Made by a program: the position numbers and the translations under genes
IMG/VR virus record: IMGVR_UViG_3300036770_002122
Span: 1-64,000 of that record
Source of the DNA: a virus
DNA length: 64,000 nucleotides
Reading direction: 5' to 3' (one strand)
The notes under the pieces: generated by a model
Databases searched by the model: none
What the model was told of the DNA's origin: nothing
Seen by the model: only the letters and a program-made list of their open reading frames with translations
Shown here: one piece after another, positions 1-64,000 of the stretch
Position numbering within the stretch: position 1 is the first letter of the stretch
Layout: each line of letters opens with the position of its first letter

Positions 1-101
1 ACTAATATCACAAGTCCAATAAAGCCTTTCAAGGGATTTAAATAAAAAATATTGATAGTCTTTCTCCTGTATAAGTATTGTTACTATTCACAGGAAATTA
101 T

Positions 102-809
102 ATGAAGGACTTAATCGATATCAATCAAACACTTGATCTTGTAAAACTTAAACTTTATAACGAATGGCTGTATACTGCTCATATCTATGATGAGGGTAAT
201 AGCAACATGCATCAGGGTCTGACTACAAAAGTAGTTGAGAAGTACATCGACCCACTTAATATACCCAAAGACGCTAAGATACTAGATATAGGTTGCGGTC
301 CTGGTTATTTCCTAGACGAGATGCGAAATCGCGGATACACTGATTTGACCGGTATCACACTAAGTCCCGGTGATATCAAAATATGCCAAGATAAAGGGCA
401 TACGATCAAGAAGTATGATATCAGTTTCCTTCCGCAAAAAGACGGGTATTATGACGAAAGTGTAGACTTCATCTTTTTGCGCCAGGCGCTTGAACATAGC
501 CCATATCCTATCTTTAGTTTGATGGAATATAATCGCATATTAAAGCAAGGATCACGGATCTATATCGAAGTACCTGCTCCAGATTGCGACAGAAAGCATG
601 AGTTCAATCCTAATCACTATAGCATATTAGGAGAAACTCAACTTATCGCATTATTACAAAGATGCGGATTTAAACTTGAAGTCTTCCAAGCAGTAGAGTT
701 CGGTATTGGCATACCCAATGTCACAAATGAAGACGGAACTTTAAAAGAATTTAAGGAAAAATACTTCTGCGCAGTAGCGGTTAAAGATCGTCCGTTAGAC
801 ATCAAATAA
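102..809 (+). CDS. Class I SAM-dependent methyltransferase
   Basis: Motif I ILDIGCGPG; later DFIFLRQALEH and RILKQG; AGGA RBS before ATG at 102 (ORF track starts at 78). Confidence 0.85.
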   Translation: MKDLIDINQTLDLVKLKLYNEWLYTAHIYDEGNSNMHQGLTTKVVEKYIDPLNIPKDAKILDIGCGPGYFLDEMRNRGYTDLTGITLSPGDIKICQDKGHTIKKYDISFLPQKDGYYDESVDFIFLRQALEHSPYPIFSLMEYNRILKQGSRIYIEVPAPDCDRKHEFNPNHYSILGETQLIALLQRCGFKLEVFQAVEFGIGIPNVTNEDGTLKEFKEKYFCAVAVKDRPLDIK

Positions 810-824
810 CCAGCCCAAAAACGA

Positions 825-830
825 TAAATA
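825..830 (+). promoter_or_regulatory. T4-like late promoter (TAAATA) inside an RBS-occluding inverted repeat
   Basis: GATAAATA core; AAAAACGATAAATACT is identical at 817-832 and 59883-59898; 13-bp IR 826-838/849-861. Confidence 0.7.
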
Positions 831-863
831 CTCTCATAGATTGATTTTTATGAGAGTATTTTT

Positions 864-2375
864 ATGGCTTATCCGGAACCAGCAAATGTAAGTCCTTGGT
901 ATTTACGCAATATCACGCAGGCCCTCGCTCTAAATGAAACTACGGGTAATGTCTATGTACGCACTGACGCACAGATTGACATAAGCAATGCTAATATCAG
1001 CATAGGCAATGTTGGTATAGATAGTTTTGGTAATGTCGATATATCAGGAAACACTCTCCCTGTAACAGTAGAAGGTGGCATCATTACAGTTGACACTATC
1101 ACAGGTAATGTCAATGTCACACAGGGCACTGATCCATGGATCGTAGAGGGCAATGTATCAATCAGTGGTACTGCCAATGTCAGTTTAGGTGGCACTAACT
1201 TAGACGCATTTGGTAGATTGCGTGTCAGCGATCCATATACATTGTTTGATACAAGAGCCATGTATTATGACCATGAACAATTCGCAAGCAATCTAGTAGC
1301 AGGTGGTAATGTAGCGTATAACGCAAACTCAAGCACATTCCTCATGACTGTTGGAACTTCAGGTGATGCTGTATATCGTGAGACAACAAAGACATTTAGT
1401 TATCAGCCAGGCAAAAGTTTATTAGTATTGAACACATTCTGTGGTAACACACCAACAGCAGGATTGACACAGCGTGTTGGTTATTTCAATGATGAGAACG
1501 GTATATATTTTGAAGTCAATGGCATTACAAAGAACATGGTCATACGCTCAAGCAGCACTGGGTCATTGACTTATGAGACAGTTCCGCAAAGTAGTTGGAA
1601 CGGTGACAGATTGACTGGTTTAGGTGGTGCTAACAATCCATCAGGCATAGCATTGAATGTTGACAGAGATCAAATATTCTGGATGGACATTGAATGGTTA
1701 GGTGTTGGTAGCGTAAGAACAGGTTTCGTCATCAATGGTCAGTTCATTGTATGTCATACATTCCATCATGCTAATGAATCAGGCAATGTCAACACATACA
1801 TGGGCACCGCAAATCTACCTGTGCGTTATGAGTTGATCAGCACAGGCCCTGCAGGTAACCTTAGACAGATTTGTAGCACTGTGATATCAGAAGGTGGTTA
1901 TCAATTATCAGGACAAGCAAAGAGTGCAGGACATACATTTAGTCAAGCAGTAGATTTACCTAACGATGATAGTTATGTTCCTGTATTTTCAATAAGACTA
2001 AAAAGCACTATGCCAGATGCTATAGTGATACCAACAACATGGAGTTTGAGCGTCAGTTCAAACGATCTATATGCTTGGAAGATAATTCGCAGAGCGATAA
2101 CTTCAGGTGGTAGTTGGACTTCAGCAGGCGCAGATAGTCCTGTAGAATACAATATAGAACCAACAGCATTAGTAAGCGGTGATGTAGTTGATGAAGGATT
2201 TATTCGTGCATCAAATCAAAGTGTAAGCAGTCCATCTAATCAAGAGATTACATTTGAGAATCAACTAGTGCGTGATCCATTTACTAATACTATGTACGAG
2301 TTTGTTATCATGGCTGCTACTGATGGCACTAATCAAAATGCGTTGGCTGCTGTACAATGGCAACAGATAAGTTAA
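864..2375 (+). CDS. Virion structural protein (beta-rich, fibre/lectin-like)
   Basis: 503-aa ORF; N-terminal GNV/ANV low-complexity repeats then DAFGRLRVS; late promoter upstream. Confidence 0.55.
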   Translation: MAYPEPANVSPWYLRNITQALALNETTGNVYVRTDAQIDISNANISIGNVGIDSFGNVDISGNTLPVTVEGGIITVDTITGNVNVTQGTDPWIVEGNVSISGTANVSLGGTNLDAFGRLRVSDPYTLFDTRAMYYDHEQFASNLVAGGNVAYNANSSTFLMTVGTSGDAVYRETTKTFSYQPGKSLLVLNTFCGNTPTAGLTQRVGYFNDENGIYFEVNGITKNMVIRSSSTGSLTYETVPQSSWNGDRLTGLGGANNPSGIALNVDRDQIFWMDIEWLGVGSVRTGFVINGQFIVCHTFHHANESGNVNTYMGTANLPVRYELISTGPAGNLRQICSTVISEGGYQLSGQAKSAGHTFSQAVDLPNDDSYVPVFSIRLKSTMPDAIVIPTTWSLSVSSNDLYAWKIIRRAITSGGSWTSAGADSPVEYNIEPTALVSGDVVDEGFIRASNQSVSSPSNQEITFENQLVRDPFTNTMYEFVIMAATDGTNQNALAAVQWQQIS

Positions 2376-2385
2376 TGGAGTTTTT

Positions 2386-2889
2386 ATGAAGAAGATATAT
2401 TATATCTTACCCGTTGTTGGAATATTCTTTTTCCTAGGTTCTTGCGAGGGACATTATCGTTATCCTTGTCAAGACCCGGCAAATTGGGGTAAGTTAGAAT
2501 GTAATAATGATGTATGTAAGGCAGAGGGTACTTGCACAAGTGATGTACTGGCCCCTGCAGGTAGTAGAGAATATGGAACAAATCAGCAATCTAATATGGA
2601 AGATGAGTCGTCAAACAATTCTTTACAAGATGATGAAAATGAAATAAGTAATAGTGGATGTGCTGCTCCTCAAGAGTTTGAACAAGTTTCTTACAAGGGT
2701 AAGGGCGAAGAGGAACGCATATTCAATGTAAAGAATAAGATGGAGTTGCCAAAAGAAGAAGTTGTAATGGATCCAGAAGGTGATGAGTTTGAACAACCAG
2801 CCAGAACTCCGCCAAGCATGGAAGATGAACAACCATTGTCTATGAATACAGTTGTTGATACCGCAGCACATAACGCTGCCGTAAAGTAA
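2386..2889 (+). CDS. Lipoprotein in lysis cassette (possible spanin-like component)
   Basis: Basic N-terminus, hydrophobic stretch, lipobox FLGSC, Cys-rich YRYPCQDP domain, acidic tail; GGAG RBS. Confidence 0.65.
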   Translation: MKKIYYILPVVGIFFFLGSCEGHYRYPCQDPANWGKLECNNDVCKAEGTCTSDVLAPAGSREYGTNQQSNMEDESSNNSLQDDENEISNSGCAAPQEFEQVSYKGKGEEERIFNVKNKMELPKEEVVMDPEGDEFEQPARTPPSMEDEQPLSMNTVVDTAAHNAAVK

Positions 2890-2898
2890 GAGGTTTTT

Positions 2899-3213
2899 AT
2901 GTCACAGAGATATACAGAATCAGAATTGATGGTAAGAATGAAAGTCGCAATTGGTTTGGCATTAGCCTTTTGCCTAGTTGGCATTGTGTTTGTCATTCTA
3001 TATTCACTAATATTTGTCACTCAACCAATTGGCTATCAAAGTCCAAATGATGCTGAGTTCTTCAAGTTGATTACTCCTATCGCAACATTCTTGACAGGTA
3101 TATTGTCAGGTATCATGTTAGGTAAGAGCAGCGATCAACCAGAAAAGAAAGAAGAGCCAGGTTTAGAACCACACAAGGAACCATTGGAACTTGATGAGGA
3201 TGAAATAGCCTAA
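2899..3213 (+). CDS. Two-TM membrane protein, putative holin
   Basis: Two hydrophobic helices, charged C-terminal tail, immediately upstream of the endolysin. Confidence 0.55.
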   Translation: MSQRYTESELMVRMKVAIGLALAFCLVGIVFVILYSLIFVTQPIGYQSPNDAEFFKLITPIATFLTGILSGIMLGKSSDQPEKKEEPGLEPHKEPLELDEDEIA

Positions 3214-4370
3214 TGAGTTTGAAAAGTTTACAGGCAAAGATTGGCGTAGCAGCCGATGGTGCTTGGGGACCAGGCACATTCAAAGCAGCGATGGCATATT
3301 ATAAACTGTCACCTGCTAGAGCAGCACATTTCTTTGCTCAAACAGCACATGAAACAGGTGGATACAAAGCATTCACTGAAAATCTAAACTATAATGCTGC
3401 TGGATTGATGGGAATATTCAAAAAGTATTTCCCAGATTTAGCAACAGCAAATCGTTATGCTAGACAGCCAGAAAAGATTGCTAACCGTGTATACGCAAGT
3501 CGCATGGGCAATGGTCCAGAAAGTAGTGGTGATGGATGGCGTTATCGTGGTCGTGGCGCATTACAATTGACTGGTAAAGATAACTACGCGGCATTCGCAA
3601 AGTATTGTAATCGTCCAGATGTGATGAGCAATCCAGACATTGTTGCTACAGAGTTAGCCTTTGAGTCAGCAATGTTTTTCTTTGAAAGAAATAAGTTATG
3701 GGCTATTTGCGATCAAGGTATTACAGACAGCGCAATATTATCATTGACTAAAAAGATCAATGGTGGCACACACGGTCTTGCTGATCGTAGCGAGAAAACA
3801 AAAAAATACTTTATGTGGACAGCGGGGGCAGCACCCGTAGTGGCAGTTTCAGCACCTCAAGCAACAGCACCAAGCGCACCTGCATTTGTAGTTACACCTG
3901 ACATGCAACTTAGCCCACATTTCAAACTTAGTGAGTTTACAAAAAGTGACACAGCAATTAGAAAACGTATCGACAACACACCAGGACCAGCACACGCAAA
4001 AAATCTCAAACTTGTCTGTGAGAAAATACTTGAGCCAGTTCGCAATCATTTTGGCAAGCCTGTTCGTATTAACAGTGGCTATCGCGGCCCCGCTCTTAAC
4101 GCTGCCGTCGGAGGAAGCAGCAAGTCTCAGCATTGCAATGGACAGGCCGTAGATTTTGAAATTGATGGATTGCCCAATCCTGAATTAGCAAAATGGGTGA
4201 GTGAGAATTGCGAGTTCGATCAGATCATACTAGAATTCTATGATCCAAAAGAAGGACCTAACAGTGGTTGGGTACATGCTAGTTACGCAGAAGGTGCTAA
4301 TCGTAAGCAGAAACTCACTGCTGTTACAGAGAAGGGTAAAACAGTTTACAAGCCTGGATTTGTAGTCTAA
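3213..4370 (+). CDS. Endolysin: GH19 muramidase fused to peptidase M15
   Basis: GH19 motifs FFAQTAHETGG and YRGRGALQLTG; Ala/Pro linker; M15 motifs LSPHFKLSEF, INSGYR, SQHCNGQAVD, WVH. Confidence 0.9.
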   Translation: MSLKSLQAKIGVAADGAWGPGTFKAAMAYYKLSPARAAHFFAQTAHETGGYKAFTENLNYNAAGLMGIFKKYFPDLATANRYARQPEKIANRVYASRMGNGPESSGDGWRYRGRGALQLTGKDNYAAFAKYCNRPDVMSNPDIVATELAFESAMFFFERNKLWAICDQGITDSAILSLTKKINGGTHGLADRSEKTKKYFMWTAGAAPVVAVSAPQATAPSAPAFVVTPDMQLSPHFKLSEFTKSDTAIRKRIDNTPGPAHAKNLKLVCEKILEPVRNHFGKPVRINSGYRGPALNAAVGGSSKSQHCNGQAVDFEIDGLPNPELAKWVSENCEFDQIILEFYDPKEGPNSGWVHASYAEGANRKQKLTAVTEKGKTVYKPGFVV

Positions 4371-4378
4371 ATATTTGT

Positions 4379-5926
4379 ATGGCACAAGCCGATACATTAA
4401 TAAAAAGCCCCTACGTCAAAACAGTTTTCAAAACTCAAAAAGAGTTAGATGACTTTGTTAAGTGTTGTGATCCAAAAACAGGTTATCTATATTTTATGGA
4501 TAACTTCTTTTACATACAACATCCTACACGTGGTAGCATGTTGTATCATCCTTATGATTATCAAGAAAGACTTATTCACACATATCATAATTATCGCTAT
4601 TCAATAGCACTTATGCCTCGTCAGAGCGGCAAGTCAACAAGTGCTGCAGGATATCTATTGTGGTATGCTATGTTTGTGCCAGACAGTACGATTCTTATAG
4701 CAGCACACAAGTATACCGGTTCACAAGAAATCATGCAACGTATTCGTTACGCTTATGAAAACTGTCCTATGCATATCAAAGCAGGTGTGACTACTTATAA
4801 CAAAGGCAGTTTAGATTTTGAGAATGGTAGCCGTATCGTATCAGCCACGACAACTGAAAATACTGGTCGTGGTATGTCTATCTCGTTGTTATATCTTGAC
4901 GAATTCGCGTTCGTAAGACCATCAATCGCAGAGCAGTTTTGGACATCTATTACTCCAACATTGTCAACAGGTGGTAAGGCTATCATTACCTCAACCCCAA
5001 ACAGTGACGAAGATCAGTTCGCATTGATATGGAAGGGTGCTAATAAAACTGAAGATGAGTTTGGTAACAAGACAGATGTAGGTGTCAACGGATTCAAAGC
5101 ATATAGATCATATTGGAATGAACAGCCTGGACGTGATGAGAAGTGGGCTGAAGAAATGAAAAGTCAATTAGGACTTGATCGTTTCAATCGTGAAATTGGT
5201 TGCGAATTCATCATTGCCGATGAAACACTAATCAATCCTAATACTTTAATTCAACTAGAAGGGGTAGAACCTATCAATCGCATGGGGCAGGTGCGTTGGT
5301 ATAAGAAGCCTGAAAAGGGTAACATCTACGTAGTAGGTCTTGATCCAAGTCTTGGTACAGGAAGTGACCCTGCTGCCATACAGATTTTTGAAGCGAATAC
5401 AACTACCCAAGTCGGTGAGTGGAAACACAACAAGACCGAGATACCTCAGCAGATCAAGTTACTTAGCGAGATAAACAAATATATTGTAGAATGCACAGGT
5501 GAGCCTAACAACCTATATTATAGTTTAGAAAACAACAGTATTGGTGAAGCAGCACTAATATCACTAAATGAATTTGGAGAAAGTAATATTCCAGGAATAT
5601 TCTTTAGCGAGTACGGCAAAAAACGCAAGGGATTCAACACTAGCCATAAGGTCAAATTGACTGCTTGTGCTAAATTCAAGACCTTATTAGAAAGCAAAAA
5701 AATGAAATTACATAGTAGATCACTAATTAGCGAACTCAAGTCATTTGTTGCGTCCGGTGGTAGTTATGCGGCAAAAGTCGGAGATACTGATGATTTGGTT
5801 ATGGCTACATTATTAATTGTACGTATGCTACAGCAATTAACAGATTTCCATTATGATTTAGGAAATCAAATGCGTGACCATGACGAAATCATACAGCCAT
5901 TACCCTTCTTTGCTGTATTGAGTTAG
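4379..5926 (+). CDS. terL: Terminase large subunit (T4 gp17-like)
   Basis: Walker A PRQSGKS, Walker B LLYLDEFAF, TSTPN motif, nuclease acidic motifs GLDP and DDLVMA. Confidence 0.95.
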   Translation: MAQADTLIKSPYVKTVFKTQKELDDFVKCCDPKTGYLYFMDNFFYIQHPTRGSMLYHPYDYQERLIHTYHNYRYSIALMPRQSGKSTSAAGYLLWYAMFVPDSTILIAAHKYTGSQEIMQRIRYAYENCPMHIKAGVTTYNKGSLDFENGSRIVSATTTENTGRGMSISLLYLDEFAFVRPSIAEQFWTSITPTLSTGGKAIITSTPNSDEDQFALIWKGANKTEDEFGNKTDVGVNGFKAYRSYWNEQPGRDEKWAEEMKSQLGLDRFNREIGCEFIIADETLINPNTLIQLEGVEPINRMGQVRWYKKPEKGNIYVVGLDPSLGTGSDPAAIQIFEANTTTQVGEWKHNKTEIPQQIKLLSEINKYIVECTGEPNNLYYSLENNSIGEAALISLNEFGESNIPGIFFSEYGKKRKGFNTSHKVKLTACAKFKTLLESKKMKLHSRSLISELKSFVASGGSYAAKVGDTDDLVMATLLIVRMLQQLTDFHYDLGNQMRDHDEIIQPLPFFAVLS

Positions 5927-5948
5927 GTCTTTTGGACTAAATATTACT

Positions 5949-8639
5949 ATGGCCGTAAGTTTAGAAAGTTTAAAATCAGCCCTCTATGACATGCTTGAAA
6001 GCAGGGGTTATGATCCTAAAGGATTGGATAGTACAGGTAAAGAAACTCCTAACCCTGAGGACAGTGATGTGATACGTTTTGAATTAAAAGATCAAAACGG
6101 TATATCAGCGGGTCAAGGTTGGTTAGGTATAGAACTAAAGAAGAATCGTGCAGAAGATAAAAAGAACATTGTGCTTTGGATAGATCCTGCATTGATGAAA
6201 AGCCCAGAATTTGAGACATTTTTCAATCTATTACGTGGTTGGAAGCGCGATAAGAACGCAGGTTTTGAATTAAAGACAAACAAAGGCCAATTAGTACACG
6301 ATATGAAAAAGAGGACGATTATGAAAGAGAAAGAACAACTAGAAGAGGGTTATTATCCTCTAGGTAAAAAATCAAGTTATAGTGATAATGTTCCTACTGT
6401 GAAAATTATCCTTCAGCATACTCGTCAACTTGAAGAAGGTGAACAACGCTTTCGTAATGTCGCACGAATTTTTGTAGAAAATGCTAATGGTGAAAGATTC
6501 TTATTGCCAACCAATCGTCCTGGTTTAGCAAGAGTTTTCGCTAGACATATCGCAGAAGGCGGTACACCATACGATGATAAAGCAAAACACATTACTACAT
6601 TAGTAGAAGAATATCAAAAAATGGCAGGATTTGTTCGTGCCACAAAGAATGGTCAGTTTAACGAATCAGCACAACGTTTAGTCAATGAAGGTGTTAATCA
6701 TTATAATAACTTACGTGAAACTTTAAGTAGAATGACCACGCATAAAGGCTATGTCAAGTATTTTGAAAGTTATACACCTGTATTAAACGAAGAGTCAGAT
6801 GAAAATTCATTAAACGAATTATTCGTAAGAGAAACACTAGACCCACGTATTGAAAGTGTATTACCAATATTAAGTCGTTTATCAAAGAACTTAAACGAAA
6901 TGAATGAAGTTAAAGAATTAGACGAATGGGCACAAAGTTTAATTGAAGGTGGCGACGGCGGCGAAGCAAGTGAAGAAACAGATGGTGATACTGCAGGCAA
7001 CGCAGGCGAAGGTGGCGCAGAAGATGTTAGCGTTAATGAAGAGGATGTCGGCTTAAAAAAAATGGCAGACAGTAATGAAGTAGCCGAAGTTATTTTTCAA
7101 AGTTTAAAAGGTGAAACTGGTTTAAACAGTAATGACATCTATAGCATTATAGATGAATATGAAAGTTTAATGGCTGATGAAGGCTATGAAGTAAACAATG
7201 ATGATGTTGCACAGATATTATTAGATAAACTAGATATCAGTGACGATTTAACTGAAGCACCAGGCGCAGAAACACTAAAACATAATCAAAACACAGTTAA
7301 GTCAAATCTTGATGCATTTGATTTAGATGAAGATTTTCGCTATTATTATCCTGGAGCAACAAAAGCCTCAATAAAGAAAAAAGCAAAAGGATTACATCAT
7401 GGCATTAAAGAAGCTGGTAGCGGAGATGCACCAATAGAAAAAATGTCAGATGCAGATTTGGCAGATTATTTAGGTGTCAGTGTTAAGTTCGTATCACAAA
7501 ATCGCAAGAAAGCAGAACAAGCAGCTAGAGATAAGACAGATGATAATATAGATGAATCTAGCTTGCCTGGCTTGCAAACACTACCATATAAAATAAAACC
7601 AAATGATGGAACACCAAAAATTAAAACTCTCCCACATGAGATAAAACCAAGTGATGGTACACCAAAAATTAAAAAATTACCATATGAAGTTCCTGCAGGT
7701 GAGTATAAAAAAATCAAGGAACAAGATGAAGGTTACAGAGAAATAAGTAATTTAAATGATTTTAAAACTGGAACAGTCGGTTCAGTTGTTCAATATAAAG
7801 ATGGAAAATTTGGATTTAAGTATGGTAATAAATTAAGTCCACAAAAATTTACCAGTAGACGAGATGCAGACAACGCACTGTACGCACATCACAAGCAGGG
7901 TGTGGCGGAAGATATTGACAATTTAAATACTGCCCAACAAAGCGCACAAATGCAAAAGCAAGGCGGCGACATGAAAGTGTCTAGACAAGAGTTTGATACT
8001 ATGATGCAAAATAATCCAAACGCTGCTGGATTAGCAAAAGATAAAGGTATGCAAAGTGATTTAAAATATGCTACAGATAAAGAAGGCAATATAGATCAAA
8101 CAAAACTATTAGCAAGAGGTATTGATAGAATGATGCCTGCTATGGGCGGCGCAGTAAGAGACCTTAATAAAGTTTATTACAGAGACATGCCAGGCAAACT
8201 TCAAGCAGATCAAAAACGTAATCCAGAAGAATTTAAAAAGCAGTATGATGCACTGGACCCAGAATCAAAGGCTGAAGTTGATAGACAACTAGCGATAACA
8301 CCTGCACAAGCCAAAGCAAATTATCAAGCACAACAAGGTGCAGCAGATAAACAAATGACGGATATGGGTTATACAAAATATGGTTATAACTTACAATCAC
8401 GTCCAGTTGTTAATCGTGTAAAAAATGCAGGCGCTTGGGTAAAAGATAAATTTAACGAAGAAGATGAAGAAGTATCAGAAGATTTAGATGCAAATCAAAA
8501 ACGTGCAGGACAATTAGGCCCAACTGAAAAAGTAGGACCAAAAGGCGCAGTAGGAAAATTAGTAGGTGCAAGTGAAAGTATAAATTATGATGAAGATAAA
8601 CTTTTACTTGATCGTATTACAAGATTAGCAGGTAAATAA
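5949..8639 (+). CDS. Large modular protein, putative processed head-internal polyprotein
   Basis: 896 aa; late promoter; many (L/I/V/F)-x-E sites between compositionally distinct modules; C-terminal DRITRLAG. Confidence 0.55.
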   Translation: MAVSLESLKSALYDMLESRGYDPKGLDSTGKETPNPEDSDVIRFELKDQNGISAGQGWLGIELKKNRAEDKKNIVLWIDPALMKSPEFETFFNLLRGWKRDKNAGFELKTNKGQLVHDMKKRTIMKEKEQLEEGYYPLGKKSSYSDNVPTVKIILQHTRQLEEGEQRFRNVARIFVENANGERFLLPTNRPGLARVFARHIAEGGTPYDDKAKHITTLVEEYQKMAGFVRATKNGQFNESAQRLVNEGVNHYNNLRETLSRMTTHKGYVKYFESYTPVLNEESDENSLNELFVRETLDPRIESVLPILSRLSKNLNEMNEVKELDEWAQSLIEGGDGGEASEETDGDTAGNAGEGGAEDVSVNEEDVGLKKMADSNEVAEVIFQSLKGETGLNSNDIYSIIDEYESLMADEGYEVNNDDVAQILLDKLDISDDLTEAPGAETLKHNQNTVKSNLDAFDLDEDFRYYYPGATKASIKKKAKGLHHGIKEAGSGDAPIEKMSDADLADYLGVSVKFVSQNRKKAEQAARDKTDDNIDESSLPGLQTLPYKIKPNDGTPKIKTLPHEIKPSDGTPKIKKLPYEVPAGEYKKIKEQDEGYREISNLNDFKTGTVGSVVQYKDGKFGFKYGNKLSPQKFTSRRDADNALYAHHKQGVAEDIDNLNTAQQSAQMQKQGGDMKVSRQEFDTMMQNNPNAAGLAKDKGMQSDLKYATDKEGNIDQTKLLARGIDRMMPAMGGAVRDLNKVYYRDMPGKLQADQKRNPEEFKKQYDALDPESKAEVDRQLAITPAQAKANYQAQQGAADKQMTDMGYTKYGYNLQSRPVVNRVKNAGAWVKDKFNEEDEEVSEDLDANQKRAGQLGPTEKVGPKGAVGKLVGASESINYDEDKLLLDRITRLAGK
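7572..7694 (+). repeat. In-frame 48-nt tandem repeat (about 2.5 copies)
   Basis: LQTLPYKIKPNDGTPK / IKTLPHEIKPSDGTPK / IKKLPYEVP. Confidence 0.85.
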
Positions 8640-8640
8640 C

Positions 8641-9486
8641 ATGCCAACATTTGGATCAGGACTTACAATAGGCGCGGGAATTACATTTACTGCTCCGCCA
8701 CAATACTTATTATCAATAACACCATCTGGACAAAGTTCCTACACTTGGGACATGCAGCAAGATGGCCCTCTAACTCTATCTACCGCAAATACATATGATA
8801 TTGTTCCTGGTTCAAATATTACGATGACTACTAAAATGTGGGGAGCAGGTGGAAACGATGATAATGCAGGTGCCGGTGGTGCATCTGTAGGAACTATTAG
8901 TTTTGTAGCAGGCATAACCTACAAATTTGTAGTGGGATCGAAAATTTTGGGAGCAGCCAGCAGTTCACCATCAAAGGCAGCCTCAGGTCAATATAGTGGT
9001 ATCTTTACTACAAGTATACTACAAGCAAATGCAATTATAATGGCAGGCGGTGGAGGTGGTGTTGGATATTCTGTCGGTTGGGCAGATAGTGCAGGTGGTG
9101 CAGGCGGTGGACTCACAGGCGGTGGCGGTGCCGGAGGCGGTGCCGGAGGTGGTGGTGGTACACAATCAGCCGGCGGTGCTAGAGGAGCTTTTGTTGATTT
9201 TAATTGCTACGGTAACACAGGTCAGGCATTACTTGGCGGTAACCCATTTTTTTGCGGCGATTGGGGTGGTGCTGGTGGCGGTGGCTATTGGGGTGGTGGT
9301 AGCGCAGCAGGCGTTAACAATTATCCAGGCGGTGGCGGCGGCGGATCAGGATACATTCATCCTTCACTAGTAAGCAACGGAACATTGTATGGTGGAAGCG
9401 GCACAACTCCGGGCTTAGTTGCAGATCCTCTTAGAGGAAATTCAGGAAGTCCTCTGTACGACGGAAAAATTTATTTGACTCTATAA
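8641..9486 (+). CDS. Glycine-rich protein type A (adhesin/fibre-tip-like)
   Basis: Poly-Gly runs; WDMQQDGPLTL and KMWGAGG; paralog of 10839-11741. Confidence 0.7.
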   Translation: MPTFGSGLTIGAGITFTAPPQYLLSITPSGQSSYTWDMQQDGPLTLSTANTYDIVPGSNITMTTKMWGAGGNDDNAGAGGASVGTISFVAGITYKFVVGSKILGAASSSPSKAASGQYSGIFTTSILQANAIIMAGGGGGVGYSVGWADSAGGAGGGLTGGGGAGGGAGGGGGTQSAGGARGAFVDFNCYGNTGQALLGGNPFFCGDWGGAGGGGYWGGGSAAGVNNYPGGGGGGSGYIHPSLVSNGTLYGGSGTTPGLVADPLRGNSGSPLYDGKIYLTL

Positions 9487-9506
9487 CATTTTAAAGGAAT
9501 ATTATC

Positions 9507-10451
9507 ATGCCAATATTTTCAGGTGTAACATTTAGCGGCGGCGGCTTTCAAATAGAGGCTCCCCCTACTGCACTTCTAGTTGACTACCTAGCAGTTGCCG
9601 GCGGTGGTGGCGGTGGTGGCGGACAAGATATAGGTGTAGGCCAACAAGCCTCAGGCGGCGGCGGTGGCGGTGGTGGCTTTTTAACAGGTTCGGGCATAGA
9701 ACTGACTTTTGGAGAAACATATATTGTAACAATAGGCGCAGGTGGAAATGCTGGGACATCGCCTGCCTATCAACCAGGCACTGCTGGCAGTCAAGGATCA
9801 AACACATCAATATCAGGAAGTTTAGTATCTATAACTAGTTATGGCGGTGGTGGCGGTGGTGGTGGATACCAATATGGAAGCGCAGACAGAACTGGCGGTA
9901 ACGGTGGTTCAGGTGGCGGTGGTGGATATACTAATACTGGCACTGGTGTCAGTAGTTCCGGCGGATATGGTGTTTACCCTGCAAGTCCTTATATCAACGC
10001 AGCAAGACAAGGTTATGATGGATCGGCTGCTCCCGGCGTCAACGCCCGCGGCGGCGGCGGTGGTGGCGCAGGAACTCCCCGCTCTAGAACGACATATGAA
10101 AATACCGGAGCCGATGGCCTTTATTCAACATTATCAGGGGCTAATGTAGCATATGCCGGTGGCGGTGGTGGTGGCGGAGATGCGTATGGCGGAGCAGGTG
10201 GTGCAGGTGGTGTAGGTGGAGGTGGTACCGGCGGCACTGGAGGCGGCGGTGTATCAGCGGGCACTGCTAATTTAGGTGGTGGCGGTGGCGGAGGTATGAG
10301 AAATGTCGGTGGTAATGGCGGATCAGGCGTTGTAATAATTAGTTGTCCCGATTCTGTGGCACTAGCAACAACTACAGGTAGTCCAACTGTCACAACATCA
10401 GGCGGATATCGCATTTACGAATTTACAGGTTCAGGTTCAATCACATTCTAA
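9507..10451 (+). CDS. Glycine-rich protein type B
   Basis: VDYLAVAGGG; C-terminal GGYRIYEFTGSGSITF; paralog of 11762-12652. Confidence 0.7.
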   Translation: MPIFSGVTFSGGGFQIEAPPTALLVDYLAVAGGGGGGGGQDIGVGQQASGGGGGGGGFLTGSGIELTFGETYIVTIGAGGNAGTSPAYQPGTAGSQGSNTSISGSLVSITSYGGGGGGGGYQYGSADRTGGNGGSGGGGGYTNTGTGVSSSGGYGVYPASPYINAARQGYDGSAAPGVNARGGGGGGAGTPRSRTTYENTGADGLYSTLSGANVAYAGGGGGGGDAYGGAGGAGGVGGGGTGGTGGGGVSAGTANLGGGGGGGMRNVGGNGGSGVVIISCPDSVALATTTGSPTVTTSGGYRIYEFTGSGSITF

Positions 10452-10471
10452 AAATTAGAGGATAGTAGAAA

Positions 10472-10834
10472 ATGGCACATTTTGCAAAATTAGATAGTAA
10501 CAATGTAGTTACAGAAGTAATCGTAGTTCACAATAACGAACTACTTGATAATGGTGTAGAGAGCGAAGCAAAAGGCATTGCTTTCTGCCAAAGTTTGTTT
10601 GGTGGTAACTGGAAACAAACCAGTTATAATGCTACTATGCGCAAGCACTTTGCAGGCATAGGTTTTACTTATGATCAAGGTCTTGACGCATTTATTCCAC
10701 CAAAACCATATAACAGTTGGGTATTGAATACAACAACTTGTTTATGGGAAGCCCCGACTCCAATGCCGTCTGACGGTAAGGTATACAGTTGGGATGAAGC
10801 AACAACTAGTTGGGTAGAAGTACAAGTAGGATAA
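10472..10834 (+). CDS. Small protein associated with Gly-rich fibre genes (assembly chaperone-like)
   Basis: MAHFAKLD start, WKQTSYN, FIPPKPY and WDE..W motifs; GAGG RBS; sits between Gly-rich genes. Confidence 0.6.
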   Translation: MAHFAKLDSNNVVTEVIVVHNNELLDNGVESEAKGIAFCQSLFGGNWKQTSYNATMRKHFAGIGFTYDQGLDAFIPPKPYNSWVLNTTTCLWEAPTPMPSDGKVYSWDEATTSWVEVQVG

Positions 10835-10838
10835 AAAA

Positions 10839-11741
10839 ATGCCAATGATAGAAGCCGCTACAATCGACGGTGGAATTAATATAGAAGCCCCGGTATTCTA
10901 CTCATTCAACATCAGCCCGTCTGTATCAGGTAAAAGTGTATGGGATCTACAAGCAGATGGGCCCCTTAGTCTAACTACACAAGGCACGTGGACTATTACA
11001 CCAGTTAGTTCATTGAGTGCAAACGTCAAAATATGGGGCGCAGGTGGCGGAAGCTCAACAGGTACCAATGGCGGCGGAGGCGGTGCGGCTACAGCAGAAA
11101 TACTATTCGATGAAACAAAAACTTATACACTAATTGTTGGTAGTACAGGTAATGCTGGCGGAGTATATACAGGTTCAGGCGGTGGTGCAGGTACTGGCAT
11201 CAACAACGGCGTTACTCATATTCTTATTGCAGGTGGCGGTGGCGGTAGTTTAGGCGGTACCGGCGGCGGTGGCGGCGGTACTGCCGGTGAAGCAGGTGGA
11301 CGCGACTTCAATGACGGGTTCGGCGGCGGCGGCGGCACACAATCATCAGCAGGTGGCGGTGGTGCTGGTAGAAGCGGAAGAAACGGCGCTTCCGGCACTG
11401 GTCCGGGAAGTCTAACAGGTGGTAATGGTGGCGACGGTGGTAACCTAGACGGATATATAAACGGCGGCACTGGTTATGGCAATGGCGGTAGGGGCGGTAC
11501 TAGAAATGGTGATGCCGGCGGTAGTGGCGGCGGCGGCGGCTATTATGGCGGCGGCGGCGGAGGTGTAGGTGGCTCAGGTGGTGGTGGTGGTGGCGGTGGA
11601 TCCGGCTATGTCAATACATCACTTACAACAAATGGAACTATCTATTCAGCCACTGGAGGTACACCAGGTAATAATAGTGATGCTGCACGCGGTACAGCAG
11701 GCAATCCAGGAACAGCCGGAAAGATTTACATATCTATATAA
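10839..11741 (+). CDS. Glycine-rich protein type A (second copy)
   Basis: WDLQADGPLSL, KIWGAGG, C-terminal GKIYISI match the 8641 protein. Confidence 0.7.
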   Translation: MPMIEAATIDGGINIEAPVFYSFNISPSVSGKSVWDLQADGPLSLTTQGTWTITPVSSLSANVKIWGAGGGSSTGTNGGGGGAATAEILFDETKTYTLIVGSTGNAGGVYTGSGGGAGTGINNGVTHILIAGGGGGSLGGTGGGGGGTAGEAGGRDFNDGFGGGGGTQSSAGGGGAGRSGRNGASGTGPGSLTGGNGGDGGNLDGYINGGTGYGNGGRGGTRNGDAGGSGGGGGYYGGGGGGVGGSGGGGGGGGSGYVNTSLTTNGTIYSATGGTPGNNSDAARGTAGNPGTAGKIYISI

Positions 11742-11761
11742 AATATAAAAGGAAATAATAA

Positions 11762-12652
11762 ATGCCAATCATATCAGGTGTAACAATTAGCGGTGGCGGT
11801 GTAGATATAACTGCACCCCCTCCTCCATCCGTTACGGTAGACTATTTAGTAGTAGCCGGCGGTGGAAGTGGTGGTGGTGGATATTCCGGTGGCGGCGGTG
11901 GCGCCGGCGGATTTAGAACGAATAGTAATGTATCTTTGTCTACGGGATTAATTTACACAGTTACAGTTGGTGCTGGAGGTGCAGGCAACCTAAAACAGGG
12001 ATCATCAGGCAGTAGTTCAGTTTTTGACACAATTACCTCAGCTGGTGGCGGTGCCGGCGGATCAAATTATGAGCCTGGGCCAAGTCATGCAAATGCTAAA
12101 AGCGGTGGATCAGGGGGAGGCGAGCATCGTCGTGCAGATGTGCTGCCAGGAGGCGCAGGTAACACTCCATCTGTGAGCCCATCTCAAGGCAATAACGGTG
12201 GAAAAAACAATGGTGCAAATGCAACAGGAGGTGGCGGTGGTGCTGGAGCAGCTGGCGCAAATGGAATTGCCAGTGCCTCTGGCGCTGGTGGTGCAGGTGC
12301 ATCATCAAGTCTTTCTGGATCGGCTGTAACTTATGCTGGTGGTGGCGGTGGCGGCGGTGGATATAATAATGGTGCACCACGCGGTCTTGGTGGATCAGGC
12401 GGTGGTGGCAACGGAGGACCAGAAAACAATTCTGGTTCAAATGGAACAACCAATACTGGTGGTGGTGGTGGTGGCTGCGGATTTAACCTATCTGCCAGTG
12501 CAAATGGTGGTTCAGGCGGCAGCGGCATAGTAATTATACGTTACTCTGATAACCAACCAGCAGCCACATCAACTACCGGCAGCCCAACTATTACTGTAAC
12601 CGGCGGTTATCGCATTTATAAGTTTACAGGTTCCGGGTCAATCACTTTCTAA
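11762..12652 (+). CDS. Glycine-rich protein type B (second copy)
   Basis: VDYLVVAGGG; C-terminal GGYRIYKFTGSGSITF match the 9507 protein. Confidence 0.7.
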   Translation: MPIISGVTISGGGVDITAPPPPSVTVDYLVVAGGGSGGGGYSGGGGGAGGFRTNSNVSLSTGLIYTVTVGAGGAGNLKQGSSGSSSVFDTITSAGGGAGGSNYEPGPSHANAKSGGSGGGEHRRADVLPGGAGNTPSVSPSQGNNGGKNNGANATGGGGGAGAAGANGIASASGAGGAGASSSLSGSAVTYAGGGGGGGGYNNGAPRGLGGSGGGGNGGPENNSGSNGTTNTGGGGGGCGFNLSASANGGSGGSGIVIIRYSDNQPAATSTTGSPTITVTGGYRIYKFTGSGSITF

Positions 12653-12700
12653 AAACGCAAAATATAATAATTTTATTCTCCCAATACAGGTATAAGTATA

Positions 12701-12728
12701 TTGACATACTGTGATATTCGTGTAGACT
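12701..12728 (+). promoter_or_regulatory. sigma70-type promoter of the ssb gene
   Basis: TTGACA-N16-TAGACT; TATAAGTA late-like box immediately upstream (12691). Confidence 0.5.
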
Positions 12729-12816
12729 ATCATAGTATGTTAGTTGTCTCCTAGACAACTCAACATAAAACACATTTAGGCTCAACATAGGCATTTTTAC
12801 AATAGGAGATTATATT

Positions 12817-13803
12817 ATGGCAAGTCTAGCAGATATCCGTGCCCGTCTCGCGGCACAAGAAAGTAAGAAATCAAATCAGGGTCAACGTACTCAATCAGAT
12901 AACGCAATCTATCCACACTGGAATATGGAAGAAGGCACAACTGCCACTATCCGTTTTCTTCCAGACGCAAATAGTTCAAATACATTTTTCTGGGTAGAAC
13001 GTCAGATCATCAAGTTACCATTCAATGGTGTCAAGGGTGATCCAAATATGAAACAAGTAGTTGTACAAGTTCCATGCGTAGAAATGTATGGTGACAATTG
13101 TCCTATCTTGGCAGAAGTTCGTCCTTGGTATAAAGATGAAACTCTCAAAGAAATGGCTAACAAGTATTGGAAGAAGCGCAGTTATTTGTTTCAAGGTTTT
13201 GTTCGTCAGAACCCAATTGGTAATGACACAACTCCTGCAAATCCAATTCGTCGTTTCGTTATTAGCCCACAAATTTTCACTATCATCAAGTCAAGTTTGA
13301 TGGATCCTGATATGGAAAACATCCCAACTGATTACTTGAATGGTACTGATTTCAACGTCAAAAAGACTAGCAAGGGCGGTTATGCTGATTACTCAACTAG
13401 TAACTGGGCACGTAAAGAAAGCCCACTAACTGAAGCAGAGCAGGCTGCTATTGAAGCACATGGTCTATTCAATCTTGCTGACTTTTTACCCAAGAAGCCC
13501 AGTGAAAGTGAATTGCGTGTTATCAAAGAAATGTTTGAGGCTTCAGTAGATGGTAAGCCTTATGATAATGATAAGTGGGGCGCATATTATCGCCCGTATG
13601 GTCTTGAGGCTCCTACTGGTGCATCAGTACCCCCTCACGTAACTGAAACTTCAACATTAACTGTTTCTGCTAAAAAGCCAGTTGTTGAAGATGAAGAACC
13701 AGTAGAATCAAAGAGTGAACCCGTAGTTGTTCCTAAGAGTACTTCTAGCGATAAGGCACAGGACATTTTAGCGATGATCCGTGCTAGACAGCAGAAGGGC
13801 TAA
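12817..13803 (+). CDS. Single-stranded DNA-binding protein (T4 gp32-like)
   Basis: ATIRFLPD, C-X7-CP, YWKKRSY, GGYADYSTS; AGGAG RBS; precedes uvsX. Confidence 0.9.
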   Translation: MASLADIRARLAAQESKKSNQGQRTQSDNAIYPHWNMEEGTTATIRFLPDANSSNTFFWVERQIIKLPFNGVKGDPNMKQVVVQVPCVEMYGDNCPILAEVRPWYKDETLKEMANKYWKKRSYLFQGFVRQNPIGNDTTPANPIRRFVISPQIFTIIKSSLMDPDMENIPTDYLNGTDFNVKKTSKGGYADYSTSNWARKESPLTEAEQAAIEAHGLFNLADFLPKKPSESELRVIKEMFEASVDGKPYDNDKWGAYYRPYGLEAPTGASVPPHVTETSTLTVSAKKPVVEDEEPVESKSEPVVVPKSTSSDKAQDILAMIRARQQKG

Positions 13804-13811
13804 TAAAGTTT

Positions 13812-13833
13812 GGGGAGAGAGATATCTCTCCCC
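13812..13833 (+). terminator. Stem-loop after ssb (terminator or processing site)
   Basis: GGGGAGAGA-gata-TCTCTCCCC; no clear U tract. Confidence 0.45.
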
Positions 13834-13856
13834 TCTCCTAAACTGAGGAAACTACC

Positions 13857-14093
13857 ATGACACTACCAGACGAAAGATACCGCGCACTAAAGCAGGGTAA
13901 GAAATTACTTGAGGAATTATGCGATCCGGGCAAGACGCCTAGGGTGCCGAGCATCGTCCGTGATCGTGCGCGTGGTGCATTGCGACACTATCCAAATGAT
14001 TATGAAATTGATCGTATCGCGGACAGTTGTCCGGAGATGCTTGACAAAATAGCATTCAATGATAGAATCGCTAAACGAAATATTTTGAAATAA
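13857..14093 (+). CDS. Hypothetical protein
   Basis: 78-aa ORF with GAGG RBS between ssb and uvsX. Confidence 0.7.
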   Translation: MTLPDERYRALKQGKKLLEELCDPGKTPRVPSIVRDRARGALRHYPNDYEIDRIADSCPEMLDKIAFNDRIAKRNILK

Positions 14094-14102
14094 GGAGGCC
14101 AC

Positions 14103-15161
14103 GTGGCTAAACCATTTGATGTTAGTAAATTTAGAAAAGATATTACCAAGAGTATTGAAGGTCTCAGCATTGGTTTCAATGATCCTACTGATTGGATCAG
14201 TACCGGTAACCACGCTCTCAATTATCTTATTAGCGGAGACTTTAACAAAGGAGTCCCTCTAGGTAAGGTAACTGTATTTGCAGGTGAATCAGGTTCAGGC
14301 AAATCATACATTTGTTCTGGTAATCTTGTTCGTCACGCACAACAGCAAGGCATTTTCGTAGTATTGGTTGATACTGAAAACGCACTTGATGAAGATTGGT
14401 TGAAGGCACTTGGTGTTGATACCAGCGAAGATAAGTTGTTGAAACTAAACATGGCAATGATTGATGACGTTGCTAAGACTATTAGTGAGTTCATGAAAAA
14501 TTATAAACTTTTACCAGCAGACGATAAGCCGAAGGTATTGTTTATCATTGACAGTCTTGGCATGTTGTTGACTCCAACTGATGTCAATCAGTTTGAAGCA
14601 GGTGATATGAAGGGTGACATGGGTCGTAAGCCTAAGGCACTCACTAGTCTTGTTCGCAATTGTGTCAATATGTTTGGATCACATAACGTCGGTCTAGTCG
14701 CAACTAATCACACTTATGCTTCACAAGATATGTTTGATCCAGATGACAAGATCAGTGGTGGTCAAGGCTTCATCTATGCTTCAAGTATTGTTGTTGCTAT
14801 GAAGAAACTCAAACTCAAGGAAGATGATGAAGGTAACAAGATCAGCGAAGTACGTGGTATTCGTAGTGCCTGTAAGGTAATGAAAACACGTTACGCAAAG
14901 CCATTTGAAAGTGTTCAAGTCAAGATTCCTTATGAGACTGGTATGAATCCTTACAGCGGTTTGCTTGATCTATTTGAGAAGGCAAATATTTTGACGAAGG
15001 AAGGTAATCGTCTTGTCTACACAACTGATAGTGGCGAAGTTATCAAATTCTTCCGCAAAGGTTGGGAAAGCAATGAAGATGGTTGTCTCGACAAAGTAAT
15101 GTCAGAATATCAAAACCGTCAAACAAAGATAAGTAATACAAATTCTGTTGTGGAGGAATAA
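14103..15161 (+). CDS. uvsX: RecA/UvsX recombinase
   Basis: Walker A GESGSGKS, VDTENALD, IIDSLG; GTG start with AGGAGG RBS. Confidence 0.93.
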   Translation: MAKPFDVSKFRKDITKSIEGLSIGFNDPTDWISTGNHALNYLISGDFNKGVPLGKVTVFAGESGSGKSYICSGNLVRHAQQQGIFVVLVDTENALDEDWLKALGVDTSEDKLLKLNMAMIDDVAKTISEFMKNYKLLPADDKPKVLFIIDSLGMLLTPTDVNQFEAGDMKGDMGRKPKALTSLVRNCVNMFGSHNVGLVATNHTYASQDMFDPDDKISGGQGFIYASSIVVAMKKLKLKEDDEGNKISEVRGIRSACKVMKTRYAKPFESVQVKIPYETGMNPYSGLLDLFEKANILTKEGNRLVYTTDSGEVIKFFRKGWESNEDGCLDKVMSEYQNRQTKISNTNSVVEE

Positions 15162-15166
15162 CACAG

Positions 15167-15424
15167 ATGAGTATTACTGTTATACATGAAGTTTGGCGAG
15201 CATTGAAAAGCGAAATTGATGAAAATAGTCTTCCAGATGCCGCAGAGTCTCTTGTTGATGTCCTTATTCAAAATGATTACGAAGCAGCAGATATCAAGGC
15301 AGAGTTTCGTAGAGATGGTGATGTGATGGATGCTGTCAAGGCATTTATCGCATCGCAAGAGGATGAAGAAGAGGAATACGAGGAAGAGGAAGAAGATGAT
15401 GAGGATTACGACGATAATTGGTGA
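15167..15424 (+). CDS. Hypothetical protein with acidic tail
   Basis: 85-aa ORF, GGAGG RBS, poly-D/E C-terminus. Confidence 0.7.
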   Translation: MSITVIHEVWRALKSEIDENSLPDAAESLVDVLIQNDYEAADIKAEFRRDGDVMDAVKAFIASQEDEEEEYEEEEEDDEDYDDNW

Positions 15425-15427
15425 TGA

Positions 15428-15886
15428 ATGAACTGGTATACCAGAATCACAACCGATTTAAGCGTAATCCCTGATTTCATAGCACACTATGAATCAGAAT
15501 TAGAGCAAGCAAAATGGGATTGTAGGGTAGGTGGAAAGGTAGAAAAAAATATCTCAAACCTACCCGGCATCACAGAACAGCGTTTCAATCAATTACAAGA
15601 GATTGAAGCGGTGTTGAATTATCTCAACATACAATTGCGTAAGTTGAGGCGTAAATACTTTCAGAAGTATCTAGAAGGATACAATCGCGCACTAACAAGT
15701 CGTGATGCTGAAAAGTATGTTGATGGTGAAGATGAAGTTATTGACTTTGAAGTTCTAATCAACGAGGTGGCACTCTTGCGTAATAAATGGCTAGGCATCA
15801 TGAAAGGTCTTGACAGCAAGCAGTGGCAATTAGGCCATATCGTAAGGCTACGCACAGCCGGCATGGAAGATGTCACGGTCTCCTAA
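15428..15886 (+). CDS. uvsY: UvsY-like recombination mediator
   Basis: Helical 152-aa protein (LTSRDAEKYVDGE, KGLDSKQWQL) downstream of uvsX. Confidence 0.75.
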   Translation: MNWYTRITTDLSVIPDFIAHYESELEQAKWDCRVGGKVEKNISNLPGITEQRFNQLQEIEAVLNYLNIQLRKLRRKYFQKYLEGYNRALTSRDAEKYVDGEDEVIDFEVLINEVALLRNKWLGIMKGLDSKQWQLGHIVRLRTAGMEDVTVS

Positions 15887-16146
15887 TGATGACAAACATT
15901 ATTCCACTTATCACTTCCTACCTCAATACACAAAAGAACTACCTAGACAGCAAACCACAAGTTTCAACACACAGTAAGTATACCTGTGTGACATTCACAT
16001 ATCACGGTGTTGATATTGAAGTTTGTGTGTATAATGACACTTTTATCAAACTAAAGGTAAATAATATACCATATGCTATATGCGATGGCATGAAAACATT
16101 CAAGTATGAAATTGACAGACTACACACATTGAGGTATCAATGGTAG
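15886..16146 (+). CDS. Hypothetical protein
   Basis: ATG overlaps the uvsY stop (TAATG); start trimmed from the ORF track. Confidence 0.55.
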   Translation: MMTNIIPLITSYLNTQKNYLDSKPQVSTHSKYTCVTFTYHGVDIEVCVYNDTFIKLKVNNIPYAICDGMKTFKYEIDRLHTLRYQW

Positions 16147-16334
16147 ACCAACGCACACTATTGCAACAAGTGTTGATTGGCATTGAAGATATGTCAATTG
16201 TAGATCAGAACAAATATCCAAACCTACAAAGACTAATACCAGAACTATACAAAGCAATACAAATCGATGATGAATGTGATCACAAATTCATCAACGGTGT
16301 TTGTATCTGTGGATTTACCCAAAACAACAAATAA
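16140..16334 (+). CDS. Hypothetical protein with C-x-H...C-x-C tail
   Basis: 64-aa ORF with GAGG RBS. Confidence 0.55.
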   Translation: MVDQRTLLQQVLIGIEDMSIVDQNKYPNLQRLIPELYKAIQIDDECDHKFINGVCICGFTQNNK

Positions 16335-16337
16335 CAC

Positions 16338-16366
16338 TTGACACAACATCTTGTGTCATGTAATCT
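16338..16366 (+). promoter_or_regulatory. sigma70 promoter overlapped by a palindrome
   Basis: TTGACA-N17-TAATCT; IR TGACACAA-catc-TTGTGTCA (16339-16358). Confidence 0.6.
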
Positions 16367-16401
16367 ATATATTGTGTTCAATAAATCAAAGGAGTATTTT
16401 A

Positions 16402-16614
16402 ATGAAGATTCGTAATAGCGTGTTGTTGAAGATGACCGGTGTTGGACTTGCTACTGTAGGTGTTATTTTAGGACTACAATATATATTAGGAGATTGGGGT
16501 ATTATTATCTTTTGGTCAGGTTTGCTAGCATATTTGCTACGGCTGATGTATCTTATGCAAGTTGATATTGCTACTAGAAAGCAGCAGGATATTGTAGATA
16601 GATTAAAAAAGTAA
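16402..16614 (+). CDS. Small two-TM membrane protein
   Basis: AAGGAG RBS before ATG 16402; two hydrophobic segments. Confidence 0.65.
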   Translation: MKIRNSVLLKMTGVGLATVGVILGLQYILGDWGIIIFWSGLLAYLLRLMYLMQVDIATRKQQDIVDRLKK

Positions 16615-16622
16615 CGGTAACG

Positions 16623-16703
16623 TAAGTTATTGATTTGTCAAGCCTTTTTTCTGCGTAAAAAGTGGGGAAAAGGCTTGACTTTTTTTGAGTTTGGGCGCAT
16701 ACT
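16623..16703 (+). promoter_or_regulatory. Early promoter with upstream IHF-like site and 12-bp IR
   Basis: TTGACT-N17-CATACT (16675-16703); WATCAAN4TTR match on the minus strand 16623-16635; IR GTCAAGCCTTTT/AAAAGGCTTGAC. Confidence 0.65.
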
Positions 16704-16733
16704 ATCTATATGCTGAACGAACGGAGACAAGAG

Positions 16734-16937
16734 ATGAATAAGCGTCACGGTGGACCTTATGATCGCGGTAGTGCTGATAGTTATTATCGTCGTGGTTGCA
16801 AACCTCACTATTATGTGGGCGATACCTACAGTAGCGAAATCGTTACTGAGGAGCGTATGACCCTTGAAGAAATCAACGAGTATTACAAGGGTTTTGACGA
16901 TAACGAGCAAGACCAAAATTTCAAGGATTGGGGCTAA
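16734..16937 (+). CDS. Early hypothetical protein
   Basis: RHGGPYDRGSADSYY motif; GGAG RBS; alternative in-frame ATG at 16710. Confidence 0.7.
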   Translation: MNKRHGGPYDRGSADSYYRRGCKPHYYVGDTYSSEIVTEERMTLEEINEYYKGFDDNEQDQNFKDWG

Positions 16938-16938
16938 T

Positions 16939-17142
16939 ATGGGATATCGTACACTGAGTGAGCGTGAGCAGAAGTGGCAACCCCGCAAGGGCCTCGAAGG
17001 CCCGTTTTTCTACCCCTCGGGTGCGGTGTTATATTATGACCCGAAAGCAGGTCGGTACTGGGATCCTAGTACAGACTTTTATGTAGAACACGATAGAGTT
17101 TCCCAGCTGAAAAACGAGATTTTCGGTATCGTAAGTCGTTGA
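16939..17142 (+). CDS. Early hypothetical protein
   Basis: GLEGPF..YYDPKAGRYWDP; ATG directly after the upstream stop. Confidence 0.65.
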   Translation: MGYRTLSEREQKWQPRKGLEGPFFYPSGAVLYYDPKAGRYWDPSTDFYVEHDRVSQLKNEIFGIVSR

Positions 17143-17190
17143 TTTTGCTGGAATTATAGTTCTTGCTATTTTCCTGTAAGTTGATATAAT
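17132..17190 (+). promoter_or_regulatory. Early promoter with IHF-like site
   Basis: TTGCTA-N16-TATAAT with TGn extension; TAAGTCGTTGATT at 17132-17144. Confidence 0.6.
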
Positions 17191-17224
17191 AGTTATATTG
17201 ATTGTTGACTAACGGAGTATATAT

Positions 17225-18256
17225 ATGTCGATTGTTTTAGTGAAAAGCGGTTCGTATCGCGGCATGCCTGTGATCAATACGCAATTCAAGTTGGTTCGCG
17301 GTTTTCAATCTGGTAAGAAAGGTAACTACATCACTGTTCGCAATGACGGTGTGTTTAGTGATTATGCTGGTATTGACACTGTGAAAATCAAAGTTGAAGA
17401 TCAACATGATTTTGAATTCATTTCAGGAGATGGTCCAGTGAACGAAGTTGTTACACAAGTGCCCGCAGTTGTCGAATCTGATGACGAGGCTATGAATCGT
17501 ATCGCAACACGTTTTGCGATTCTTGACGAAATGGCTAAGGCTACTACGAACGGCGGCATTCGCGCTATGATCGTCAGTGGTCCCCCGGGTGTTGGTAAGT
17601 CGTTTGGTGTTGAGCAGCAGTTAGAGAAGGCGTCAATGTTTGATCGTCTTGCTGGTAAGACACTCAAGTACGAAGTTGTCAAAGGTGCTATGACGGCGCT
17701 TGGTCTCTATGCGTGTCTGTTCAAGCATAGCGACAAGAATCATGTCTTGGTGTTTGACGATTGCGATAGCGTGTTGATGGACGACTTGTCACTCAACATT
17801 CTCAAGGCTGCTCTTGACAGTGGCAAGCGTCGGCGCATCTATTGGAACAGCGATAGCAATATGCTGCGACGAGAGGGCATCCCCGATGCATTCGACTTCA
17901 ACGGTTCTTGCATCTTCATTACGAATATCAAGTTTGAGAACCTGAAGAGCAAGAAGTTGCAGGATCATCTTGAGGCACTTCAGTCGCGCTGTCACTTTCT
18001 TGACTTGACGATTGACACCGAGCGTGACAAGTTGTTGCGCATCAAGCAGGTGCATCGTGATACTGATGGTGGACTCTTCCGTGACTATGGGTTTGAGTTT
18101 GATGAAGGTGATCAGGTGTTGCAATTTATGTGGGACAACAAGTCGCGTCTGCGTGAGTTGTCGATGCGCATGGCGCTCAAGATTGCTGATCTGGTCAAAG
18201 TGAGCCCTGCAAACTGGCGCGCACTTGCTGAGTCAACTGTTATGCGTCGGGCTTGA
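17225..18256 (+). CDS. AAA+ family ATPase
   Basis: Walker A GPPGVGKS, Walker B LVFDDCD, sensor FITN, arginine finger ALQSRC. Confidence 0.85.
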   Translation: MSIVLVKSGSYRGMPVINTQFKLVRGFQSGKKGNYITVRNDGVFSDYAGIDTVKIKVEDQHDFEFISGDGPVNEVVTQVPAVVESDDEAMNRIATRFAILDEMAKATTNGGIRAMIVSGPPGVGKSFGVEQQLEKASMFDRLAGKTLKYEVVKGAMTALGLYACLFKHSDKNHVLVFDDCDSVLMDDLSLNILKAALDSGKRRRIYWNSDSNMLRREGIPDAFDFNGSCIFITNIKFENLKSKKLQDHLEALQSRCHFLDLTIDTERDKLLRIKQVHRDTDGGLFRDYGFEFDEGDQVLQFMWDNKSRLRELSMRMALKIADLVKVSPANWRALAESTVMRRA

Positions 18257-18280
18257 TACTCCGTTACCCACGCAAAGGCG

Positions 18281-18310
18281 AGAGGGTCGAAAGGCCCTCT
18301 TTCCTTTTTT
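18281..18310 (+). terminator. Rho-independent terminator
   Basis: AGAGGGTC-GAAA-GGCCCTCT followed by a T-rich tract. Confidence 0.8.
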
Positions 18311-18345
18311 GTTTGTAAATCAAATTAATAATGTTACAATAGTAT

Positions 18346-19341
18346 ATGTTTGCGAATAAAGACCAATTGACTAATTACCTAGTACAAGGGCACTTGCACT
18401 TAAGTAAAAAAGATTATGGGTTTTTTAATAATATCAAAACGATTGTTAATGATAATAAACCTATAACTACGAATCAAGACAAATTATTTAACAAGTTACT
18501 GGTAAAATATCAAAGACAGTTAAACAAATTAGATTTTAATTGCAATGATCTTGCGGCATTGCCCTGGCAAGTTGAATTGATAGAAAGCAAGCAAGACTAT
18601 TTGAACGCACATGTCGTTGTTGATAACGATGTTATTAATATTAGGGCTCCATTTAATAGTAAGTTTATTCAACTATTTCGCAATATACCGTTAAATGAAT
18701 TTATTTGGGACAAGGTCAAAAGAATTTATTCAGCCCCATTAACTACATATCAGTTGCGTATTGCCATTGATACAGTATCTAAATGTTATGAAACGGTTGT
18801 ATACTGTGATAATGTTAAAAACATATTGAAACAGGTAGAGGAATATATCAATATTAAATATTGGCAACCAACACTTGTCAAAATTAATAATAATTTATAT
18901 ATCCTAGCAACTAATCATTCACTAAATGAGGCTATTAAAGATATAGAACTCAAAGAAGATACAAAAACTTTTTATCTACTTAGTCAATATGGTATTACTG
19001 TACATGATGATTTGCTTACTGATGATTGTAAAAAATTCTCAGCAAAATATATAACACAAATAGATGCAGAAAATTTACAAAATTTTAGTGATTACCTACA
19101 ACAACTTAATGTAAAGACTGTTTTTACGTCCAGAGATATTATATATAATAAAGAATTAAGTAATGATTTAAAACTGTCGTTGTTAGAAAAGGGTATAGCA
19201 TGTAGACTTGCTAAAGAAGCGGATAATATTGCTGATGGAGTATTACTAAAAACAATTGTAGGTTATAGCATGCCTTTCGATGATAAAAAATATAATAAAA
19301 TTGTACATTTTACAAATAGCAGGCCTATACACATAAAATGA
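18346..19341 (+). CDS. Hypothetical protein upstream of uvsW
   Basis: 331-aa AT-rich ORF overlapping the uvsW start (ATGA). Confidence 0.7.
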   Translation: MFANKDQLTNYLVQGHLHLSKKDYGFFNNIKTIVNDNKPITTNQDKLFNKLLVKYQRQLNKLDFNCNDLAALPWQVELIESKQDYLNAHVVVDNDVINIRAPFNSKFIQLFRNIPLNEFIWDKVKRIYSAPLTTYQLRIAIDTVSKCYETVVYCDNVKNILKQVEEYINIKYWQPTLVKINNNLYILATNHSLNEAIKDIELKEDTKTFYLLSQYGITVHDDLLTDDCKKFSAKYITQIDAENLQNFSDYLQQLNVKTVFTSRDIIYNKELSNDLKLSLLEKGIACRLAKEADNIADGVLLKTIVGYSMPFDDKKYNKIVHFTNSRPIHIK

Positions 19342-20792
19342 GAGAAGCAAAAATAATAATTAAGGATGAAGTCAATTGCAAGATTGAAGGTCTTGAGTTA
19401 GACTGTCGTAAAGCACTCATGCGTAAATTTGAACATGAGGTTCCCGGCGCAAGATATCTTCCCGCGGTCCGTCTTGGTAGATGGAATGGTAAGGTAAGTT
19501 ATTGTAGTATTGCTGGTAGCACGTATATCAATTTAATTCCAGATATCGTACCCATACTGGAAGAGTATGACTATGATATTGAACTAGTAGACCTGCGCGA
19601 ATACAATACTACTTTTACTTTTAACAAAGTGTCAGAAGATAGTTTTAGTAATAAGTTATGGCCTAAAGGTCATGTCATGGAAGGTCAGCCTATCATGTTG
19701 CGTGACTATCAGGTAGAGATTGTCAATAACTTTTTGAAGAATCCACAATGTATTCAAGAAGTAGCGACTGGTGCAGGTAAGACTATCATGACTGCGGCTC
19801 TATCAAAAAGTATTGAATATTATGGTCGTAGCATAGTCATCGTCCCCAACAAAAGTCTTGTCGTACAGACTGAAGCAGACTACATCAATCTTGGATTAGA
19901 TGTTGGTGTCTATTTCGGTGATCGCAAAGAGTATAACAAGCGTCATACGATATGTACTTGGCAAAGCCTCAACAATCTATTGAAGAATACTAAAGCGGGC
20001 GAAGCAGAAGTCAACATCAAAGAGTTTATTGAGGATGTTATATGTGTCATGGTAGACGAGGTACATATGGCTAAGGCTGACGCACTTAAACAATTGTTAA
20101 CGGGGCCATTCAGTCATATTCCTATACGTTGGGGATTAACTGGAACTATTCCTAAATCTGCATACGAACAAGTATCATTGCTTGTAAGTTTGGGTCCTGT
20201 TATTGGTAAGTTGAGTGCAGCCGAACTACAAGAGAAGGGCGTATTGGCACAATGCCATGTTAACATCATACAAATGCGTGATGGTGTAGAATTTACTAAC
20301 TATCAAAGCGAACTTAAACATCTATTAGAAGATGAAAAGCGATTAGATAAAATAGCCCAACTAGTTGATAAAATTAAAGATAGTGGTAACACGTTGATAC
20401 TTGTTGATCGCGTCAATGCCGGTCGTGAACTTGTATCACGATTGAAAGATAGCGTATTCATTAGTGGTGAAACAAAACTGACTGAGCGCAAAGAAGAATA
20501 CGATGAAGTCAAGACCAGCGACAATAAAGTTATTGTTGCAACATATGGTGTTGCTGCTGTGGGTATCAACATTCCGCGCATCTTTAATCTTGTATTGATT
20601 GAACCGGGCAAAAGTTTTGTCCGCGTTATTCAAAGCATTGGTCGAGGCATTCGTAAGGCGGAAGATAAAGAACACGTAATGATTTGGGACATTACTAGCG
20701 ATTGTAAGTTTGCCAAACGTCACTTGACACAGCGTAAAGCATATTATAAGGAAGCAAAATATCCATTTAGTCAAGAAAAACTTGACTATTGA
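19338..20792 (+). CDS. uvsW: SF2 DNA helicase (UvsW-like)
   Basis: LRDYQ, ATGAGKT, VDEVH, GLTGT, QSIGRGIR. Confidence 0.92.
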   Translation: MREAKIIIKDEVNCKIEGLELDCRKALMRKFEHEVPGARYLPAVRLGRWNGKVSYCSIAGSTYINLIPDIVPILEEYDYDIELVDLREYNTTFTFNKVSEDSFSNKLWPKGHVMEGQPIMLRDYQVEIVNNFLKNPQCIQEVATGAGKTIMTAALSKSIEYYGRSIVIVPNKSLVVQTEADYINLGLDVGVYFGDRKEYNKRHTICTWQSLNNLLKNTKAGEAEVNIKEFIEDVICVMVDEVHMAKADALKQLLTGPFSHIPIRWGLTGTIPKSAYEQVSLLVSLGPVIGKLSAAELQEKGVLAQCHVNIIQMRDGVEFTNYQSELKHLLEDEKRLDKIAQLVDKIKDSGNTLILVDRVNAGRELVSRLKDSVFISGETKLTERKEEYDEVKTSDNKVIVATYGVAAVGINIPRIFNLVLIEPGKSFVRVIQSIGRGIRKAEDKEHVMIWDITSDCKFAKRHLTQRKAYYKEAKYPFSQEKLDY

Positions 20793-20816
20793 AAATAACT
20801 GTAGTAAAATTACAAC

Positions 20817-21317
20817 ATGCGTATATTAACATTAGAAAACAAATATTACAATTTAGAAACGTTACCAGATGAAATTGATGACTTACGTTTTGCTATACTG
20901 GATAACAGTAATCCGCAGAATGTAGACTATCACTATATTCCATTAATCTTTTTGGAATCATTTAATGCCCCTGCGCTTGTATTGAAGATTGGCAATCGCA
21001 ATATCAAGATGCCACTAGATTGGCAAGTATTGATTGGTGAAAAAGAACACGGTGACTTAGAAACATTGCCATTGAGTAGTTTGAATGATCGCGGGTTCAG
21101 TGCGTTTGAATTTAATCCATTAAGCGCATTCAATCCTAGTTTCTTACCAATCGAAATCGTAGATATCTATCACGATGTAACTTGGTATGCTCCAAGACTA
21201 CGTAACGGGCAGTTCTTGTGTGTACCAATCGACGATGGTGAAAAGCCCCGCTGTGTTTATTTCGTCAAAGAGATAAGCCGCAACTGTGAGATCGTTGACT
21301 ACAATCAAGTATTCTGA
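20817..21317 (+). CDS. Hypothetical protein, possible degenerate Hint fold
   Basis: 166-aa beta-rich ORF with its own sigma70 promoter (TTGACT-N17-TAAAAT). Confidence 0.65.
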   Translation: MRILTLENKYYNLETLPDEIDDLRFAILDNSNPQNVDYHYIPLIFLESFNAPALVLKIGNRNIKMPLDWQVLIGEKEHGDLETLPLSSLNDRGFSAFEFNPLSAFNPSFLPIEIVDIYHDVTWYAPRLRNGQFLCVPIDDGEKPRCVYFVKEISRNCEIVDYNQVF

Positions 21318-21327
21318 GGAATAAAAT

Positions 21328-21618
21328 ATGAAAAGGTTTTATCGTTGGTTAGGTAGAAATATTAGAAAAGTATTGAATGAAGAGATTATGGAAGTAAAAG
21401 CACAAGATATGATCACTTCAGCGTCAAAAACTTCTGGTGTAGGTGGTCATGGTATGAACTTTACTGTTCATCGTGCTGATGGTGGATACGTTATTGAGCA
21501 AAGAACATATCACAAAAAAACTGAGCATTATGAACACCATCTACATATCGTTACAGACGATAAAGATTTAGGTGAAGAACTTGCTAAGATCATCACATTC
21601 ACTAATCTACGATCATGA
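21328..21618 (+). CDS. Hypothetical protein
   Basis: 96-aa ORF with GAGGA RBS. Confidence 0.65.
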   Translation: MKRFYRWLGRNIRKVLNEEIMEVKAQDMITSASKTSGVGGHGMNFTVHRADGGYVIEQRTYHKKTEHYEHHLHIVTDDKDLGEELAKIITFTNLRS

Positions 21619-21794
21619 AGTATGGTGTAAAAGTTTATTGGCCTGACGGTGACTTTTTATGGGTAACTGAGGGCGATAGCAAGTTTCAAATGCAACCTAA
21701 ACTGTTTGAAACGGAACAAGAAGCACTTGACTATGCTCAGATTTGGGGCGAGAATGCAGTAGTAGAATTGTATGGCGAAAGCAAAGACACCTGA
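21615..21794 (+). CDS. Small hypothetical protein (59 aa, not in the ORF track)
   Basis: ATGA overlap with the upstream stop; reads MKYGVKVYWPDGDFLWV...YGESKDT* and fills the gap. Confidence 0.6.
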   Translation: MKYGVKVYWPDGDFLWVTEGDSKFQMQPKLFETEQEALDYAQIWGENAVVELYGESKDT

Positions 21795-22359
21795 AGATGA
21801 AAAACTAGACAAGCAAGACTTTGACTTGTTTGAAGCACTTAATGCCATTGATCGTAAAGATTATGAATATTATGACAGGCTATCAGAGGAACAAAAACAA
21901 AAATTCAATCCCTACATGCTTGTTATTTTTATGAGCAGTGTTTCTGGACGTATGGAATTGCAGCAGTACCACTTGTTAAGCACCAATGAATTCAGTAACA
22001 AGTATATGTTTGATGAGCGTATTCAAGATCATCCTAAACTACAATGGATGATGCTATGCGCTAGCGGGTTGGGAAAAGGTAAACAATTTCATAATTACAT
22101 ACCTTCAATTAAAGATAATGTAGCAGCATTAAAAGAAAAAGCAACAATCAAAGATACTAAAGAGTATTATAAAAAAATCTATAAAAATGCTAGCGATCAG
22201 GATATTACTGAAATTGCAAAAATTTACGTTGAATTACAAAACAGAAAATACACCTTAGCAAAAAAGTTTCCTGAATTAAAGTTAGTAGATATTGATGCAT
22301 TAAGCCAAATAGTAACAGATGATGATATACTTAAATATGAAGCAGAGTGCGGTAACTAA
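21772..22359 (+). CDS. Clamp-loader small subunit-like protein (T4 gp62-like)
   Basis: FEALNAIDRKD and KFNPYML pattern, helical, in the replication cluster. Confidence 0.55.
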   Translation: MAKAKTPEDEKLDKQDFDLFEALNAIDRKDYEYYDRLSEEQKQKFNPYMLVIFMSSVSGRMELQQYHLLSTNEFSNKYMFDERIQDHPKLQWMMLCASGLGKGKQFHNYIPSIKDNVAALKEKATIKDTKEYYKKIYKNASDQDITEIAKIYVELQNRKYTLAKKFPELKLVDIDALSQIVTDDDILKYEAECGN

Positions 22360-23026
22360 ACACCTGTGTGAATTTTGCGGCAAAAGTTTTATTAAAGAAA
22401 CTACCATTGCCAAACATCTTTGTGAAACTAAACGCAGATGGCAAAGTCGAGACCATCATGGTTCTAGAATTGGATATACTACTTGGATTCAATTTTATAA
22501 TAAACATTCTAATAAAAAGAAAAAAGAGTATTCTGATTTTATAACTTCAGCATATTATACAGCATTTGTAAAATTTGGTAATTATTGTATTGATGCACAG
22601 GTATTGAATGTACCCAGATATGTAGATTGGTTATTAAAGAATCAAATAAGCGTTGATACATGGAATAAAGATAGTAACTATACTAAATTCATAATTGATT
22701 ATTTAAAGACTGAAGATCCCTTTGATGCGATAGCACGTAGTATAGAAACTACGGTAGTATTAGCACAAGAGGATAAAATACAAACTAAAGATGTGTTACG
22801 TTATGGTAATCGTAATAAAATTTGTTATGAAGTTACAAAGGGCAAAATAAGTCCATGGATGCTATATCATAGTAAGAGTGGACTAGAGTTTATTGAAAGC
22901 CTGAATGTAACGCAAGAAAAAATGATATTTGATTATATTAATCCAGAGCAATGGGCTATTAAATTTACAAAATCAAAAAATTTAATTCCAGAAATAAAGG
23001 AGTTGTTACATGCCGGTGGTTATTGA
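22337..23026 (+). CDS. Hypothetical protein with N-terminal Zn finger
   Basis: CEFCGKSF...HLC; start uncertain (ORF open from 22319). Confidence 0.65.
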   Translation: MKQSAVTKHLCEFCGKSFIKETTIAKHLCETKRRWQSRDHHGSRIGYTTWIQFYNKHSNKKKKEYSDFITSAYYTAFVKFGNYCIDAQVLNVPRYVDWLLKNQISVDTWNKDSNYTKFIIDYLKTEDPFDAIARSIETTVVLAQEDKIQTKDVLRYGNRNKICYEVTKGKISPWMLYHSKSGLEFIESLNVTQEKMIFDYINPEQWAIKFTKSKNLIPEIKELLHAGGY

Positions 23027-23216
23027 TGATAATAAATATCGCGTAAGAATACATTGGCAAAATTATAATCAAAACTGGAATGAGATTTGCGCAGTTGCAG
23101 TAGAGTACTTTGGATTACCCGGTGAAAAATTTAGTACAAATATTTGCATGGATTATATGGATTTTTGTTTTAAGGAAGAAACTGATGCTATTTGGTTTAG
23201 TCTAAAAGTAGAATGA
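23010..23216 (+). CDS. Small hypothetical protein (recurrent small family)
   Basis: AGGAG RBS; C-terminal FKEETDAIWFSLK. Confidence 0.6.
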   Translation: MPVVIDDNKYRVRIHWQNYNQNWNEICAVAVEYFGLPGEKFSTNICMDYMDFCFKEETDAIWFSLKVE

Positions 23217-23923
23217 AAGAAATAAAAGACAAATTAGAATTAGGAGAAGGATATGTAATTCTTCCTGGGTTTATACCCTCATTGTTAATTGCTGATTATA
23301 AGTCAATACTTAAAGACTTACATCCTGTACGTGCCAGCAGCAGTAAGAAAGTATATGCTGAACGTGACGATATCAAGAACCTAGAAGATATCAGTGTATG
23401 GTGGAGTCAAACTGTACACGATTATAAACCTTTTCAATCAATCAAAAAACTTGTCGATCCACTAATACAAAACAATTTTACTAACCTTACATTCTATGCT
23501 AGCGATACTGTTACTATCAATCCCGGCAGTCAATGGTTAAGCCCTCACGTAGATACTCCCCATAGATTTAATAAATGGAATTTTGATAAACGACTATTAG
23601 GTATTCAATGTATTATCACACTAGAAGATGTGAACAAAAATAACGCTGCTACAGGTTTAGTTCCATTTAGTCAAAAACGTGATTTTGAAATTAGTAAATG
23701 CTATGAAGGTGCATATGACAGATGGTTTACAGAAAATTGTAAACAACATGATATGCCTAAAGGAACATTACTCATCTACAATTGCAGAGTGTTACACAGC
23801 AGTATGCCTAACAATACAAACAACGCACGTTCAGCACTATTGCTCAATTATCTACATAAAAATATTATTGATGAAGTTAGTAAAGTAGATAACGTCTGGA
23901 GTAGCAATGGCAAACATCCCTAA
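23213..23923 (+). CDS. PhyH-family Fe(II)/2-oxoglutarate dioxygenase
   Basis: HxD (PHVD), distal His (LHSS) and Arg (ARSAL); GTLLIYN pattern. Confidence 0.8.
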   Translation: MKEIKDKLELGEGYVILPGFIPSLLIADYKSILKDLHPVRASSSKKVYAERDDIKNLEDISVWWSQTVHDYKPFQSIKKLVDPLIQNNFTNLTFYASDTVTINPGSQWLSPHVDTPHRFNKWNFDKRLLGIQCIITLEDVNKNNAATGLVPFSQKRDFEISKCYEGAYDRWFTENCKQHDMPKGTLLIYNCRVLHSSMPNNTNNARSALLLNYLHKNIIDEVSKVDNVWSSNGKHP

Positions 23924-24182
23924 AGATTTTCAAGATTATGATGACGATGATGCTGATATTGAGAAGCGAAAGAACCGCTGGAAATATTGGACTAACTTAA
24001 AAAATCTAAAATTAGAATTTAGACAAGAAACGGGCAGCAGAGATCATAAAGAATACATGAAATGGTTAGTAAACAAATATGGGTTTAGACCAAAAGAAAA
24101 TATTGAAGGTATGCTCAGTGATGACTATGAAGTACTTGACGAAAAGAAATTTTTAGTGTATATTCTTAAATATGGCCAATGA
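23907..24182 (+). CDS. Small hypothetical protein
   Basis: GGAG RBS; C-terminal YEVLDEKKFLVYILKY. Confidence 0.65.
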   Translation: MANIPKDFQDYDDDDADIEKRKNRWKYWTNLKNLKLEFRQETGSRDHKEYMKWLVNKYGFRPKENIEGMLSDDYEVLDEKKFLVYILKYGQ

Positions 24183-24720
24183 TATCATGATTGATATGGA
24201 AACACTGGACACAAGTCCCTATTGTGTTATCCTTACTATTGGGTGCGTAAGATTTGACCCCTATGGTAGTGGCGTAGTAGAACGATTAGAGTTACGTCCC
24301 ACTATTGAAGAACAAACAGAAAAATACAATCGTGTTATCAACGATGACACACTACGCTGGTGGGGTGAACAAAGTCCAGAAGCACTTGAAGAAGCAATGA
24401 GTGATCGTGATAGAATTAGTTTTACTGACTGTTTAGAACAACTATATAAGTTTGGTTGGAATCGCAGAGCAGTATGGAGCAATGGTGCAGCGTTTGACGT
24501 TGTAGTAGCAGAGACAGCCTTTAGACAAGTATTTACTGATAAACCTAATCCTATACCTTGGCCATTCTATACTGTGCGTGATACACGCACTCTTTACGAA
24601 CTGGCCGGGGTTAAATTAAAAGACGGCGGACATGTTACTAGCCACAAAGCAGTAGATGACGCAGAACGTCAAGCCATAGTAGTACAAAAGGCATATAGTA
24701 AACTAGGTCTAACACGGTGA
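24172..24720 (+). CDS. DEDDh 3'-5' exonuclease
   Basis: ExoI IMIDMETL, ExoII WSNGAAFD, ExoIII HKAVDDA. Confidence 0.88.
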   Translation: MANDIMIDMETLDTSPYCVILTIGCVRFDPYGSGVVERLELRPTIEEQTEKYNRVINDDTLRWWGEQSPEALEEAMSDRDRISFTDCLEQLYKFGWNRRAVWSNGAAFDVVVAETAFRQVFTDKPNPIPWPFYTVRDTRTLYELAGVKLKDGGHVTSHKAVDDAERQAIVVQKAYSKLGLTR

Positions 24721-24971
24721 AAGCGATACGCAGACACGTATTACCATATCGTAATTACCGACAAATGTTAAAATGGCTTTGTGATAATATACAAGAAAAT
24801 TATTATCCAGATGGTAGCAAATATAATAGTAGTACTGTAAGTCAATTTATAGAATGGCGTAGCAAAGATCGTGAGAGTTGGGTGTTTAGAATAGTTGGAA
24901 ATCCACCTAAATGCTTAGTCGAGATTATTGACGAAGAAAAAGAAATATTATTTTTATTAGCATGGCAATGA
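24717..24971 (+). CDS. Small hypothetical protein
   Basis: GTGA overlap; C-terminal IIDEEKEILFLLAW. Confidence 0.55.
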   Translation: MKAIRRHVLPYRNYRQMLKWLCDNIQENYYPDGSKYNSSTVSQFIEWRSKDRESWVFRIVGNPPKCLVEIIDEEKEILFLLAWQ

Positions 24972-25540
24972 AGTTTAATAGTGATATTGATATTGATTTG
25001 GGAGATAGAGATAAAATATTATCTTTAATATCTCACACCAAAGCCAGTATACGTAAACAAGATATACGTAAGCATAACACTGGGATATACGTAACAGATA
25101 TTCCATACGATCCCATAAATGATATGTCATCACTTCATTACGAAGATGCTGAAAATAGGGGTTATATAAAGTTAGATTTACTTAACGTTCACGTATATAA
25201 TATGGTTCGTGATGAAAATCATTTAGTATCTTTGATGCGCGATCCAGATTGGAATAAATTAAAAGATAAAAACTTTGTTGAACAGTTAATACATTTGAGT
25301 AACCATTATAATCAAATACAAACTATGCCGGAACCTATAGATAGTATACCAAGACTAGCAATGTTTCTTGCTATTATTCGTCCCGGTAAAAAACATTTGA
25401 TAGGTAAAAGATGGAAAGAAGTAGCAGAGACGGTATGGGAAAAAGATGCTAGTGGCTATAGTTTTAAAAAATCACATAGTATAGCCTACGCACAACTAGT
25501 TGTAGTACATATGAATTTATTGGTGGAAAATGGAAATTAA
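24962..25540 (+). CDS. Miniature family-C (DnaE-like) DNA polymerase catalytic core
   Basis: DIDID, KHNTGIYV, GYIKLDLL, AIIRPG and GYSFKKSHSIAYA, all in DnaE order within about 190 aa. Confidence 0.8.
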   Translation: MAMKFNSDIDIDLGDRDKILSLISHTKASIRKQDIRKHNTGIYVTDIPYDPINDMSSLHYEDAENRGYIKLDLLNVHVYNMVRDENHLVSLMRDPDWNKLKDKNFVEQLIHLSNHYNQIQTMPEPIDSIPRLAMFLAIIRPGKKHLIGKRWKEVAETVWEKDASGYSFKKSHSIAYAQLVVVHMNLLVENGN

Positions 25541-26027
25541 ATTAGTAAAAGAAAATGATCAAGTGTTGAGAGAAGTTGCGACCCACTGGGATTTCAACTC
25601 TGATGGAGATCCTACCGAACTGATTCGTCATATGGCTAAAACAATGATGGAAAATAATGGTATAGGATTAGCCGCACCCCAAGTAGGAATATCAAAAAGA
25701 TTATTTGTTATGGGTAATGAGCAACGATTATATGCATGTATAAATCCTGAAATTATAGAGGGAACAGGTGAATATATGGACCAAGAAGGATGCTTAAGTT
25801 TTCCTGATTTGTGGTTACATGTAAAACGTTATGAGAAAGTAAAAGTAAAATATTATAATGCATTAGGTGAAGAAATTGTATCAGAGTTTGACGGAATAAT
25901 AGGTAGAGTTTTCCAACATGAAAGAGACCATTTGGACGGAGTTTGTTTTGATACTAAAGTTGGAAAGTTAAGTCTAGAAATGGCTAAAAACAGACGTAAG
26001 AAAAGATTAAGGAAATCTTTTTACTAA
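25530..26027 (+). CDS. def: Peptide deformylase
   Basis: GIGLAAPQVG, EGCLS, QHERDHLDG. Confidence 0.95.
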   Translation: MEIKLVKENDQVLREVATHWDFNSDGDPTELIRHMAKTMMENNGIGLAAPQVGISKRLFVMGNEQRLYACINPEIIEGTGEYMDQEGCLSFPDLWLHVKRYEKVKVKYYNALGEEIVSEFDGIIGRVFQHERDHLDGVCFDTKVGKLSLEMAKNRRKKRLRKSFY

Positions 26028-26390
26028 TGTAATACTTTTTCTTTTCGTCCTGCGCTTATTTAATTCGCTTAAACAGACAATTGGACCATGAAGAATAGTC
26101 AAATTCTTATTATTAAATGTTTTTAAATAGGGCTTAAAGGGAGTCCATTCTTGCTTTAAAAAGATGTTAATTGGAATTTGACGGTTACTTTCCCACCACC
26201 AAACTTCCCCCAATTCTAAAAAAAGTTCCTTGGTTTTCGTGTCTGCTATCGAACCATAGTCATATATGCTGGTACATTGGTCGTCACGGTTTTGAACTAT
26301 ACCCACATAATCTTGTCCGGCAAATGATAATATCGTTATAAAAGGATGATTATCACTTAATTTTTTAAAGAAGTCTTTAGCAATCGTCAT
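26007..26390 (-). CDS. Hypothetical protein
   Basis: 127-aa ORF; TATAAATA 7 nt upstream on the minus strand. Confidence 0.7.
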   Translation of the reverse strand: MTIAKDFFKKLSDNHPFITILSFAGQDYVGIVQNRDDQCTSIYDYGSIADTKTKELFLELGEVWWWESNRQIPINIFLKQEWTPFKPYLKTFNNKNLTILHGPIVCLSELNKRRTKRKSITLVKRFP

Positions 26391-26397
26391 TGATTAT

Positions 26398-26448
26398 TAT
26401 TTATAATTGGGTAGCCATAAAAATATTTTATTTTTATACTAATAAATA
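26398..26448. promoter_or_regulatory. Divergent late promoters
   Basis: TATAAATA on minus (26398-26405); TAAATA on plus (26443-26448). Confidence 0.65.
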
Positions 26449-26467
26449 CAATTAGGAGAGACAATCT

Positions 26468-27268
26468 GTGACAGTTACAAATGTAGGATATTCAACAGCA
26501 GCATTTATTTTTACACAACGTCAGATTGTCGTCCTATTATCAGGAAACAGTCCGAGGGCCTTTATGCCAGTATATGCTAAAACAATGATGCTACACAAAG
26601 GGGTAGACAACAAATTACAGTTTCAGTTCTTGAACCAAGAGCAGAAACCAGTCGATATTACAGGCAAAAACATCATTTGCCGTATTTTAAACTATGACGG
26701 GACTGAAGTATTAATTCGTAAAGGTTTAACATTAGAGTTACCATTGACTGGTATTGCTTATCTTCAACTCAACGCAGCAGAGATAGAAGATATTCCAGCA
26801 CAGATGTGTCATTATAGTCTTGAAATACCAGTAGGAGAATTTGGATATCCTGTATTTGTCGATCCGGCAGCAGGGGCCAGAGGTCAAATCAATATAGTTA
26901 ATAGTGTACTTCCAAGTTTTGTTCCTAGTGAAGAAGTTACTATTCCTACCGGGCAACCATTCCCTAATTTAGACAGCAACAATAGTATTGAAAACGTGTT
27001 GCCAAATGCCAATACATATTACAGTTCAGTAATTAATACTAACGATAATCCTATATTGACAATACAGGCACACTTGCATGAATTTAATGGTGAGGTTGCT
27101 ATAGAAGGAACCTTTAGTAGTAGTTTGACAGATTGGTATCCCATTACCTCAGAAGAATATTTAGAAACAACTGAGACAGTTGGATACACAGTAAAGGGAT
27201 TTCACCCATTTATAAGAATGTCATTCACTAGTAATACAGGTGTGGTATCAAATATTTTGGCAAGATAA
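26468..27268 (+). CDS. Virion structural protein (BppU-N-like beta sandwich)
   Basis: LQFQFLNQEQKPVDITG pattern; late promoter; AGGAG RBS with GTG start. Confidence 0.55.
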   Translation: MTVTNVGYSTAAFIFTQRQIVVLLSGNSPRAFMPVYAKTMMLHKGVDNKLQFQFLNQEQKPVDITGKNIICRILNYDGTEVLIRKGLTLELPLTGIAYLQLNAAEIEDIPAQMCHYSLEIPVGEFGYPVFVDPAAGARGQINIVNSVLPSFVPSEEVTIPTGQPFPNLDSNNSIENVLPNANTYYSSVINTNDNPILTIQAHLHEFNGEVAIEGTFSSSLTDWYPITSEEYLETTETVGYTVKGFHPFIRMSFTSNTGVVSNILAR

Positions 27269-27316
27269 ATTACCAATAGTCTTTGTTTTTTCGCAACACT
27301 TTGTTATAATTACTGA

Positions 27317-28294
27317 GTGTTTGATATTCTTCAACTGATTCCAGGCAAGAAAAAAGTTACGCAGAGCGGATGGCAAAGTTTCAACGCTGTCTGTTGCCAG
27401 TACCGTGGTCATAAAGCCGATAGACGAAGCCGCGGTGGTATTAAATTTGACGGAGAAAACTGGAGTTATCATTGTTTCAATTGCGGTTTCAAATGTAATT
27501 TTACATTGGGACGCACTATCAGTAAAAATACAAGAACTTTGTTATCTTACTGTGGATTAGATAAAGATGATATAAACAAATATAGTTTAGAAAGTTTACA
27601 ACATAAAGACTTATTAGATTTTGTAAAGGTTACCCGAGAAAAGAAAAAAATTAAATTTAAAGAAATGCATCTGCCTGATGCTGAACTTATAGATGTTAAT
27701 AATCCTAAACACAAAATCTATGTTGATTACTTAACTAAAAGAAAAGTTGATATAACTAGTTATCCTTTTATGTGTACCCCAGATATGGAAGGACGACAAT
27801 CAAATCGTGTAATCATACCCTACACATATGAAAATAAAATAGTGGGACACACTAGTAGGTACTTAGATGATCGCACACCAAAATTTATCAATGAACAGCA
27901 GCAAGGATTTGTATTTGGTATTGATTTACAAAAACCAGAATATAATGTTTGTATTGTAGTAGAAGGTATATTTGACGCATTAAGCATTAATGGTTGCGCA
28001 CTTACGCATAATACTATAAGTGAGCAGCAAGCAGAAATTATAAAAAATTTGAATAAAAAGGTTATTGTAGTTCCTGACCAAGATAAAACAGGATTACAAA
28101 TATGTGATAGAGCATTAGATTTGGGTTTTTATGTCAGTATTCCTAATTGGGAAGATGATGTAAAGGATGTAAACGACGCCGTAATAAAATATGGAAAAGT
28201 CGCTACATTACTAAGTATCTTACAGTCAGCAACGAACAGTAAGATCAAAGTAGAAGTAAAGAGGAAACAACTTGATAAACGACTACAACATTGA
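27317..28294 (+). CDS. DNA primase (T4 gp61-like)
   Basis: Zn-binding region (CC...HCFNCG), TOPRIM motifs VVEGIFD and PDQD; precedes the helicase. Confidence 0.9.
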   Translation: MFDILQLIPGKKKVTQSGWQSFNAVCCQYRGHKADRRSRGGIKFDGENWSYHCFNCGFKCNFTLGRTISKNTRTLLSYCGLDKDDINKYSLESLQHKDLLDFVKVTREKKKIKFKEMHLPDAELIDVNNPKHKIYVDYLTKRKVDITSYPFMCTPDMEGRQSNRVIIPYTYENKIVGHTSRYLDDRTPKFINEQQQGFVFGIDLQKPEYNVCIVVEGIFDALSINGCALTHNTISEQQAEIIKNLNKKVIVVPDQDKTGLQICDRALDLGFYVSIPNWEDDVKDVNDAVIKYGKVATLLSILQSATNSKIKVEVKRKQLDKRLQH

Positions 28295-29675
28295 TGTACA
28301 AACGTTATTCTTGCGTATGATGGTAACAAACGCAGAGTTATACACTCGCGTTATGAATATAATGAACGCAGAGAATTTTGATAGGCGTTTGCGTCCAGTA
28401 GCAGAATTTATTACTGAGCATAGTAAAAAATATAACGTTATGCCTGATCCTATACAAATTAAGGCAACAACTGACGTAAGCATAGATAGATTAGAAGAAC
28501 TAGATGATGGACATTATGAATGGTTTTTAGAAGAATTCGAAGCATTTACTAAACGACAAGAACTTGAGAGGGCTATTCTTAAGAGTGCTGATCATCTTGA
28601 GAAGGGCGAGTATGGACCTGTAGAGAAACTGATCAAAGATGCTGTTCAGATTTCTCTACAGAAGGACATGGGTACAGATTACTTTGCTGATCCTCGTGGT
28701 CGTTTGATGGCATTGAAATCAAACAACGGACAGAACAGCACAGGCTGGCCCACACTTGATCAGAAATTGTATGGTGGATTCAATCGCGGCGAACTACAAA
28801 TCTTTGCAGGTGGTTCAGGTTCAGGTAAGAGTTTGATCATGCAGAATCTTGCAGTCAATTGGGTTCAGAATGGATTGAGCGGTGTCTACATCACACTAGA
28901 ATTGAGCGAAGGACTATGTTCGATGCGTATCGATAGTATGATGACTGATACAAGCAGCCGTGAGATTTTCAAAGATATCGATAATGTTGAGATGAAGGTC
29001 AAGATGGTATCAAAGAAGTCTGGTCAGTTGCGTATCAAGTATATGCCAGCACAAAGCAACGTCAACGATATCAGAGCATATGTCAAGGAACTACAGATTC
29101 AAACAGGTATGAAGTGTGACTTTTTGTGTATTGACTATCTTGACTTGATCATGCCGGTAAGTGCAAAGGTCAGTCCTAGCGATCTGTTCGTTAAGGACAA
29201 ATATGTGTCAGAAGAATTACGTAACTTGGCTAAAGAATTGAACGTGTTGTTTGTAACAGCAAGTCAGTTGAATCGTAGCGCAGTTGAAGAAATTGAGTTC
29301 GATCATAGTCACATTTCAGGTGGTATCAGTAAGATCAATACCGCTGATAACGTATTTGGTATCTTTACAAGCCGCAGTATGCGTGAGCGTGGATTGTATC
29401 AGATTCAGTTGATGAAAACACGCAGCAGTTCTGGTGTAGGCCAGAAGATCGAATTACAATTTAACGTAGAGACATTAAGAATAACAGATGAAGGTGAATC
29501 TGCCCCAAAACCACAACCTTCAGGAAGTCAATTATTAAGTCAAATTAAGGTTACTAGTGCTATAGGGTCGTCTACAAACACCGAAAATTCTTCTTTAGAA
29601 GAAGAAAGTAAGAATGTAAGGGCCAACGTGCAAAGCGCAAAACTACGTAGTTTATTGAATAATTTAAAGAATTAA
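28272..29675 (+). CDS. Replicative DnaB-type helicase (T4 gp41-like)
   Basis: GGSGSGKS, ITLELSE, CIDYLDL, TASQLNR, MKTRSS. Confidence 0.93.
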   Translation: MINDYNIDVQTLFLRMMVTNAELYTRVMNIMNAENFDRRLRPVAEFITEHSKKYNVMPDPIQIKATTDVSIDRLEELDDGHYEWFLEEFEAFTKRQELERAILKSADHLEKGEYGPVEKLIKDAVQISLQKDMGTDYFADPRGRLMALKSNNGQNSTGWPTLDQKLYGGFNRGELQIFAGGSGSGKSLIMQNLAVNWVQNGLSGVYITLELSEGLCSMRIDSMMTDTSSREIFKDIDNVEMKVKMVSKKSGQLRIKYMPAQSNVNDIRAYVKELQIQTGMKCDFLCIDYLDLIMPVSAKVSPSDLFVKDKYVSEELRNLAKELNVLFVTASQLNRSAVEEIEFDHSHISGGISKINTADNVFGIFTSRSMRERGLYQIQLMKTRSSSGVGQKIELQFNVETLRITDEGESAPKPQPSGSQLLSQIKVTSAIGSSTNTENSSLEEESKNVRANVQSAKLRSLLNNLKN

Positions 29676-29705
29676 AACAGCCCGTTTATAGATAAATACT
29701 ATATT

Positions 29706-29954
29706 ATGCAAAAGCGTACACGTAGTCTGTTGGAAGAACTAGAATCTATAGGTAGTAATAGAGATATTAACCACGTTATTGAAAACAGAGCCAATAACGT
29801 TATCACAAGTGCTATTAATTTAGTAGAATTGATCTATAGAAACTATAGCCCTGAAAAGGCAGAATTATTAGAAAAGAAACTTCTTTCCGCTATTAAGAGT
29901 AAAGAGCCTACACGCTTTGCTAAATCGTTGAAGAAGAAACATGAAAATAAATGA
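29706..29954 (+). CDS. Hypothetical late protein
   Basis: 82-aa ORF; TAAATA 7 nt upstream. Confidence 0.7.
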   Translation: MQKRTRSLLEELESIGSNRDINHVIENRANNVITSAINLVELIYRNYSPEKAELLEKKLLSAIKSKEPTRFAKSLKKKHENK

Positions 29955-30729
29955 AGGCTGGTTTGATAATATAGAAAATCTTTATAAAGGATTTAAAGGA
30001 AGTAAAAATACTCCCAAAGGCTTTAGTGCCTTTAAAAACTGGCAAGCAAGACGTAAGAGCGGTTTATCCAAAGAACAGCAATTAGCCTACGATAATTTTG
30101 TTAAGAAATTTGTTACTAGCGGTGTTAATGCGATTAACACTGCTGTAAAAGCCGGTCTAGTAGATGTACAATCAGGCAATGTTTCAGGTAGTTATTCAGT
30201 ACCTCAAAAGAAACAAAAGGGTACCACAAATCAACAGCAGGCAAAAAAATCATCTGCTAAAACATCAGCCCCTCCCGCTTACAAACCCGTAGTAAGAAAA
30301 GATAAGACAACAGGGGAATGGTTACCTGTTACACTCACATATGACGGTATAAAATATACTAAAACAAATAAAGGTTGGATGGATGATAAAAATCAACTTG
30401 CAAAGCAGGATTATCAAACACATTTGGATAAAATTTTAGCACAATCTTTAGCAGAAGCCATAGAATATATTAAGATGCAAAGATTATATGAAAATATAGT
30501 TAGCGAAGCGGTTAAAAGTATATCACAATGGACTAAAGATCACTTTGTTATGCCTTACTTACAAGGCATAGATTTATCTTCAGCATCAGAACAAATCAAT
30601 GATATACTTCAAAATTTACCTAACAGTTATGCTAACAATACTTTAGCAGACGATCTTACTAAAATTGCAGATATAGCCTGGGCTATTGAAATGGCTACAC
30701 AAGCAAGAAAAATACCGGGTACATATTAA
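29941..30729 (+). CDS. Putative head-internal protein
   Basis: N-terminal MKINE propeptide-like motif; internal SLAE, LYE and IVSE sites. Confidence 0.5.
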   Translation: MKINEGWFDNIENLYKGFKGSKNTPKGFSAFKNWQARRKSGLSKEQQLAYDNFVKKFVTSGVNAINTAVKAGLVDVQSGNVSGSYSVPQKKQKGTTNQQQAKKSSAKTSAPPAYKPVVRKDKTTGEWLPVTLTYDGIKYTKTNKGWMDDKNQLAKQDYQTHLDKILAQSLAEAIEYIKMQRLYENIVSEAVKSISQWTKDHFVMPYLQGIDLSSASEQINDILQNLPNSYANNTLADDLTKIADIAWAIEMATQARKIPGTY

Positions 30730-31871
30730 TGTTAGATTTCTTTATAAACACAAGAAAGATTTTAAATGATCTTTTAAGTGAAGCAAAAGGCCATCTAGAT
30801 CATCCTGAAGATTTGATTATATTACAGGGTGTGTCGGGTGCAGACAGAGCCATAAATTCTATTATTGCCTGCGCACAATCGCCGCAAGCCATTACTATTA
30901 AATGGGATGGATATCCGGCGTTGATATTTGGAAGGGGTCCAAATAACAAATTTAGCATTATGGATAAACATATGTTTAACCGTAAAGATGGTATGGGACG
31001 CCAAATTTATAGCCCGGAAGCATTTGCTGAATATGATAGACAAAGAGGAGTCGACCGTGCAGAACTTACGAATCTCATTAGGAATATCTGGCCCGGCTTG
31101 CAAAAAGCAAGCAAAGGAACAAAAGGCTATTACTGGAGCGACTTACTCTTCAGCCAACCGCTCAAAAGCCAAAAAGGTGTATACAAATTTAAAGCGAATC
31201 CTAACGGTATAACATATACTGTCGATGTTGATAGTGATGTAGGCCAACTGTTAACTAATAAAATAGCAGGAGTAGCAGTACATCAATTTATTTCTCCTGA
31301 TGCAATGTCAACTGATGACGCTCAAAGTTTAGACGGAACATTGGGAGGATTAGTTAATAACAGTGATGTTGCGATAGTTCCTAGTGCGATGCCTATTGTC
31401 CCCAATCTAACAATCGATAAATCTTTAATCGCCGATGCTAAAAAGAAGATATCTAAATATGGGCGAGCAGTTGAAGAATTGCTCAACTCTGCCCCTCAGG
31501 CTCGCAATACGTTCAATCAACTTTTTACAACATACATTAATAAGAAAATTGTATCAAATGATTTGTCTGATTTAAGCAATGACTTTTTGAACTATTTTGA
31601 ACAAAGACCCATGACTGCTAGTATGAAGAAAAAATTAGCAGATCATATTAATAACAATAAAGAGGGTATAGTTGGATTATTTACAATTTGGGCAGCACTT
31701 TACCAACTAAAAATGAATCTAGTAGAACAATTAAATCAGGCTGCAGAACAAAGTCCCGTTAAGGGCTATTTACAGACCGGACAGCAAAGTCAAGAAGGAT
31801 TTGTCTGTCAGGGCTTAAAATATGTAGATAGATTAGGATTTAGTCGTCAAAATTTAGCAGCAAAACGCTAG
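30729..31871 (+). CDS. Nucleotidyltransferase/ligase-like protein (KxDG)
   Basis: GHLDHPED and TIKWDG motif I; late QEGFV..LKYVDR resembling motifs IV/V. Confidence 0.6.
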   Translation: MLDFFINTRKILNDLLSEAKGHLDHPEDLIILQGVSGADRAINSIIACAQSPQAITIKWDGYPALIFGRGPNNKFSIMDKHMFNRKDGMGRQIYSPEAFAEYDRQRGVDRAELTNLIRNIWPGLQKASKGTKGYYWSDLLFSQPLKSQKGVYKFKANPNGITYTVDVDSDVGQLLTNKIAGVAVHQFISPDAMSTDDAQSLDGTLGGLVNNSDVAIVPSAMPIVPNLTIDKSLIADAKKKISKYGRAVEELLNSAPQARNTFNQLFTTYINKKIVSNDLSDLSNDFLNYFEQRPMTASMKKKLADHINNNKEGIVGLFTIWAALYQLKMNLVEQLNQAAEQSPVKGYLQTGQQSQEGFVCQGLKYVDRLGFSRQNLAAKR

Positions 31872-31951
31872 CCAAACCCATGTTTTTATGCTTCAGGCAT
31901 AAATAATAGTATGAGCCTTACGAGGTTCAACACAACACGGAGATTTAAAAA

Positions 31952-32341
31952 ATGGCACAATTTACAAAAGTCAATGGCGACTTTCAACAGGTATTACACT
32001 TAGACGCACCAGAATATACAAATGCTGGTCTAAATGCTGTAAATTCAGGTAAGACAGTTCAGCCACAAGGTCCAAAATTGGACTTCGGTACAATCACATT
32101 CACAGGCGCAGCATCACCAACTGGTGCAGACCTAGCAATTGCTTTCCAAACAATTCAGCAATTAGCAACAGTTTACTTGTATGAGTACACTGAAGTAGGT
32201 GCAAACACTGATACACTAGCAGTTGCAGTATATCCAGTAGGCGCATGGGATTTCACTAACGGTGGTGATCTAGATGCCGCTTTAACAGCAGCCCTAGGCT
32301 ATGCTGTAACTACAGCAGCAACAGCAACTTTCACTAACTAA
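31952..32341 (+). CDS. Small virion protein (decoration-like)
   Basis: Ala/Thr-rich 129 aa; late promoter at about 31900, 5' hairpin TGAGCCT-TACG-AGGTTCA, GGAG RBS, own terminator. Confidence 0.55.
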   Translation: MAQFTKVNGDFQQVLHLDAPEYTNAGLNAVNSGKTVQPQGPKLDFGTITFTGAASPTGADLAIAFQTIQQLATVYLYEYTEVGANTDTLAVAVYPVGAWDFTNGGDLDAALTAALGYAVTTAATATFTN

Positions 32342-32365
32342 TAGTTAGTTTTAGTTGAGAGAAAT

Positions 32366-32398
32366 AAGGCCCGAGAAGTAAAATTCTCGGGCTTTTTT
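32366..32398 (+). terminator. Rho-independent terminator
   Basis: GCCCGAGAA...TTCTCGGGC followed by a T tract. Confidence 0.85.
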
Positions 32399-32415
32399 AT
32401 TGCTGTAAATACGGC

Positions 32416-32859
32416 ATGGCCCATAGAATTAGTTGTTTAACATTGTTTGATATAACAAGAACCGGCATATTAAACAGAGCGAAACCCGGTGATGATATAA
32501 CTGATATAGATCAATGGCTGCGTAAACGAAATACACAGTGTAATTTTGATACTATATTACAAGTTATTTCATTAAGATCACAGCCTGATATAAGTTCAGA
32601 TCCTAAACAAGTTAAACTAAGCAGTTTGTCTGATCATAAATTTGGAAGTAATTACGTTGAAAAACACATTCCTGTATGGACATTTGATTTTGAAGTGCAT
32701 CACTCTTCAGTTTTTGAAGATGGCGTAGAAGAATTAGGATACTTATATAAAGATTGTCATGGAGTTCCTATGGTGAAATGCGATACTCAATACTCTCTTT
32801 TAGACAGTAATTTGGATATAACAAATGAGAAAAGAAACATATACTTTGTTAAATACTAA
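32416..32859 (+). CDS. Hypothetical late protein
   Basis: TLFDIT.TG and QVISLRSQP motifs; TAAATA 4 nt upstream. Confidence 0.7.
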   Translation: MAHRISCLTLFDITRTGILNRAKPGDDITDIDQWLRKRNTQCNFDTILQVISLRSQPDISSDPKQVKLSSLSDHKFGSNYVEKHIPVWTFDFEVHHSSVFEDGVEELGYLYKDCHGVPMVKCDTQYSLLDSNLDITNEKRNIYFVKY

Positions 32860-33298
32860 CGTGACCAAACACGATTTAAAAAGAAAAATTAAGGATTTGT
32901 TTATAGTCCGTGAGGAAGACGGATCCTACAATCTATTTGGTCGGTATCTAATTGAAAACAAGAACGGCGAATATGTATTACAGGAAAAAGGTGAAAATTC
33001 ACAATATACTTTTTACTTTTTAAAGCATGCGGTAACTTGGTGTGTTTTAAACAATAATAAGAACTACAAATACGTCAAACGTGTATTAGAACTCGACAAC
33101 GAACTAATAAGTTTAGACGCAGCTATAGAAAATCACATGCGTCTTGTACGTCAAAACCCTGAAAATTCTGTCATTTATTATGCTAAATTGCAGGAAGAAA
33201 AACTTAAAAAACGCAAAATGCTGGAAGAAATCAATAATTATACTGCTTTAAGCAAGCATATTCAAAGCAAAAAGTATACCGAAAATCAGGATTTATAA
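32825..33298 (+). CDS. Hypothetical protein with C-terminal coiled coil
   Basis: 157-aa ORF; start uncertain. Confidence 0.6.
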   Translation: MRKETYTLLNTNVTKHDLKRKIKDLFIVREEDGSYNLFGRYLIENKNGEYVLQEKGENSQYTFYFLKHAVTWCVLNNNKNYKYVKRVLELDNELISLDAAIENHMRLVRQNPENSVIYYAKLQEEKLKKRKMLEEINNYTALSKHIQSKKYTENQDL

Positions 33299-33344
33299 TC
33301 TAGGATTTGTGATAAATATATTATTATAACTTGGGATTTATTTT

Positions 33345-34046
33345 ATGAAAATGAACGATCTATCATCTAAAAATGTCGCAGTCAAGGCACTAAAAGCCAA
33401 TTTTGACTATAACTTTGACCCTTCTAATTTGTCATATGGTCAAACATTGTCCATGATGACTAGAATTAACGGGCTTATTAAAGAAGCACGAATGATGCCT
33501 GATTATTATACAGCACAAAATGATCCTAGTTATTTAAAGTTAATATTCATGAGCGAAGCATTGCTTGAACATTTTAAAACATTGAAGCCTTCAAGAATTC
33601 TTGTTGAAAATGCCGAAGTAGAAAAATCACAAGTTATTTTGGCAGCACAAGATATGATTGATCAATTGCAGAAAATGTTAGAAGAAACTAACAACATGTT
33701 AGTTAAAGAACTACCTGCATTAGTAGACAGCATTCAAAGTGAAATTGGTGCAAATGAAAGTCAAACATTTAATCAAGCAGCAAGTGAGGCATTAACATCA
33801 CTAAATCAATGCTTAAGTCAAAGCAAGCAGTCACTACAAAGTGCTATGAACGCAATGACAGGTCAAGGTGATATGGCAGCACTAGGTGCTCCTGCAGCCG
33901 GCGGAGAAGAAATTGCTGTAACAGATATCGGCGCACAAGCAGAACCAGAAGGTGAAGTTATCGGCGCAGAAACAGTCGCAGCAGAAGTTCCTGCTGAGGA
34001 ACCAGAAGCAGCACCAGTAGGTGGAGTTGGTCGCGAAAAGAGGTAA
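33345..34046 (+). CDS. Prohead core/scaffold-like protein
   Basis: Helical; ILVE site; acidic Ala/Pro tail ending GREKR; late promoter at about 33313. Confidence 0.5.
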   Translation: MKMNDLSSKNVAVKALKANFDYNFDPSNLSYGQTLSMMTRINGLIKEARMMPDYYTAQNDPSYLKLIFMSEALLEHFKTLKPSRILVENAEVEKSQVILAAQDMIDQLQKMLEETNNMLVKELPALVDSIQSEIGANESQTFNQAASEALTSLNQCLSQSKQSLQSAMNAMTGQGDMAALGAPAAGGEEIAVTDIGAQAEPEGEVIGAETVAAEVPAEEPEAAPVGGVGREKR

Positions 34047-34049
34047 CTA

Positions 34050-34385
34050 GTGTACCTCTTTGAATTCTCAAATCAAGAATTGCTGGTTAACATAATTTCA
34101 GCAACAGACCAACTTAAGCAGGCTATTAAAAAAGGTGAAATTAATAGTAATTGGACATTAGACCAGTTATTAGATTACTTCAATAGTTTTGATGTTGTAT
34201 TGTCTAACCGAGACATTTATAACATGATTCAAGTAGATCCATTAAAATCAGTCATATCTGATGTTAAAGGAAAAGAAGTAGTTTTTAAAGGGGTACCTCA
34301 GCAACCTAAATCGCCTGAAATGCAATCTCCAGAACAAAGTAAAGAGATAGTAGCAAAGATGGCGAAAAAAGCATTGGGTAAATAA
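34050..34385 (+). CDS. Hypothetical protein
   Basis: 111-aa ORF, GAGG RBS, GTG start, N-terminal MYLFE. Confidence 0.65.
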   Translation: MYLFEFSNQELLVNIISATDQLKQAIKKGEINSNWTLDQLLDYFNSFDVVLSNRDIYNMIQVDPLKSVISDVKGKEVVFKGVPQQPKSPEMQSPEQSKEIVAKMAKKALGK

Positions 34386-34425
34386 AATTTGTTTTTTTGC
34401 AACAATTAACATATAATATATTGTA

Positions 34426-34746
34426 ATGTTAATAACTATAACTGATAAAGCCAAAGAAAGATTCACTGAACAACTAGAACAGCGCGGCAAAGGCATAGGG
34501 ATCATTGTAGGCGTGAAGAAAACAGGCTGTTCTGGCTACGCATACACCCTTGAGTTTGCTGATTTACCTATCGAAGGCTTTCATAAGCACTACGATAAAT
34601 TCACATTATTTGTAGATCCATTAGCAGAAACATTTTTAGATGGTATTACAATTGACTACGTAAAGCAAGGATTGAATGAACGTTTTGAGTTTATCAATCC
34701 AAACGAAACAGGACGCTGCGGCTGCGGCGAGAGTTTTACAGTTTGA
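34426..34746 (+). CDS. iscA: Fe-S cluster assembly A-type carrier (IscA/HesB)
   Basis: ITITDKA start, KKTGCSG, CGCGESF. Confidence 0.93.
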   Translation: MLITITDKAKERFTEQLEQRGKGIGIIVGVKKTGCSGYAYTLEFADLPIEGFHKHYDKFTLFVDPLAETFLDGITIDYVKQGLNERFEFINPNETGRCGCGESFTV

Positions 34747-35432
34747 TTTACGTACCTAATAAATTTCCATACAAAGAACTAAAGCGTGAAACAGTAAATG
34801 GTTCACGAAAATATATGACTCCAGATGGACATGCAGTTCCCAGTGTCACCACAATATTAGATGCTACAAAACCAGAAGAAGCAAAACAAGCCTTACGTGA
34901 ATGGCGTAAACGTGTAGGTGAAGAAAAAGCAAAACAGATTACTACTGAGGCTGCCGGTCGCGGAACACGTATGCATAAATGGCTTGAAAACCATATCAAG
35001 ACCGGCAGCACAGGACAACCTGGAACTAATCCTTATAGCATACAAAGCCATACTATGGCTAAGACTATCATCGAAAAGGGGTTGAGCAATTGTCAGGAAT
35101 TTTGGGGTACAGAAGTCAGTCTATACTTTCCTGAAGTGTACGCAGGAACTACAGACCTTGTTGGAATACATGACAATAGTGAAGCGATCATGGACCATAA
35201 ACAGACCAACAAGCCTAAAAAGCGCGAATGGATTGATGATTATTTCTTACAATTAGCAGCATACGCTACAGCACATAATGAAGTATGGGGTACTAACATA
35301 CGTAAGGGTGTTATTTTCATGTGTTCAGCAGATAATCAATATCAGGAATTTATCGTAGAAGGTAAAGAATTCGACTATTATAAGGATAAATGGTTTTCTA
35401 GATTAGAAGAATATTACAAGCAATTCATCTAG
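34743..35432 (+). CDS. PD-(D/E)XK exonuclease
   Basis: PSVTTIL, GTRMH, AGTTD, IMDHKQ, LQLAAY. Confidence 0.85.
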   Translation: MIYVPNKFPYKELKRETVNGSRKYMTPDGHAVPSVTTILDATKPEEAKQALREWRKRVGEEKAKQITTEAAGRGTRMHKWLENHIKTGSTGQPGTNPYSIQSHTMAKTIIEKGLSNCQEFWGTEVSLYFPEVYAGTTDLVGIHDNSEAIMDHKQTNKPKKREWIDDYFLQLAAYATAHNEVWGTNIRKGVIFMCSADNQYQEFIVEGKEFDYYKDKWFSRLEEYYKQFI

Positions 35433-35474
35433 CCCATTAGCATAAATAGTTGTAATACCGGTGTAAGTACAACT

Positions 35475-36812
35475 ATGTCTATTATACAGATTTCTAAAAT
35501 TCAGCAACGTTATGGTGAGTTAGTCGATCTCCCACAACTAGATCAAGCAGAGTTTGGTTTTGCAGCAGACGTAAATCGTTTGTTTATTGGCAAAACTACA
35601 GGCAACACAGAAAATGTTGAAGTTTTAACTGCCTATAGCGATATTGCATTTAGTCAATTAGACGGTGCTGGTAATACCAATTTAAATATCACTGATAGTA
35701 CTTTAGCCAATGGTCAAGTATTAGTATACGACGGTGATAATTGGGTTAATCGCGGCGGGGACGCCGGCGGATATATTAATTTAGGTAGTGTAAGCAATGT
35801 CGCTATTCAAGGTGGCGGCATTAATTATGTGCTTACTACTGATGGTACTGGTAATTTAAGTTGGACTCCTAAAGCGTTTGTTACAGCAAACATTGCTAAT
35901 ATTACTAATGCCAACCCTGGCGTTGTTACTACAGCAGAAGATATCTTTCTAACTAATGGATCCGAAGTTACAATTACAAGTGTCACTGGTATGACGCAAG
36001 TAAACGGTAATTCATATTTTATAGGAAATTTAACTAGCAATTCTTTCGCTCTATATTCTGATATTACTTTAACAAGTCCGGTTGATACTACGCTATTTGG
36101 GTCATATGTATCCGGTGGTATTATAACTTGTGCTCCGGGAGGTAGTGAAGGTTCGGCAAACGCAGCAGGGGTAACTACCTCTGTTCAATTCAATACCAAT
36201 AACTTATTAGATGCTAGCGCAAGTTTTACATTTAATAAAACTACAAACAATTTGACAGTAAGTCCGGGTAATATTATTGTTGGAAATAATATATCAGTGG
36301 GCGGCACTGCAAATATTACAAACTTAAATGTAAGTGGCCCGACAGTCACCACCTCAATCACGACCGGTGACCCATCAACACCAGGTACTATTACTGGTAA
36401 TTGGACATTAACATCGGGATCAAGATTAGAATCAACATACGCTGACTTAGCAGAGTACTATTGCGCTGATAAGAATTACCCAGCCGGCACTGTTTTGGCA
36501 TTTGGTGGCGAACAAGAAGTTACATTAGCAGGTATTGAAACAAATAAAGTTGCTGGTGTGGTATCAGCCGACCCTGCTTATGTAATGAATGGTATGATAC
36601 AATGTGAACATCCTGTAACTATAGCATTACAAGGTCGCGTACCATGTAAAGTAAAAGGCAAAGTTTATAAAGGTGATATGATGGTAAGTGCCGGTGACGG
36701 CTTTGCAAAAGCAGCAATTTCAGAACCTAAAATGGGCACAGTTATAGGCAAAGCATTACAAAACTTTGAAGGTGAAGAAGGTATAATCGAAGTAGTCGTT
36801 GGAAGACTATAA
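35475..36812 (+). CDS. Tail fibre protein (Mtd-N-like N-terminus, peptidase-G2-like chaperone C-terminus)
   Basis: IQQRYG..LPQL..AEFGFA.D..RLFIG; C-terminal YADLAEYY...GRVPCKV..GKAL. Confidence 0.75.
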   Translation: MSIIQISKIQQRYGELVDLPQLDQAEFGFAADVNRLFIGKTTGNTENVEVLTAYSDIAFSQLDGAGNTNLNITDSTLANGQVLVYDGDNWVNRGGDAGGYINLGSVSNVAIQGGGINYVLTTDGTGNLSWTPKAFVTANIANITNANPGVVTTAEDIFLTNGSEVTITSVTGMTQVNGNSYFIGNLTSNSFALYSDITLTSPVDTTLFGSYVSGGIITCAPGGSEGSANAAGVTTSVQFNTNNLLDASASFTFNKTTNNLTVSPGNIIVGNNISVGGTANITNLNVSGPTVTTSITTGDPSTPGTITGNWTLTSGSRLESTYADLAEYYCADKNYPAGTVLAFGGEQEVTLAGIETNKVAGVVSADPAYVMNGMIQCEHPVTIALQGRVPCKVKGKVYKGDMMVSAGDGFAKAAISEPKMGTVIGKALQNFEGEEGIIEVVVGRL

Positions 36813-36825
36813 GATAAATAATATT

Positions 36826-37098
36826 ATGGCAGCAGCAATTTACACACCAAGCGGATCAAGTCAACTTACAGCAGTAGCCACAACTGACAAGGTTCGTATT
36901 TCGACTACTACTAGCGCAATAGCCGTAGCAGTAGGTAACAGTTCAGTTACAGCAAATTTAACAGCCTGTGAAATTATTCCAGCAAACACAGTAAACAATT
37001 CATTTATTGTTGGTGAAGGTAATTACATAGCGTTTATTTCAGTTAGTGGTTCAGGCATCTTCTCAGTCACAGAATTAGGCGCACCAGTAGGCGAATAA
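36826..37098 (+). CDS. Small beta-rich virion protein
   Basis: ATG 5 nt after TAAATA (36815-36820); start trimmed from 36799. Confidence 0.6.
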   Translation: MAAAIYTPSGSSQLTAVATTDKVRISTTTSAIAVAVGNSSVTANLTACEIIPANTVNNSFIVGEGNYIAFISVSGSGIFSVTELGAPVGE

Positions 37099-37140
37099 TC
37101 TCGCGTAATAAAATAGCATTTTTTGATAAATATAACATAT

Positions 37141-37198
37141 TCATAACGTTGTTGTTATGAGTTTATGCGGTTCCCGCCGCGTACCGGCTAGAACCCGG
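37141..37198 (+). promoter_or_regulatory. Structured 5' leader (three tandem hairpins)
   Basis: TCATAAC/GTTATGA, TATGCGG/CCGCGTA and CCGG/CCGG stems between TAAATA (37127) and the AGGAG RBS. Confidence 0.55.
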
Positions 37199-37218
37199 CA
37201 TTATAGGAGAAACAAACA

Positions 37219-38343
37219 ATGGGTCGTCCACTTAAAATCGCAAAAGCCCAAGCAGTCGTAACTATCACAGATACAACTACAGGCACAAATCTAGTAACTA
37301 CAAATGCTAACTTTACTAACTTAGGTATCATTGCAGGTATGCCATTCATCCCAGCAAGTAATATCGGTAATTTAGTTGCAGGTACTACATACTGGATTCT
37401 ATCAGTTGTGAATGCAGGCAACAATAGCACATTTACTGTTTCAGCAACACAACTTTCAGCCAATCCAACATATACTGAATTTGCACTTGCAACTGCATCT
37501 GGTACTGTTTCAGCATCAGTTGGTGTTGTTGACGCATATTTTAACAATCCAATTGGCGGCGCAGGTTATCCAGCAACTAACGCAAATACATATGGCGTAG
37601 TTGGTGGTAACACAGCAATCTATGGTAGTCAAGTATTAGTTGGTGTATGCATGGGTATATCAGGTACTGGTACAATCACAGTAGCAGACGACAGTCCAAA
37701 CATCGACGGTGTTGGCACAGACTTTGCAAACACATTCGTTGACGGTACAATCGTATATGACGTTGATGGTAACATTCTTGGTACTATCGATGACATCGCA
37801 AACGCAAACGCAGTATTCGCTACATTCGCAGCAAATGCTAGTGCAAACGTATCAGGCGGTGCATATACTTATGGTACACCAGAAGCAGGCTTTATCGTTC
37901 GTCAGAAAGGTAAAACAAAGTATCTAGTAACAGGCACAACATCAGGTCTAACTCAGGCTTGCTATACAGCAAATGTTGCTAACACAGCATTAGGTCCTAA
38001 TACATTTAATATCACTGCAACTTATGCCGACACTTCAACAGCATATGTTCAATCATTAAGTGATTACAATAGTGAAGTATTCCCAGCAACTGTGGCTGCT
38101 TCAGCATTGGTAGCAGGTACTGTTTACACTATTGAGTTTGCAGGTGACACGGATTGGACAGCAGTTGGCGCATTTGCTAACATGACTGGTATCACATTCG
38201 TTGCCACTGGTGCTGGCACAGGTACAGGTACAGCAGTATTGTCAAATGTTGATCCTGATGTAATTGCATCATTCAACAGCGCAGTTGCAGCAAACACTGC
38301 AAATGGATTGTTGAACCCTGTTGTAACTATTACTAACGCTTAA
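37219..38343 (+). CDS. Virion structural protein
   Basis: MGRPLK start, IVRQKG..KYLV motif, Ala/Thr/Gly-rich; late promoter and strong RBS. Confidence 0.65.
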   Translation: MGRPLKIAKAQAVVTITDTTTGTNLVTTNANFTNLGIIAGMPFIPASNIGNLVAGTTYWILSVVNAGNNSTFTVSATQLSANPTYTEFALATASGTVSASVGVVDAYFNNPIGGAGYPATNANTYGVVGGNTAIYGSQVLVGVCMGISGTGTITVADDSPNIDGVGTDFANTFVDGTIVYDVDGNILGTIDDIANANAVFATFAANASANVSGGAYTYGTPEAGFIVRQKGKTKYLVTGTTSGLTQACYTANVANTALGPNTFNITATYADTSTAYVQSLSDYNSEVFPATVAASALVAGTVYTIEFAGDTDWTAVGAFANMTGITFVATGAGTGTGTAVLSNVDPDVIASFNSAVAANTANGLLNPVVTITNA

Positions 38344-38354
38344 TAGGTGTAATA

Positions 38355-38672
38355 ATGGCTGCTACTGCAAAAAGAATTAAATTTGAACAAACCATTACTG
38401 ATGTGGCAATTCTTCAAACTGAAGTAGAAAACCTACATGAAAAAGTTGATGAATTAAAACTAGATGTAAAAGACCTTCATGAATGTTTAGATAGAAATAT
38501 GGCTGAAACTAAATCACTCCTTAAAGAGTATAGCGATATGTCAACTGAACAACATAAGGAACTTTCAGATAAAGTATCCAGTTTTGAAAAAATTAAATGG
38601 ATGCTAATGGGAGCGGCAGCACTATTGGGTGCTACCGGAATCGAGGCAATTCAAATGTTCTTGTCGCAGTAA
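38355..38672 (+). CDS. Coiled-coil protein with C-terminal TM helix
   Basis: Heptad pattern followed by WMLMGAAALLGATG. Confidence 0.65.
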   Translation: MAATAKRIKFEQTITDVAILQTEVENLHEKVDELKLDVKDLHECLDRNMAETKSLLKEYSDMSTEQHKELSDKVSSFEKIKWMLMGAAALLGATGIEAIQMFLSQ

Positions 38673-38691
38673 AAATAGTCACATGACTAGT

Positions 38692-38717
38692 AAAAACGGG
38701 GCTTAGGCCCCGTTTTT
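38692..38717. terminator. Bidirectional terminator between convergent genes
   Basis: AAAAACGGGGC-ttag-GCCCCGTTTTT. Confidence 0.85.
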
Positions 38718-39117
38718 ATTTTGTAAGTATTTCTAATTTTTCCTTAACTATATCTATGTTAACAGTACTGAACAAGCCTGGGTGCATTGGTTTAGGGTGT
38801 TGGCTGTCTCCAATCCATGCATACCCTACATGCTCGTAATTCAATTTTGGCACAAATTCTTCATTAACCGCGCAGAAAAAGGTGTGGTATGTAAAAGTAT
38901 TATTAACAAATTTTTGAATTGGAACTAATTTTGCGTTCTCAGGAAAATAGCCAATTTCTTCTAAACACTCTCTTTCTAAGCCCTCTAACAGAGTTTCATC
39001 ATTTTCTATTTTACCGCCCGGCACACCCCACGCATAATTGGCATCGCTACGTAACAGATATAAAAATCTTTTGGTAACGGTACTATAAAAAAATATTCCT
39101 GCCGAGGTATTTTTCAT
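38716..39117 (-). CDS. NUDIX hydrolase
   Basis: Nudix box GGKIENDETLLEGLERECLEEIG. Confidence 0.9.
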   Translation of the reverse strand: MKNTSAGIFFYSTVTKRFLYLLRSDANYAWGVPGGKIENDETLLEGLERECLEEIGYFPENAKLVPIQKFVNNTFTYHTFFCAVNEEFVPKLNYEHVGYAWIGDSQHPKPMHPGLFSTVNIDIVKEKLEILTK

Positions 39118-39144
39118 GATAATGTCAGTATAGCAAATACAGCA

Positions 39145-40521
39145 TCAAATTACAATACTATAATCACCCTGATCGTACCAACCTTCATATGACTTCATCC
39201 ATTGACCTTCTTGATCAACATAACGATATTGGATATTAGTAGTTAGATTGGTTACATATTCTACATTAGTGCTTTCGCTAGCATCAAAACTTACAACCCA
39301 TTCTCCTGCGCTAGCATCATATTGTATAATATCATTTGCTTCAGCAACTAAATTACCCCAGGCTAATGTGGTATTACCTTCAGTTCCTATATTTTCGACA
39401 ATTAAATATCTACGACCATTAACTGGGCCCGGTAAACCTGCATTAGGACCACTTAGTTGTGGGTTGATAACACTATCTACTGGTTGAAGTGTATTTTGTG
39501 GTAATGTGTCTGGATCAATATTATAAATTAAAAGTCTATCGTCTACCGGATCAGGTACTATTGTACCAACTATGTCAGTTTCCATATATGGATTTTGTAA
39601 CCATATTTGACTGATGCCGGGTTTCCACGCGCCGTATGCGTTTAATAAACTACTCCAATACAAATCAGTATTAGGAGGAGACGGATCATTAAGATCAGTA
39701 TTGGGTGGGTAAAATGCTTCATTAGCAGGTAGTAACTGTAATTTATTACCTATCAATAATAACTTGTAACCAAAAGGACTAATTTTCTGTCTAGTACCTA
39801 ACAATAAATCTTCATCTTGTATATCTTGTAGTGCTGTGCCCTTATAAATGCTAGCAATAACTTTGTGAATAACACCCATCTTTTTAAGTTTAGCACTTGT
39901 ACTAATCCATATAGGCATATAGAATTTCCAACTCAACACATCAATAGGATTACCTGTTCCAATTGGAATAGTTCTTGAACTAAATGTTAACCCATCTTGA
40001 TATACAACTGTTAATGATGTCCAGTCAACAAAATTATCAGTACTTTGAATTTCTAAACTAGGGTTAAACAATGTACCCAATTGTTCAATTAATTCTAATT
40101 TTTGATTATAATTTGTAGTCCAAAAATCTACTTGAAGTCTTAGTGTATAGGGTACCGGCATTAAACGTTCAATAGTAAATGCTTGCCCTTGTGTATTTTC
40201 ATATGCTTCTGTTTCGTTATTATAAGAACGCTGTCTTACTTGTAACTTCTCAACGAAAAAAGGTTCCTGTGTTCGTTTTTGATCATACTCTAAACCTGTA
40301 ATAAAGTACGTAATCATAGGCGCGCTGGGCAATGAACTTGGACTATTATTTTGAATAATAGTTTGTACTTGACGACTTTGATCACCGTACATGACAGGTA
40401 CACGCACTAATATATCATTACCATTAGGATCCTTGCCTTTGGTTACATACCAATTACTAAAAATTTTCGCAAACTGCAATAAGAATCTGCGTATCTGGTT
40501 GTCATAAAAAAATTGTGCCAT
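39145..40521 (-). CDS. Tail terminator/sheath stabiliser (T4 gp15-like) with C-terminal extension
   Basis: FFYDNQIRRF, VPVMYG, PVPYTL, ELIEQL..LFNP. Confidence 0.8.
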   Translation of the reverse strand: MAQFFYDNQIRRFLLQFAKIFSNWYVTKGKDPNGNDILVRVPVMYGDQSRQVQTIIQNNSPSSLPSAPMITYFITGLEYDQKRTQEPFFVEKLQVRQRSYNNETEAYENTQGQAFTIERLMPVPYTLRLQVDFWTTNYNQKLELIEQLGTLFNPSLEIQSTDNFVDWTSLTVVYQDGLTFSSRTIPIGTGNPIDVLSWKFYMPIWISTSAKLKKMGVIHKVIASIYKGTALQDIQDEDLLLGTRQKISPFGYKLLLIGNKLQLLPANEAFYPPNTDLNDPSPPNTDLYWSSLLNAYGAWKPGISQIWLQNPYMETDIVGTIVPDPVDDRLLIYNIDPDTLPQNTLQPVDSVINPQLSGPNAGLPGPVNGRRYLIVENIGTEGNTTLAWGNLVAEANDIIQYDASAGEWVVSFDASESTNVEYVTNLTTNIQYRYVDQEGQWMKSYEGWYDQGDYSIVI

Positions 40522-40524
40522 GTG

Positions 40525-42249
40525 TTACTCTATTGGTGGTAAATTATCCGGCGCTATATCTAAAATACTTGATAGTGGCTGTGCAGAAGGTATTACTTTA
40601 TTACTATTGTTAAAGTATATATCAGACTCATTGTTAATGAATCCCGAAAGTTGTGACTGATCTGTTGCCGTCATGCCTGTTTCTGTTCTTACATTTGTTG
40701 AAATGCGTACCCAAATTTGTCCGTCCCAGCGATATAATATTTGCGGCATATAATCTATGCGCAAGAAATAATCACCGACTTGAGGATTTTGTGGGAATGC
40801 AATACCAGCACCGCTTGATAAACCATTTGGTGGAATAGCGTCACCTGTCAAATATCCTGCACTGTATCCAAAACTTCTAGGACTTGCGCGAGTGATATAT
40901 TGGAATGCAGGATCACAATCAGCGCGATAGTCCATTTGTGTGCTTACAGTTCCTGTAAATCCTGACTGTGTTGGATCTTGATCTGCTGTAGCATAGGTGT
41001 TATCTGCTGTACCATATGGTCCGGTAACAGGACCCATTGATTTCACAGTAAGATATTTGTCACCTTGTAATGCTCTAGTACCAGATCCTCCCTTAAGAAC
41101 TTCTGGTTTGGTTTCTGCTACTTCTAAACTTGCCTGTATAAATTTATCAAACTTATCTGAAATATCACTATCAGCCGTCATATCCCAAATACTTTTAATT
41201 GTTTCTTTACTAATTCGTAAACCTACGCTTGGATTTTTATATTTAGGATTGCGCATGTATACAACAGTGGCGTAACTTCCTGTTTGCGGTGCGCCACCAC
41301 TATATGTGACAACATTGATAGGTGGAGCAGGTTGGTCTAATTTGTCTGATAATACTCCATTGCTTTGATAGATGCCGTATGTAGGTACAACGTACAAGTC
41401 ATTGTTGTTATAACCTGCTTTAGGTAATATACGTTTTGCTTCTTGTAATTGAGCATCGTTAATTTGTAAATTTTTATTATATGTTGAAAGAATATCTTTA
41501 AGATTTTGTTCGTCACTTAACTTCCAATATTCCTCATTAGGTGGATTGATACCTGCAGGTACTTCCTTGATACTTTCATAATTCTTATCACCGTAACTAA
41601 TAATATAGCCAGGTGGATAAACTTTATCTTTATCCCAATCTCCGAGATAATTGTCTTGGTTGATAGGTTCTTTAAGTATGTTACTAAACTCTTGACTATC
41701 AACTAATGGTTCACACTTGATACGCCATAGATGTGGATACCAAGTTTGACTGAATCCTTCACTTGCAAAGTTTGCGTCTGTAATTTGATAGAATCTTTTT
41801 AATGCAACTGGTATAGTTTCATTTAATGGATTATAATCAAGCAAGTGCGGTAGTTCAAGAACGTCGCCCACCATCAATTTTCTACCAATAATATCGATCA
41901 TATCATTGTAGTGAACGGTTATGAATATAATGTCATTATTCAAGAATAAGCCAAACTGACTTAGATCGAAATCTAGGTTCTGCACGTTATAATGACCACG
42001 CAAACGATAAATGTTCGGATCGTACTTGCGATCACGATTTTCTAAAAACAACAAATCTTGTATCTGTAGTGGATCTGGACTAATATATTGTGGCTGTGTA
42101 TAATCCGGACTAGGTGTTTGTGCCACCGGACCTATATATTTGTGTATGTATAGATCCGTCCCGCCCACAGTAAATTGCTCTGATATTACTTTATCAAAGT
42201 ACTTGTAATCATTTGATTTTGTAGGGTGATATAACGAAAGTTTGGGCAT
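40525..42249 (-). CDS. Neck protein (T4 gp14-like) with insertions
   Basis: QDLLFLENRDRKY, DLSQFGLF, GDVLELPH; ATG 5 nt after TAAATA (start trimmed from 42273). Confidence 0.75.
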   Translation of the reverse strand: MPKLSLYHPTKSNDYKYFDKVISEQFTVGGTDLYIHKYIGPVAQTPSPDYTQPQYISPDPLQIQDLLFLENRDRKYDPNIYRLRGHYNVQNLDFDLSQFGLFLNNDIIFITVHYNDMIDIIGRKLMVGDVLELPHLLDYNPLNETIPVALKRFYQITDANFASEGFSQTWYPHLWRIKCEPLVDSQEFSNILKEPINQDNYLGDWDKDKVYPPGYIISYGDKNYESIKEVPAGINPPNEEYWKLSDEQNLKDILSTYNKNLQINDAQLQEAKRILPKAGYNNNDLYVVPTYGIYQSNGVLSDKLDQPAPPINVVTYSGGAPQTGSYATVVYMRNPKYKNPSVGLRISKETIKSIWDMTADSDISDKFDKFIQASLEVAETKPEVLKGGSGTRALQGDKYLTVKSMGPVTGPYGTADNTYATADQDPTQSGFTGTVSTQMDYRADCDPAFQYITRASPRSFGYSAGYLTGDAIPPNGLSSGAGIAFPQNPQVGDYFLRIDYMPQILYRWDGQIWVRISTNVRTETGMTATDQSQLSGFINNESDIYFNNSNKVIPSAQPLSSILDIAPDNLPPIE

Positions 42250-42267
42250 AGTTGTATTTAGTATAAA

Positions 42268-42316
42268 AATCAATGACTTACAAAGGATTGACTTTACCCT
42301 AGTATTTTGCTAGAAT
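42268..42316 (+). promoter_or_regulatory. Early promoter with IHF-like site
   Basis: AATCAATGACTTA (42268-42280); TTGACT-N17-TAGAAT (42288-42316). Confidence 0.7.
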
Positions 42317-42348
42317 ATATAAATCGATGACAATATCGGAGTCATTTT

Positions 42349-43476
42349 ATGAAGCAGAAATCAGAAATTAAAGAGTTGAAGCCCAAAGACTTTGACTTAA
42401 AGCACATTGGTCCTGAACCCAGTTTCAATAGTGAAACGGTTGTTACAGAATGGGAACTTGCTAGGGCGTTCAATTGGTATAATCACTTTTACGATAACAA
42501 GGACGCTAAAGAATTCATTGCCCAATATCTAGATGTTGCGGGCAAGCAACAAACTGCCAAAACTATTCGTCGCGTCAATGATCGTCAGGTCAAAACTACA
42601 TATGGTTGGTTAGCACGTTGTATCGTTCGCGGCGGTGTTGTTAGTAATGACACTCTTGCTAAACTTCAGAACGAGATTGGTCGTCTTGTGTCGTTTGTCA
42701 CAGTTGATACAAGTGATGATGAAGCCCCGGTAAGCAATCGCCCTAACGTGCAGGAGATCATGCGTGAGCGTACTCAGCAAGTTGGTGGTGAACTTGAGGG
42801 TTTGTGGGACGACTATCTAAAGAATGGTGCCGGTAAGGAAGGCATCAAGGCAATGGATGTGTTGTCTCAACGCAACATTTTGTCGCAGCACGTACCTATG
42901 TTGGTCAGTGCTTGGCAATCTAAGTTGGATGAGTACAATGAAGTTGCTAGTGGCAAAGATGAACAGTTAAACGAAGCCTATGAGCGTTTCGGTAAGATTC
43001 AATTGCGTAACATCATTAGTGCTATTGAAACTGTCATTGCCGATTTAAACGCATATATCGGTATGAAGAAATCAGGCAAGAAGCCCCGCGCTAAGAAGCC
43101 TGTACCGGTCGAGAAGGTTGTCAAGCGTCTCAAGTATCTCAAGACATTCAAGTTAGAGAAACTTGAACTTGAAAGTGTCAGCCCCACTAAACTTCACGGT
43201 TGCAGTGAAGCATGGGTCTACGATACTAAGAAGCGCAAACTTCATCACTATGTTGCCGATGAGTACACTAAGAGCATTGGTGTCAAGGGCAATACTATTC
43301 TTGGTTTCTGTACTAAGGAATCGCAGATCAAAACATTGCGTAAGCCTGAAGAACAGATCAAGCAGATTATGGGTAGCAAACCTGCTGCACGTAAATTCTT
43401 TGATGGTATCAAAGCAGTTGGTGCAGCACCTAACGGACGATTCAACGCTAACATGATTATACTGAGGGCTTTCTAA
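42349..43476 (+). CDS. Early hypothetical protein
   Basis: 375-aa Lys-rich ORF, GGAG RBS, sigma70 promoter. Confidence 0.75.
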   Translation: MKQKSEIKELKPKDFDLKHIGPEPSFNSETVVTEWELARAFNWYNHFYDNKDAKEFIAQYLDVAGKQQTAKTIRRVNDRQVKTTYGWLARCIVRGGVVSNDTLAKLQNEIGRLVSFVTVDTSDDEAPVSNRPNVQEIMRERTQQVGGELEGLWDDYLKNGAGKEGIKAMDVLSQRNILSQHVPMLVSAWQSKLDEYNEVASGKDEQLNEAYERFGKIQLRNIISAIETVIADLNAYIGMKKSGKKPRAKKPVPVEKVVKRLKYLKTFKLEKLELESVSPTKLHGCSEAWVYDTKKRKLHHYVADEYTKSIGVKGNTILGFCTKESQIKTLRKPEEQIKQIMGSKPAARKFFDGIKAVGAAPNGRFNANMIILRAF

Positions 43477-43676
43477 TGACTAGTAAATATGAATTCAATC
43501 CCATTGAAGCAAGAATGGAAACTTTGATGACCATTATTGATACTGCTATTCTTTCAGCAAATGATAGTAATGATCAATTGATGTTAGCATGTGCTATGCT
43601 TCAAAGAACGAGAGAAATTTTTGATGCTACATTAGGCGAAAATGGTCGCAAAGAAATGTTTAAGGAGTTAGTATGA
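43476..43676 (+). CDS. Hypothetical protein
   Basis: 66-aa ORF, translationally coupled to the upstream gene. Confidence 0.65.
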   Translation: MTSKYEFNPIEARMETLMTIIDTAILSANDSNDQLMLACAMLQRTREIFDATLGENGRKEMFKELV

Positions 43677-44125
43677 GTAACAATGTTGATTTGAATAAGT
43701 ATAAGGATTTCGTTGAAGCAGTCACTAGTAAGGAGAGTCAGGACCTTACACTGTTCATGAATCGTCTTGATCGCCTAGATGCTAATTATGAATCATATGG
43801 TGCAGATGGTGAGTACATGCATGGTCCAGATATCAATGTACCACTATTGCTTTGTGGTGCTATTGGACTAGGCAGTGAGACAGGTGAGTTTCAAGAAATC
43901 GTAAAGAAGATGGTATTTCAGGGTAAGCCCCTGTCTGAAGAAACACGTTTTCACATGAAGAGGGAACTCGGTGATATCATGTGGTACTGGGTCAACGCCT
44001 GCAGGGCACTTGACCTAGATCCTAATGAAGTCGTTGCTGAGAATGTAAAGAAACTTGAAGCACGATATCCGGGCGGACAGTTTGACGTTTACTATAGCGA
44101 AAATCGTAAAGCAGGTGATTTGTAA
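43673..44125 (+). CDS. mazG: MazG-like NTP pyrophosphohydrolase
   Basis: GLGSETGEFQEIVKK, RELGDIMWY, NVKKLEARYP. Confidence 0.9.
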   Translation: MSNNVDLNKYKDFVEAVTSKESQDLTLFMNRLDRLDANYESYGADGEYMHGPDINVPLLLCGAIGLGSETGEFQEIVKKMVFQGKPLSEETRFHMKRELGDIMWYWVNACRALDLDPNEVVAENVKKLEARYPGGQFDVYYSENRKAGDL

Positions 44126-44751
44126 TGGCTAACAAAAAGTATCCAAAAATTACAAAAGTTAGAGTAGCAGAACGTAGTTTTGATAAACTTGTAGGACATC
44201 AATTTCCTAACCATCTAAATGAAAATGATGACGGTGCATATGGAAAATATATTGATAGTCTTATTAAAGGTGAACTACGAATTATAGATCCAGGTAATGG
44301 TAATCCTGACCTATCTGACTATGATATTGAATTAAAGTCTAAAAAAGATTCATCCAGTAGTAATTGGACTATTGCAAGTATGACTGCTAATGATATTATC
44401 AATACCGATTATATTAATAGCCCAGTTTATCGTAAGTTACAAGCCCTGTTGTCAATTTCGCATGACACCACTAAAATTACTGATATCAATTTAACTTATT
44501 TGGACAATGACGATGCGCAAGAACGTATTGCCGAATACTATGAAAGTGTAAGGGGTCAACTTACGCAATATGTAAATAAGCATGGGTTAAACTTTAGTGA
44601 TTCGCAACAATTTAAAGAATTTTTAGGCGTATTAGAATATTCAAATAACGGTACAAATTTCAAATTTAGAATAAGACCCCCTAGATTACAAAATATGCTA
44701 AACATGTCAGCAAACGTTTCTATTAGAGATCAGTTTTTTGAGTTTACATAA
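44125..44751 (+). CDS. MutH/Sau3AI-like PD-(D/E)XK endonuclease
   Basis: G.YGKYI and PDLSDYDIELKSK pattern. Confidence 0.55.
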   Translation: MANKKYPKITKVRVAERSFDKLVGHQFPNHLNENDDGAYGKYIDSLIKGELRIIDPGNGNPDLSDYDIELKSKKDSSSSNWTIASMTANDIINTDYINSPVYRKLQALLSISHDTTKITDINLTYLDNDDAQERIAEYYESVRGQLTQYVNKHGLNFSDSQQFKEFLGVLEYSNNGTNFKFRIRPPRLQNMLNMSANVSIRDQFFEFT

Positions 44752-44790
44752 ATTTATATCCCGATAAATACATAATAATCGGAAATAGAT

Positions 44791-45576
44791 ATGTCAGCAG
44801 ACCCATTATCAACACCAACTAATGCGAACTTACAGCAACTAAAAGAAACGATGTTCAACAACCTAAGATTACGCTTAGGTGGCGATATTGTTGATTTGGA
44901 ATTAGATCCTCAGCATTATGAGGCTGCATATGATTATGCTATTAAGGTGTATCGTCAAAGGGCACAAAATGCTACTATTGAAAGTTATACTTTGATGACA
45001 ATTATTAAGAATGTTGACACTTATACTCTACCGGCAGAGTATATCAATGTTCGTGCCATTTTTCGCAGAACAGTTGGTCTTGAGACTGGTCCAAGTAGTA
45101 CTAGTTTTGATCCATTTAGCAGTGCTATTCTCAATACATATCTATTGAACTATAACTACACAGGTGGCATGGCAACATATGATTTCTATGCCGGCTATGT
45201 AGAATTGGCTGCTCGTATGTTCGGTGGCTATGTCACATATACATTTAATCCTGTTACTAAGGTATTGCGTGTTGTACGTGACTTCAAGGGCACAGGTGAG
45301 CGTGTACTAATTTGGGCAGATATGACTAGACCTGAAACTGAATTATTACAAGATCCGGGTGCTGGTGTTTGGATTGCTGACTTTATACTAGCACAATTAA
45401 AAATTATTATCGGTGAAGCCCGTGAAAAATTTGGAACTATTGTGGGTCCAGGCGGCGGCACCACTCTGAATGGTGCTAATATGAAGGCAGAAGGTAAAGC
45501 AGATCAAGAAAGATTGCTAGAAGATTTGCGCCGTTATCAAGATTATAGTCAGCCATTAACTTGGATTCAGGGTTGA
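44791..45576 (+). CDS. Neck protein (T4 gp13-like)
   Basis: LRLGGDIVDLELD, IGEAREKF, GPGGGTTLNG. Confidence 0.85.
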   Translation: MSADPLSTPTNANLQQLKETMFNNLRLRLGGDIVDLELDPQHYEAAYDYAIKVYRQRAQNATIESYTLMTIIKNVDTYTLPAEYINVRAIFRRTVGLETGPSSTSFDPFSSAILNTYLLNYNYTGGMATYDFYAGYVELAARMFGGYVTYTFNPVTKVLRVVRDFKGTGERVLIWADMTRPETELLQDPGAGVWIADFILAQLKIIIGEAREKFGTIVGPGGGTTLNGANMKAEGKADQERLLEDLRRYQDYSQPLTWIQG

Positions 45577-45607
45577 TTTTAGTTTAAACATCTATTATAA
45601 TTACACA

Positions 45608-46225
45608 ATGATCGTAGGAATTGCAGGCTTTATAGGTAGCGGCAAAGATACTATTGCCGATTATCTTATTACATTCAAAGGATTCAAGCGTATGAGTTAC
45701 GCCGGTCCATTAAAAGATGCTGTAGCAAGTATCTTTGGTTGGGATCGTGAACTGCTTGAGGGTACAACAAAGTACAGCCGTGAATGGCGTGACATAGTTG
45801 ATCCATGGTGGGCAGAACGTCTAGGTATCCCTAATCTCACCCCACGCTGGGTATTACAACAATGGGGTACAGAAGTAGGTCGTCGAGCATTCCATGATGA
45901 TATTTGGATCGCCAGTGTAGAAAATACCTTGCTCACAGCAAAAGACAACATCGTTATTAGCGACTGTCGTTTTCCTAACGAACTAAAGTCTATTAAAAGA
46001 ATGGGCGGGCTAACAATCAGAGTAACCAGGGGTGCAAATCCACCCTGGTACGATGCAGCACTTGCCTATAATTTTGGCAATAAAAATAGTTTATCAGTAC
46101 TACAGGAGCATAAAGTACATGCTAGTGAATACAGCAGTGTTGGTCTTGATTATGATTACTATGTTGATAACGGCGGCACAGTAGACGAATTACATCGTAA
46201 GATTGACTCAATAATCAACTTGTAA
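45608..46225 (+). CDS. Deoxynucleoside monophosphate kinase (T4 gp1-like)
   Basis: GFIGSGKDT, PRWVLQQWGTEVGR, ISDCRFPNE, HASE. Confidence 0.9.
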   Translation: MIVGIAGFIGSGKDTIADYLITFKGFKRMSYAGPLKDAVASIFGWDRELLEGTTKYSREWRDIVDPWWAERLGIPNLTPRWVLQQWGTEVGRRAFHDDIWIASVENTLLTAKDNIVISDCRFPNELKSIKRMGGLTIRVTRGANPPWYDAALAYNFGNKNSLSVLQEHKVHASEYSSVGLDYDYYVDNGGTVDELHRKIDSIINL

Positions 46226-46555
46226 GTCCCCTCGTTTCCAAGTCACTTCTTTACGTTTTACAACCTCTACACAGTTTAAACAGATTGTTCTGAGGTTACT
46301 AAAGTTTGTATTTTTAAGGTTTCCATCAATGTGGAATACCGTCATTTGTGTAGGATACAAACTTTTGAATCCACATATATCACATGTAGGTTTCTTTTTA
46401 TAACCTGCTTTTTCCCAATTTGGTTTTGATGGGCGTTTTTTTACTTTTTTACCACCACACTCATTGCATATACTTCTATAATGGGTAACATCGTTTTTTA
46501 CATAGTTTATAGCACAAAAATTCTTATTACACTCTTTACATATAGGCCTTATCAT
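46208..46555 (-). CDS. Zn-finger/HNH-like protein
   Basis: Multiple CxxC; FHIDGNLKNTNFSNLRTICLNC (degenerate HNH). Confidence 0.7.
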   Translation of the reverse strand: MIRPICKECNKNFCAINYVKNDVTHYRSICNECGGKKVKKRPSKPNWEKAGYKKKPTCDICGFKSLYPTQMTVFHIDGNLKNTNFSNLRTICLNCVEVVKRKEVTWKRGDLQVDY

Positions 46556-46561
46556 AAAAAC

Positions 46562-46618
46562 TATTTACTGCCTTCGAAGGTATGTTAATCCAATGTTTTT
46601 TATAATTTGCTATAAATA
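46562..46618. promoter_or_regulatory. Divergent late promoters
   Basis: TAAATA on minus (46562-46567), TATAAATA on plus (46611-46618), palindrome CCTTCGAAGG between them. Confidence 0.65.
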
Positions 46619-46673
46619 ATATTAAGCATTTAGGGTTGTTACCCTCAAAATATAACATATAGGAAAAACGAAC

Positions 46674-49600
46674 ATGGCATTAACATCACCTGGCGTAGAA
46701 GTTACAATCATTGACCAAAGTCAATATCTTCCAGCCCAAATCGGATCAGTTCCGCTAGTTGTATTCGCAACTGCGGCAAATAAAGCAAACGCTACTGAAT
46801 CAGGGGTAGCAGTAGGTACAACCGCAGCAAATGCTGGTAAGTTATATCTAGTTACAAGTCAGCGCGACTTGGTATCATTATATGGTAAACCATTCTTTTA
46901 TGAATCAACAAATGGTACACCAATTCAAGGCTATGAATTAAACGAATACGGTTTATTAGCAGCATATTCTGCACTAGGTGTAACAAATCGTGTTTATTGC
47001 TTACGTGCTGATATTGATTTATCAAGCCTCGTAGGACAAGCAGGACGCCCAGTAGGTGAGCCAGAAGATGGCGCGTATTGGTTAGATACTACATTAACTA
47101 ACTGGGGCCTATATGAATTTAATGCAACAACAGGTCAATTTACTTTACAACAACCTTTAGTAATTACTGATCCTGAAAACGTAGTTGCAGGTTATCCAGC
47201 AGGATATCTAGGTGCAGTAGGAACTTATGCAGTAATCGCACTACAAACTACTGAAGTACCAACTGCAACAACAGCACAGCAATTCTTCTATAAGAATAGT
47301 TATAACACATGGGTAGTAGTAGGTTCATGCGAATGGCATGAAAGCGTTGCTACTATAGTAGGTTCAAATTCTAATCCTACATTAACAGCAGGTCAAACAT
47401 TTACATTAACTATAGCAGATCAATTTACAAATCCTCAAACAGCAACAATTACTGTTCCTGGATTTGGTTCAAATACTGCTACTGGCGTAGCAAATGCTAT
47501 CAATGCTTTAGGTTGGCAGAATTTAACTGCTGATGTAAATTCAGCAGGTCGCTTGCAGATTTTCACTCATGCATCTGTTGTAGTAGGTGCAGGAACAGGA
47601 ACAGTACTATCTGATCTAGGTATCAGTGCAGGTACATATTATTCTCCAGCATTCTATTATGGAACATCTGCACAACAACCACTATGGCAAACAGGACAGA
47701 CTACTCCAAGACCAAGTGGTTCTGTATGGTTAAAGGTAGGCGCAGCAGGTAACGGCTTTAGCCCTATCATTTCAGAGTATGATGCAAGTGTTAATGCTTG
47801 GATCGCTAAAACTGTTTCATTAGCAACAGGTGATGCTGCAGCCATTGATGCACTAGACGCAACTGGTGGACAGGCTATACCAGCAGGCACAATATATGGA
47901 CAATATTCTTATAATAATGCATTTTCTCCAGATCATCCTGGTCCAATTTATTATTGGAAGCGTCTTGCTACAGGTCCTACAGTAGTTACTGGTACTAATA
48001 CAAGTCCAAACTTTAATGCAGGTCCATATGAAGCAACAGTATATGTAACTATTCCTAATAGCAGTTCATGGCAGGGTCCATACACTGTTTCATTAGCAGA
48101 TAATACATTTGCTGAAGAGTTTGTAGAAGCATGGCAGTTAGCAAGTATTCCTTACACAACAGCCGAAGTAACTACAGAAGGTTCAATTCAAATTACACAT
48201 ACATTAGGTGGTTCAATTAGTGTCAGTGACATTAATCTTGTAACTGGTTTATCTAATGGTTTACTAGAAGAAGCAGGATTTGTTGCAAATGTAACAGCAG
48301 GTTGCAAGCCAGGACTTCTTCAAGGCGATTTATTTGACGTTGCTCAAAGCAGCACAACTTCAATTGCCGGCGCCGGACTACAAATTCAAGTTTTAGTATC
48401 ACAACTTGATCAATATAGACTTGGACCAATTCTTTCAGGCGGTACAAACTATGTTGTAGGTGACATCGTTACTTTTGCTGGTACTGACATGGGTGGTACA
48501 ACTGATAATAACTTAGAAGTTGTAGTAACTAGTGTAGGTGCTGGCGGTGAAGTACTAGGTATAGTATTAGCAACAAATGGTGGTAATCAACCAGCATACA
48601 AATATTCAGTTATGTTAAGTAACTGGGTAGAATTTGATTATACTGCTAACGAAGGTGCACCAACAGAAACACCAGCAAATAATACTAACTGGTACTATAG
48701 TGTAACAAATGAAGTTGACATTATGGTCAACACACAATCAGGTTGGAAGGGTTATCGCAACGTAAACTTTGATAATAATGCTTTCCCACTACCAAGCGGT
48801 ACAAATACAACTGATCCAAACGGTCCAATCGTAAGCGCAAGCATGCCAGAAACACAGAGTGATGGCACAGCACTTGCTTATGGTGATTTATGGGTTGATA
48901 CTAGTGCAGAGGCATTAGAAAACTATCCAGTAATCAGCCGTTGGCAAGAAGTTGATGGTGAAGATCAATGGGTATTAATTGATAATTCAGATCAAACTAG
49001 TTCATCAGGCATCGTATTTGCCGATGCACGTTGGTCAAGTAATCAAAATACAATTAACCCAGCAAACGATCCTATCCCAACAATCAAGTCATTGTTAACA
49101 AGCAATAATCTTGACATAGATGCACCAGCATCTAACTTGTATCCAATTGGATGCTTATTGTTTAATACTCGTCGTAGTGGAAATAACGTAAAACAATACA
49201 GAACTAATTATTTTAATACTGTATCTTTCCCAGACGAAACAATACCAACAATTCGTAGCACATGGGTAACAGTAAGTGGATTGCAAACAAATGGTGCTCC
49301 TTATATGGGTCGTAAGGCTCAAAGAGCAATGGTTGTTGAAGCACTACGTAGTGTATTAGCAACTAATACAGCAATTCGTGACGAAGATAACTTCTTCAAT
49401 TTAATGGCTACACCAAATTATCCTGAGTGTCAGCCTAACATGATTGAAGTTAACGGTGCTCGCGGCGAAACTTGCTACATTCTAGGTGACACTCCAATGC
49501 GTCTACCAGAAAGTGCAACTGCAATTCAAGCATGGGCAACTAATGCAGCAGGTGCAGCAAGCACAGGTGAAGATGGATTAGTAACTCGTAATACTTATAT

Positions 49601-50252
49601 GGGCTTGTTCTACCCAAGTGGTTTAGCAACAGACCTAGATGGTAACGAAGTTGCTGTTCCAGCAAGTCATATGATGTTACGTACTTTCTTACGTAATGAC
49701 ACTATTGCTTATCCTTGGTTCGCAGCAGCAGGTGTTCGTCGTGGTATCATCGACAATGCATTGAGCATTGGATATCTTGACGGCACAACTGGTGAGTTCA
49801 TTTCAACTAAGACAAGACTTGGCATACGTGATACATTGTACGAAAACTTCATCAACCCACTAGTATTCTTTACTGGTAACGGTTTGTTGAACTATGGTAA
49901 CAAGACATCATTCAATAGTCAAAGCGCATTGGATCGTACAAACGTAGCAAGACTAGTTGCGTACATCCGTCGTCAATTGACACTAGCAGCAAGACCATTC
50001 GTATTCGAACCAAACGATACTACAACTCGTCAAGAAATTTCAGGTGTTGTAGAAACATTGATGCTTGATTTAATTGCTAAGAGAGGTATCTATGATTACT
50101 TGGTTGTTTGCGATGAGTCAAATAACACACCAGCAAGAATAGATCGTAATGAGTTGTGGATCGACGTAGCAATTGAGCCTGTCAAGGCTGCTGAGTTCAT
50201 CTACATCCCAGTACGTATATTGAACACTGGTGAATTAGGAAATCAGGGATAA
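46674..50252 (+). CDS. Contractile tail sheath (gp18-like), enlarged
   Basis: MALTSPGVEV start, YPWFAAAG..RG, RTNVARL, FVFEPND, PVKAAEFIYIP. Confidence 0.93.
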   Translation: MALTSPGVEVTIIDQSQYLPAQIGSVPLVVFATAANKANATESGVAVGTTAANAGKLYLVTSQRDLVSLYGKPFFYESTNGTPIQGYELNEYGLLAAYSALGVTNRVYCLRADIDLSSLVGQAGRPVGEPEDGAYWLDTTLTNWGLYEFNATTGQFTLQQPLVITDPENVVAGYPAGYLGAVGTYAVIALQTTEVPTATTAQQFFYKNSYNTWVVVGSCEWHESVATIVGSNSNPTLTAGQTFTLTIADQFTNPQTATITVPGFGSNTATGVANAINALGWQNLTADVNSAGRLQIFTHASVVVGAGTGTVLSDLGISAGTYYSPAFYYGTSAQQPLWQTGQTTPRPSGSVWLKVGAAGNGFSPIISEYDASVNAWIAKTVSLATGDAAAIDALDATGGQAIPAGTIYGQYSYNNAFSPDHPGPIYYWKRLATGPTVVTGTNTSPNFNAGPYEATVYVTIPNSSSWQGPYTVSLADNTFAEEFVEAWQLASIPYTTAEVTTEGSIQITHTLGGSISVSDINLVTGLSNGLLEEAGFVANVTAGCKPGLLQGDLFDVAQSSTTSIAGAGLQIQVLVSQLDQYRLGPILSGGTNYVVGDIVTFAGTDMGGTTDNNLEVVVTSVGAGGEVLGIVLATNGGNQPAYKYSVMLSNWVEFDYTANEGAPTETPANNTNWYYSVTNEVDIMVNTQSGWKGYRNVNFDNNAFPLPSGTNTTDPNGPIVSASMPETQSDGTALAYGDLWVDTSAEALENYPVISRWQEVDGEDQWVLIDNSDQTSSSGIVFADARWSSNQNTINPANDPIPTIKSLLTSNNLDIDAPASNLYPIGCLLFNTRRSGNNVKQYRTNYFNTVSFPDETIPTIRSTWVTVSGLQTNGAPYMGRKAQRAMVVEALRSVLATNTAIRDEDNFFNLMATPNYPECQPNMIEVNGARGETCYILGDTPMRLPESATAIQAWATNAAGAASTGEDGLVTRNTYMGLFYPSGLATDLDGNEVAVPASHMMLRTFLRNDTIAYPWFAAAGVRRGIIDNALSIGYLDGTTGEFISTKTRLGIRDTLYENFINPLVFFTGNGLLNYGNKTSFNSQSALDRTNVARLVAYIRRQLTLAARPFVFEPNDTTTRQEISGVVETLMLDLIAKRGIYDYLVVCDESNNTPARIDRNELWIDVAIEPVKAAEFIYIPVRILNTGELGNQG

Positions 50253-50287
50253 TTAATTAATAAATAAGATTATGGAGAAATACTAAA

Positions 50288-50929
50288 ATGGCTGCAATAT
50301 CATTAAACAGAATGTCAGTTGCTGGTAGTGACGGAGGTTCTGGTAACCAAGGCTTGTTAATGCCAAAACTACAATATCGCTTTAGAGTTAAATTTCTAAA
50401 CTTTGGAGTAGACACACTAGCAGGTTTGGCTCTTACTAGACAAATCGTTGACATAGCAAGACCAACTGTACAGTTTGATCAGGTAACACTACCTGTTTAT
50501 AACAGCACAGTTAAATTAGCAGGCAAGCATCAGTGGACAGATATCACTTGCACAATTCGTGATGAGGCTACTGGTGAAGTTGCTAAGGCTGTAGGTCAAC
50601 AGTTACAGAAGCAATTAGACTTCATGGAACAGGCTTCAGCAGCAGCAGGTCAAGATTATAAGTTCCAAACTAACATCGAAATATTAGATGGTGGTAACGG
50701 AACTTCAGCACCAGTAGTACTTGAAACATGGGAACTATATGGTTGCTGGTTGCGCGGTGCAAATTATCAAACACTAAATTACGGTCAAAGTGATGCTGTT
50801 ACTATTCAGTTAACTATTTGTTACGATAACGCATTGCAAACACCACTAGGTAGTGGAGTTGGTACTGCTGTAGGCAGAACACTTGGCACAAGCGCAATTG
50901 GTATAGGTAATAACAATAACAACCTTTAA
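50288..50929 (+). CDS. Tail tube protein (gp19-like)
   Basis: PKLQYRFRV, LAGKHQW, WELYGCW; follows the sheath; late promoter. Confidence 0.88.
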   Translation: MAAISLNRMSVAGSDGGSGNQGLLMPKLQYRFRVKFLNFGVDTLAGLALTRQIVDIARPTVQFDQVTLPVYNSTVKLAGKHQWTDITCTIRDEATGEVAKAVGQQLQKQLDFMEQASAAAGQDYKFQTNIEILDGGNGTSAPVVLETWELYGCWLRGANYQTLNYGQSDAVTIQLTICYDNALQTPLGSGVGTAVGRTLGTSAIGIGNNNNNL

Positions 50930-50941
50930 TAAGGTGAATTG

Positions 50942-52174
50942 ATGTCTGGAATTTACCAGAATTTGCAGAATGCCCTCGGTGCTTTTTTAGGAACACCGGG
51001 GGCTCCTAGTGGGGCCTACTTAAGAGATTTTCGTCACGCAAGTAAGACTTTTGTAAGTGATAGTTACGCTCTTGCCCCTAAATTTAAATTTCTTTTTCAT
51101 ACATATTTTAATATTAATCCTGCAGCATTAGATTCAACAATGACTGCAAATTTTAACAATTACGGTTTATTGGTAAAAGATATTAGATTGCCTAGTTATC
51201 GTTTTGCTACTCACACATTAAATCAATATAATCGTAAAAGAATTGTACAAACAAAGATTAATTATGATCCAGTAGAAATTACTTTTCATGATGATAACAG
51301 CAATGTCATTAATAAATTATGGTATGCATACTATACATATTACTACAAAGACGCAAGTAAATTAACTAAAAATCCAACTAGTAATACAACACAAAGTACT
51401 CAGGCTGATTTTAATGTAAGAAATACATACACCGATGATGCTCAAGGAAGTTTTGATTGGGGATACATTGGTGAAATTAGTACAAATGCATCAGGTGATA
51501 ATACTAAAAAACCTTTCTTTAATAGCGTGACAGTATATGGATTTAATCAACATCAATATATTGCTTATCAATTAATTAATCCTATTATTGCAAACTTTCA
51601 ACATGATTCATATGATTATGATCAAGGCAACGGTGTCATGCAAAATCGTATGACTTTAGAATACGAAACTGTGCAATATTATGAAGGTGCATTTAATGGT
51701 GAAACATTACCTGATATTGAAACTGGCAACTTTGCTGATGCAGCCAATTATGACAGAGAATTAAGTCCAATTACCATACCCGGTGCTAACGGTAAAATTT
51801 TAGGGCCGAGTGGATTTCTTGATGGTGTAGGCGGATTTGTAAAGGCACTAGGTGAAGGAAATATTTTAGGTGCTATAAAAGTAGCAGGTGCTACTTACAA
51901 TAATTATAAATCGTATAATGCTAAAACAGCATTAAAACAAGAAGCAGAAAATTTATTATTAGGCGCACTGGGACAATTAAAAGTTGGACCAACAATTAGA
52001 AATCAACAAACTCAAACTCCGATAAAACAAGAAACACCCACAAATAATGGAGCAGGTTCACCGACAATAGCAAACGGTTCACAACCCGGTGTTGTTGGTG
52101 GAGATCCAACTGCAGGATCTCAAGTACCATCAACAACTTCTCCGCCTCAACCTAGAGTAAGAGGACCAATTTAA
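50942..52174 (+). CDS. Tube-fold baseplate/tube initiator (gp54/gp48-like)
   Basis: LVKDIRLP, YDPVEITFHDD, MTLEYE tube-like motifs. Confidence 0.65.
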   Translation: MSGIYQNLQNALGAFLGTPGAPSGAYLRDFRHASKTFVSDSYALAPKFKFLFHTYFNINPAALDSTMTANFNNYGLLVKDIRLPSYRFATHTLNQYNRKRIVQTKINYDPVEITFHDDNSNVINKLWYAYYTYYYKDASKLTKNPTSNTTQSTQADFNVRNTYTDDAQGSFDWGYIGEISTNASGDNTKKPFFNSVTVYGFNQHQYIAYQLINPIIANFQHDSYDYDQGNGVMQNRMTLEYETVQYYEGAFNGETLPDIETGNFADAANYDRELSPITIPGANGKILGPSGFLDGVGGFVKALGEGNILGAIKVAGATYNNYKSYNAKTALKQEAENLLLGALGQLKVGPTIRNQQTQTPIKQETPTNNGAGSPTIANGSQPGVVGGDPTAGSQVPSTTSPPQPRVRGPI

Positions 52175-52536
52175 TGTTATATGATATTCAAAGACAATCA
52201 CAAGAAAATACAGTAAAAATTTTCGATGCTTTTTATAAAACTAATTCCGTAATTCCTACCAACCAGTGGGATTTAGTTAAAAGTTATTTTGATAGTGTAT
52301 GCGACACCAAACAAATTGCAGCAAATTTTACTGCTGTATTTTTTAGAATGGCGCAAGAAAATGGTATAGATGCTATGGTATTGCTTGAAGAACTGCAAGG
52401 CAGAGCAAGAACTAAAGTTGATCTAAGTCAAGTGATGGCATATTATTTCAATAGTTTTAAGTCCAAAACAAGTTTATATGGATTAGCAGTTATACCGGTA
52501 CCTAATCAGGCAGTTGCTAGAAACGTTGTAATTTAA
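52174..52536 (+). CDS. Hypothetical protein
   Basis: 120-aa translationally coupled ORF. Confidence 0.7.
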   Translation: MLYDIQRQSQENTVKIFDAFYKTNSVIPTNQWDLVKSYFDSVCDTKQIAANFTAVFFRMAQENGIDAMVLLEELQGRARTKVDLSQVMAYYFNSFKSKTSLYGLAVIPVPNQAVARNVVI

Positions 52537-52537
52537 T

Positions 52538-52975
52538 ATGGCAAATTTTGCTCAAGGCAAATATCAATGTAAGAATAAAGGTAAGTATATAGGCACACAT
52601 GTACCTAGATATCGTAGTGGTTGGGAATTAACATTTATGATGTTTTGTGATAACCACGATAGCGTGATATCCTGGGCTAGTGAATCTATACAAATACCCT
52701 ACAGAAATCCACTAACAGGCAAATCAACAATTTATGTACCTGACTTTTTTGTTCAATATCAGGATAAATATGGCAGACAACGTGCAGAACTTGTTGAAAT
52801 AAAACCTAAAAAACAAAGTCTAATTGAAAGTAGAACCGCTAGCGCAAGAGACAAGGCTGCAGTGGCAGTCAATCATGCAAAATGGGCAGCAGCAACAGCA
52901 TACTGTAAAAAAGCAGGATTAACTTTTAGAGTCATTACAGAGGATGATTTGTTCAGGAACGGAAGGAATAAATAG
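52538..52975 (+). CDS. Head completion nuclease (T4 gp4-like)
   Basis: YRSGWE, WASE, YVPDF, VEIKP, KWAAA, FRVITE. Confidence 0.9.
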   Translation: MANFAQGKYQCKNKGKYIGTHVPRYRSGWELTFMMFCDNHDSVISWASESIQIPYRNPLTGKSTIYVPDFFVQYQDKYGRQRAELVEIKPKKQSLIESRTASARDKAAVAVNHAKWAAATAYCKKAGLTFRVITEDDLFRNGRNK

Positions 52976-52990
52976 TATATAGGAGATCGT

Positions 52991-53722
52991 ATGCTATTTC
53001 TTCAAAATAAATACACATCTTGGTACTTTGCTATTATCAACAAAGCAAAAAAAAGAATAACTGAAGGGTATACTGAAAAACACCACATCATTCCGAAAAC
53101 ACTAGGTGGTAAAAATGATAAATCTAATATTGTAAAATTAACTGCTAGAGAACATTTTATTTGTCATTTACTGTTGACTAAAATGTTAGTTGATGATAAC
53201 AGACATAAGATGATATACGCATTACACATGTTGTCTAATGCATCTAACAAATTACATCAACGTTATGCACCCTCAAGCAAACTATACGAATATGAAAGAA
53301 AAATATTTGCAGAAACTCATTCGTTTAAGATGAAACAAAATCATCCATTAAAAAATCCATTACATAAACAATCGCATCAGTTGGGTATAGATAAAAGAGG
53401 TCCTACTTCTATCAAAGGTATCAAAAGATCAGAGTCGATGAAAGAAAAGATGCGTAACAGAGAATGGACTCAAAAAGCCCTTGATAATCGTCTTGCAAAT
53501 TGCCTTAAATCAGCAGAAGCAAGAAAAGGAAGCAAGTGGTCTTCCGACATGCATAAACGTAGATTCCAGCAATACGTCGAAAAGAACAAGCACCTATTTT
53601 CTCAAGTATTTTCATTAGAAGATCAAGGTTACAGCACCAGGCAAATAGCATTGAAAATGAATATATCCTGGGATAGAATAAATTACATCTTAACAAATAA
53701 ATACCGACTAAATACCCTATGA
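52991..53722 (+). mobile_element. Free-standing HNH homing endonuclease
   Basis: EKHHIIPKTLGG.N...N.V.LTAREHFICH; basic middle region; C-terminal HTH-like STRQIALKMNIS. Confidence 0.85.
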
Positions 53723-54198
53723 CACGTAAACTTGAAGAACTATTCAATCTCTCGCAAAGCGAAGAGACATCTGAACAACTTGAATTACCTCCCGAAACTC
53801 AGGAAGTAACTGAAACGGCTCTTGATAACCTTGAAAAGATAGAAAACGCATTACCTCAAGTGCGTGGATTAGAAACTGCGGATCATGAAATGGACGATCT
53901 AGCGGATTTAGCCAAAAATAGTTATAAAGATTTAATGGATTTGGGTATGCAAGTTGATAGTCGTTATAGCAGCGAAATTTTTAATGTAGCAGGTACTATG
54001 CTAGGTCATGCTATCACTGCAAAAACAGCAAAAGTGCAAAAAAAGTTAAAGATGATTGAATTGCAACTAAAGAAAGCGGGATTAGATCAGAAATTAGCAA
54101 GTAAAGAAGAAAAGATTGAGGCTACCCCATTAGGTGAGGGTAAAGTACTTGATCGTAATGAACTACTCAAATCCCTGACAACTAAAAACATAAATTAG
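53719..54198 (+). CDS. Putative terminase small subunit (gp16-like)
   Basis: Helical; YKDLMDLGM..R..EIF.VA and DRNELL pattern; late promoter. Confidence 0.55.
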   Translation: MTRKLEELFNLSQSEETSEQLELPPETQEVTETALDNLEKIENALPQVRGLETADHEMDDLADLAKNSYKDLMDLGMQVDSRYSSEIFNVAGTMLGHAITAKTAKVQKKLKMIELQLKKAGLDQKLASKEEKIEATPLGEGKVLDRNELLKSLTTKNIN

Positions 54199-54226
54199 TG
54201 ATAAATATTAGATACAGGATATACGT

Positions 54227-54859
54227 ATGAAAAGCCTAAAACAATACATTGCAGAAAGTGTACATTTATATGATGTAACTATTAAAATTGCCGGAGAAGT
54301 TGATAAAAACTTCCTAGATTTGTTCATTCATAATCTTAAGAAGTTTGATCCAGCAACTCCAATCACACCTAAAACACTTCCTATTGCAAAAGATGCATAT
54401 GGTTTTCCGGGTATGAGCAATGAACCAGTAACAGTGTTGCGTTGCAAATTCCGTTATCCTGCTACAGAACCAATGGTACAACAGTTAGCACAATTATTAG
54501 GCTATAATGTCAATTATGTACGTTTGGTCAATAGCGAATACGATGATAGCATCAACCGTGAAAGCGAAGAATATGCTAATCAAATGGAGCACAGTCCTGT
54601 ATTAACTCACACTGAAATGGAAGATGCGGGTGATGCTGCTAAAAAAGCAAGTAAGGATTATGGTAATTCATATTTAGATAGTATCAAAGCACAAAGTAAA
54701 GACGGTTTTCAAGGCAAAGATTTACAGTTTGATGGAAAGAGAACCCCAGACAGTTTTGATCCATTCAAGCCATACTTAGATGACAAATCAAAGGGTAATA
54801 AGAGTCCAATGACTAATATTACACGTCCTGCCAAGCCTAAAACAGGCGCAATGGCGTAA
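54227..54859 (+). CDS. Putative head protein with capsid-targeting-like N-terminus
   Basis: MKSLKQYIAE resembles the T4 IP targeting peptide MKTYQEFIAE; late promoter. Confidence 0.55.
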   Translation: MKSLKQYIAESVHLYDVTIKIAGEVDKNFLDLFIHNLKKFDPATPITPKTLPIAKDAYGFPGMSNEPVTVLRCKFRYPATEPMVQQLAQLLGYNVNYVRLVNSEYDDSINRESEEYANQMEHSPVLTHTEMEDAGDAAKKASKDYGNSYLDSIKAQSKDGFQGKDLQFDGKRTPDSFDPFKPYLDDKSKGNKSPMTNITRPAKPKTGAMA

Positions 54860-54870
54860 GAGGTTTTATC

Positions 54871-57800
54871 ATGGAATTTAAGAAATTTTTAGAATTAGTA
54901 AATGAGGCTGAGTCAACAGCCGAAAAAGATGATAAAGCCAAAAAAGCAGGCGAAGAAGTCACTAAAGATATTGAATATGATGAAGGTCATAAAGGTAGTG
55001 ATGACGAACGTGCTGAAAAAGCAGGCAAAAAAGTTGCCGCTGATATCAGATACGATGATAAGAAAGATAAAAAGAAATCATTAAAAGAATATTTTGAAGA
55101 AACTGAACAAGAAATTATTAATGAAGGTCAGTTTCCTATTCCAGTAGTTGGTCCAGACAATAAACCAATTGCTGGCCAATCAGGCTTTTTAAACGTAAGT
55201 GTTCCAGGACAAGCAGGCGTAGCAGTCAATGACATGCTGCGTAGATTAGGTGCAAGAGGTTTAAGTATAATTCTTCCACCAAATAGAATTCAACAGCAGC
55301 AACAGCAACAAGCATTGGCTGCTGCTAAAAGAGCATCTGTACAAACTTCAGGCAAACAAGTTGCTGAAGAAACTGTAGATGAAGGCATTGATGATGTTGT
55401 CAAATTAGGTACAAAGTACGGCGACGATATTGCTAAACAATTTAGTAACTTTGCTAGCGGATTTAAAAATCCACAAGGTGCAATGAATTTACCAAATCAA
55501 TCATTAGCATCAAAAGCAGGTGCAGCAACATCAAGAGGCGGTCCTGCAATAGGGGCAGGCGCCGGTGCAGCAGGCATGGCTGCATTAGGTGGTGACGATA
55601 AACCTGCAGCAGATAATAAACCGGCAGCCGTCGCAGCAGACAATAAACCAGCAGCAGCGGCACCCGCTGCACCAGAGGCTCCTGCTGCTCCAGCAGAGCC
55701 TGTCGCTCCAGAGGCACCTGCTGTAGATACAGCACCTCCTGCTCCACCATCTGACGAAATTGATAGAATTCAACAATTGGCTGGTATGAGCGATGAAGAA
55801 AAATATGGTAAGGTAGGAGCAGAGATTCGTAAATTAGATCCTGAAGCCTATAAAAATAGACCAAGAGATTATCAAGGTAATATTGATTTATTAAACAAGT
55901 TAAGAGCGCAAAAAGCAGATGACACCACTGCACCACCTGCAGCAGATACTAAAGCAGATGATAAGCCAGCAGACGCAAAGGCTGATGAAAAACCAGCAGA
56001 TGCAGCAGACGCAAGTGATGAATTAGAACCTGTAACTGTTACCGGTAAGAGAACACAACCTGCTGATCAAGATAAAGAAGGTGACGCTGAATTAGGTCGT
56101 TTACTAAATTTATCTGGCGCAAATACCTATGATGAATTAGGTAATTGGTTAAAGAATAGAGATAAGCCTGCAGGAAGCACTGAAGAACCAAAAGCAGCAG
56201 AGCCGGCAAAAGAACCAGAATCAAAACCTGAAGAACCAGCCGTTGACGCAGCAGGGGAAGAACCAGCCGTTGACGCCGCCGGCGAAGAACCAGCACCCGC
56301 TGCTGCAATTGAACCTAAAACTTCTTATAGAGTTGTTGATCCGTCGACCGGCAGAGCAAGAAATGTTTCAAAAGAAAAATATGATCAAATGGTTGCAAGA
56401 GGCCAAATTGATAAAGATAAAGGTTTAGACTATCAATTTAAAGTCAGAGACCCAGATGGTTCAATTAGAACAGTAAAACAAGGTGATCCAGATTGGCAGA
56501 AGTATGCTGATCAGGCAGAAAAAACTGTAGCATCAAATTACAATCAATTACAAGGCGAACCAGAAGGCGAAGAAGGCGAAGAAGGCGAAGAGAAATCAGG
56601 TAGACCAAGTTTGTTTAGAAGATTATTCAACATCGGCAAAGACGATGAAGGTTATTATCTAGGTAAAAAGCGCGGTCGTGATAATGCTCCAGATGATACT
56701 GAAGAAAAGTCAGAACTATCTGAAGGTAAACTTGCTGAAAAGTGGGAAGGCGATGTTAAAGTTGAACCAACTGGCGAGTATAAAAATAAAACAAAAGCAC
56801 AATTACAGGCAATGTTGGCACGACTACATAAAACTGGTCCTCATAAGAAGGGCAGCAAAGAAGCCAAACAGCAAAGTCAAATTAATTTTGCATTACGTGC
56901 CAAAGGTGGTTGGAAGAAAGGTGAAGGCGCAGCAATGAAATCTGTAGAAGAAGATGCTACAGCAGCACAGCCAAGCAAACTACAGCAAAGACATCAAGAT
57001 AACTTTGCTGCTAAACAACAAGCAGCACATAGTAAACAAGATAGTCAAGCAAAAGATTATCTAGCATCAAAAGGTGTAAGCGATCAAAATGCAGCAAAAC
57101 TAATGGCTAAACCAATGAGAGAAGAAAAAGTCGATGAAAAGTTTGCAAGCCAACAGCAAGCAAAATTAATGTACGCAGCAGCAGGCGATAAAAAAGTCGC
57201 AAAGAAAACTGGCGTAAGTCAAGACGTAGCAAAAGAATTTATTAAAAAGAGTCATGGGCAGAAAGTAAGCAAACTACCCAAGAAAGTAAAAGAAGCAGAA
57301 ATTCCAAAGTCAGGCCCAGATTATGGTGCAGGATTAGGCGCTGGTCGCAGCGACAACGTATTGGAGGCAAAGCCGGATTTCATCGATCTTGATAAAGACG
57401 GTGATAAGAAAGAATCAATGAAGAAGGCAGCAGCCGACAAAAAGAAAAAGAAGGTAAATGAATCTATGAGCAATCTATTAAAAGCAGCATATAGCGAAGG
57501 CTATGTACACGGTCTACGTGAGCAACCATGCCGCGTAAAACACTACCAAGATATGGAAGAAGCAAAGCATTACTTTGAAGGTTACAAATGTGGCCTAGAA
57601 GAATGCTATGGACTCGTTCCAGGTCGCGGCTATGTTGACGAAGAATCATCACAAGATGTTGTAGACAACATGGCAAGTTTCGGTGCAGTAGGTGTTGAAG
57701 AAAATACTAATCAAAACATGGCAGCAGTTCCCGTGCAGAAGGCACAGGCTGGTCAAGTAAACACTTCAGCAACCAATCCTGCTCCGCAACAAAATGTACC

Positions 57801-59814
57801 AGTAAAGCCAACTCCAACTGCAATGCCACAGCAGCCACAAATTAATGTCGGCGGTGTACCTGCAACTAAACAAGATGGCTCATCAAACATGGGTGCTGTA
57901 ATGCAAAGCCGCGCAAACTTAAGCAATATTGGCCAGCAAGCAGCACAACAAATGCAAGAAGATGATTTAGATGAAATGGATAAAGGTGATTGGTTGAAGC
58001 ACAAAGCAAAAACTACACCAGGTGACACATTTAAGGCATTTGGTCAAACATTCAAAGATAAAGACGTTTCAGAAACATATGCATTTGAAGATTTAGAACA
58101 ACAATTAAACGCTTTATTAGAAAATAAAGTTGTTAATGAAGGTCTTTCGGTATCGATGTCAACTGGGCAACAAGGTAGCCCAGACAGCGTAAGCGTAACT
58201 GCTACAGACGGTGATAGTGAAAAACTATTATCATTCATTAAGCAAGTAGGTTTGGGCGGTTTATCAGATGCAGAACCAATTAATACTCCTGCTGAACCAG
58301 CAGTTGTTGCAACAGTAAGTGATTACGGCGCGCCTAAATTCAGCGGTCATGAAATGCCAAGCATGGATGATTTGCTATCAAAATTAACAGGCATCGAATC
58401 ACATGACGATCATGGTCATGATCATGGGCATGGTGATGAAGAATCAACATGTAACGAATGCGGCATGATGGAAAGTTCATGCGGCTGCGAAAAAAAAACT
58501 GAAGAAGTTTTAGAAACTACAGTTGAAGCGCAGGTAAAATCAGATCAACTTGACGAAGCAGCACCTGCATTAGCAGCACTAGGTAGATTAGCAGGTCTTG
58601 CAGGACGCGCAGCATTAGCAAATCCTGGTAAGGCTGCTATGCTTGCAAAGCGTGCCGCAAGCGCATTCAAAAAAGATAAAGAAGAAGTAGACGAAACCGA
58701 AACATTAGATCAACGCGAATTTATGGTCGCTGAAGATGACGGTGAAGGCTATGAACAAAGTCAAGCAGATGCAGGCAAGATTGATAGCGCATTAGCATTA
58801 AGCGGCGCATCAAAGGGCGGCGCAACTAACGAAGATGCCATGGATCTAGGCTTAGGCGGATCAATGAAAGATATGATGTCAAAATTAGGAGACATTGAAA
58901 ATAAATCAATGTCAACTAATACTTCAAATGACACATCATCATATACTGTAGATGGCAAACCAGCAACTAAAGATGAATATGATAATGCTATGAAGAATTT
59001 CAAGATGCCAACAATGCCAACAATGCCGACTATGCCAAAAATGCCTAACATGCCAGCAGGTATGGAACTTCCTGAATTGCCAGAACTTCCTGATTTATCT
59101 GATTTAGGCATGGGCGCTGCTGGCGGTGATGACAATGTAAGCATGTCAAGACAAGAATATAATGATCTTATCAATGCAGCATTACCTGGCGTAACTGTTA
59201 CAGGCAAAAGAGTAGGTGGCGACGATGAGTTGCAACCAGTAACTATTGCTAGCAAAAAGAGAGAATTGCCTGGAAGTGATGATGAGTTACAACCAGTAAC
59301 TATTCAATCAAAGAAGCGTGAAATGCCTGCAGGTGATGACACATTTGTAGCAAAAGCAGATGATGCTGAAATTGCAAATATTAAAAAGTCACTAGACGAC
59401 ATGATGAAAGATATCATGCCTAGAATGGCAGGTCGTGACCAAGATTGGTTAGACGCTCAACAAGATCAACAACTAGCAACACAAGGTGCTGCAGGAGATT
59501 GGTTCAGAAGTGCATTAGGTAGAGGGGCAAATTTAAATGATCCTAATACTAGAGCAAAACTTGATCGTCTTGCTAAGAAAGCACAAACTAATGAGCAAGA
59601 AAAGTTAGATGAATGGGCAAATGATGCAGGTCAAAAAGGCACAGATGCAGCATTCACCCGTGATACAGACTTTATGACTCAAACTATCAGCGGTGGATTG
59701 AACAAGCCTAAGTCAACAGGTCAAACTACAATCCCTGTTATTGCTGGTCAAGAAGCAAGAGAAGGCGACGAAGATGTGCAAGCCTGGAAGAAATTAGCAG
59801 GTCTAGCGAAGTAA
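54871..59814 (+). CDS. Giant modular protein, putative head-internal/ejection polyprotein
   Basis: 1647 aa, low complexity; more than 20 hydrophobic-x-E sites; internal repeats; TonB-box-like motifs; LAG motifs. Confidence 0.55.
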   Translation: MEFKKFLELVNEAESTAEKDDKAKKAGEEVTKDIEYDEGHKGSDDERAEKAGKKVAADIRYDDKKDKKKSLKEYFEETEQEIINEGQFPIPVVGPDNKPIAGQSGFLNVSVPGQAGVAVNDMLRRLGARGLSIILPPNRIQQQQQQQALAAAKRASVQTSGKQVAEETVDEGIDDVVKLGTKYGDDIAKQFSNFASGFKNPQGAMNLPNQSLASKAGAATSRGGPAIGAGAGAAGMAALGGDDKPAADNKPAAVAADNKPAAAAPAAPEAPAAPAEPVAPEAPAVDTAPPAPPSDEIDRIQQLAGMSDEEKYGKVGAEIRKLDPEAYKNRPRDYQGNIDLLNKLRAQKADDTTAPPAADTKADDKPADAKADEKPADAADASDELEPVTVTGKRTQPADQDKEGDAELGRLLNLSGANTYDELGNWLKNRDKPAGSTEEPKAAEPAKEPESKPEEPAVDAAGEEPAVDAAGEEPAPAAAIEPKTSYRVVDPSTGRARNVSKEKYDQMVARGQIDKDKGLDYQFKVRDPDGSIRTVKQGDPDWQKYADQAEKTVASNYNQLQGEPEGEEGEEGEEKSGRPSLFRRLFNIGKDDEGYYLGKKRGRDNAPDDTEEKSELSEGKLAEKWEGDVKVEPTGEYKNKTKAQLQAMLARLHKTGPHKKGSKEAKQQSQINFALRAKGGWKKGEGAAMKSVEEDATAAQPSKLQQRHQDNFAAKQQAAHSKQDSQAKDYLASKGVSDQNAAKLMAKPMREEKVDEKFASQQQAKLMYAAAGDKKVAKKTGVSQDVAKEFIKKSHGQKVSKLPKKVKEAEIPKSGPDYGAGLGAGRSDNVLEAKPDFIDLDKDGDKKESMKKAAADKKKKKVNESMSNLLKAAYSEGYVHGLREQPCRVKHYQDMEEAKHYFEGYKCGLEECYGLVPGRGYVDEESSQDVVDNMASFGAVGVEENTNQNMAAVPVQKAQAGQVNTSATNPAPQQNVPVKPTPTAMPQQPQINVGGVPATKQDGSSNMGAVMQSRANLSNIGQQAAQQMQEDDLDEMDKGDWLKHKAKTTPGDTFKAFGQTFKDKDVSETYAFEDLEQQLNALLENKVVNEGLSVSMSTGQQGSPDSVSVTATDGDSEKLLSFIKQVGLGGLSDAEPINTPAEPAVVATVSDYGAPKFSGHEMPSMDDLLSKLTGIESHDDHGHDHGHGDEESTCNECGMMESSCGCEKKTEEVLETTVEAQVKSDQLDEAAPALAALGRLAGLAGRAALANPGKAAMLAKRAASAFKKDKEEVDETETLDQREFMVAEDDGEGYEQSQADAGKIDSALALSGASKGGATNEDAMDLGLGGSMKDMMSKLGDIENKSMSTNTSNDTSSYTVDGKPATKDEYDNAMKNFKMPTMPTMPTMPKMPNMPAGMELPELPELPDLSDLGMGAAGGDDNVSMSRQEYNDLINAALPGVTVTGKRVGGDDELQPVTIASKKRELPGSDDELQPVTIQSKKREMPAGDDTFVAKADDAEIANIKKSLDDMMKDIMPRMAGRDQDWLDAQQDQQLATQGAAGDWFRSALGRGANLNDPNTRAKLDRLAKKAQTNEQEKLDEWANDAGQKGTDAAFTRDTDFMTQTISGGLNKPKSTGQTTIPVIAGQEAREGDEDVQAWKKLAGLAK

Positions 59815-59832
59815 TTTGTCGTTAATATAGTT

Positions 59833-59865
59833 AAAAATACCCGGCTAATCACCGGGTATTTTTTT
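59833..59865 (+). terminator. Rho-independent terminator
   Basis: AAAAATACCCGG...CCGGGTATTTTT. Confidence 0.85.
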
Positions 59866-59919
59866 GGCAATTGCTTTGCTATAAAAACGATAAATACTAT
59901 ATTAAAGGATATTGGATAG

Positions 59920-63330
<3,411 letters not shown>

Positions 63331-63339
63331 GGATAACAA

Positions 63340-64000
63340 ATGAGTAATCCAATTACATGGGTTACAGCGTCAGGTATAATAGGTGTATATCCTGCTGAAG
63401 TACCTATGATATATCGTCTTGCTGCGATGGCACAAGACCCATACACTATCACCAAATTTGAAATAATTAGTGGTACATTACCTATAGGATTATCATTTAG
63501 AAGTGATGGTAAAATTTCAGGAACTCCGGACGTTATAACTAATGATATTAGTAGTGAGTTTGTTGTTCGTGTAACTGCCAGTGACGGAATAAACACTGCT
63601 TTTAAAGACAGAACTTTTAGTATTACTATTACAGGTGAAGCCACTCCTCAATTTACTACTACTGAAGGATTATTGTTTACAACTGAAGATAGTAATTGGA
63701 TAGAATTTCCTATACAATATTCAAATCCTATTGAAACAAATCAAGTTTTAATACGTGTGCTTCAGGGTCAATTACCTCCAGGATTAGAAATAAATGAATT
63801 TGGTTTAATAAGAGGATATCCAGAACCACCAATTTCTCAAACTAATTTACAAGAAGTTACTACAACAGCCATAGCCTCAGATAATACAAATAATTCAGTT
63901 ACAGTTTTAAGCACTACAGATTTTTTTATTAATAGACCCATAGTATTTACGGGAGTAAGTTTTGGTGGCATAGAGTCAGACCAAGTATATTATATAAAAA
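63340..64000 (+). CDS. Large Ig-like-domain (He_PIG) structural protein, runs off the window end
   Basis: GAGGA RBS; MSNPITWVT; repeats SGTLPIGLSF...G.ISGTP and GQLPPGLEI...G.I.GYP; open to the end. Confidence 0.75.
   Translation, partial: MSNPITWVTASGIIGVYPAEVPMIYRLAAMAQDPYTITKFEIISGTLPIGLSFRSDGKISGTPDVITNDISSEFVVRVTASDGINTAFKDRTFSITITGEATPQFTTTEGLLFTTEDSNWIEFPIQYSNPIETNQVLIRVLQGQLPPGLEINEFGLIRGYPEPPISQTNLQEVTTTAIASDNTNNSVTVLSTTDFFINRPIVFTGVSFGGIESDQVYYIK

Follow-up and report, generated by a model that had tools for sequence, protein, structure and literature searches.

The protein encoded by ORF-B, a 192-codon gene in the window (the whole 64,000-nt stretch of viral DNA analysed here, i.e. 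positions 1-64000 of the 93,197-nt record IMGVR_UViG_3300036770_002122), is the C-terminal (Mg2+/template-binding) subunit of the split minimal DNA polymerase III alpha described in group 2.2 jumbo phages by Iyer, Anantharaman, Krishnan, Burroughs & Aravind 2021 (Viruses 13:63, PMC7824862; section 3.4.1 and Fig. 3b). Very probably, ORF-B and a second protein encoded on the same record, ORF-A, together form a two-subunit, heterodimeric and miniaturised C-family nucleotidyltransferase in which a single active site would be rebuilt from two chains. Support for this enzyme comes from homology, colinearity, fold, conservation, purifying selection, co-occurrence and the existence of natural fusions of the two halves. 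The identity of the family has been known from sequence since 2021, and ORF-B is a divergent member of it that brings no new principle; new here are naturally occurring fusions and where they nest in the tree, high-confidence structural models, and the adjacency of an exonuclease gene to ORF-B in an uncultured clade. The record, from an uncultured giant phage, is 27% complete according to CheckV, implying a genome of roughly 350 kb. The features discussed are listed in Table 1.

Table 1. Coordinates of the features discussed, counted from the first nucleotide of the record; residues are those of ORF-B, and "alpha" is E. coli DNA polymerase III alpha.
Feature	Position	Strand	Remarks
C2H2 protein, 235 aa, N-terminal zinc finger	22319-23026	+	phrog_11058
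PhyH-family 2OG/Fe(II) oxygenase	23213-23923	+	
Rv2179c-like DEDDh 3'-5' exonuclease	24172-24720	+	PF16473, E 8e-31
ORF-B, 192 aa	24962-25540	+	intact open ORF; belongs to phrog_11778
D8-I-D10-I-D12 (DIDID)	24983-24997	+	D8/D10 = metal-binding pair D401/D403 of alpha; D12 = D405
K70-L-D72 (KLDLL)	25169-25177	+	= K553-F-D555 of alpha; D72 = third catalytic Asp
R140-P141-G142 (RPG)	25379-25387	+	= 639-641 of alpha (FRPG 638-641)
Finger motif GYSFKKSHSIAYA = G165-YSFKKSHSIAYA-177	25454-25492	+	= G753-A765 of alpha
Peptide deformylase	25530-26027	+	
Small reverse-strand ORF	26007-26390	-	phrog_11637
Primase	27317-28294		
DnaB-type helicase	28272-29675		
ORF-A, 168 aa	68384-68890 (L001:1237-1743)	+	outside the window; phrog_11127/PF07733
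Co-chaperonin gene	69220-69576 (L001:2073-2429)		3' of ORF-A
Clamp-loader gene	69616-70389 (L001:2469-3242)		3' of ORF-A

ORF-B begins in overlap with the stop codon of an 84-aa ORF and its own stop overlaps the start of the peptide deformylase gene. An apparently intact reading frame carrying DIDID, KH.TG (here KHNTG), KLDLL, RPG and GYSFKKSHSIAYA in the correct order had been reported in a preliminary description of the window, and all five motifs are indeed present, in that order, and conserved in the family. Across 84 diverse representatives sharing 29-57% identity with ORF-B, K70, D72 and P141 are invariant, and D8, D10, D12, H38, G41, R140, K143, K169 and H172 reach at least 90% conservation; H38 and G41 belong to the KHNTG motif (K37-G41). 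These motifs exceed what chance would produce. In the finger motif, which matches bacterial DnaE with an E-value of 0.003, K170 and H172 align with K758 and H760 of E. coli alpha, whose KSH triplet occupies residues 758-760.

The relationship of ORF-B to DnaE is visible only through family profiles or predicted structure. Single-sequence searches of Pfam, NCBIfam and the PDB with ORF-B returned no match, and its C-terminal motif gave weak matches to the PHROGs of full-length phage Pol III alpha. The family profile phrog_11778 (annotated "DNA polymerase", 197 positions) matches ORF-B with an E-value of 2e-58, residues 3-189 aligning with profile positions 3-193. When a profile was built from the 84 ORF-B sequences, its PDB matches consisted of DNA polymerase III alpha chains only (E 6e-6), in a colinear alignment of profile positions 54-140 with E. 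coli alpha 538-641 and of positions 151-179 with 739-768 (GYGFNKSHSAAYA); K70-L-D72 is aligned to 'VKFDFLG' of the E. coli protein in the HMM alignment. A second profile alignment, covering E. coli residues 344-403, ends with "...MPDFD" at residue 403, and D8 and D10 are therefore equated with the catalytic D401 and D403, and D12 with D405.

The AlphaFold2 (AF2) model of ORF-B, computed from the 84-sequence alignment, is predicted with high confidence (pLDDT 95.4, pTM 0.88) and places the DIDID motif at the start of strand E9-13 and K70-L-D72 within strand E71-75. The top eleven Foldseek matches of this model in the PDB are all Pol III alpha, with E-values that are only marginal (~3e-3 and upward); a clear separation from other folds was obtained with VIA-align. 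The latter superimposes 188 of the 192 residues on Taq Pol III alpha (3E0D, chain residues 457-837) at 3.7 A with a Z score of 9.7, followed by Geobacillus PolC (3F2B, Z 9.6), M. tuberculosis DnaE1 (5LEW, Z 9.3) and E. coli alpha (5FKW, chain residues 396-780, Z 8.1), the best unrelated fold reaching Z 3.9.

Mapping on the E. coli enzyme also indicates what ORF-B is missing. Its 192 residues correspond to ~385 residues of E. coli alpha (394-780). The spacing between D12 and K70 is 58 residues, versus 148 between D405 and K553 of E. coli alpha, and that between R140 and K170 is 30 residues, versus 119 between residues 639 and 758, such that ORF-B is without ~90 residues at the position of the thumb, between the DxD and KxD strands, and another ~90 between the RPG and KSH motifs. 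The position of the thumb, like the other domain boundaries of E. coli alpha, is presumably as in Lamers et al. 2006. ORF-B terminates 15 residues past the helix carrying the KSH motif (A177 of 192) and the structural match stops at E. coli residue 780. Judging from its length and this mapping, the beta-clamp-binding motif, the OB fold and the C-terminal tau-binding region are absent, as are the thumb domain and complete fingers; the palm with its catalytic Asp triad is present. That ORF-B has neither a PHP domain nor thumb, clamp-binding or OB regions, as noted in the preliminary description, is borne out by both its length and its correspondence with E. coli 394-780.

ORF-B also lacks the triphosphate-binding motif (GRGS) that belongs to the Pol-beta-like palm. 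This motif is found in ORF-A, 42.8 kb downstream of ORF-B, whose sequence includes G134-VGRGSS-140 and ends with "...DLSIDEFLK". ORF-A matches phrog_11127 with an E-value of 1e-41 and PF07733 over positions 16-94; a search of the whole record with PF07733 yielded one more match, at 68648-68890, within ORF-A. Relative to a 1160-aa bacterial DnaE (L074:9017-12499), residues 72-167 of ORF-A align with DnaE 284-402 (E 8e-9), residue 1 of ORF-B falls at about DnaE 404, and D8 of ORF-B corresponds to D411. Transposed to the numbering of E. coli alpha, ORF-A ends at about N393 and ORF-B starts at about 394; hence the two halves meet exactly, neither overlapping nor leaving a gap or space for an intein. 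As read from these alignments, the break separates the NTP-binding motif from the first catalytic strand and lies within the active-site fold of the palm. No match to the PHP domain profile PF02811 was found on ORF-A, ORF-B or the fused form described below, and the homology of ORF-A begins at DnaE residue 284. Among the NCBIfam DnaE equivalogs, ORF-B had no match and ORF-A scored at most 35.7 bits against cut-offs of 434-1806 bits. We note that residues 1-71 of ORF-A, and residues 1-80 of the fused protein P0177, are without a DnaE counterpart by sequence and are modelled with a pLDDT of 47-70; with their beta/alpha pattern, these N-terminal ~70-80 residues of the A half could be a PHP vestige or a docking module.

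These findings bear on the initial view of ORF-B as a minimal, ~190-aa family-C polymerase, of which the C-family core stands and the stand-alone enzyme does not. That ORF-B should be self-sufficient would be in keeping with the presence of all three catalytic Asp in one protein and with its confident fold when modelled alone; it is, however, very improbable given that the triphosphate-binding motif is missing from it, is encoded separately in a gene that co-occurs with ORF-B, and that natural fusions join exactly an ORF-A-type to an ORF-B-type protein. The dnaE gene of cyanobacteria is naturally split by an intein, and the ~43 kb between the two pieces might bring to mind a similar arrangement, or else the decay of a captured bacterial dnaE of which ORF-B would be a fragment. 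The Ssp and Npu DnaE proteins likewise derive a C-family polymerase from two distant genes. Unlike them, ORF-A and ORF-B possess no intein segments: their alignment to DnaE and E. coli alpha leaves no extra residues for an IntN at the C-terminus of ORF-A or an IntC at the N-terminus of ORF-B, and the adjacent homologous positions at which one ends and the other starts provide no space for an IntN of ~100 aa and an IntC of ~35 aa, so that the halves must associate non-covalently. Decay, for its part, is at odds with dN/dS ratios of 0.05-0.16 and with thousands of homologs of the same length. Both readings were rejected on the strength of the dN/dS values, the lengths of the homologs and the abutting halves, and their probability is negligible.

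ORF-B is a real gene under strong purifying selection. Comparison with its closest relative (88% amino acid identity) gives a pS of 0.588 and a pN of 0.056, or a dN/dS of ~0.05; more distant pairs have dN/dS values of 0.07-0.16, at which distance dS is near saturation. Of the 64 homologs examined in IMG/VR, 63 have an intact reading frame and the remaining one is truncated at its contig end, which speaks against the possibility that homologs would show the decay or frameshifts of a pseudogene. An apparent in-frame stop in two loci (L024 and L026) proved to be the stop codon of the upstream gene and not a break. ORF-B belongs to a large uncultured clade, and the family is found in great abundance in metagenomes, where its clusters at 90% identity number in the thousands (4245 for ORF-B and at least 7994 for ORF-A); at 50% identity, the ORF-B family comprises 384 representatives, nearly all of 185-215 aa. 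The two halves travel together. Homologs of ORF-B are found in 96 cultured phage records and those of ORF-A in 92, with almost identical genus tallies, and the phages carrying both are all jumbo myoviruses, for example Atu_ph07, Phosso, PA5oct, RaK2, 121Q/PBECO4, GAP32 and CBB; ORF-B is 37-47% identical to the cultured members from Atu_ph07, Phosso, PA5oct, RaK2 and 121Q. Among five long IMG/VR relatives, ORF-A lies 44-52 kb from ORF-B in three, which also have a PolB, and the contigs of the other two end sooner.

Further evidence for the association of the two halves comes from three natural single-chain fusions (P0177, P0271 and P0272) found in ENA and Logan assemblies. These proteins of 375-376 aa are 78-81% identical to one another, share a common start and a common C-terminus, and consist of phrog_11127 (residues 8-180), a 9-residue linker and phrog_11778 (residues 190-374), with PF07733 spanning the junction; the linker region reads ...KEFIK-DNKEGIYNIA-DFDID. 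They are not mentioned in the passages of the 2021 description that treat the split polymerase (Iyer et al., PMC7824862). The AF2 model of P0177 has a pLDDT of 82 and a pTM of 0.79, the first ~80 residues and the linker being poorly predicted. Its top 19 Foldseek matches, down to an E-value of 6e-7, are all C-family polymerases, and VIA-align superimposes 292 residues at 3.1 A on the ternary complex of Taq Pol III alpha (3E0D) with a Z score of 20.8, followed by 5LEW (Z 20.4) and PolC (Z 19.8); the top 16 rows are all C-family, and the next fold scores Z 3.5. The fused forms are thus predicted by modelling to fold as one compact Pol III core, and the fold proposed for the ORF-A/ORF-B pair is that of this natural fused relative, 34-41% identical, rather than one obtained from ORF-A and ORF-B themselves.

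The alignment used for the fused forms (A3) combined them with the A family and 11 close B sequences, and the last nine residues of its A rows are misplaced; an earlier MAFFT alignment of the fused forms with both families (A2) was discarded because all A-family rows were misaligned onto the B half. A tree built from B-type sequences groups the three fused forms in one clade (SH-aLRT 100), within a larger clade of 12 members (97) that otherwise consists of stand-alone B proteins and is itself nested among split forms. From this nesting, in a tree with a midpoint root only, the fusion looks like a single derived event. No DNA encoding the fused forms was found in IMG/VR, and a metagenome scan for it yielded nothing beyond one stand-alone B half and two bacterial dnaE genes of the ordinary type.

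Compared to known systems, ORF-B resembles the split Pol III alpha of group 2.2 jumbo phages, as presented in that section of the 2021 paper, in its length, motifs, fold and stand-alone gene, in the encoding of the N-terminal NTP-binding half tens of kb away, and in its synteny and the additional presence of PolB in relatives; it differs from the cultured members of this group by the lineage-specific genes inserted around it (PhyH, Rv2179c-like exonuclease and peptide deformylase). With bacterial Pol III alpha (2HNH/5FKW, 3E0D, 5LEW) and PolC (3F2B), it shares a Pol-beta-like palm in which a third Asp accompanies the DxD motif, as well as the finger motifs RPG and (N/K)KSH, arranged colinearly. 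Unlike the bacterial DnaE and PolC enzymes of 1000-1200 aa, ORF-A and ORF-B total ~360 aa, lack a PHP domain (residue 72 of ORF-A being the equivalent of DnaE 284) and have their active site shared by two polypeptides.

In the mechanism that we propose, ORF-A would supply the helix-loop bearing the GRGS triphosphate-binding motif, which is the first part of the Pol-beta-like palm, and ORF-B would supply the two beta-strands carrying the three metal-binding Asp (D8, D10 and D72) together with a reduced helical finger module bearing the RPG and KKSH motifs. The break is predicted to fall in a surface loop, at the position of E. coli alpha 393/394, for which reason the two proteins should be capable of docking non-covalently, with no intein involved, into one active site. 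The reconstituted enzyme would catalyse Mg2+-dependent nucleotidyl transfer, presumably in the form of templated DNA polymerisation. As it lacks a thumb, a clamp-binding motif, an OB fold and a PHP domain, this enzyme probably works distributively or with the help of accessory factors, and processive templated synthesis with neither a thumb nor most of the fingers is doubtful.

The preliminary description had noted that T4-like phages normally use PolB, and relatives of the virus do carry this polymerase in addition to the two halves: a full-size family B polymerase is present in PAC2 (PA5oct-type), RaK2, Phosso and three further relatives (G001, G002 and G005). In G001, the closest relative (ORF-B 88% identical), the PolB gene is located ~30 kb beyond ORF-A. 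No PolB was found in the 93-kb record of the window, which does encode a primase, a DnaB helicase and an RFC clamp loader; as the position expected from G001 lies past the end of this 27% complete record, we read this result as truncation and not as absence. In PAC2 (PP408249.1, 202949-206726; L007), the Pfam match to PolB is distributed over two open frames of 825 and 379 aa, ~2.5 kb apart, which suggests that the gene is interrupted by an inserted element. The ORF-A/ORF-B enzyme is probably auxiliary to a T4-type PolB replisome, where it could serve in short primer extension, gap filling or repair; the role suggested by Iyer et al. in their treatment of the family (PMC7824862) is the synthesis of one strand or repair. 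Our search of the literature found no biochemical or genetic test of any family member.

Alternatively, the two-piece enzyme might be a repurposed nucleotidyltransferase engaged in template-independent 3'-end tailing, RNA-primer handling or the synthesis of a nucleotide product. What remains once the thumb, clamp motif and OB fold are removed is a Pol-beta-like core and a small helical module, relatives have a complete PolB with its own replisome, and weak structural echoes of MenT and Cid1-type nucleotidyltransferases were detected (Z 3.2-3.5), all of which would suit such a reading. The finger motifs specific to C-family DNA polymerases (RPG and KKSH) have nonetheless been kept, the Z score of 20.8 for the C-family match compares with 3.5 or less for other nucleotidyltransferases, and the C-terminal half was read as DNA-template-binding in the section that Iyer et al. 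devote to the split enzyme (PMC7824862). On balance, we regard repurposing as unlikely, if deserving of some weight, and retain a polymerase assembled from ORF-A and ORF-B as the preferred reading.

At ~360 residues in two chains, ORF-A and ORF-B represent by far the smallest C-family polymerase core known. If active, this core would define the minimal unit of catalysis in the bacterial replicative polymerase, would mean that a second, bacterial-type polymerase is maintained by a phage already equipped with a complete T4-type PolB replisome, and would bear on the question of whether DnaE grew by accretion from a core of this kind. As such, the family is an attractive experimental target, this instance of it being of modest interest; the most useful new item is the set of fused forms of 375-376 aa, which offer single-chain constructs for expression and structure work.

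The genes flanking ORF-B had been regarded as unrelated to it, a view that has to be revised since ORF-B is part of a conserved block of replication genes and lies two genes upstream of those encoding the primase and the DnaB-type helicase. The order UvsW, C2H2 protein, ORF-B, small reverse-strand ORF, virion protein, primase and DnaB-type helicase is common to PAC2, RaK2, Phosso and the IMG/VR relatives. Downstream of ORF-A come a small ORF and the genes of a Cpn10/GroES-like co-chaperonin and an RFC-type clamp-loader ATPase, in the same order as in PAC2, so that both halves are found within replication modules, ORF-B near the primase and helicase and ORF-A next to the clamp loader.

The preliminary description had also proposed, as one of two alternatives, that a polymerase was split over separate subunits, which agrees with our findings, and had named as candidate partners the DEDDh exonuclease and the C2H2 protein (designated 22337 there, and starting at 22319), neither of which is the missing half; that half is ORF-A. 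One may still ask whether either neighbour is an accessory subunit besides ORF-A, with the exonuclease as a proofreader. The exonuclease gene is directly upstream of ORF-B in 57 of the 64 IMG/VR relatives, down to 59% ORF-B identity, and in PAC2, RaK2 and Phosso a homolog of the C2H2 protein is encoded 0-3 genes upstream of ORF-B. Synteny extends over the whole block, however, and adjacency may reflect shared ancestry alone. No homolog of the exonuclease was found at E <= 1e-3 in PAC2, RaK2 or Phosso, all of which have both halves, and the exonuclease of RaK2 is a different one, of the RNase_T type, encoded several genes away; moreover, the PHP domain, to which epsilon binds in bacteria, is missing here. 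As for the C2H2 protein, Pfam, PHROG, NCBIfam and protein atlas searches returned no assignable function, and it appears as a conserved syntenic neighbour with no sign of being a subunit. We consider the chances of either neighbour being an accessory subunit to be rather small; the DEDDh exonuclease might be an accessory specific to its clade, or no more than a neighbour by synteny.

A more speculative extension, to which we attach a slimmer chance still, draws an analogy with the DnaE-to-PolC hand-off of Firmicutes. The Rv2179c-like exonuclease would then act as the proofreader of a three-piece "mini Pol III core" formed with ORF-A and ORF-B, a self-contained second polymerase of a large uncultured aquatic clade that would elongate primers made by the primase before passing them to the PolB replisome, and the rare A-B fusions would be snapshots of modular polymerases becoming single chains.

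Two other aspects of the neighbourhood are worth recording. The phrog_11637 ORF is directly downstream of ORF-B in 59 of the 64 relatives, occupies the same place in PAC2, RaK2 and Phosso, and is the sole opposite-strand gene of an otherwise co-directional replication block. The PhyH and peptide deformylase genes, which flank ORF-B in 33 and 37 of the 64 loci, respectively, and are not there in the cultured relatives, look like auxiliary metabolic genes.

Follow-up and report, generated by a model that had tools for sequence, protein, structure and literature searches.

The window, by which we mean the whole 64,000-nucleotide stretch analyzed here, is part of a T4-related jumbo myovirus; the phage has a G+C content of 37.7%. 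Its sheath protein (1192 aa) shares about 45% identity with its counterparts in Pseudomonas phage PA5oct and Agrobacterium phage Atu_ph07, and the window and PA5oct have a common gene order. Locally, the genes run from the sheath through a tube gene, a second tube-like gene, a TnsA-like gene (which bears the annotation "head closure"), an HNH endonuclease gene, a 159-aa gene, and a 210-aa gene to the open reading frame (ORF) at 54871-59814, which is followed by a collagen-like fiber gene. The upstream 210-aa gene (54227..54859, plus strand) is a homolog of PA5oct gp282 (BLASTP E value, 2e-6), and its product begins with a tag ending in hydrophobic-x-Glu, as in the capsid-targeting sequence of T4. 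Similar N-terminal tags start several other late genes of the contig. Both gp282 and gp281 of PA5oct are annotated as virion proteins (ESI-MS/MS). PA5oct gp281 is the positional counterpart of ORF 54871-59814, yet the two show no significant similarity.

What does ORF 54871-59814 encode? It specifies, on the plus strand, a modular, low-complexity protein of 1647 aa, labeled P0002. A Pfam search found no domain in it at an E value of ≤0.01, its PHROG matches were weak only, and a search of solved structures matched nothing. The protein has no signal peptide, and its N terminus is capsid-targeting-like: the first 12 or so residues (54871..54906) end V-N-E before an Ala and form a candidate capsid-targeting propeptide with a prohead-protease site. 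Farther along, and likewise on the plus strand, come a Gly/Ala-rich hydrophobic segment (aa 223-241; 55537..55593), a Pro/Ala-rich linker (aa 242-293; 55594..55749), and, after the first of the motifs described below, a 27-aa module (aa 404-430; 56080..56160) that homolog alignment shows to be conserved. This module is duplicated in homologs, with the second copy placed after the first C-terminal motif. A small DUF3008-like module (phrog_16759 and phrog_25121) occupies aa 760-806 (57148..57288, plus strand), and PF11450 is present in one homolog. A tract of Met-Pro and Glu-Leu-Pro repeats (aa 1379-1409; 59005..59097, plus strand) lies just upstream of a C-terminal cluster of motifs. The protein closes with a domain common to the family (59602..59811, plus strand; defined by an alignment of 33 sequences) that ends W-K-K-L-A-G-L-A-K. 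AlphaFold2 modeled the C-terminal 120 residues as helices only, with low confidence (mean pLDDT, 59.7).

The motifs themselves are of the L-x-P-V-x-V-T-G-K-R type and resemble TonB boxes. There are four copies, all on the plus strand within this single ORF: motif 1 (aa 383-394; 56017..56052) and a C-terminal cluster made up of motif 2 (aa 1436-1447; 59176..59211), motif 3 (aa 1452-1464; 59224..59262), and motif 4 (aa 1471-1483; 59281..59319). A six-frame regex scan found the motif in no other frame of the 93,197-base contig. All of the flanks are of low complexity and bear indels among homologs, with an Asp/Lys/Pro/Ala tract upstream of copy 1 and the Met-Pro and Glu-Leu-Pro repeats upstream of the cluster. 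A first-pass annotation of this DNA had already picked out four such peptides and placed them in low-complexity surroundings. Translating 56017-56052 and 59182-59322 reproduced its peptides exactly, and the setting is as it described, namely, tracts rich in Pro/Ala/Asp/Lys or in Met-Pro/Glu-Leu-Pro.

What sort of protein carries these motifs? The family is a large, metagenomic, jumbo-phage one, with 251 homologs of 905 to 2883 residues in a large protein database and at least 80 loci in IMG/VR. A tblastn search of 50,697 genomes of cultured phages with the whole protein and with its C-terminal domain gave no match, and neither PA5oct nor Atu_ph07 matched a profile built from that domain. Two features are family-wide: a short N-terminal tag, mostly ending L-x-E-A, and the C-terminal domain, which spans about 70 residues and closes with W-K-K-L-A-G-L. 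Relatives differ between these conserved ends through low-complexity indels, so that their lengths run from about 690 to about 1690 aa. The T4 capsid-targeting sequence, for comparison, is a 10-residue propeptide that routes internal proteins to the head, from which they are later delivered to the cell, and the prohead protease gp21 cuts it after a Glu (PMC9026906). Two relatives with the same family, of which one is a complete genome of 524 kb, encode a gp21-type prohead protease (PF03420); PF03420 was not found on the 93-kb contig, itself about 27% of a genome. Within the protein, seven hydrophobic-x-Glu sites fall at module borders and are kept in the seven closest sequences. Given the tag, the PF03420 genes of relatives, the homology of the upstream 210-aa gene to a PA5oct virion protein, the conserved hydrophobic-x-Glu sites, and the similar tags on late genes, a packaged, processed head protein is the best reading of the carrier, and it is plausible that the product of ORF 54871-59814 is packaged, processed, and ejected.

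How close are the phage motifs to real TonB boxes? A first step was to scan 185,579 species, one genome each, for DNA encoding L-P-x-V-T-V-T-G-K-R/S. The 34 matches were about the number expected by chance; five were credible in-frame matches, all of them in Burkholderiales, and two of these five (from Aquabacterium and Achromobacter) were TonB-dependent transporters with the motif at the TonB-box position. A scoring matrix was then built from 60 transporters of the five Burkholderiales genomes with these matches, by taking the stretch of 60 residues that precedes each Plug domain and excluding the transporter found via the phage pattern. The five genomes were thus reached via a phage-derived pattern, and the matrix represents the best-fitting bacterial lineage, not bacteria in general. 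Unsupervised EM recovered the TonB box with the consensus A-T-L-[PAE]-[PA]-V-[TV]-V-T-[GA]-x-R. Against this Burkholderiales matrix, phage copies 1, 2, 3, and 4 score 25.5, 16.3, 10.1, and 13.1 bits, respectively. Real Burkholderiales boxes score a median of 18.9 bits on the same matrix (10th percentile, 13.0; maximum, 25.4). Among 2000 shuffles of the 1647-aa protein, the mean best score was 2.3 bits; 0.5% of shuffles had even one site at 13 bits, and none had four sites of ≥10 bits. In six frames of 1.06 Mb of related phage loci, sites of ≥13 bits occur only in this gene of its three closest relatives. Scored in this way, the motifs are statistically indistinguishable from real Burkholderiales TonB boxes.

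Are the motifs maintained? By pattern, three or four copies are present in the six closest long homologs (1303 to 1687 aa; 48 to 83% identical), and one to four of these score ≥10 bits. Every copy in the C-terminal cluster keeps its L, P, and V in all of seven sequences, amid flanks that vary and bear indels. The full invariant sets in these seven sequences are L, P, V, V, and T for motif 2; D, L, P, and V for motif 3; and D, L, Q, P, and V for motif 4, and the copy aligned to motif 4 scores 20 to 22 bits in most homologs. Motif 1 is kept only in the four closest sequences (it is conserved in P0004, P0005, P0006, L003, and L004). The pattern at the C-terminal copies is, to judge by the alignment, one that short linear motifs typically show. 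The motif is missing from about 110 shorter family members and from every protein of the complete 524-kb relative, and since most members do without it, the module is dispensable for the core role of the family. The motif is thus best described as an accessory, lineage-restricted module that is, on its conservation, under selection. The first-pass annotation had proposed a likeness to TonB boxes, which now proves to be a quantitative match to genuine Burkholderiales boxes, with sites that outscore shuffled sequences. The pattern that it proposed to look for, homologs keeping the motif while flanks vary, holds for the six closest homologs but not for the roughly 110 shorter members.

The motif is not confined to one family. 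When IMG/VR was scanned for DNA encoding P-V-T-V-T-G-K-R/S, the matches included the family of ORF 54871-59814 plus other proteins. Among these is a second, large and unrelated family with 421 homologs, found on contigs of up to about 35 to 37 kb, whose C terminus ends L-R-L-K-D-A-L-G. Of the 120 members listed, 100 reach ≥13 bits at one or more sites, and the 355 sites in all amount to as many as 11 per protein and vary in number and spacing. These proteins start with Gly/Ala-rich hydrophobic segments, in one case with a Pro-rich linker too; in P0124 and P0126, which are unrelated to the 1647-aa protein, the segments precede the motif arrays. The layout is the same as that of residues 223-394 of the 1647-aa protein. 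The gene cluster of the second family is arranged like a cluster of Caulobacter phage GB2A with a "lytic tail protein" at its end, which suggests that the members of the family may be ejection proteins. Of the cultured counterparts of the second family, GB2A has one modest, Caulobacter-flavored site (12.3 bits; p of about 0.006), and phage DSL-LC04 lacks TonB-like sites and bears a repeat of another kind. A third motif protein is Cys-rich and 965 aa long, with nine 18-residue repeats and the motif in each.

The flavor of the motif may say something about the host. Counted back from the first Val, every phage copy has Pro at position -1 and Leu at position -3. Of 54 Burkholderiales boxes, 26 have this Leu-x-Pro ahead of the first Val; the 30 boxes sampled from Kosakonia, Stenotrophomonas, Caulobacteraceae, and Acidobacteriaceae all lack it and show flavors of their own. 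On the strength of these two positions, the motif hints at a Burkholderiales-like host, bearing in mind that the sample of boxes is small and that the phage is 37.7% G+C. If flavor does follow lineage, it could offer a sequence-only clue to the hosts of uncultured phages; cultured phages gave a weak test of this, with the single 12.3-bit site in GB2A and none in DSL-LC04.

How might these pieces fit together? The explanation that we favor, with a probability of roughly 0.45, is that the protein is a head-packaged precursor processed by the prohead protease of a T4-related jumbo myovirus, and that one sub-lineage has gained motifs that mimic host TonB boxes and are pulled by TonB. Any TonB partner would be that of the host, because no TonB C-terminal domain was found encoded by these phages. 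The TonB boxes of transporters and colicins pair with TonB by beta-strand addition. At infection, the presumably disordered protein or its fragments would exit the virion via the tail, and exposed L-x-P-V-x-V-T-G-K-R strands could then, once in the periplasm, pair in the same manner with the host's TonB at its C-terminal domain. The TonB-ExbB-ExbD motor, driven by the proton motive force, would next pull on the phage protein; with several boxes per chain, the pulls might be repeated, hand over hand. Such pulling would help to bring the ejected protein and the leading DNA across the envelope. The first-pass annotation had already suggested that the phage may package proteins that engage host TonB, whether to power entry or to titrate TonB; this reading is partly supported, by the match to genuine boxes, by the conserved cores in close homologs, and by the plausibility of packaging. 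We infer the virion location, periplasmic exposure, TonB binding, and pulling role of the 1647-aa protein from its sequence and those of its relatives. Internal proteins of the T4 type reach the cytoplasm, and that the 1647-aa protein is exposed to periplasmic TonB is an assumption.

Could the motif instead form a strand for some other partner? This might be a phage protein in the capsid interior, the portal, or the tail channel, or else a periplasmic host protein, and the likeness to TonB boxes would then be convergent. We regard this as unlikely, though it deserves serious attention. Alternating Val/Thr strands are generic elements for beta addition. Moreover, the Gly of the phage copies is followed by Lys-Arg or Lys-Lys much more commonly than that of real boxes, from which this dibasic tail is mostly missing, and the tail could indicate another partner or a protease site. 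The three remaining credible matches of the species scan are also not transporters but small membrane-anchored proteins of Piscinibacter and Caldimonas, and their gene neighborhoods showed no link to TonB or ExbBD. Against convergence, the match takes in the two lineage-specific positions (Leu -3, Pro -1), and its best score is as high as that of any real box in the set. P-V-T-V-T-G is, besides, almost diagnostic of TonB boxes in the tested genomes: of the eight places that encode it in 24.7 Mb of Burkholderiales DNA, seven sit 20 to 100 nt upstream of a Plug domain. A phage-specific partner is further disfavored by the occurrence of the motif in three unrelated protein families, from phages that differ in genome size and gene layout.

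A different use of the same binding is also conceivable. The motifs may bind host TonB, but not for entry; ejected copies would titrate or block it, either stopping TonB-dependent uptake or excluding competitors that depend on TonB, such as other phages and bacteriocins. The sequence evidence for such a role is the same as for pulling, and a sponge would be well served by numerous boxes on each chain and numerous chains in each capsid. Counter-competition modules, like this motif, are often accessory and lineage-restricted. We nevertheless give titration only a small chance, since a mechanical role at the envelope fits better with arrays placed where they match the ejection-protein-like cluster of a cultured phage, and with the adjoining Gly/Ala hydrophobic segments and Pro-rich linkers.

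A slim chance also goes to the motifs being structural filler with no specific function, or a piece captured from a transporter, within a low-complexity protein that evolves fast. The 1647-aa protein is indeed full of repeats and indels, and most of its relatives manage without the motif. Filler would, however, hardly keep invariant cores while its flanks diverge, or be maintained as 355 copies of varying number and spacing in the second family, and a captured fragment might be expected to bring other transporter-like sequence, of which there is none beside the motifs. Lastly, that the protein is a tail tape measure whose motifs act from the tail lumen rather than from the head is scarcely credible: the gene does lie downstream of the sheath and tube genes, and tape measure proteins are the first to pass from the tail into the periplasm, but we rejected this identity on the length range of relatives (about 690 to about 1690 aa, through low-complexity indels), the lack of a tape-measure PHROG or Pfam match, the capsid-targeting-like tag, and the presence on the contig of another protein, of 1215 aa, that bears tape-measure and lysin matches.

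With TonB-driven pulling kept as the preferred reading for the 1647-aa protein, a broader and more tentative proposal takes in the other motif families. Tailed phages, probably of freshwater Burkholderiales and comprising both jumbo T4-like myoviruses and those known from contigs of up to about 35 to 37 kb, might carry host-type TonB boxes on disordered packaged or ejected proteins and use the TonB-ExbB-ExbD motor as a ratchet that reels ejection proteins and the leading DNA into the cell. It is possible, if still unlikely, that this entry route is an energized one borne by the phage itself and not by a receptor, with boxes that occur singly or in arrays with as many as 11 copies. It has long been asked by what means ejection proteins, and the first of the DNA, get through the envelope of Gram-negative cells and what powers this step. 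The motif arrays would also represent a class of short linear motifs not noticed before in virion proteins, if the proteins do reside in the virion as proposed.

How do these proteins compare with known systems? The internal proteins IPI-III and Alt of T4 have an N-terminal tag of about 10 to 16 residues ending in hydrophobic-x-Glu, as does the phage family (PMC9026906). There is no sequence homology between them and the 1647-aa protein, which is far larger and modular and is a candidate for packaging and cleavage. To the ejection proteins gp14-16 of T7 (PMC8954989), the likeness is on the side of the second motif family, with its GB2A-like cluster and hydrophobic N-terminal segments, and no homology was detected. 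In the literature searched, a role for TonB in ejectosome function is not described, and there is no paper on a phage-borne TonB box; the combination of "TonB box," virion, and bacteriophage led only to the box of FhuA in T5 infection.

The boxes of transporters are the closest match in sequence. The Burkholderiales TonB box, T-L-x-P-V-x-V-T-G/A-x-R, has the same residues at the informative positions as the phage motifs, whose low-complexity surroundings are probably flexible. The transporter has one box per chain, before the Plug and barrel, whereas the phage protein has four copies and neither Plug nor barrel. The phage motifs differ too in nearly always having Lys-Arg or Lys-Lys after the Gly, and their carrier in having no signal peptide.

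Closer in proposed function are foreign proteins that exploit the energy-linked systems of the envelope. The g3p of filamentous phages binds TolA, and the 1647-aa protein would likewise engage, at entry, the periplasmic domain of an inner-membrane protein linked to the proton motive force. In that case, it is the Tol system, a folded domain, and a filamentous phage that are involved; here it would be Ton, a short linear motif, and a tailed phage. Group B colicins and S-type pyocins bring a TonB box with them, housed in a translocation domain that is disordered. They are foreign chains presumably pulled in by TonB-ExbBD, and the phage protein, with its boxes in probably unstructured tracts, would resemble them in this. 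They have one box and reach their receptor by diffusion, while the phage protein has several boxes, no detected receptor-binding or killing domain, and a proposed delivery by ejection from the virion. If the preferred reading is true, phages would tap the TonB motor directly, just as colicins and pyocins do.

An unrelated phage protein family carries the TonB-box-like motif of the 1647-residue protein (54871-59814, plus strand) in tandem arrays. Its motif-bearing members include L251:5703-7577, L250:9251-11713, L243:7269-8702, and proteins of two further phage loci, L238 and L248. The family has Gly/Ala hydrophobic segments at the N terminus and ends in L-R-L-K-D-A-L-G, and TonB-box-like sites were present in 100 of the 120 homologs scanned, with a maximum of 11 in one protein. 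The motif also occurs in small bacterial proteins of about 70 to 90 residues from Caldimonas (L093) and Piscinibacter (L109 and L089). At the N terminus these have a membrane anchor or signal, and their motifs, one or two per protein, end in K-R or R-R; their neighboring genes, when inspected, gave no hint of function.

The studied protein has other repeated elements. One, a Lys/Glu-rich unit roughly 20 residues long (A-E-K-A-G-K-K-V-x-K-D-I-E-Y-D), occurs repeatedly at the protein's N terminus (window 54871-55080) and, in most members of the family, also lies directly ahead of the C-terminal domain (alignment A2, 33 sequences). L-A-G-[LIM] motifs lie internally and at the extreme C terminus and are found too in its positional counterpart, Pseudomonas phage PA5oct gp281. 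At the DNA level, the pattern for P-V-T-V-T-G is its own reverse complement, and P-V-T-V-T can be read on the opposite strand as well (window 56029-56051 and 59188-59210, minus strand); pattern scans list each site twice, once per strand. A weaker TonB-box-like site (14.0 bits on a matrix learned from Burkholderiales transporters), which may be due to chance, lies beyond the window in a 190-residue ORF with a capsid-targeting-like N terminus (contig 87190-87762).

Which gene product might be the tape measure? A better candidate for tape measure or tail lysin than the studied protein is a 1215-residue protein encoded outside the window (contig 82825-86472), with tape-measure and endolysin-like PHROG matches and a short N-terminal tag. 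Window 52538-53722, inside the tail gene block, contains an HNH homing endonuclease gene and a TnsA-like endonuclease-fold gene, the latter annotated "head closure" in relatives.

A Cys-rich phage protein of 965 residues (L244:2090-4987) has nine 18-residue repeats, every one containing E-L-P-P-V-T-V-T-G-K-K with a Cys triplet after it. The C-terminal segment of this protein matches Caulobacter phage proteins annotated as tape measure, as well as that of Caulobacter phage GB2A gp065c (L260:5531-7273), the sole cultured relative found. GB2A gp065c contains a Gly/Ala hydrophobic region, sits in a gene cluster arranged as in the array family, and has a single V-D-E-I-V-V-T site (12.3 bits, p about 0.006) resembling Caulobacter-type TonB boxes. 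A protein of phage DSL-LC04 (L261:2907-5186) shares this C-terminal segment; where TonB-like motifs would stand, it has a different repeat, 17 residues long and present five times. Other repeat motifs may therefore be aimed at other host proteins.

Follow-up and report, generated by a model that had tools for sequence, protein, structure and literature searches.

A modular, largely disordered protein family of uncultured jumbo myoviruses with conserved hydrophobic-x-Glu motifs, candidate sites of prohead processing

We describe a family of modular, largely disordered proteins encoded by uncultured jumbo myoviruses, in which short motifs of the form [V/I/L/M]-x-E are conserved among diverse members and adjoin the starts of conserved modules. 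The member studied, a protein of 1647 residues, we tentatively interpret as a head-internal, modular protein processed by a protease at roughly 11-12 conserved sites, an interpretation that in our estimate comes near to, and falls somewhat short of, an even chance of being correct. We infer the location in the head, the cleavage and the protease from motif conservation, the position of module starts, disorder, synteny and the T4-like tag of a neighboring gene product, all of which are observed. To our knowledge, extensive use of polyproteins is not known in bacteriophages.

The gene and its neighborhood

The window (the whole stretch of DNA analyzed, 64,000 nucleotides) takes in the initial 64 kb of an IMG/VR record that is 93 kb long and has a CheckV completeness of 27%. 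Judged by its recognizable genes, the source is an uncultured, T4-related jumbo myovirus: the record encodes a large terminase, a gp32-like SSB, UvsX, DnaB and a sheath stabilizer, and the top cultured matches of its 1192-aa sheath are Phosso, Atu_ph07 and PA5oct, at ~45% identity. The ORF of interest (P0001; window positions 54871..59814, + strand) reads uninterrupted through 1647 aa and has a GAGG ribosome-binding site 8 nt 5' of it. Local gene order runs from neck, dNMP-kinase-like, sheath, tube (213 aa) and tube-like (411 aa) genes through genes of 120 and 145 aa, an HNH homing endonuclease, and genes of 159 and 210 aa to the ORF itself, which is followed by a 1136-aa collagen-like fiber. 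The 145-aa product is a T4 gp4-like head-completion protein (phrog_218, 4.6e-43; PF08722, 3.1e-22). The sheath gene heads the tightly packed run that ends in our ORF, and 56 bp 5' of it lies TATAAATA (46611..46618, +), which we take to resemble a T4 late promoter.

This arrangement is strictly syntenic: in all 80 of 80 loci examined the gene is placed after the 210-aa gene, with the sheath, tube and gp4-like genes upstream. Its place among tail and neck genes was counted against a head-processed product.

Distribution and length variation of the family

A word-indexed search retrieved 251 matches to the family, and 395 loci were found in IMG/VR; among cluster representatives at 50% identity, 1,122 matched at E <= 1e-3, including 325 at E <= 1e-30. 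Members span about 340-1690 aa, and some are encoded on metagenome contigs of 285-350 kb. Full ORFs measure 667-1676 aa in the 80 loci, and 667-1690 aa across phages with sheath and tube 55-93% identical; among close relatives length differs 2.5-fold, and the genes neighboring the ORF keep 55-99% identity. Only four blocks are shared family-wide, corresponding to residues 1-75, ~800-925, 1026-1225 and 1576-1647. The protein is among the most expanded members, its surplus consisting of Pro/Ala/Asp/Lys low-complexity repeats and lineage-specific modules, and growth in length derives from low-complexity slippage. Its internal repeats were found by a window-identity scan; a blastp self-comparison gave none.

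A large ORF lying a few genes after sheath and tube, whose product is conserved at both ends and variable between them, could encode a tail tape measure protein residing in the tube lumen, the ORF length setting tail length, and the 210-aa gene (o210) has a very weak match to a tape-measure PHROG (E 0.046). Against this, ORF length varies widely among phages with such similar sheaths and tubes, the growth being due to slippage; the intervening genes are not chaperones, and both the gp4-like head-completion gene and a gene bearing a capsid targeting sequence (CTS) precede the ORF; predicted models have no long helices, being ~32% helical with about half of their residues at pLDDT <50. On neighborhood, fold prediction and length variability this reading was rejected, and we hold it to be highly improbable.

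Searches with the protein yielded little that was named. No Pfam domain was detected at E 0.01, no solved-structure profile matched, and tblastn found no homologue in 50,697 cultured-phage records with the whole protein, residues 801-1300 or the C-terminal 84 aa as query. Foldseek against BFVD returned only disordered look-alikes (TM ~0.1) and small helical proteins, and the ESM Atlas gave matches only to unnamed viral clusters. The single part matching any profile library is a DUF3008-like helical module at residues 760-806 (57148..57288, +; phrog_16759, 4.7e-08; phrog_25121, 1.9e-06); to Pfam DUF3008 (PF11450) itself the protein falls below threshold, and 2 of 48 members match.

An earlier note on this DNA had proposed a packaged polyprotein releasing 20 or more small effectors. 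Only about 11-12 sites are conserved, which does not sustain that number of products, and no module has a recognizable activity in Pfam or in solved-structure profiles, so that the word effectors is conjecture. The full form of the idea, in which one late gene of an abundant lineage would encode a virion-packaged polyprotein, a head protease would yield from it a dozen or more independent small proteins or peptides ejected with the DNA, and new cargo, as cassettes inserted in frame between cut sites, would make an evolvable effector array, seems to us quite unlikely. Products of such an array in this subclade would include TonB-box-like and cationic helical peptides.

Conserved hydrophobic-x-Glu motifs

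In the single sequence the motif is only modestly abundant. All 20 hydrophobic-x-E tetrapeptides listed in the earlier note are present (residues 12, 85, 166, 171, 618, 623, 694, 756, 808, 832, 864, 924, 944, 1035, 1068, 1090, 1229, 1275, 1288 and 1581), together with 7 additional [LIV]xE. The 27 [LIV]xE observed compare with 18.3 +/- 3.9 expected from shuffles (p 0.0185; with local 40-aa shuffles, p 0.0135), while the canonical T4 form, [LI]xE, is not enriched (12 against 11.6 expected, p about 0.5). The earlier note had asked for a comparison within the same genome, and there the enrichment is slight: for [LIVM]xE the protein's observed/expected ratio of 1.40 (z 2.3) ranks 6 of 106, and pooling all remaining genes of the record gives 1.23. 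The raw count is thus barely above background. Motif number in one sequence is weak evidence.

Conservation across the family is another matter. Among 35 diverse members, 13 of the 31 Glu residues lying in [LIVM]xE are conserved at 80% or more, as against 8 of 106 other Glu (Fisher 2.4e-5). When 48 diverse members are aligned, 14 Glu reach 80% conservation or more, and 11 of these have L, I, V or M at -2 (binomial about 6e-7, at a background LIVM frequency of 16.6%); at the other offsets from -5 to +5 such residues accompany 0-5 of the 14, and they accompany none of 7 conserved Asp. The same signature was found in 139 additional cluster representatives. Family-wide, the LIVM excess forms a single spike at -2 (1.60x; Val 2.0x) with depletion at -3 to -6, and no such spike occurs relative to Asp. 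The P1 Glu is retained in 47-48 of 48 members at residues 808, 832, 864, 1090, 1275 and 1288; in the motif columns V, I, L and M replace one another at P3, P2 is unconstrained, and A, G or S predominates at P1' (residues 85, 808, 832, 864 and 1090). These alignments strongly indicate the behavior of a conserved short linear motif, significant at the level of the family. The preponderance of Val at P3, where documented T4 sites use Leu/Ile, was counted against processing in the head.

Of the 20 sites in the earlier list about 12 are conserved; the remaining 8 fall in lineage-specific or poorly aligned stretches. The candidate sites within the chain, all on the + strand and written with a slash at the predicted cut, are as follows, tallied over 48 members. 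I-N-E85/G (55117..55125) has Glu in 32, with L/I/V at P3 and A/G at P1'. L-S-E618/G (56716..56724), a conserved candidate, has Glu in 40 and M/L/V at P3, and V-K-E808/A (57286..57294), likewise conserved, has Glu in all 48 (P3 V15 I13 M8 T6 L4; P1' A39 G6). Glu is also present in 48 of 48 at V-L-E832/A (57358..57366), a weaker site in that P3 is mostly T/V/A. Conserved candidates follow at V-N-E864/S (57454..57462; Glu 47, P3 V40 I4 L2 M1, P1' S/G), V-D-E924/E (57634..57642; Glu 44), L-D-E1035/M (57967..57975; Glu 37, Asp 10; P3 L/M/V) and V-N-E1090/G (58132..58140), where Glu is found in 48/48 and 136/136 members and Gly at P1' in 48/48 and 134/136. The series is completed by conserved candidates V-D-E1275/T (58687..58695; Glu 47), V-A-E1288/D (58726..58734; Glu 47, P3 V39 M5) and L-D-E1581/W (59605..59613; Glu 43, P3 L30 V9 I3).

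The motifs also mark the edges of homology. In blast alignments of the protein with 45 non-redundant members, the starts of homology blocks cluster at residues 14, 620, 806, 833, 864, 1034 and 1582, every one of these clusters lying <=2 residues from a motif Glu; conserved modules therefore start right after motifs, with variable spacers before them.

Modules, disorder and cassette behavior

Several modules can be delineated between these sites, all encoded on the + strand. A DLDKDGDKKE loop (57385..57414; DxDxDG), found in roughly one half of non-redundant members, looks by eye EF-hand- or Excalibur-like, a likeness we assume rather than assert. Between VNE864 and VDE924 lies a 60-aa helical-hairpin module (57463..57642) with invariant columns and conserved His/Cys (GL[DE]ECYG); no stand-alone copies of it were found among 33-105-aa proteins. 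A 55-aa helix plus beta-hairpin module occupies residues 1036-1090 (57976..58140). Following a His-rich run, a Cys knuckle, CNECGMMESSCGC (58450..58488), forms a candidate metal site of low AlphaFold2 (AF2) confidence in which C1194 and C1197 are at least 90% conserved. The 66-aa C-terminal module (GGLNKPKSTGQTTIPV ... WKKLAGL; 59614..59811) is the family's most conserved block.

The AF2 model of a 671-aa member (L081), computed from a 48-sequence alignment, has a mean pLDDT of 58, with 293 of 671 residues <50. The parts modeled with confidence are small: a helical hairpin (pLDDT 94-96, L081 residues 273-321, equivalent to residues 865-915 of the 1647-residue protein), a helix plus beta-hairpin (pLDDT 86-93, L081 residues 353-382, within the 55-aa module), a beta-beta-alpha unit and a three-strand-plus-helix unit. 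For residues 13-618 of the longer protein the mean pLDDT is 50.5, with 341 of 606 residues <50. The predicted picture is one of beads on a string, and most conserved sites fall in linkers of low confidence or at an element's N-terminal edge. The modularity claimed in the earlier note is borne out, with disorder added, by these models, by composition and by the four shared blocks.

Some conserved motifs may be structural. L-E-E911/C lies inside the confident helical hairpin and is probably structural, and V-N-E1090/G, at a turn or structured element of the model, may have a structural role. That several conserved motifs abut secondary-structure elements in the AF2 model would suit a disordered virion protein that is uncut or only N-terminally trimmed, for example neck/tail-associated or a tail-lumen plug, with the repeated [VIL]-x-E-[GAS] as a binding or helix/strand-capping motif instead of a protease site. 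The gene's place in a strictly syntenic run (sheath, tube, neck and gp4-like genes), a P3 Val that departs from T4 preference, and the lack of a protease on the available DNA point the same way. We nevertheless think such a protein unlikely: the same tripeptide logic recurs at >=9 places, mostly at pLDDT <50, a free P2 beside an invariant P1 is typical of a protease site, and the neighboring gene carries a tag of the T4 processing type.

Whether the modules behave as cassettes has a divided answer. They do vary in presence, copy number and position: an AEKAG..V..DIE.D unit occurs in 0-4 copies at the N-terminus, middle or C-terminus depending on the member, and AT-hook-like and TonB-box-like units are restricted to subsets of members. 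The core modules, on the other side, are collinear, and recent indels lie off the motifs. The expectation that indel breakpoints would coincide with motifs failed among the 4 closest homologues, whose breakpoints have a median motif distance of 46 aa, compared with 25 for random positions, and 4 fall <=3 aa from a motif against 4.7 expected; these indels represent slippage inside low-complexity tracts.

In composition the protein has 60% disorder-promoting residues, 17.8% aromatic/aliphatic residues against a median of 31%, and a net charge of -70. Such a chain could serve as an assembly-only core filler, targeted to the prohead and cut at the same sites, that helps build or size a very large head and has no host role, its fragments being mostly expelled or persisting as inert acidic peptides. 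T4 offers precedent: gp21 chops gp22, gp67 and gp68 of the core at numerous (L/I)xE sites into small pieces, which exit the capsid, and extra sites in propeptides aid fragment clearance (PMC5694885). The failure of any module to match an enzyme or effector family fits as well. Yet the modules just after the sites are strongly conserved across >1,100 clusters, which suggests that the products matter, PA5oct has a canonical scaffold gene between its protease and capsid genes, and 2.5-fold length variation in close relatives is odd for a size-determining core; we consider a mere filler doubtful.

N-terminal peptides and capsid targeting

The protein begins with an amphipathic peptide, MEFKKFLELVNE (54871..54906, +), that ends in V-N-E/A and, by comparison of family N-termini, is a candidate targeting propeptide. 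At 12 residues, with Val at P3, it exceeds the canonical CTS of 10 aa in length and does not resemble it. A hydrophobic-x-E occurs within the first 16 residues in 38 of 47 non-redundant members, compared with 24 of 106 genes of the record; about 9 of the 47 have none there, and in others it stands at about 20-27.

The canonical layout sits instead on the neighboring 210-aa gene (54227..54859, +), whose product begins MKSLKQYIAE/S, laid out like MKTYQEFIAE, the capsid targeting sequence of T4 (PMC8442874). Processing in T4 is controlled by residues 8 and 10 of this sequence and is blocked by Asp at position 10 (PMC9026906). Across 80 loci of the 210-aa gene I8, E10 and S11 are invariant, and A, V, T, M, S or F occupies position 9. 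Starts with hydrophobic-x-E and a small residue next occur in only 9 of the record's 106 genes, and six of these belong to the 1647-residue protein, its 210-aa neighbor and genes clustered between 81 and 89 kb of the record.

The protease and the PA5oct locus

Peptidase_S77 (PF03420) is absent from the 93-kb record and from 19 related family-bearing fragments; a portal gene was not found on the record or three fragments, nor a major capsid gene on the record. The head module is thus not sampled in these sequences, and for this lineage we can only infer the enzyme. The cultured relative closest by sheath, PA5oct (45% identity), shares the local gene order and encodes a gp21-type S77 protease (E 7e-25) beside its portal and capsid genes. 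A canonical scaffold as the identity of our protein was rejected, because PA5oct has its scaffold-position gene flanked by the genes for protease and capsid, well away from the syntenic locus. The protease, but not the family, is encoded in five PA5oct-like genomes that are complete or large.

The positional equivalents in PA5oct, EST35_0202 and EST35_0203, were both detected in virions by MS, and resemble our locus in that sheath, tube, gp4-like and small genes precede them. The 0202 product is weakly homologous to that of the 210-aa gene, the 0202 N-terminus being without I-x-E; 0203 is acidic, with an M-F-x-x-x-D-I-L-type start, and differs from the family in being a protein of 498 aa with no detectable homology to it.

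Proposed processing

Under the head-internal, protease-processed interpretation, the protein would be made late, along with tail and neck genes, and the N-terminal amphipathic peptide ending in hydrophobic-x-E would draw it into the prohead core, as the T4 CTS does. A gp21-type (S77) prohead protease would then cut after Glu at ~11-12 conserved [V/I/L/M]-x-E sites, each cut falling just upstream of a small conserved module, so that modules would be freed from variable, mostly acidic low-complexity spacers. Of the polyprotein first suggested, conservation of sites, their place at module edges, the CTS-tagged neighbor and the S77 protease of PA5oct speak for processing; the T4 form of the motif, being unenriched, does not.

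Comparison with known systems

Because the family comprises >1,100 clusters and has no annotation, even a basic assignment as head-internal and processed would annotate a core gene of the lineage. If the cuts are real, [V/I/L/M]-x-E plus a small residue would provide a sequence rule predicting head cargo in a large group of uncultured giant phages.

Among documented systems, the ejection and inner-body proteins of the giant phages phiKZ, 201phi2-1 and SPN3US are alike in that a diverged homologue of gp21 cuts many head-packaged proteins after the Glu of a motif of three residues, and phiKZ-like propeptides carry redundant sites (PMC9026906, PMC5694885). They differ in having S/A/G/T at P3, where the conserved sites described here have V/I/L/M, and belong to another lineage with no homology. 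The T4 core proteins gp22, gp67 and gp68 are charged, as our protein is, and are cut at many (L/I)xE sites (PMC5694885), but are helical and encoded beside the protease and capsid genes, whereas the present gene, to judge from PA5oct synteny, lies elsewhere, and its product has conserved mini-domains after each site.

Another likeness is to the T4 internal head proteins and Alt, the latter cleaved by gp21 at both ends (PMC5694885). The resemblance lies in a short N-terminal peptide, a candidate for targeting, that ends in hydrophobic-x-Glu, with a predicted cut after Glu, and in non-homologous, fast-evolving cargo; the neighboring gene product nearly copies the T4 decapeptide layout. In T4, by contrast, every cargo protein has its own gene, small or medium in size, and one or two sites, while this family presents a single chain of 667-1690 aa with ~11-12 conserved internal sites, P3 mostly Val and not Leu/Ile, an acidic and largely disordered character, and no sequence homology to the T4 proteins. 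Should the predicted cuts occur, the T4 principle of "tag, pack and trim" would here be scaled up to a polyprotein.

Short repeats within the target protein

The 1647-aa, mostly disordered target (P0001) carries several TonB-box-like segments, comprising LEPVTVTGKR (window:56017-56052), LPGVTVTGKR (window:59176-59205) and two copies of DDELQPVTIxSKKRE (window:59230-59319), all on the + strand. The strict form of this pattern is confined to the subclade of the target and its relatives P0004 and P0006, and does not occur in the other genes of the record. Nearly all members of the family terminate in a second motif, +KLAG[ILV], in the form WKKLAGL/I (in the target, window:59782-59811, + strand). 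Further copies resembling it lie inside the target (IQQLAGM and GRLAGL) and close to the N-termini of PA5oct protein 0203 (ILRLAGV) and the ORF at 88515 (AKKLAGS); this sequence may constitute a second short docking motif.

A possible further processed head protein, and targeting-like N-termini elsewhere in the record

Immediately after the terminase, an 896-aa "virion structural protein" (window:5949-8639, + strand) shows the strongest surplus of [LIVM]xE among the record's genes (27 observed versus 15.8 expected, z 3.3), with nine such sites followed by a small P1' residue where 3.3 were expected; it may be an additional processed head protein. Outside the window, a 1215-aa protein (G000:82825-86472 of the whole record; L084:2825-6472) begins MSKIFE↓G, the arrow marking a candidate cut after Glu, and is transglycosylase/tape-measure-like in its C-terminal part (phrog_2276, 2.5e-19). 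ORFs adjoining its gene also have N-termini resembling capsid targeting sequences (MKFNEIFE↓S, MRYRQILE↓A and MKIFEVIE↓A).

Genes preceding the target

The element TATAAATA occurs only twice in window:1-64000, versus 9.2 copies expected from shuffles; one of the two is found 56 bp ahead of the sheath gene. Upstream of the target, a T4 gp4-like head-completion protein (window:52538-52975, + strand) has a match (3.1e-22) to PF08722, the N-terminal domain of TnsA-like endonucleases. Between its gene and the 159-aa gene lies an HNH homing endonuclease (window:52991-53722, + strand), which is a mobile insertion, because it is missing from this junction in most of the 80 related loci. The 210-aa gene that follows (window:54227-54859, + strand) encodes the N-terminus MKSLKQYIAE↓S, which closely copies the capsid targeting sequence of T4; among the 80 loci its I8, E10 and S11 are invariant and its P2 varies. 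Its PA5oct homologue, 0202, was found in virions by mass spectrometry, but has YYDA at the position of YIAE.
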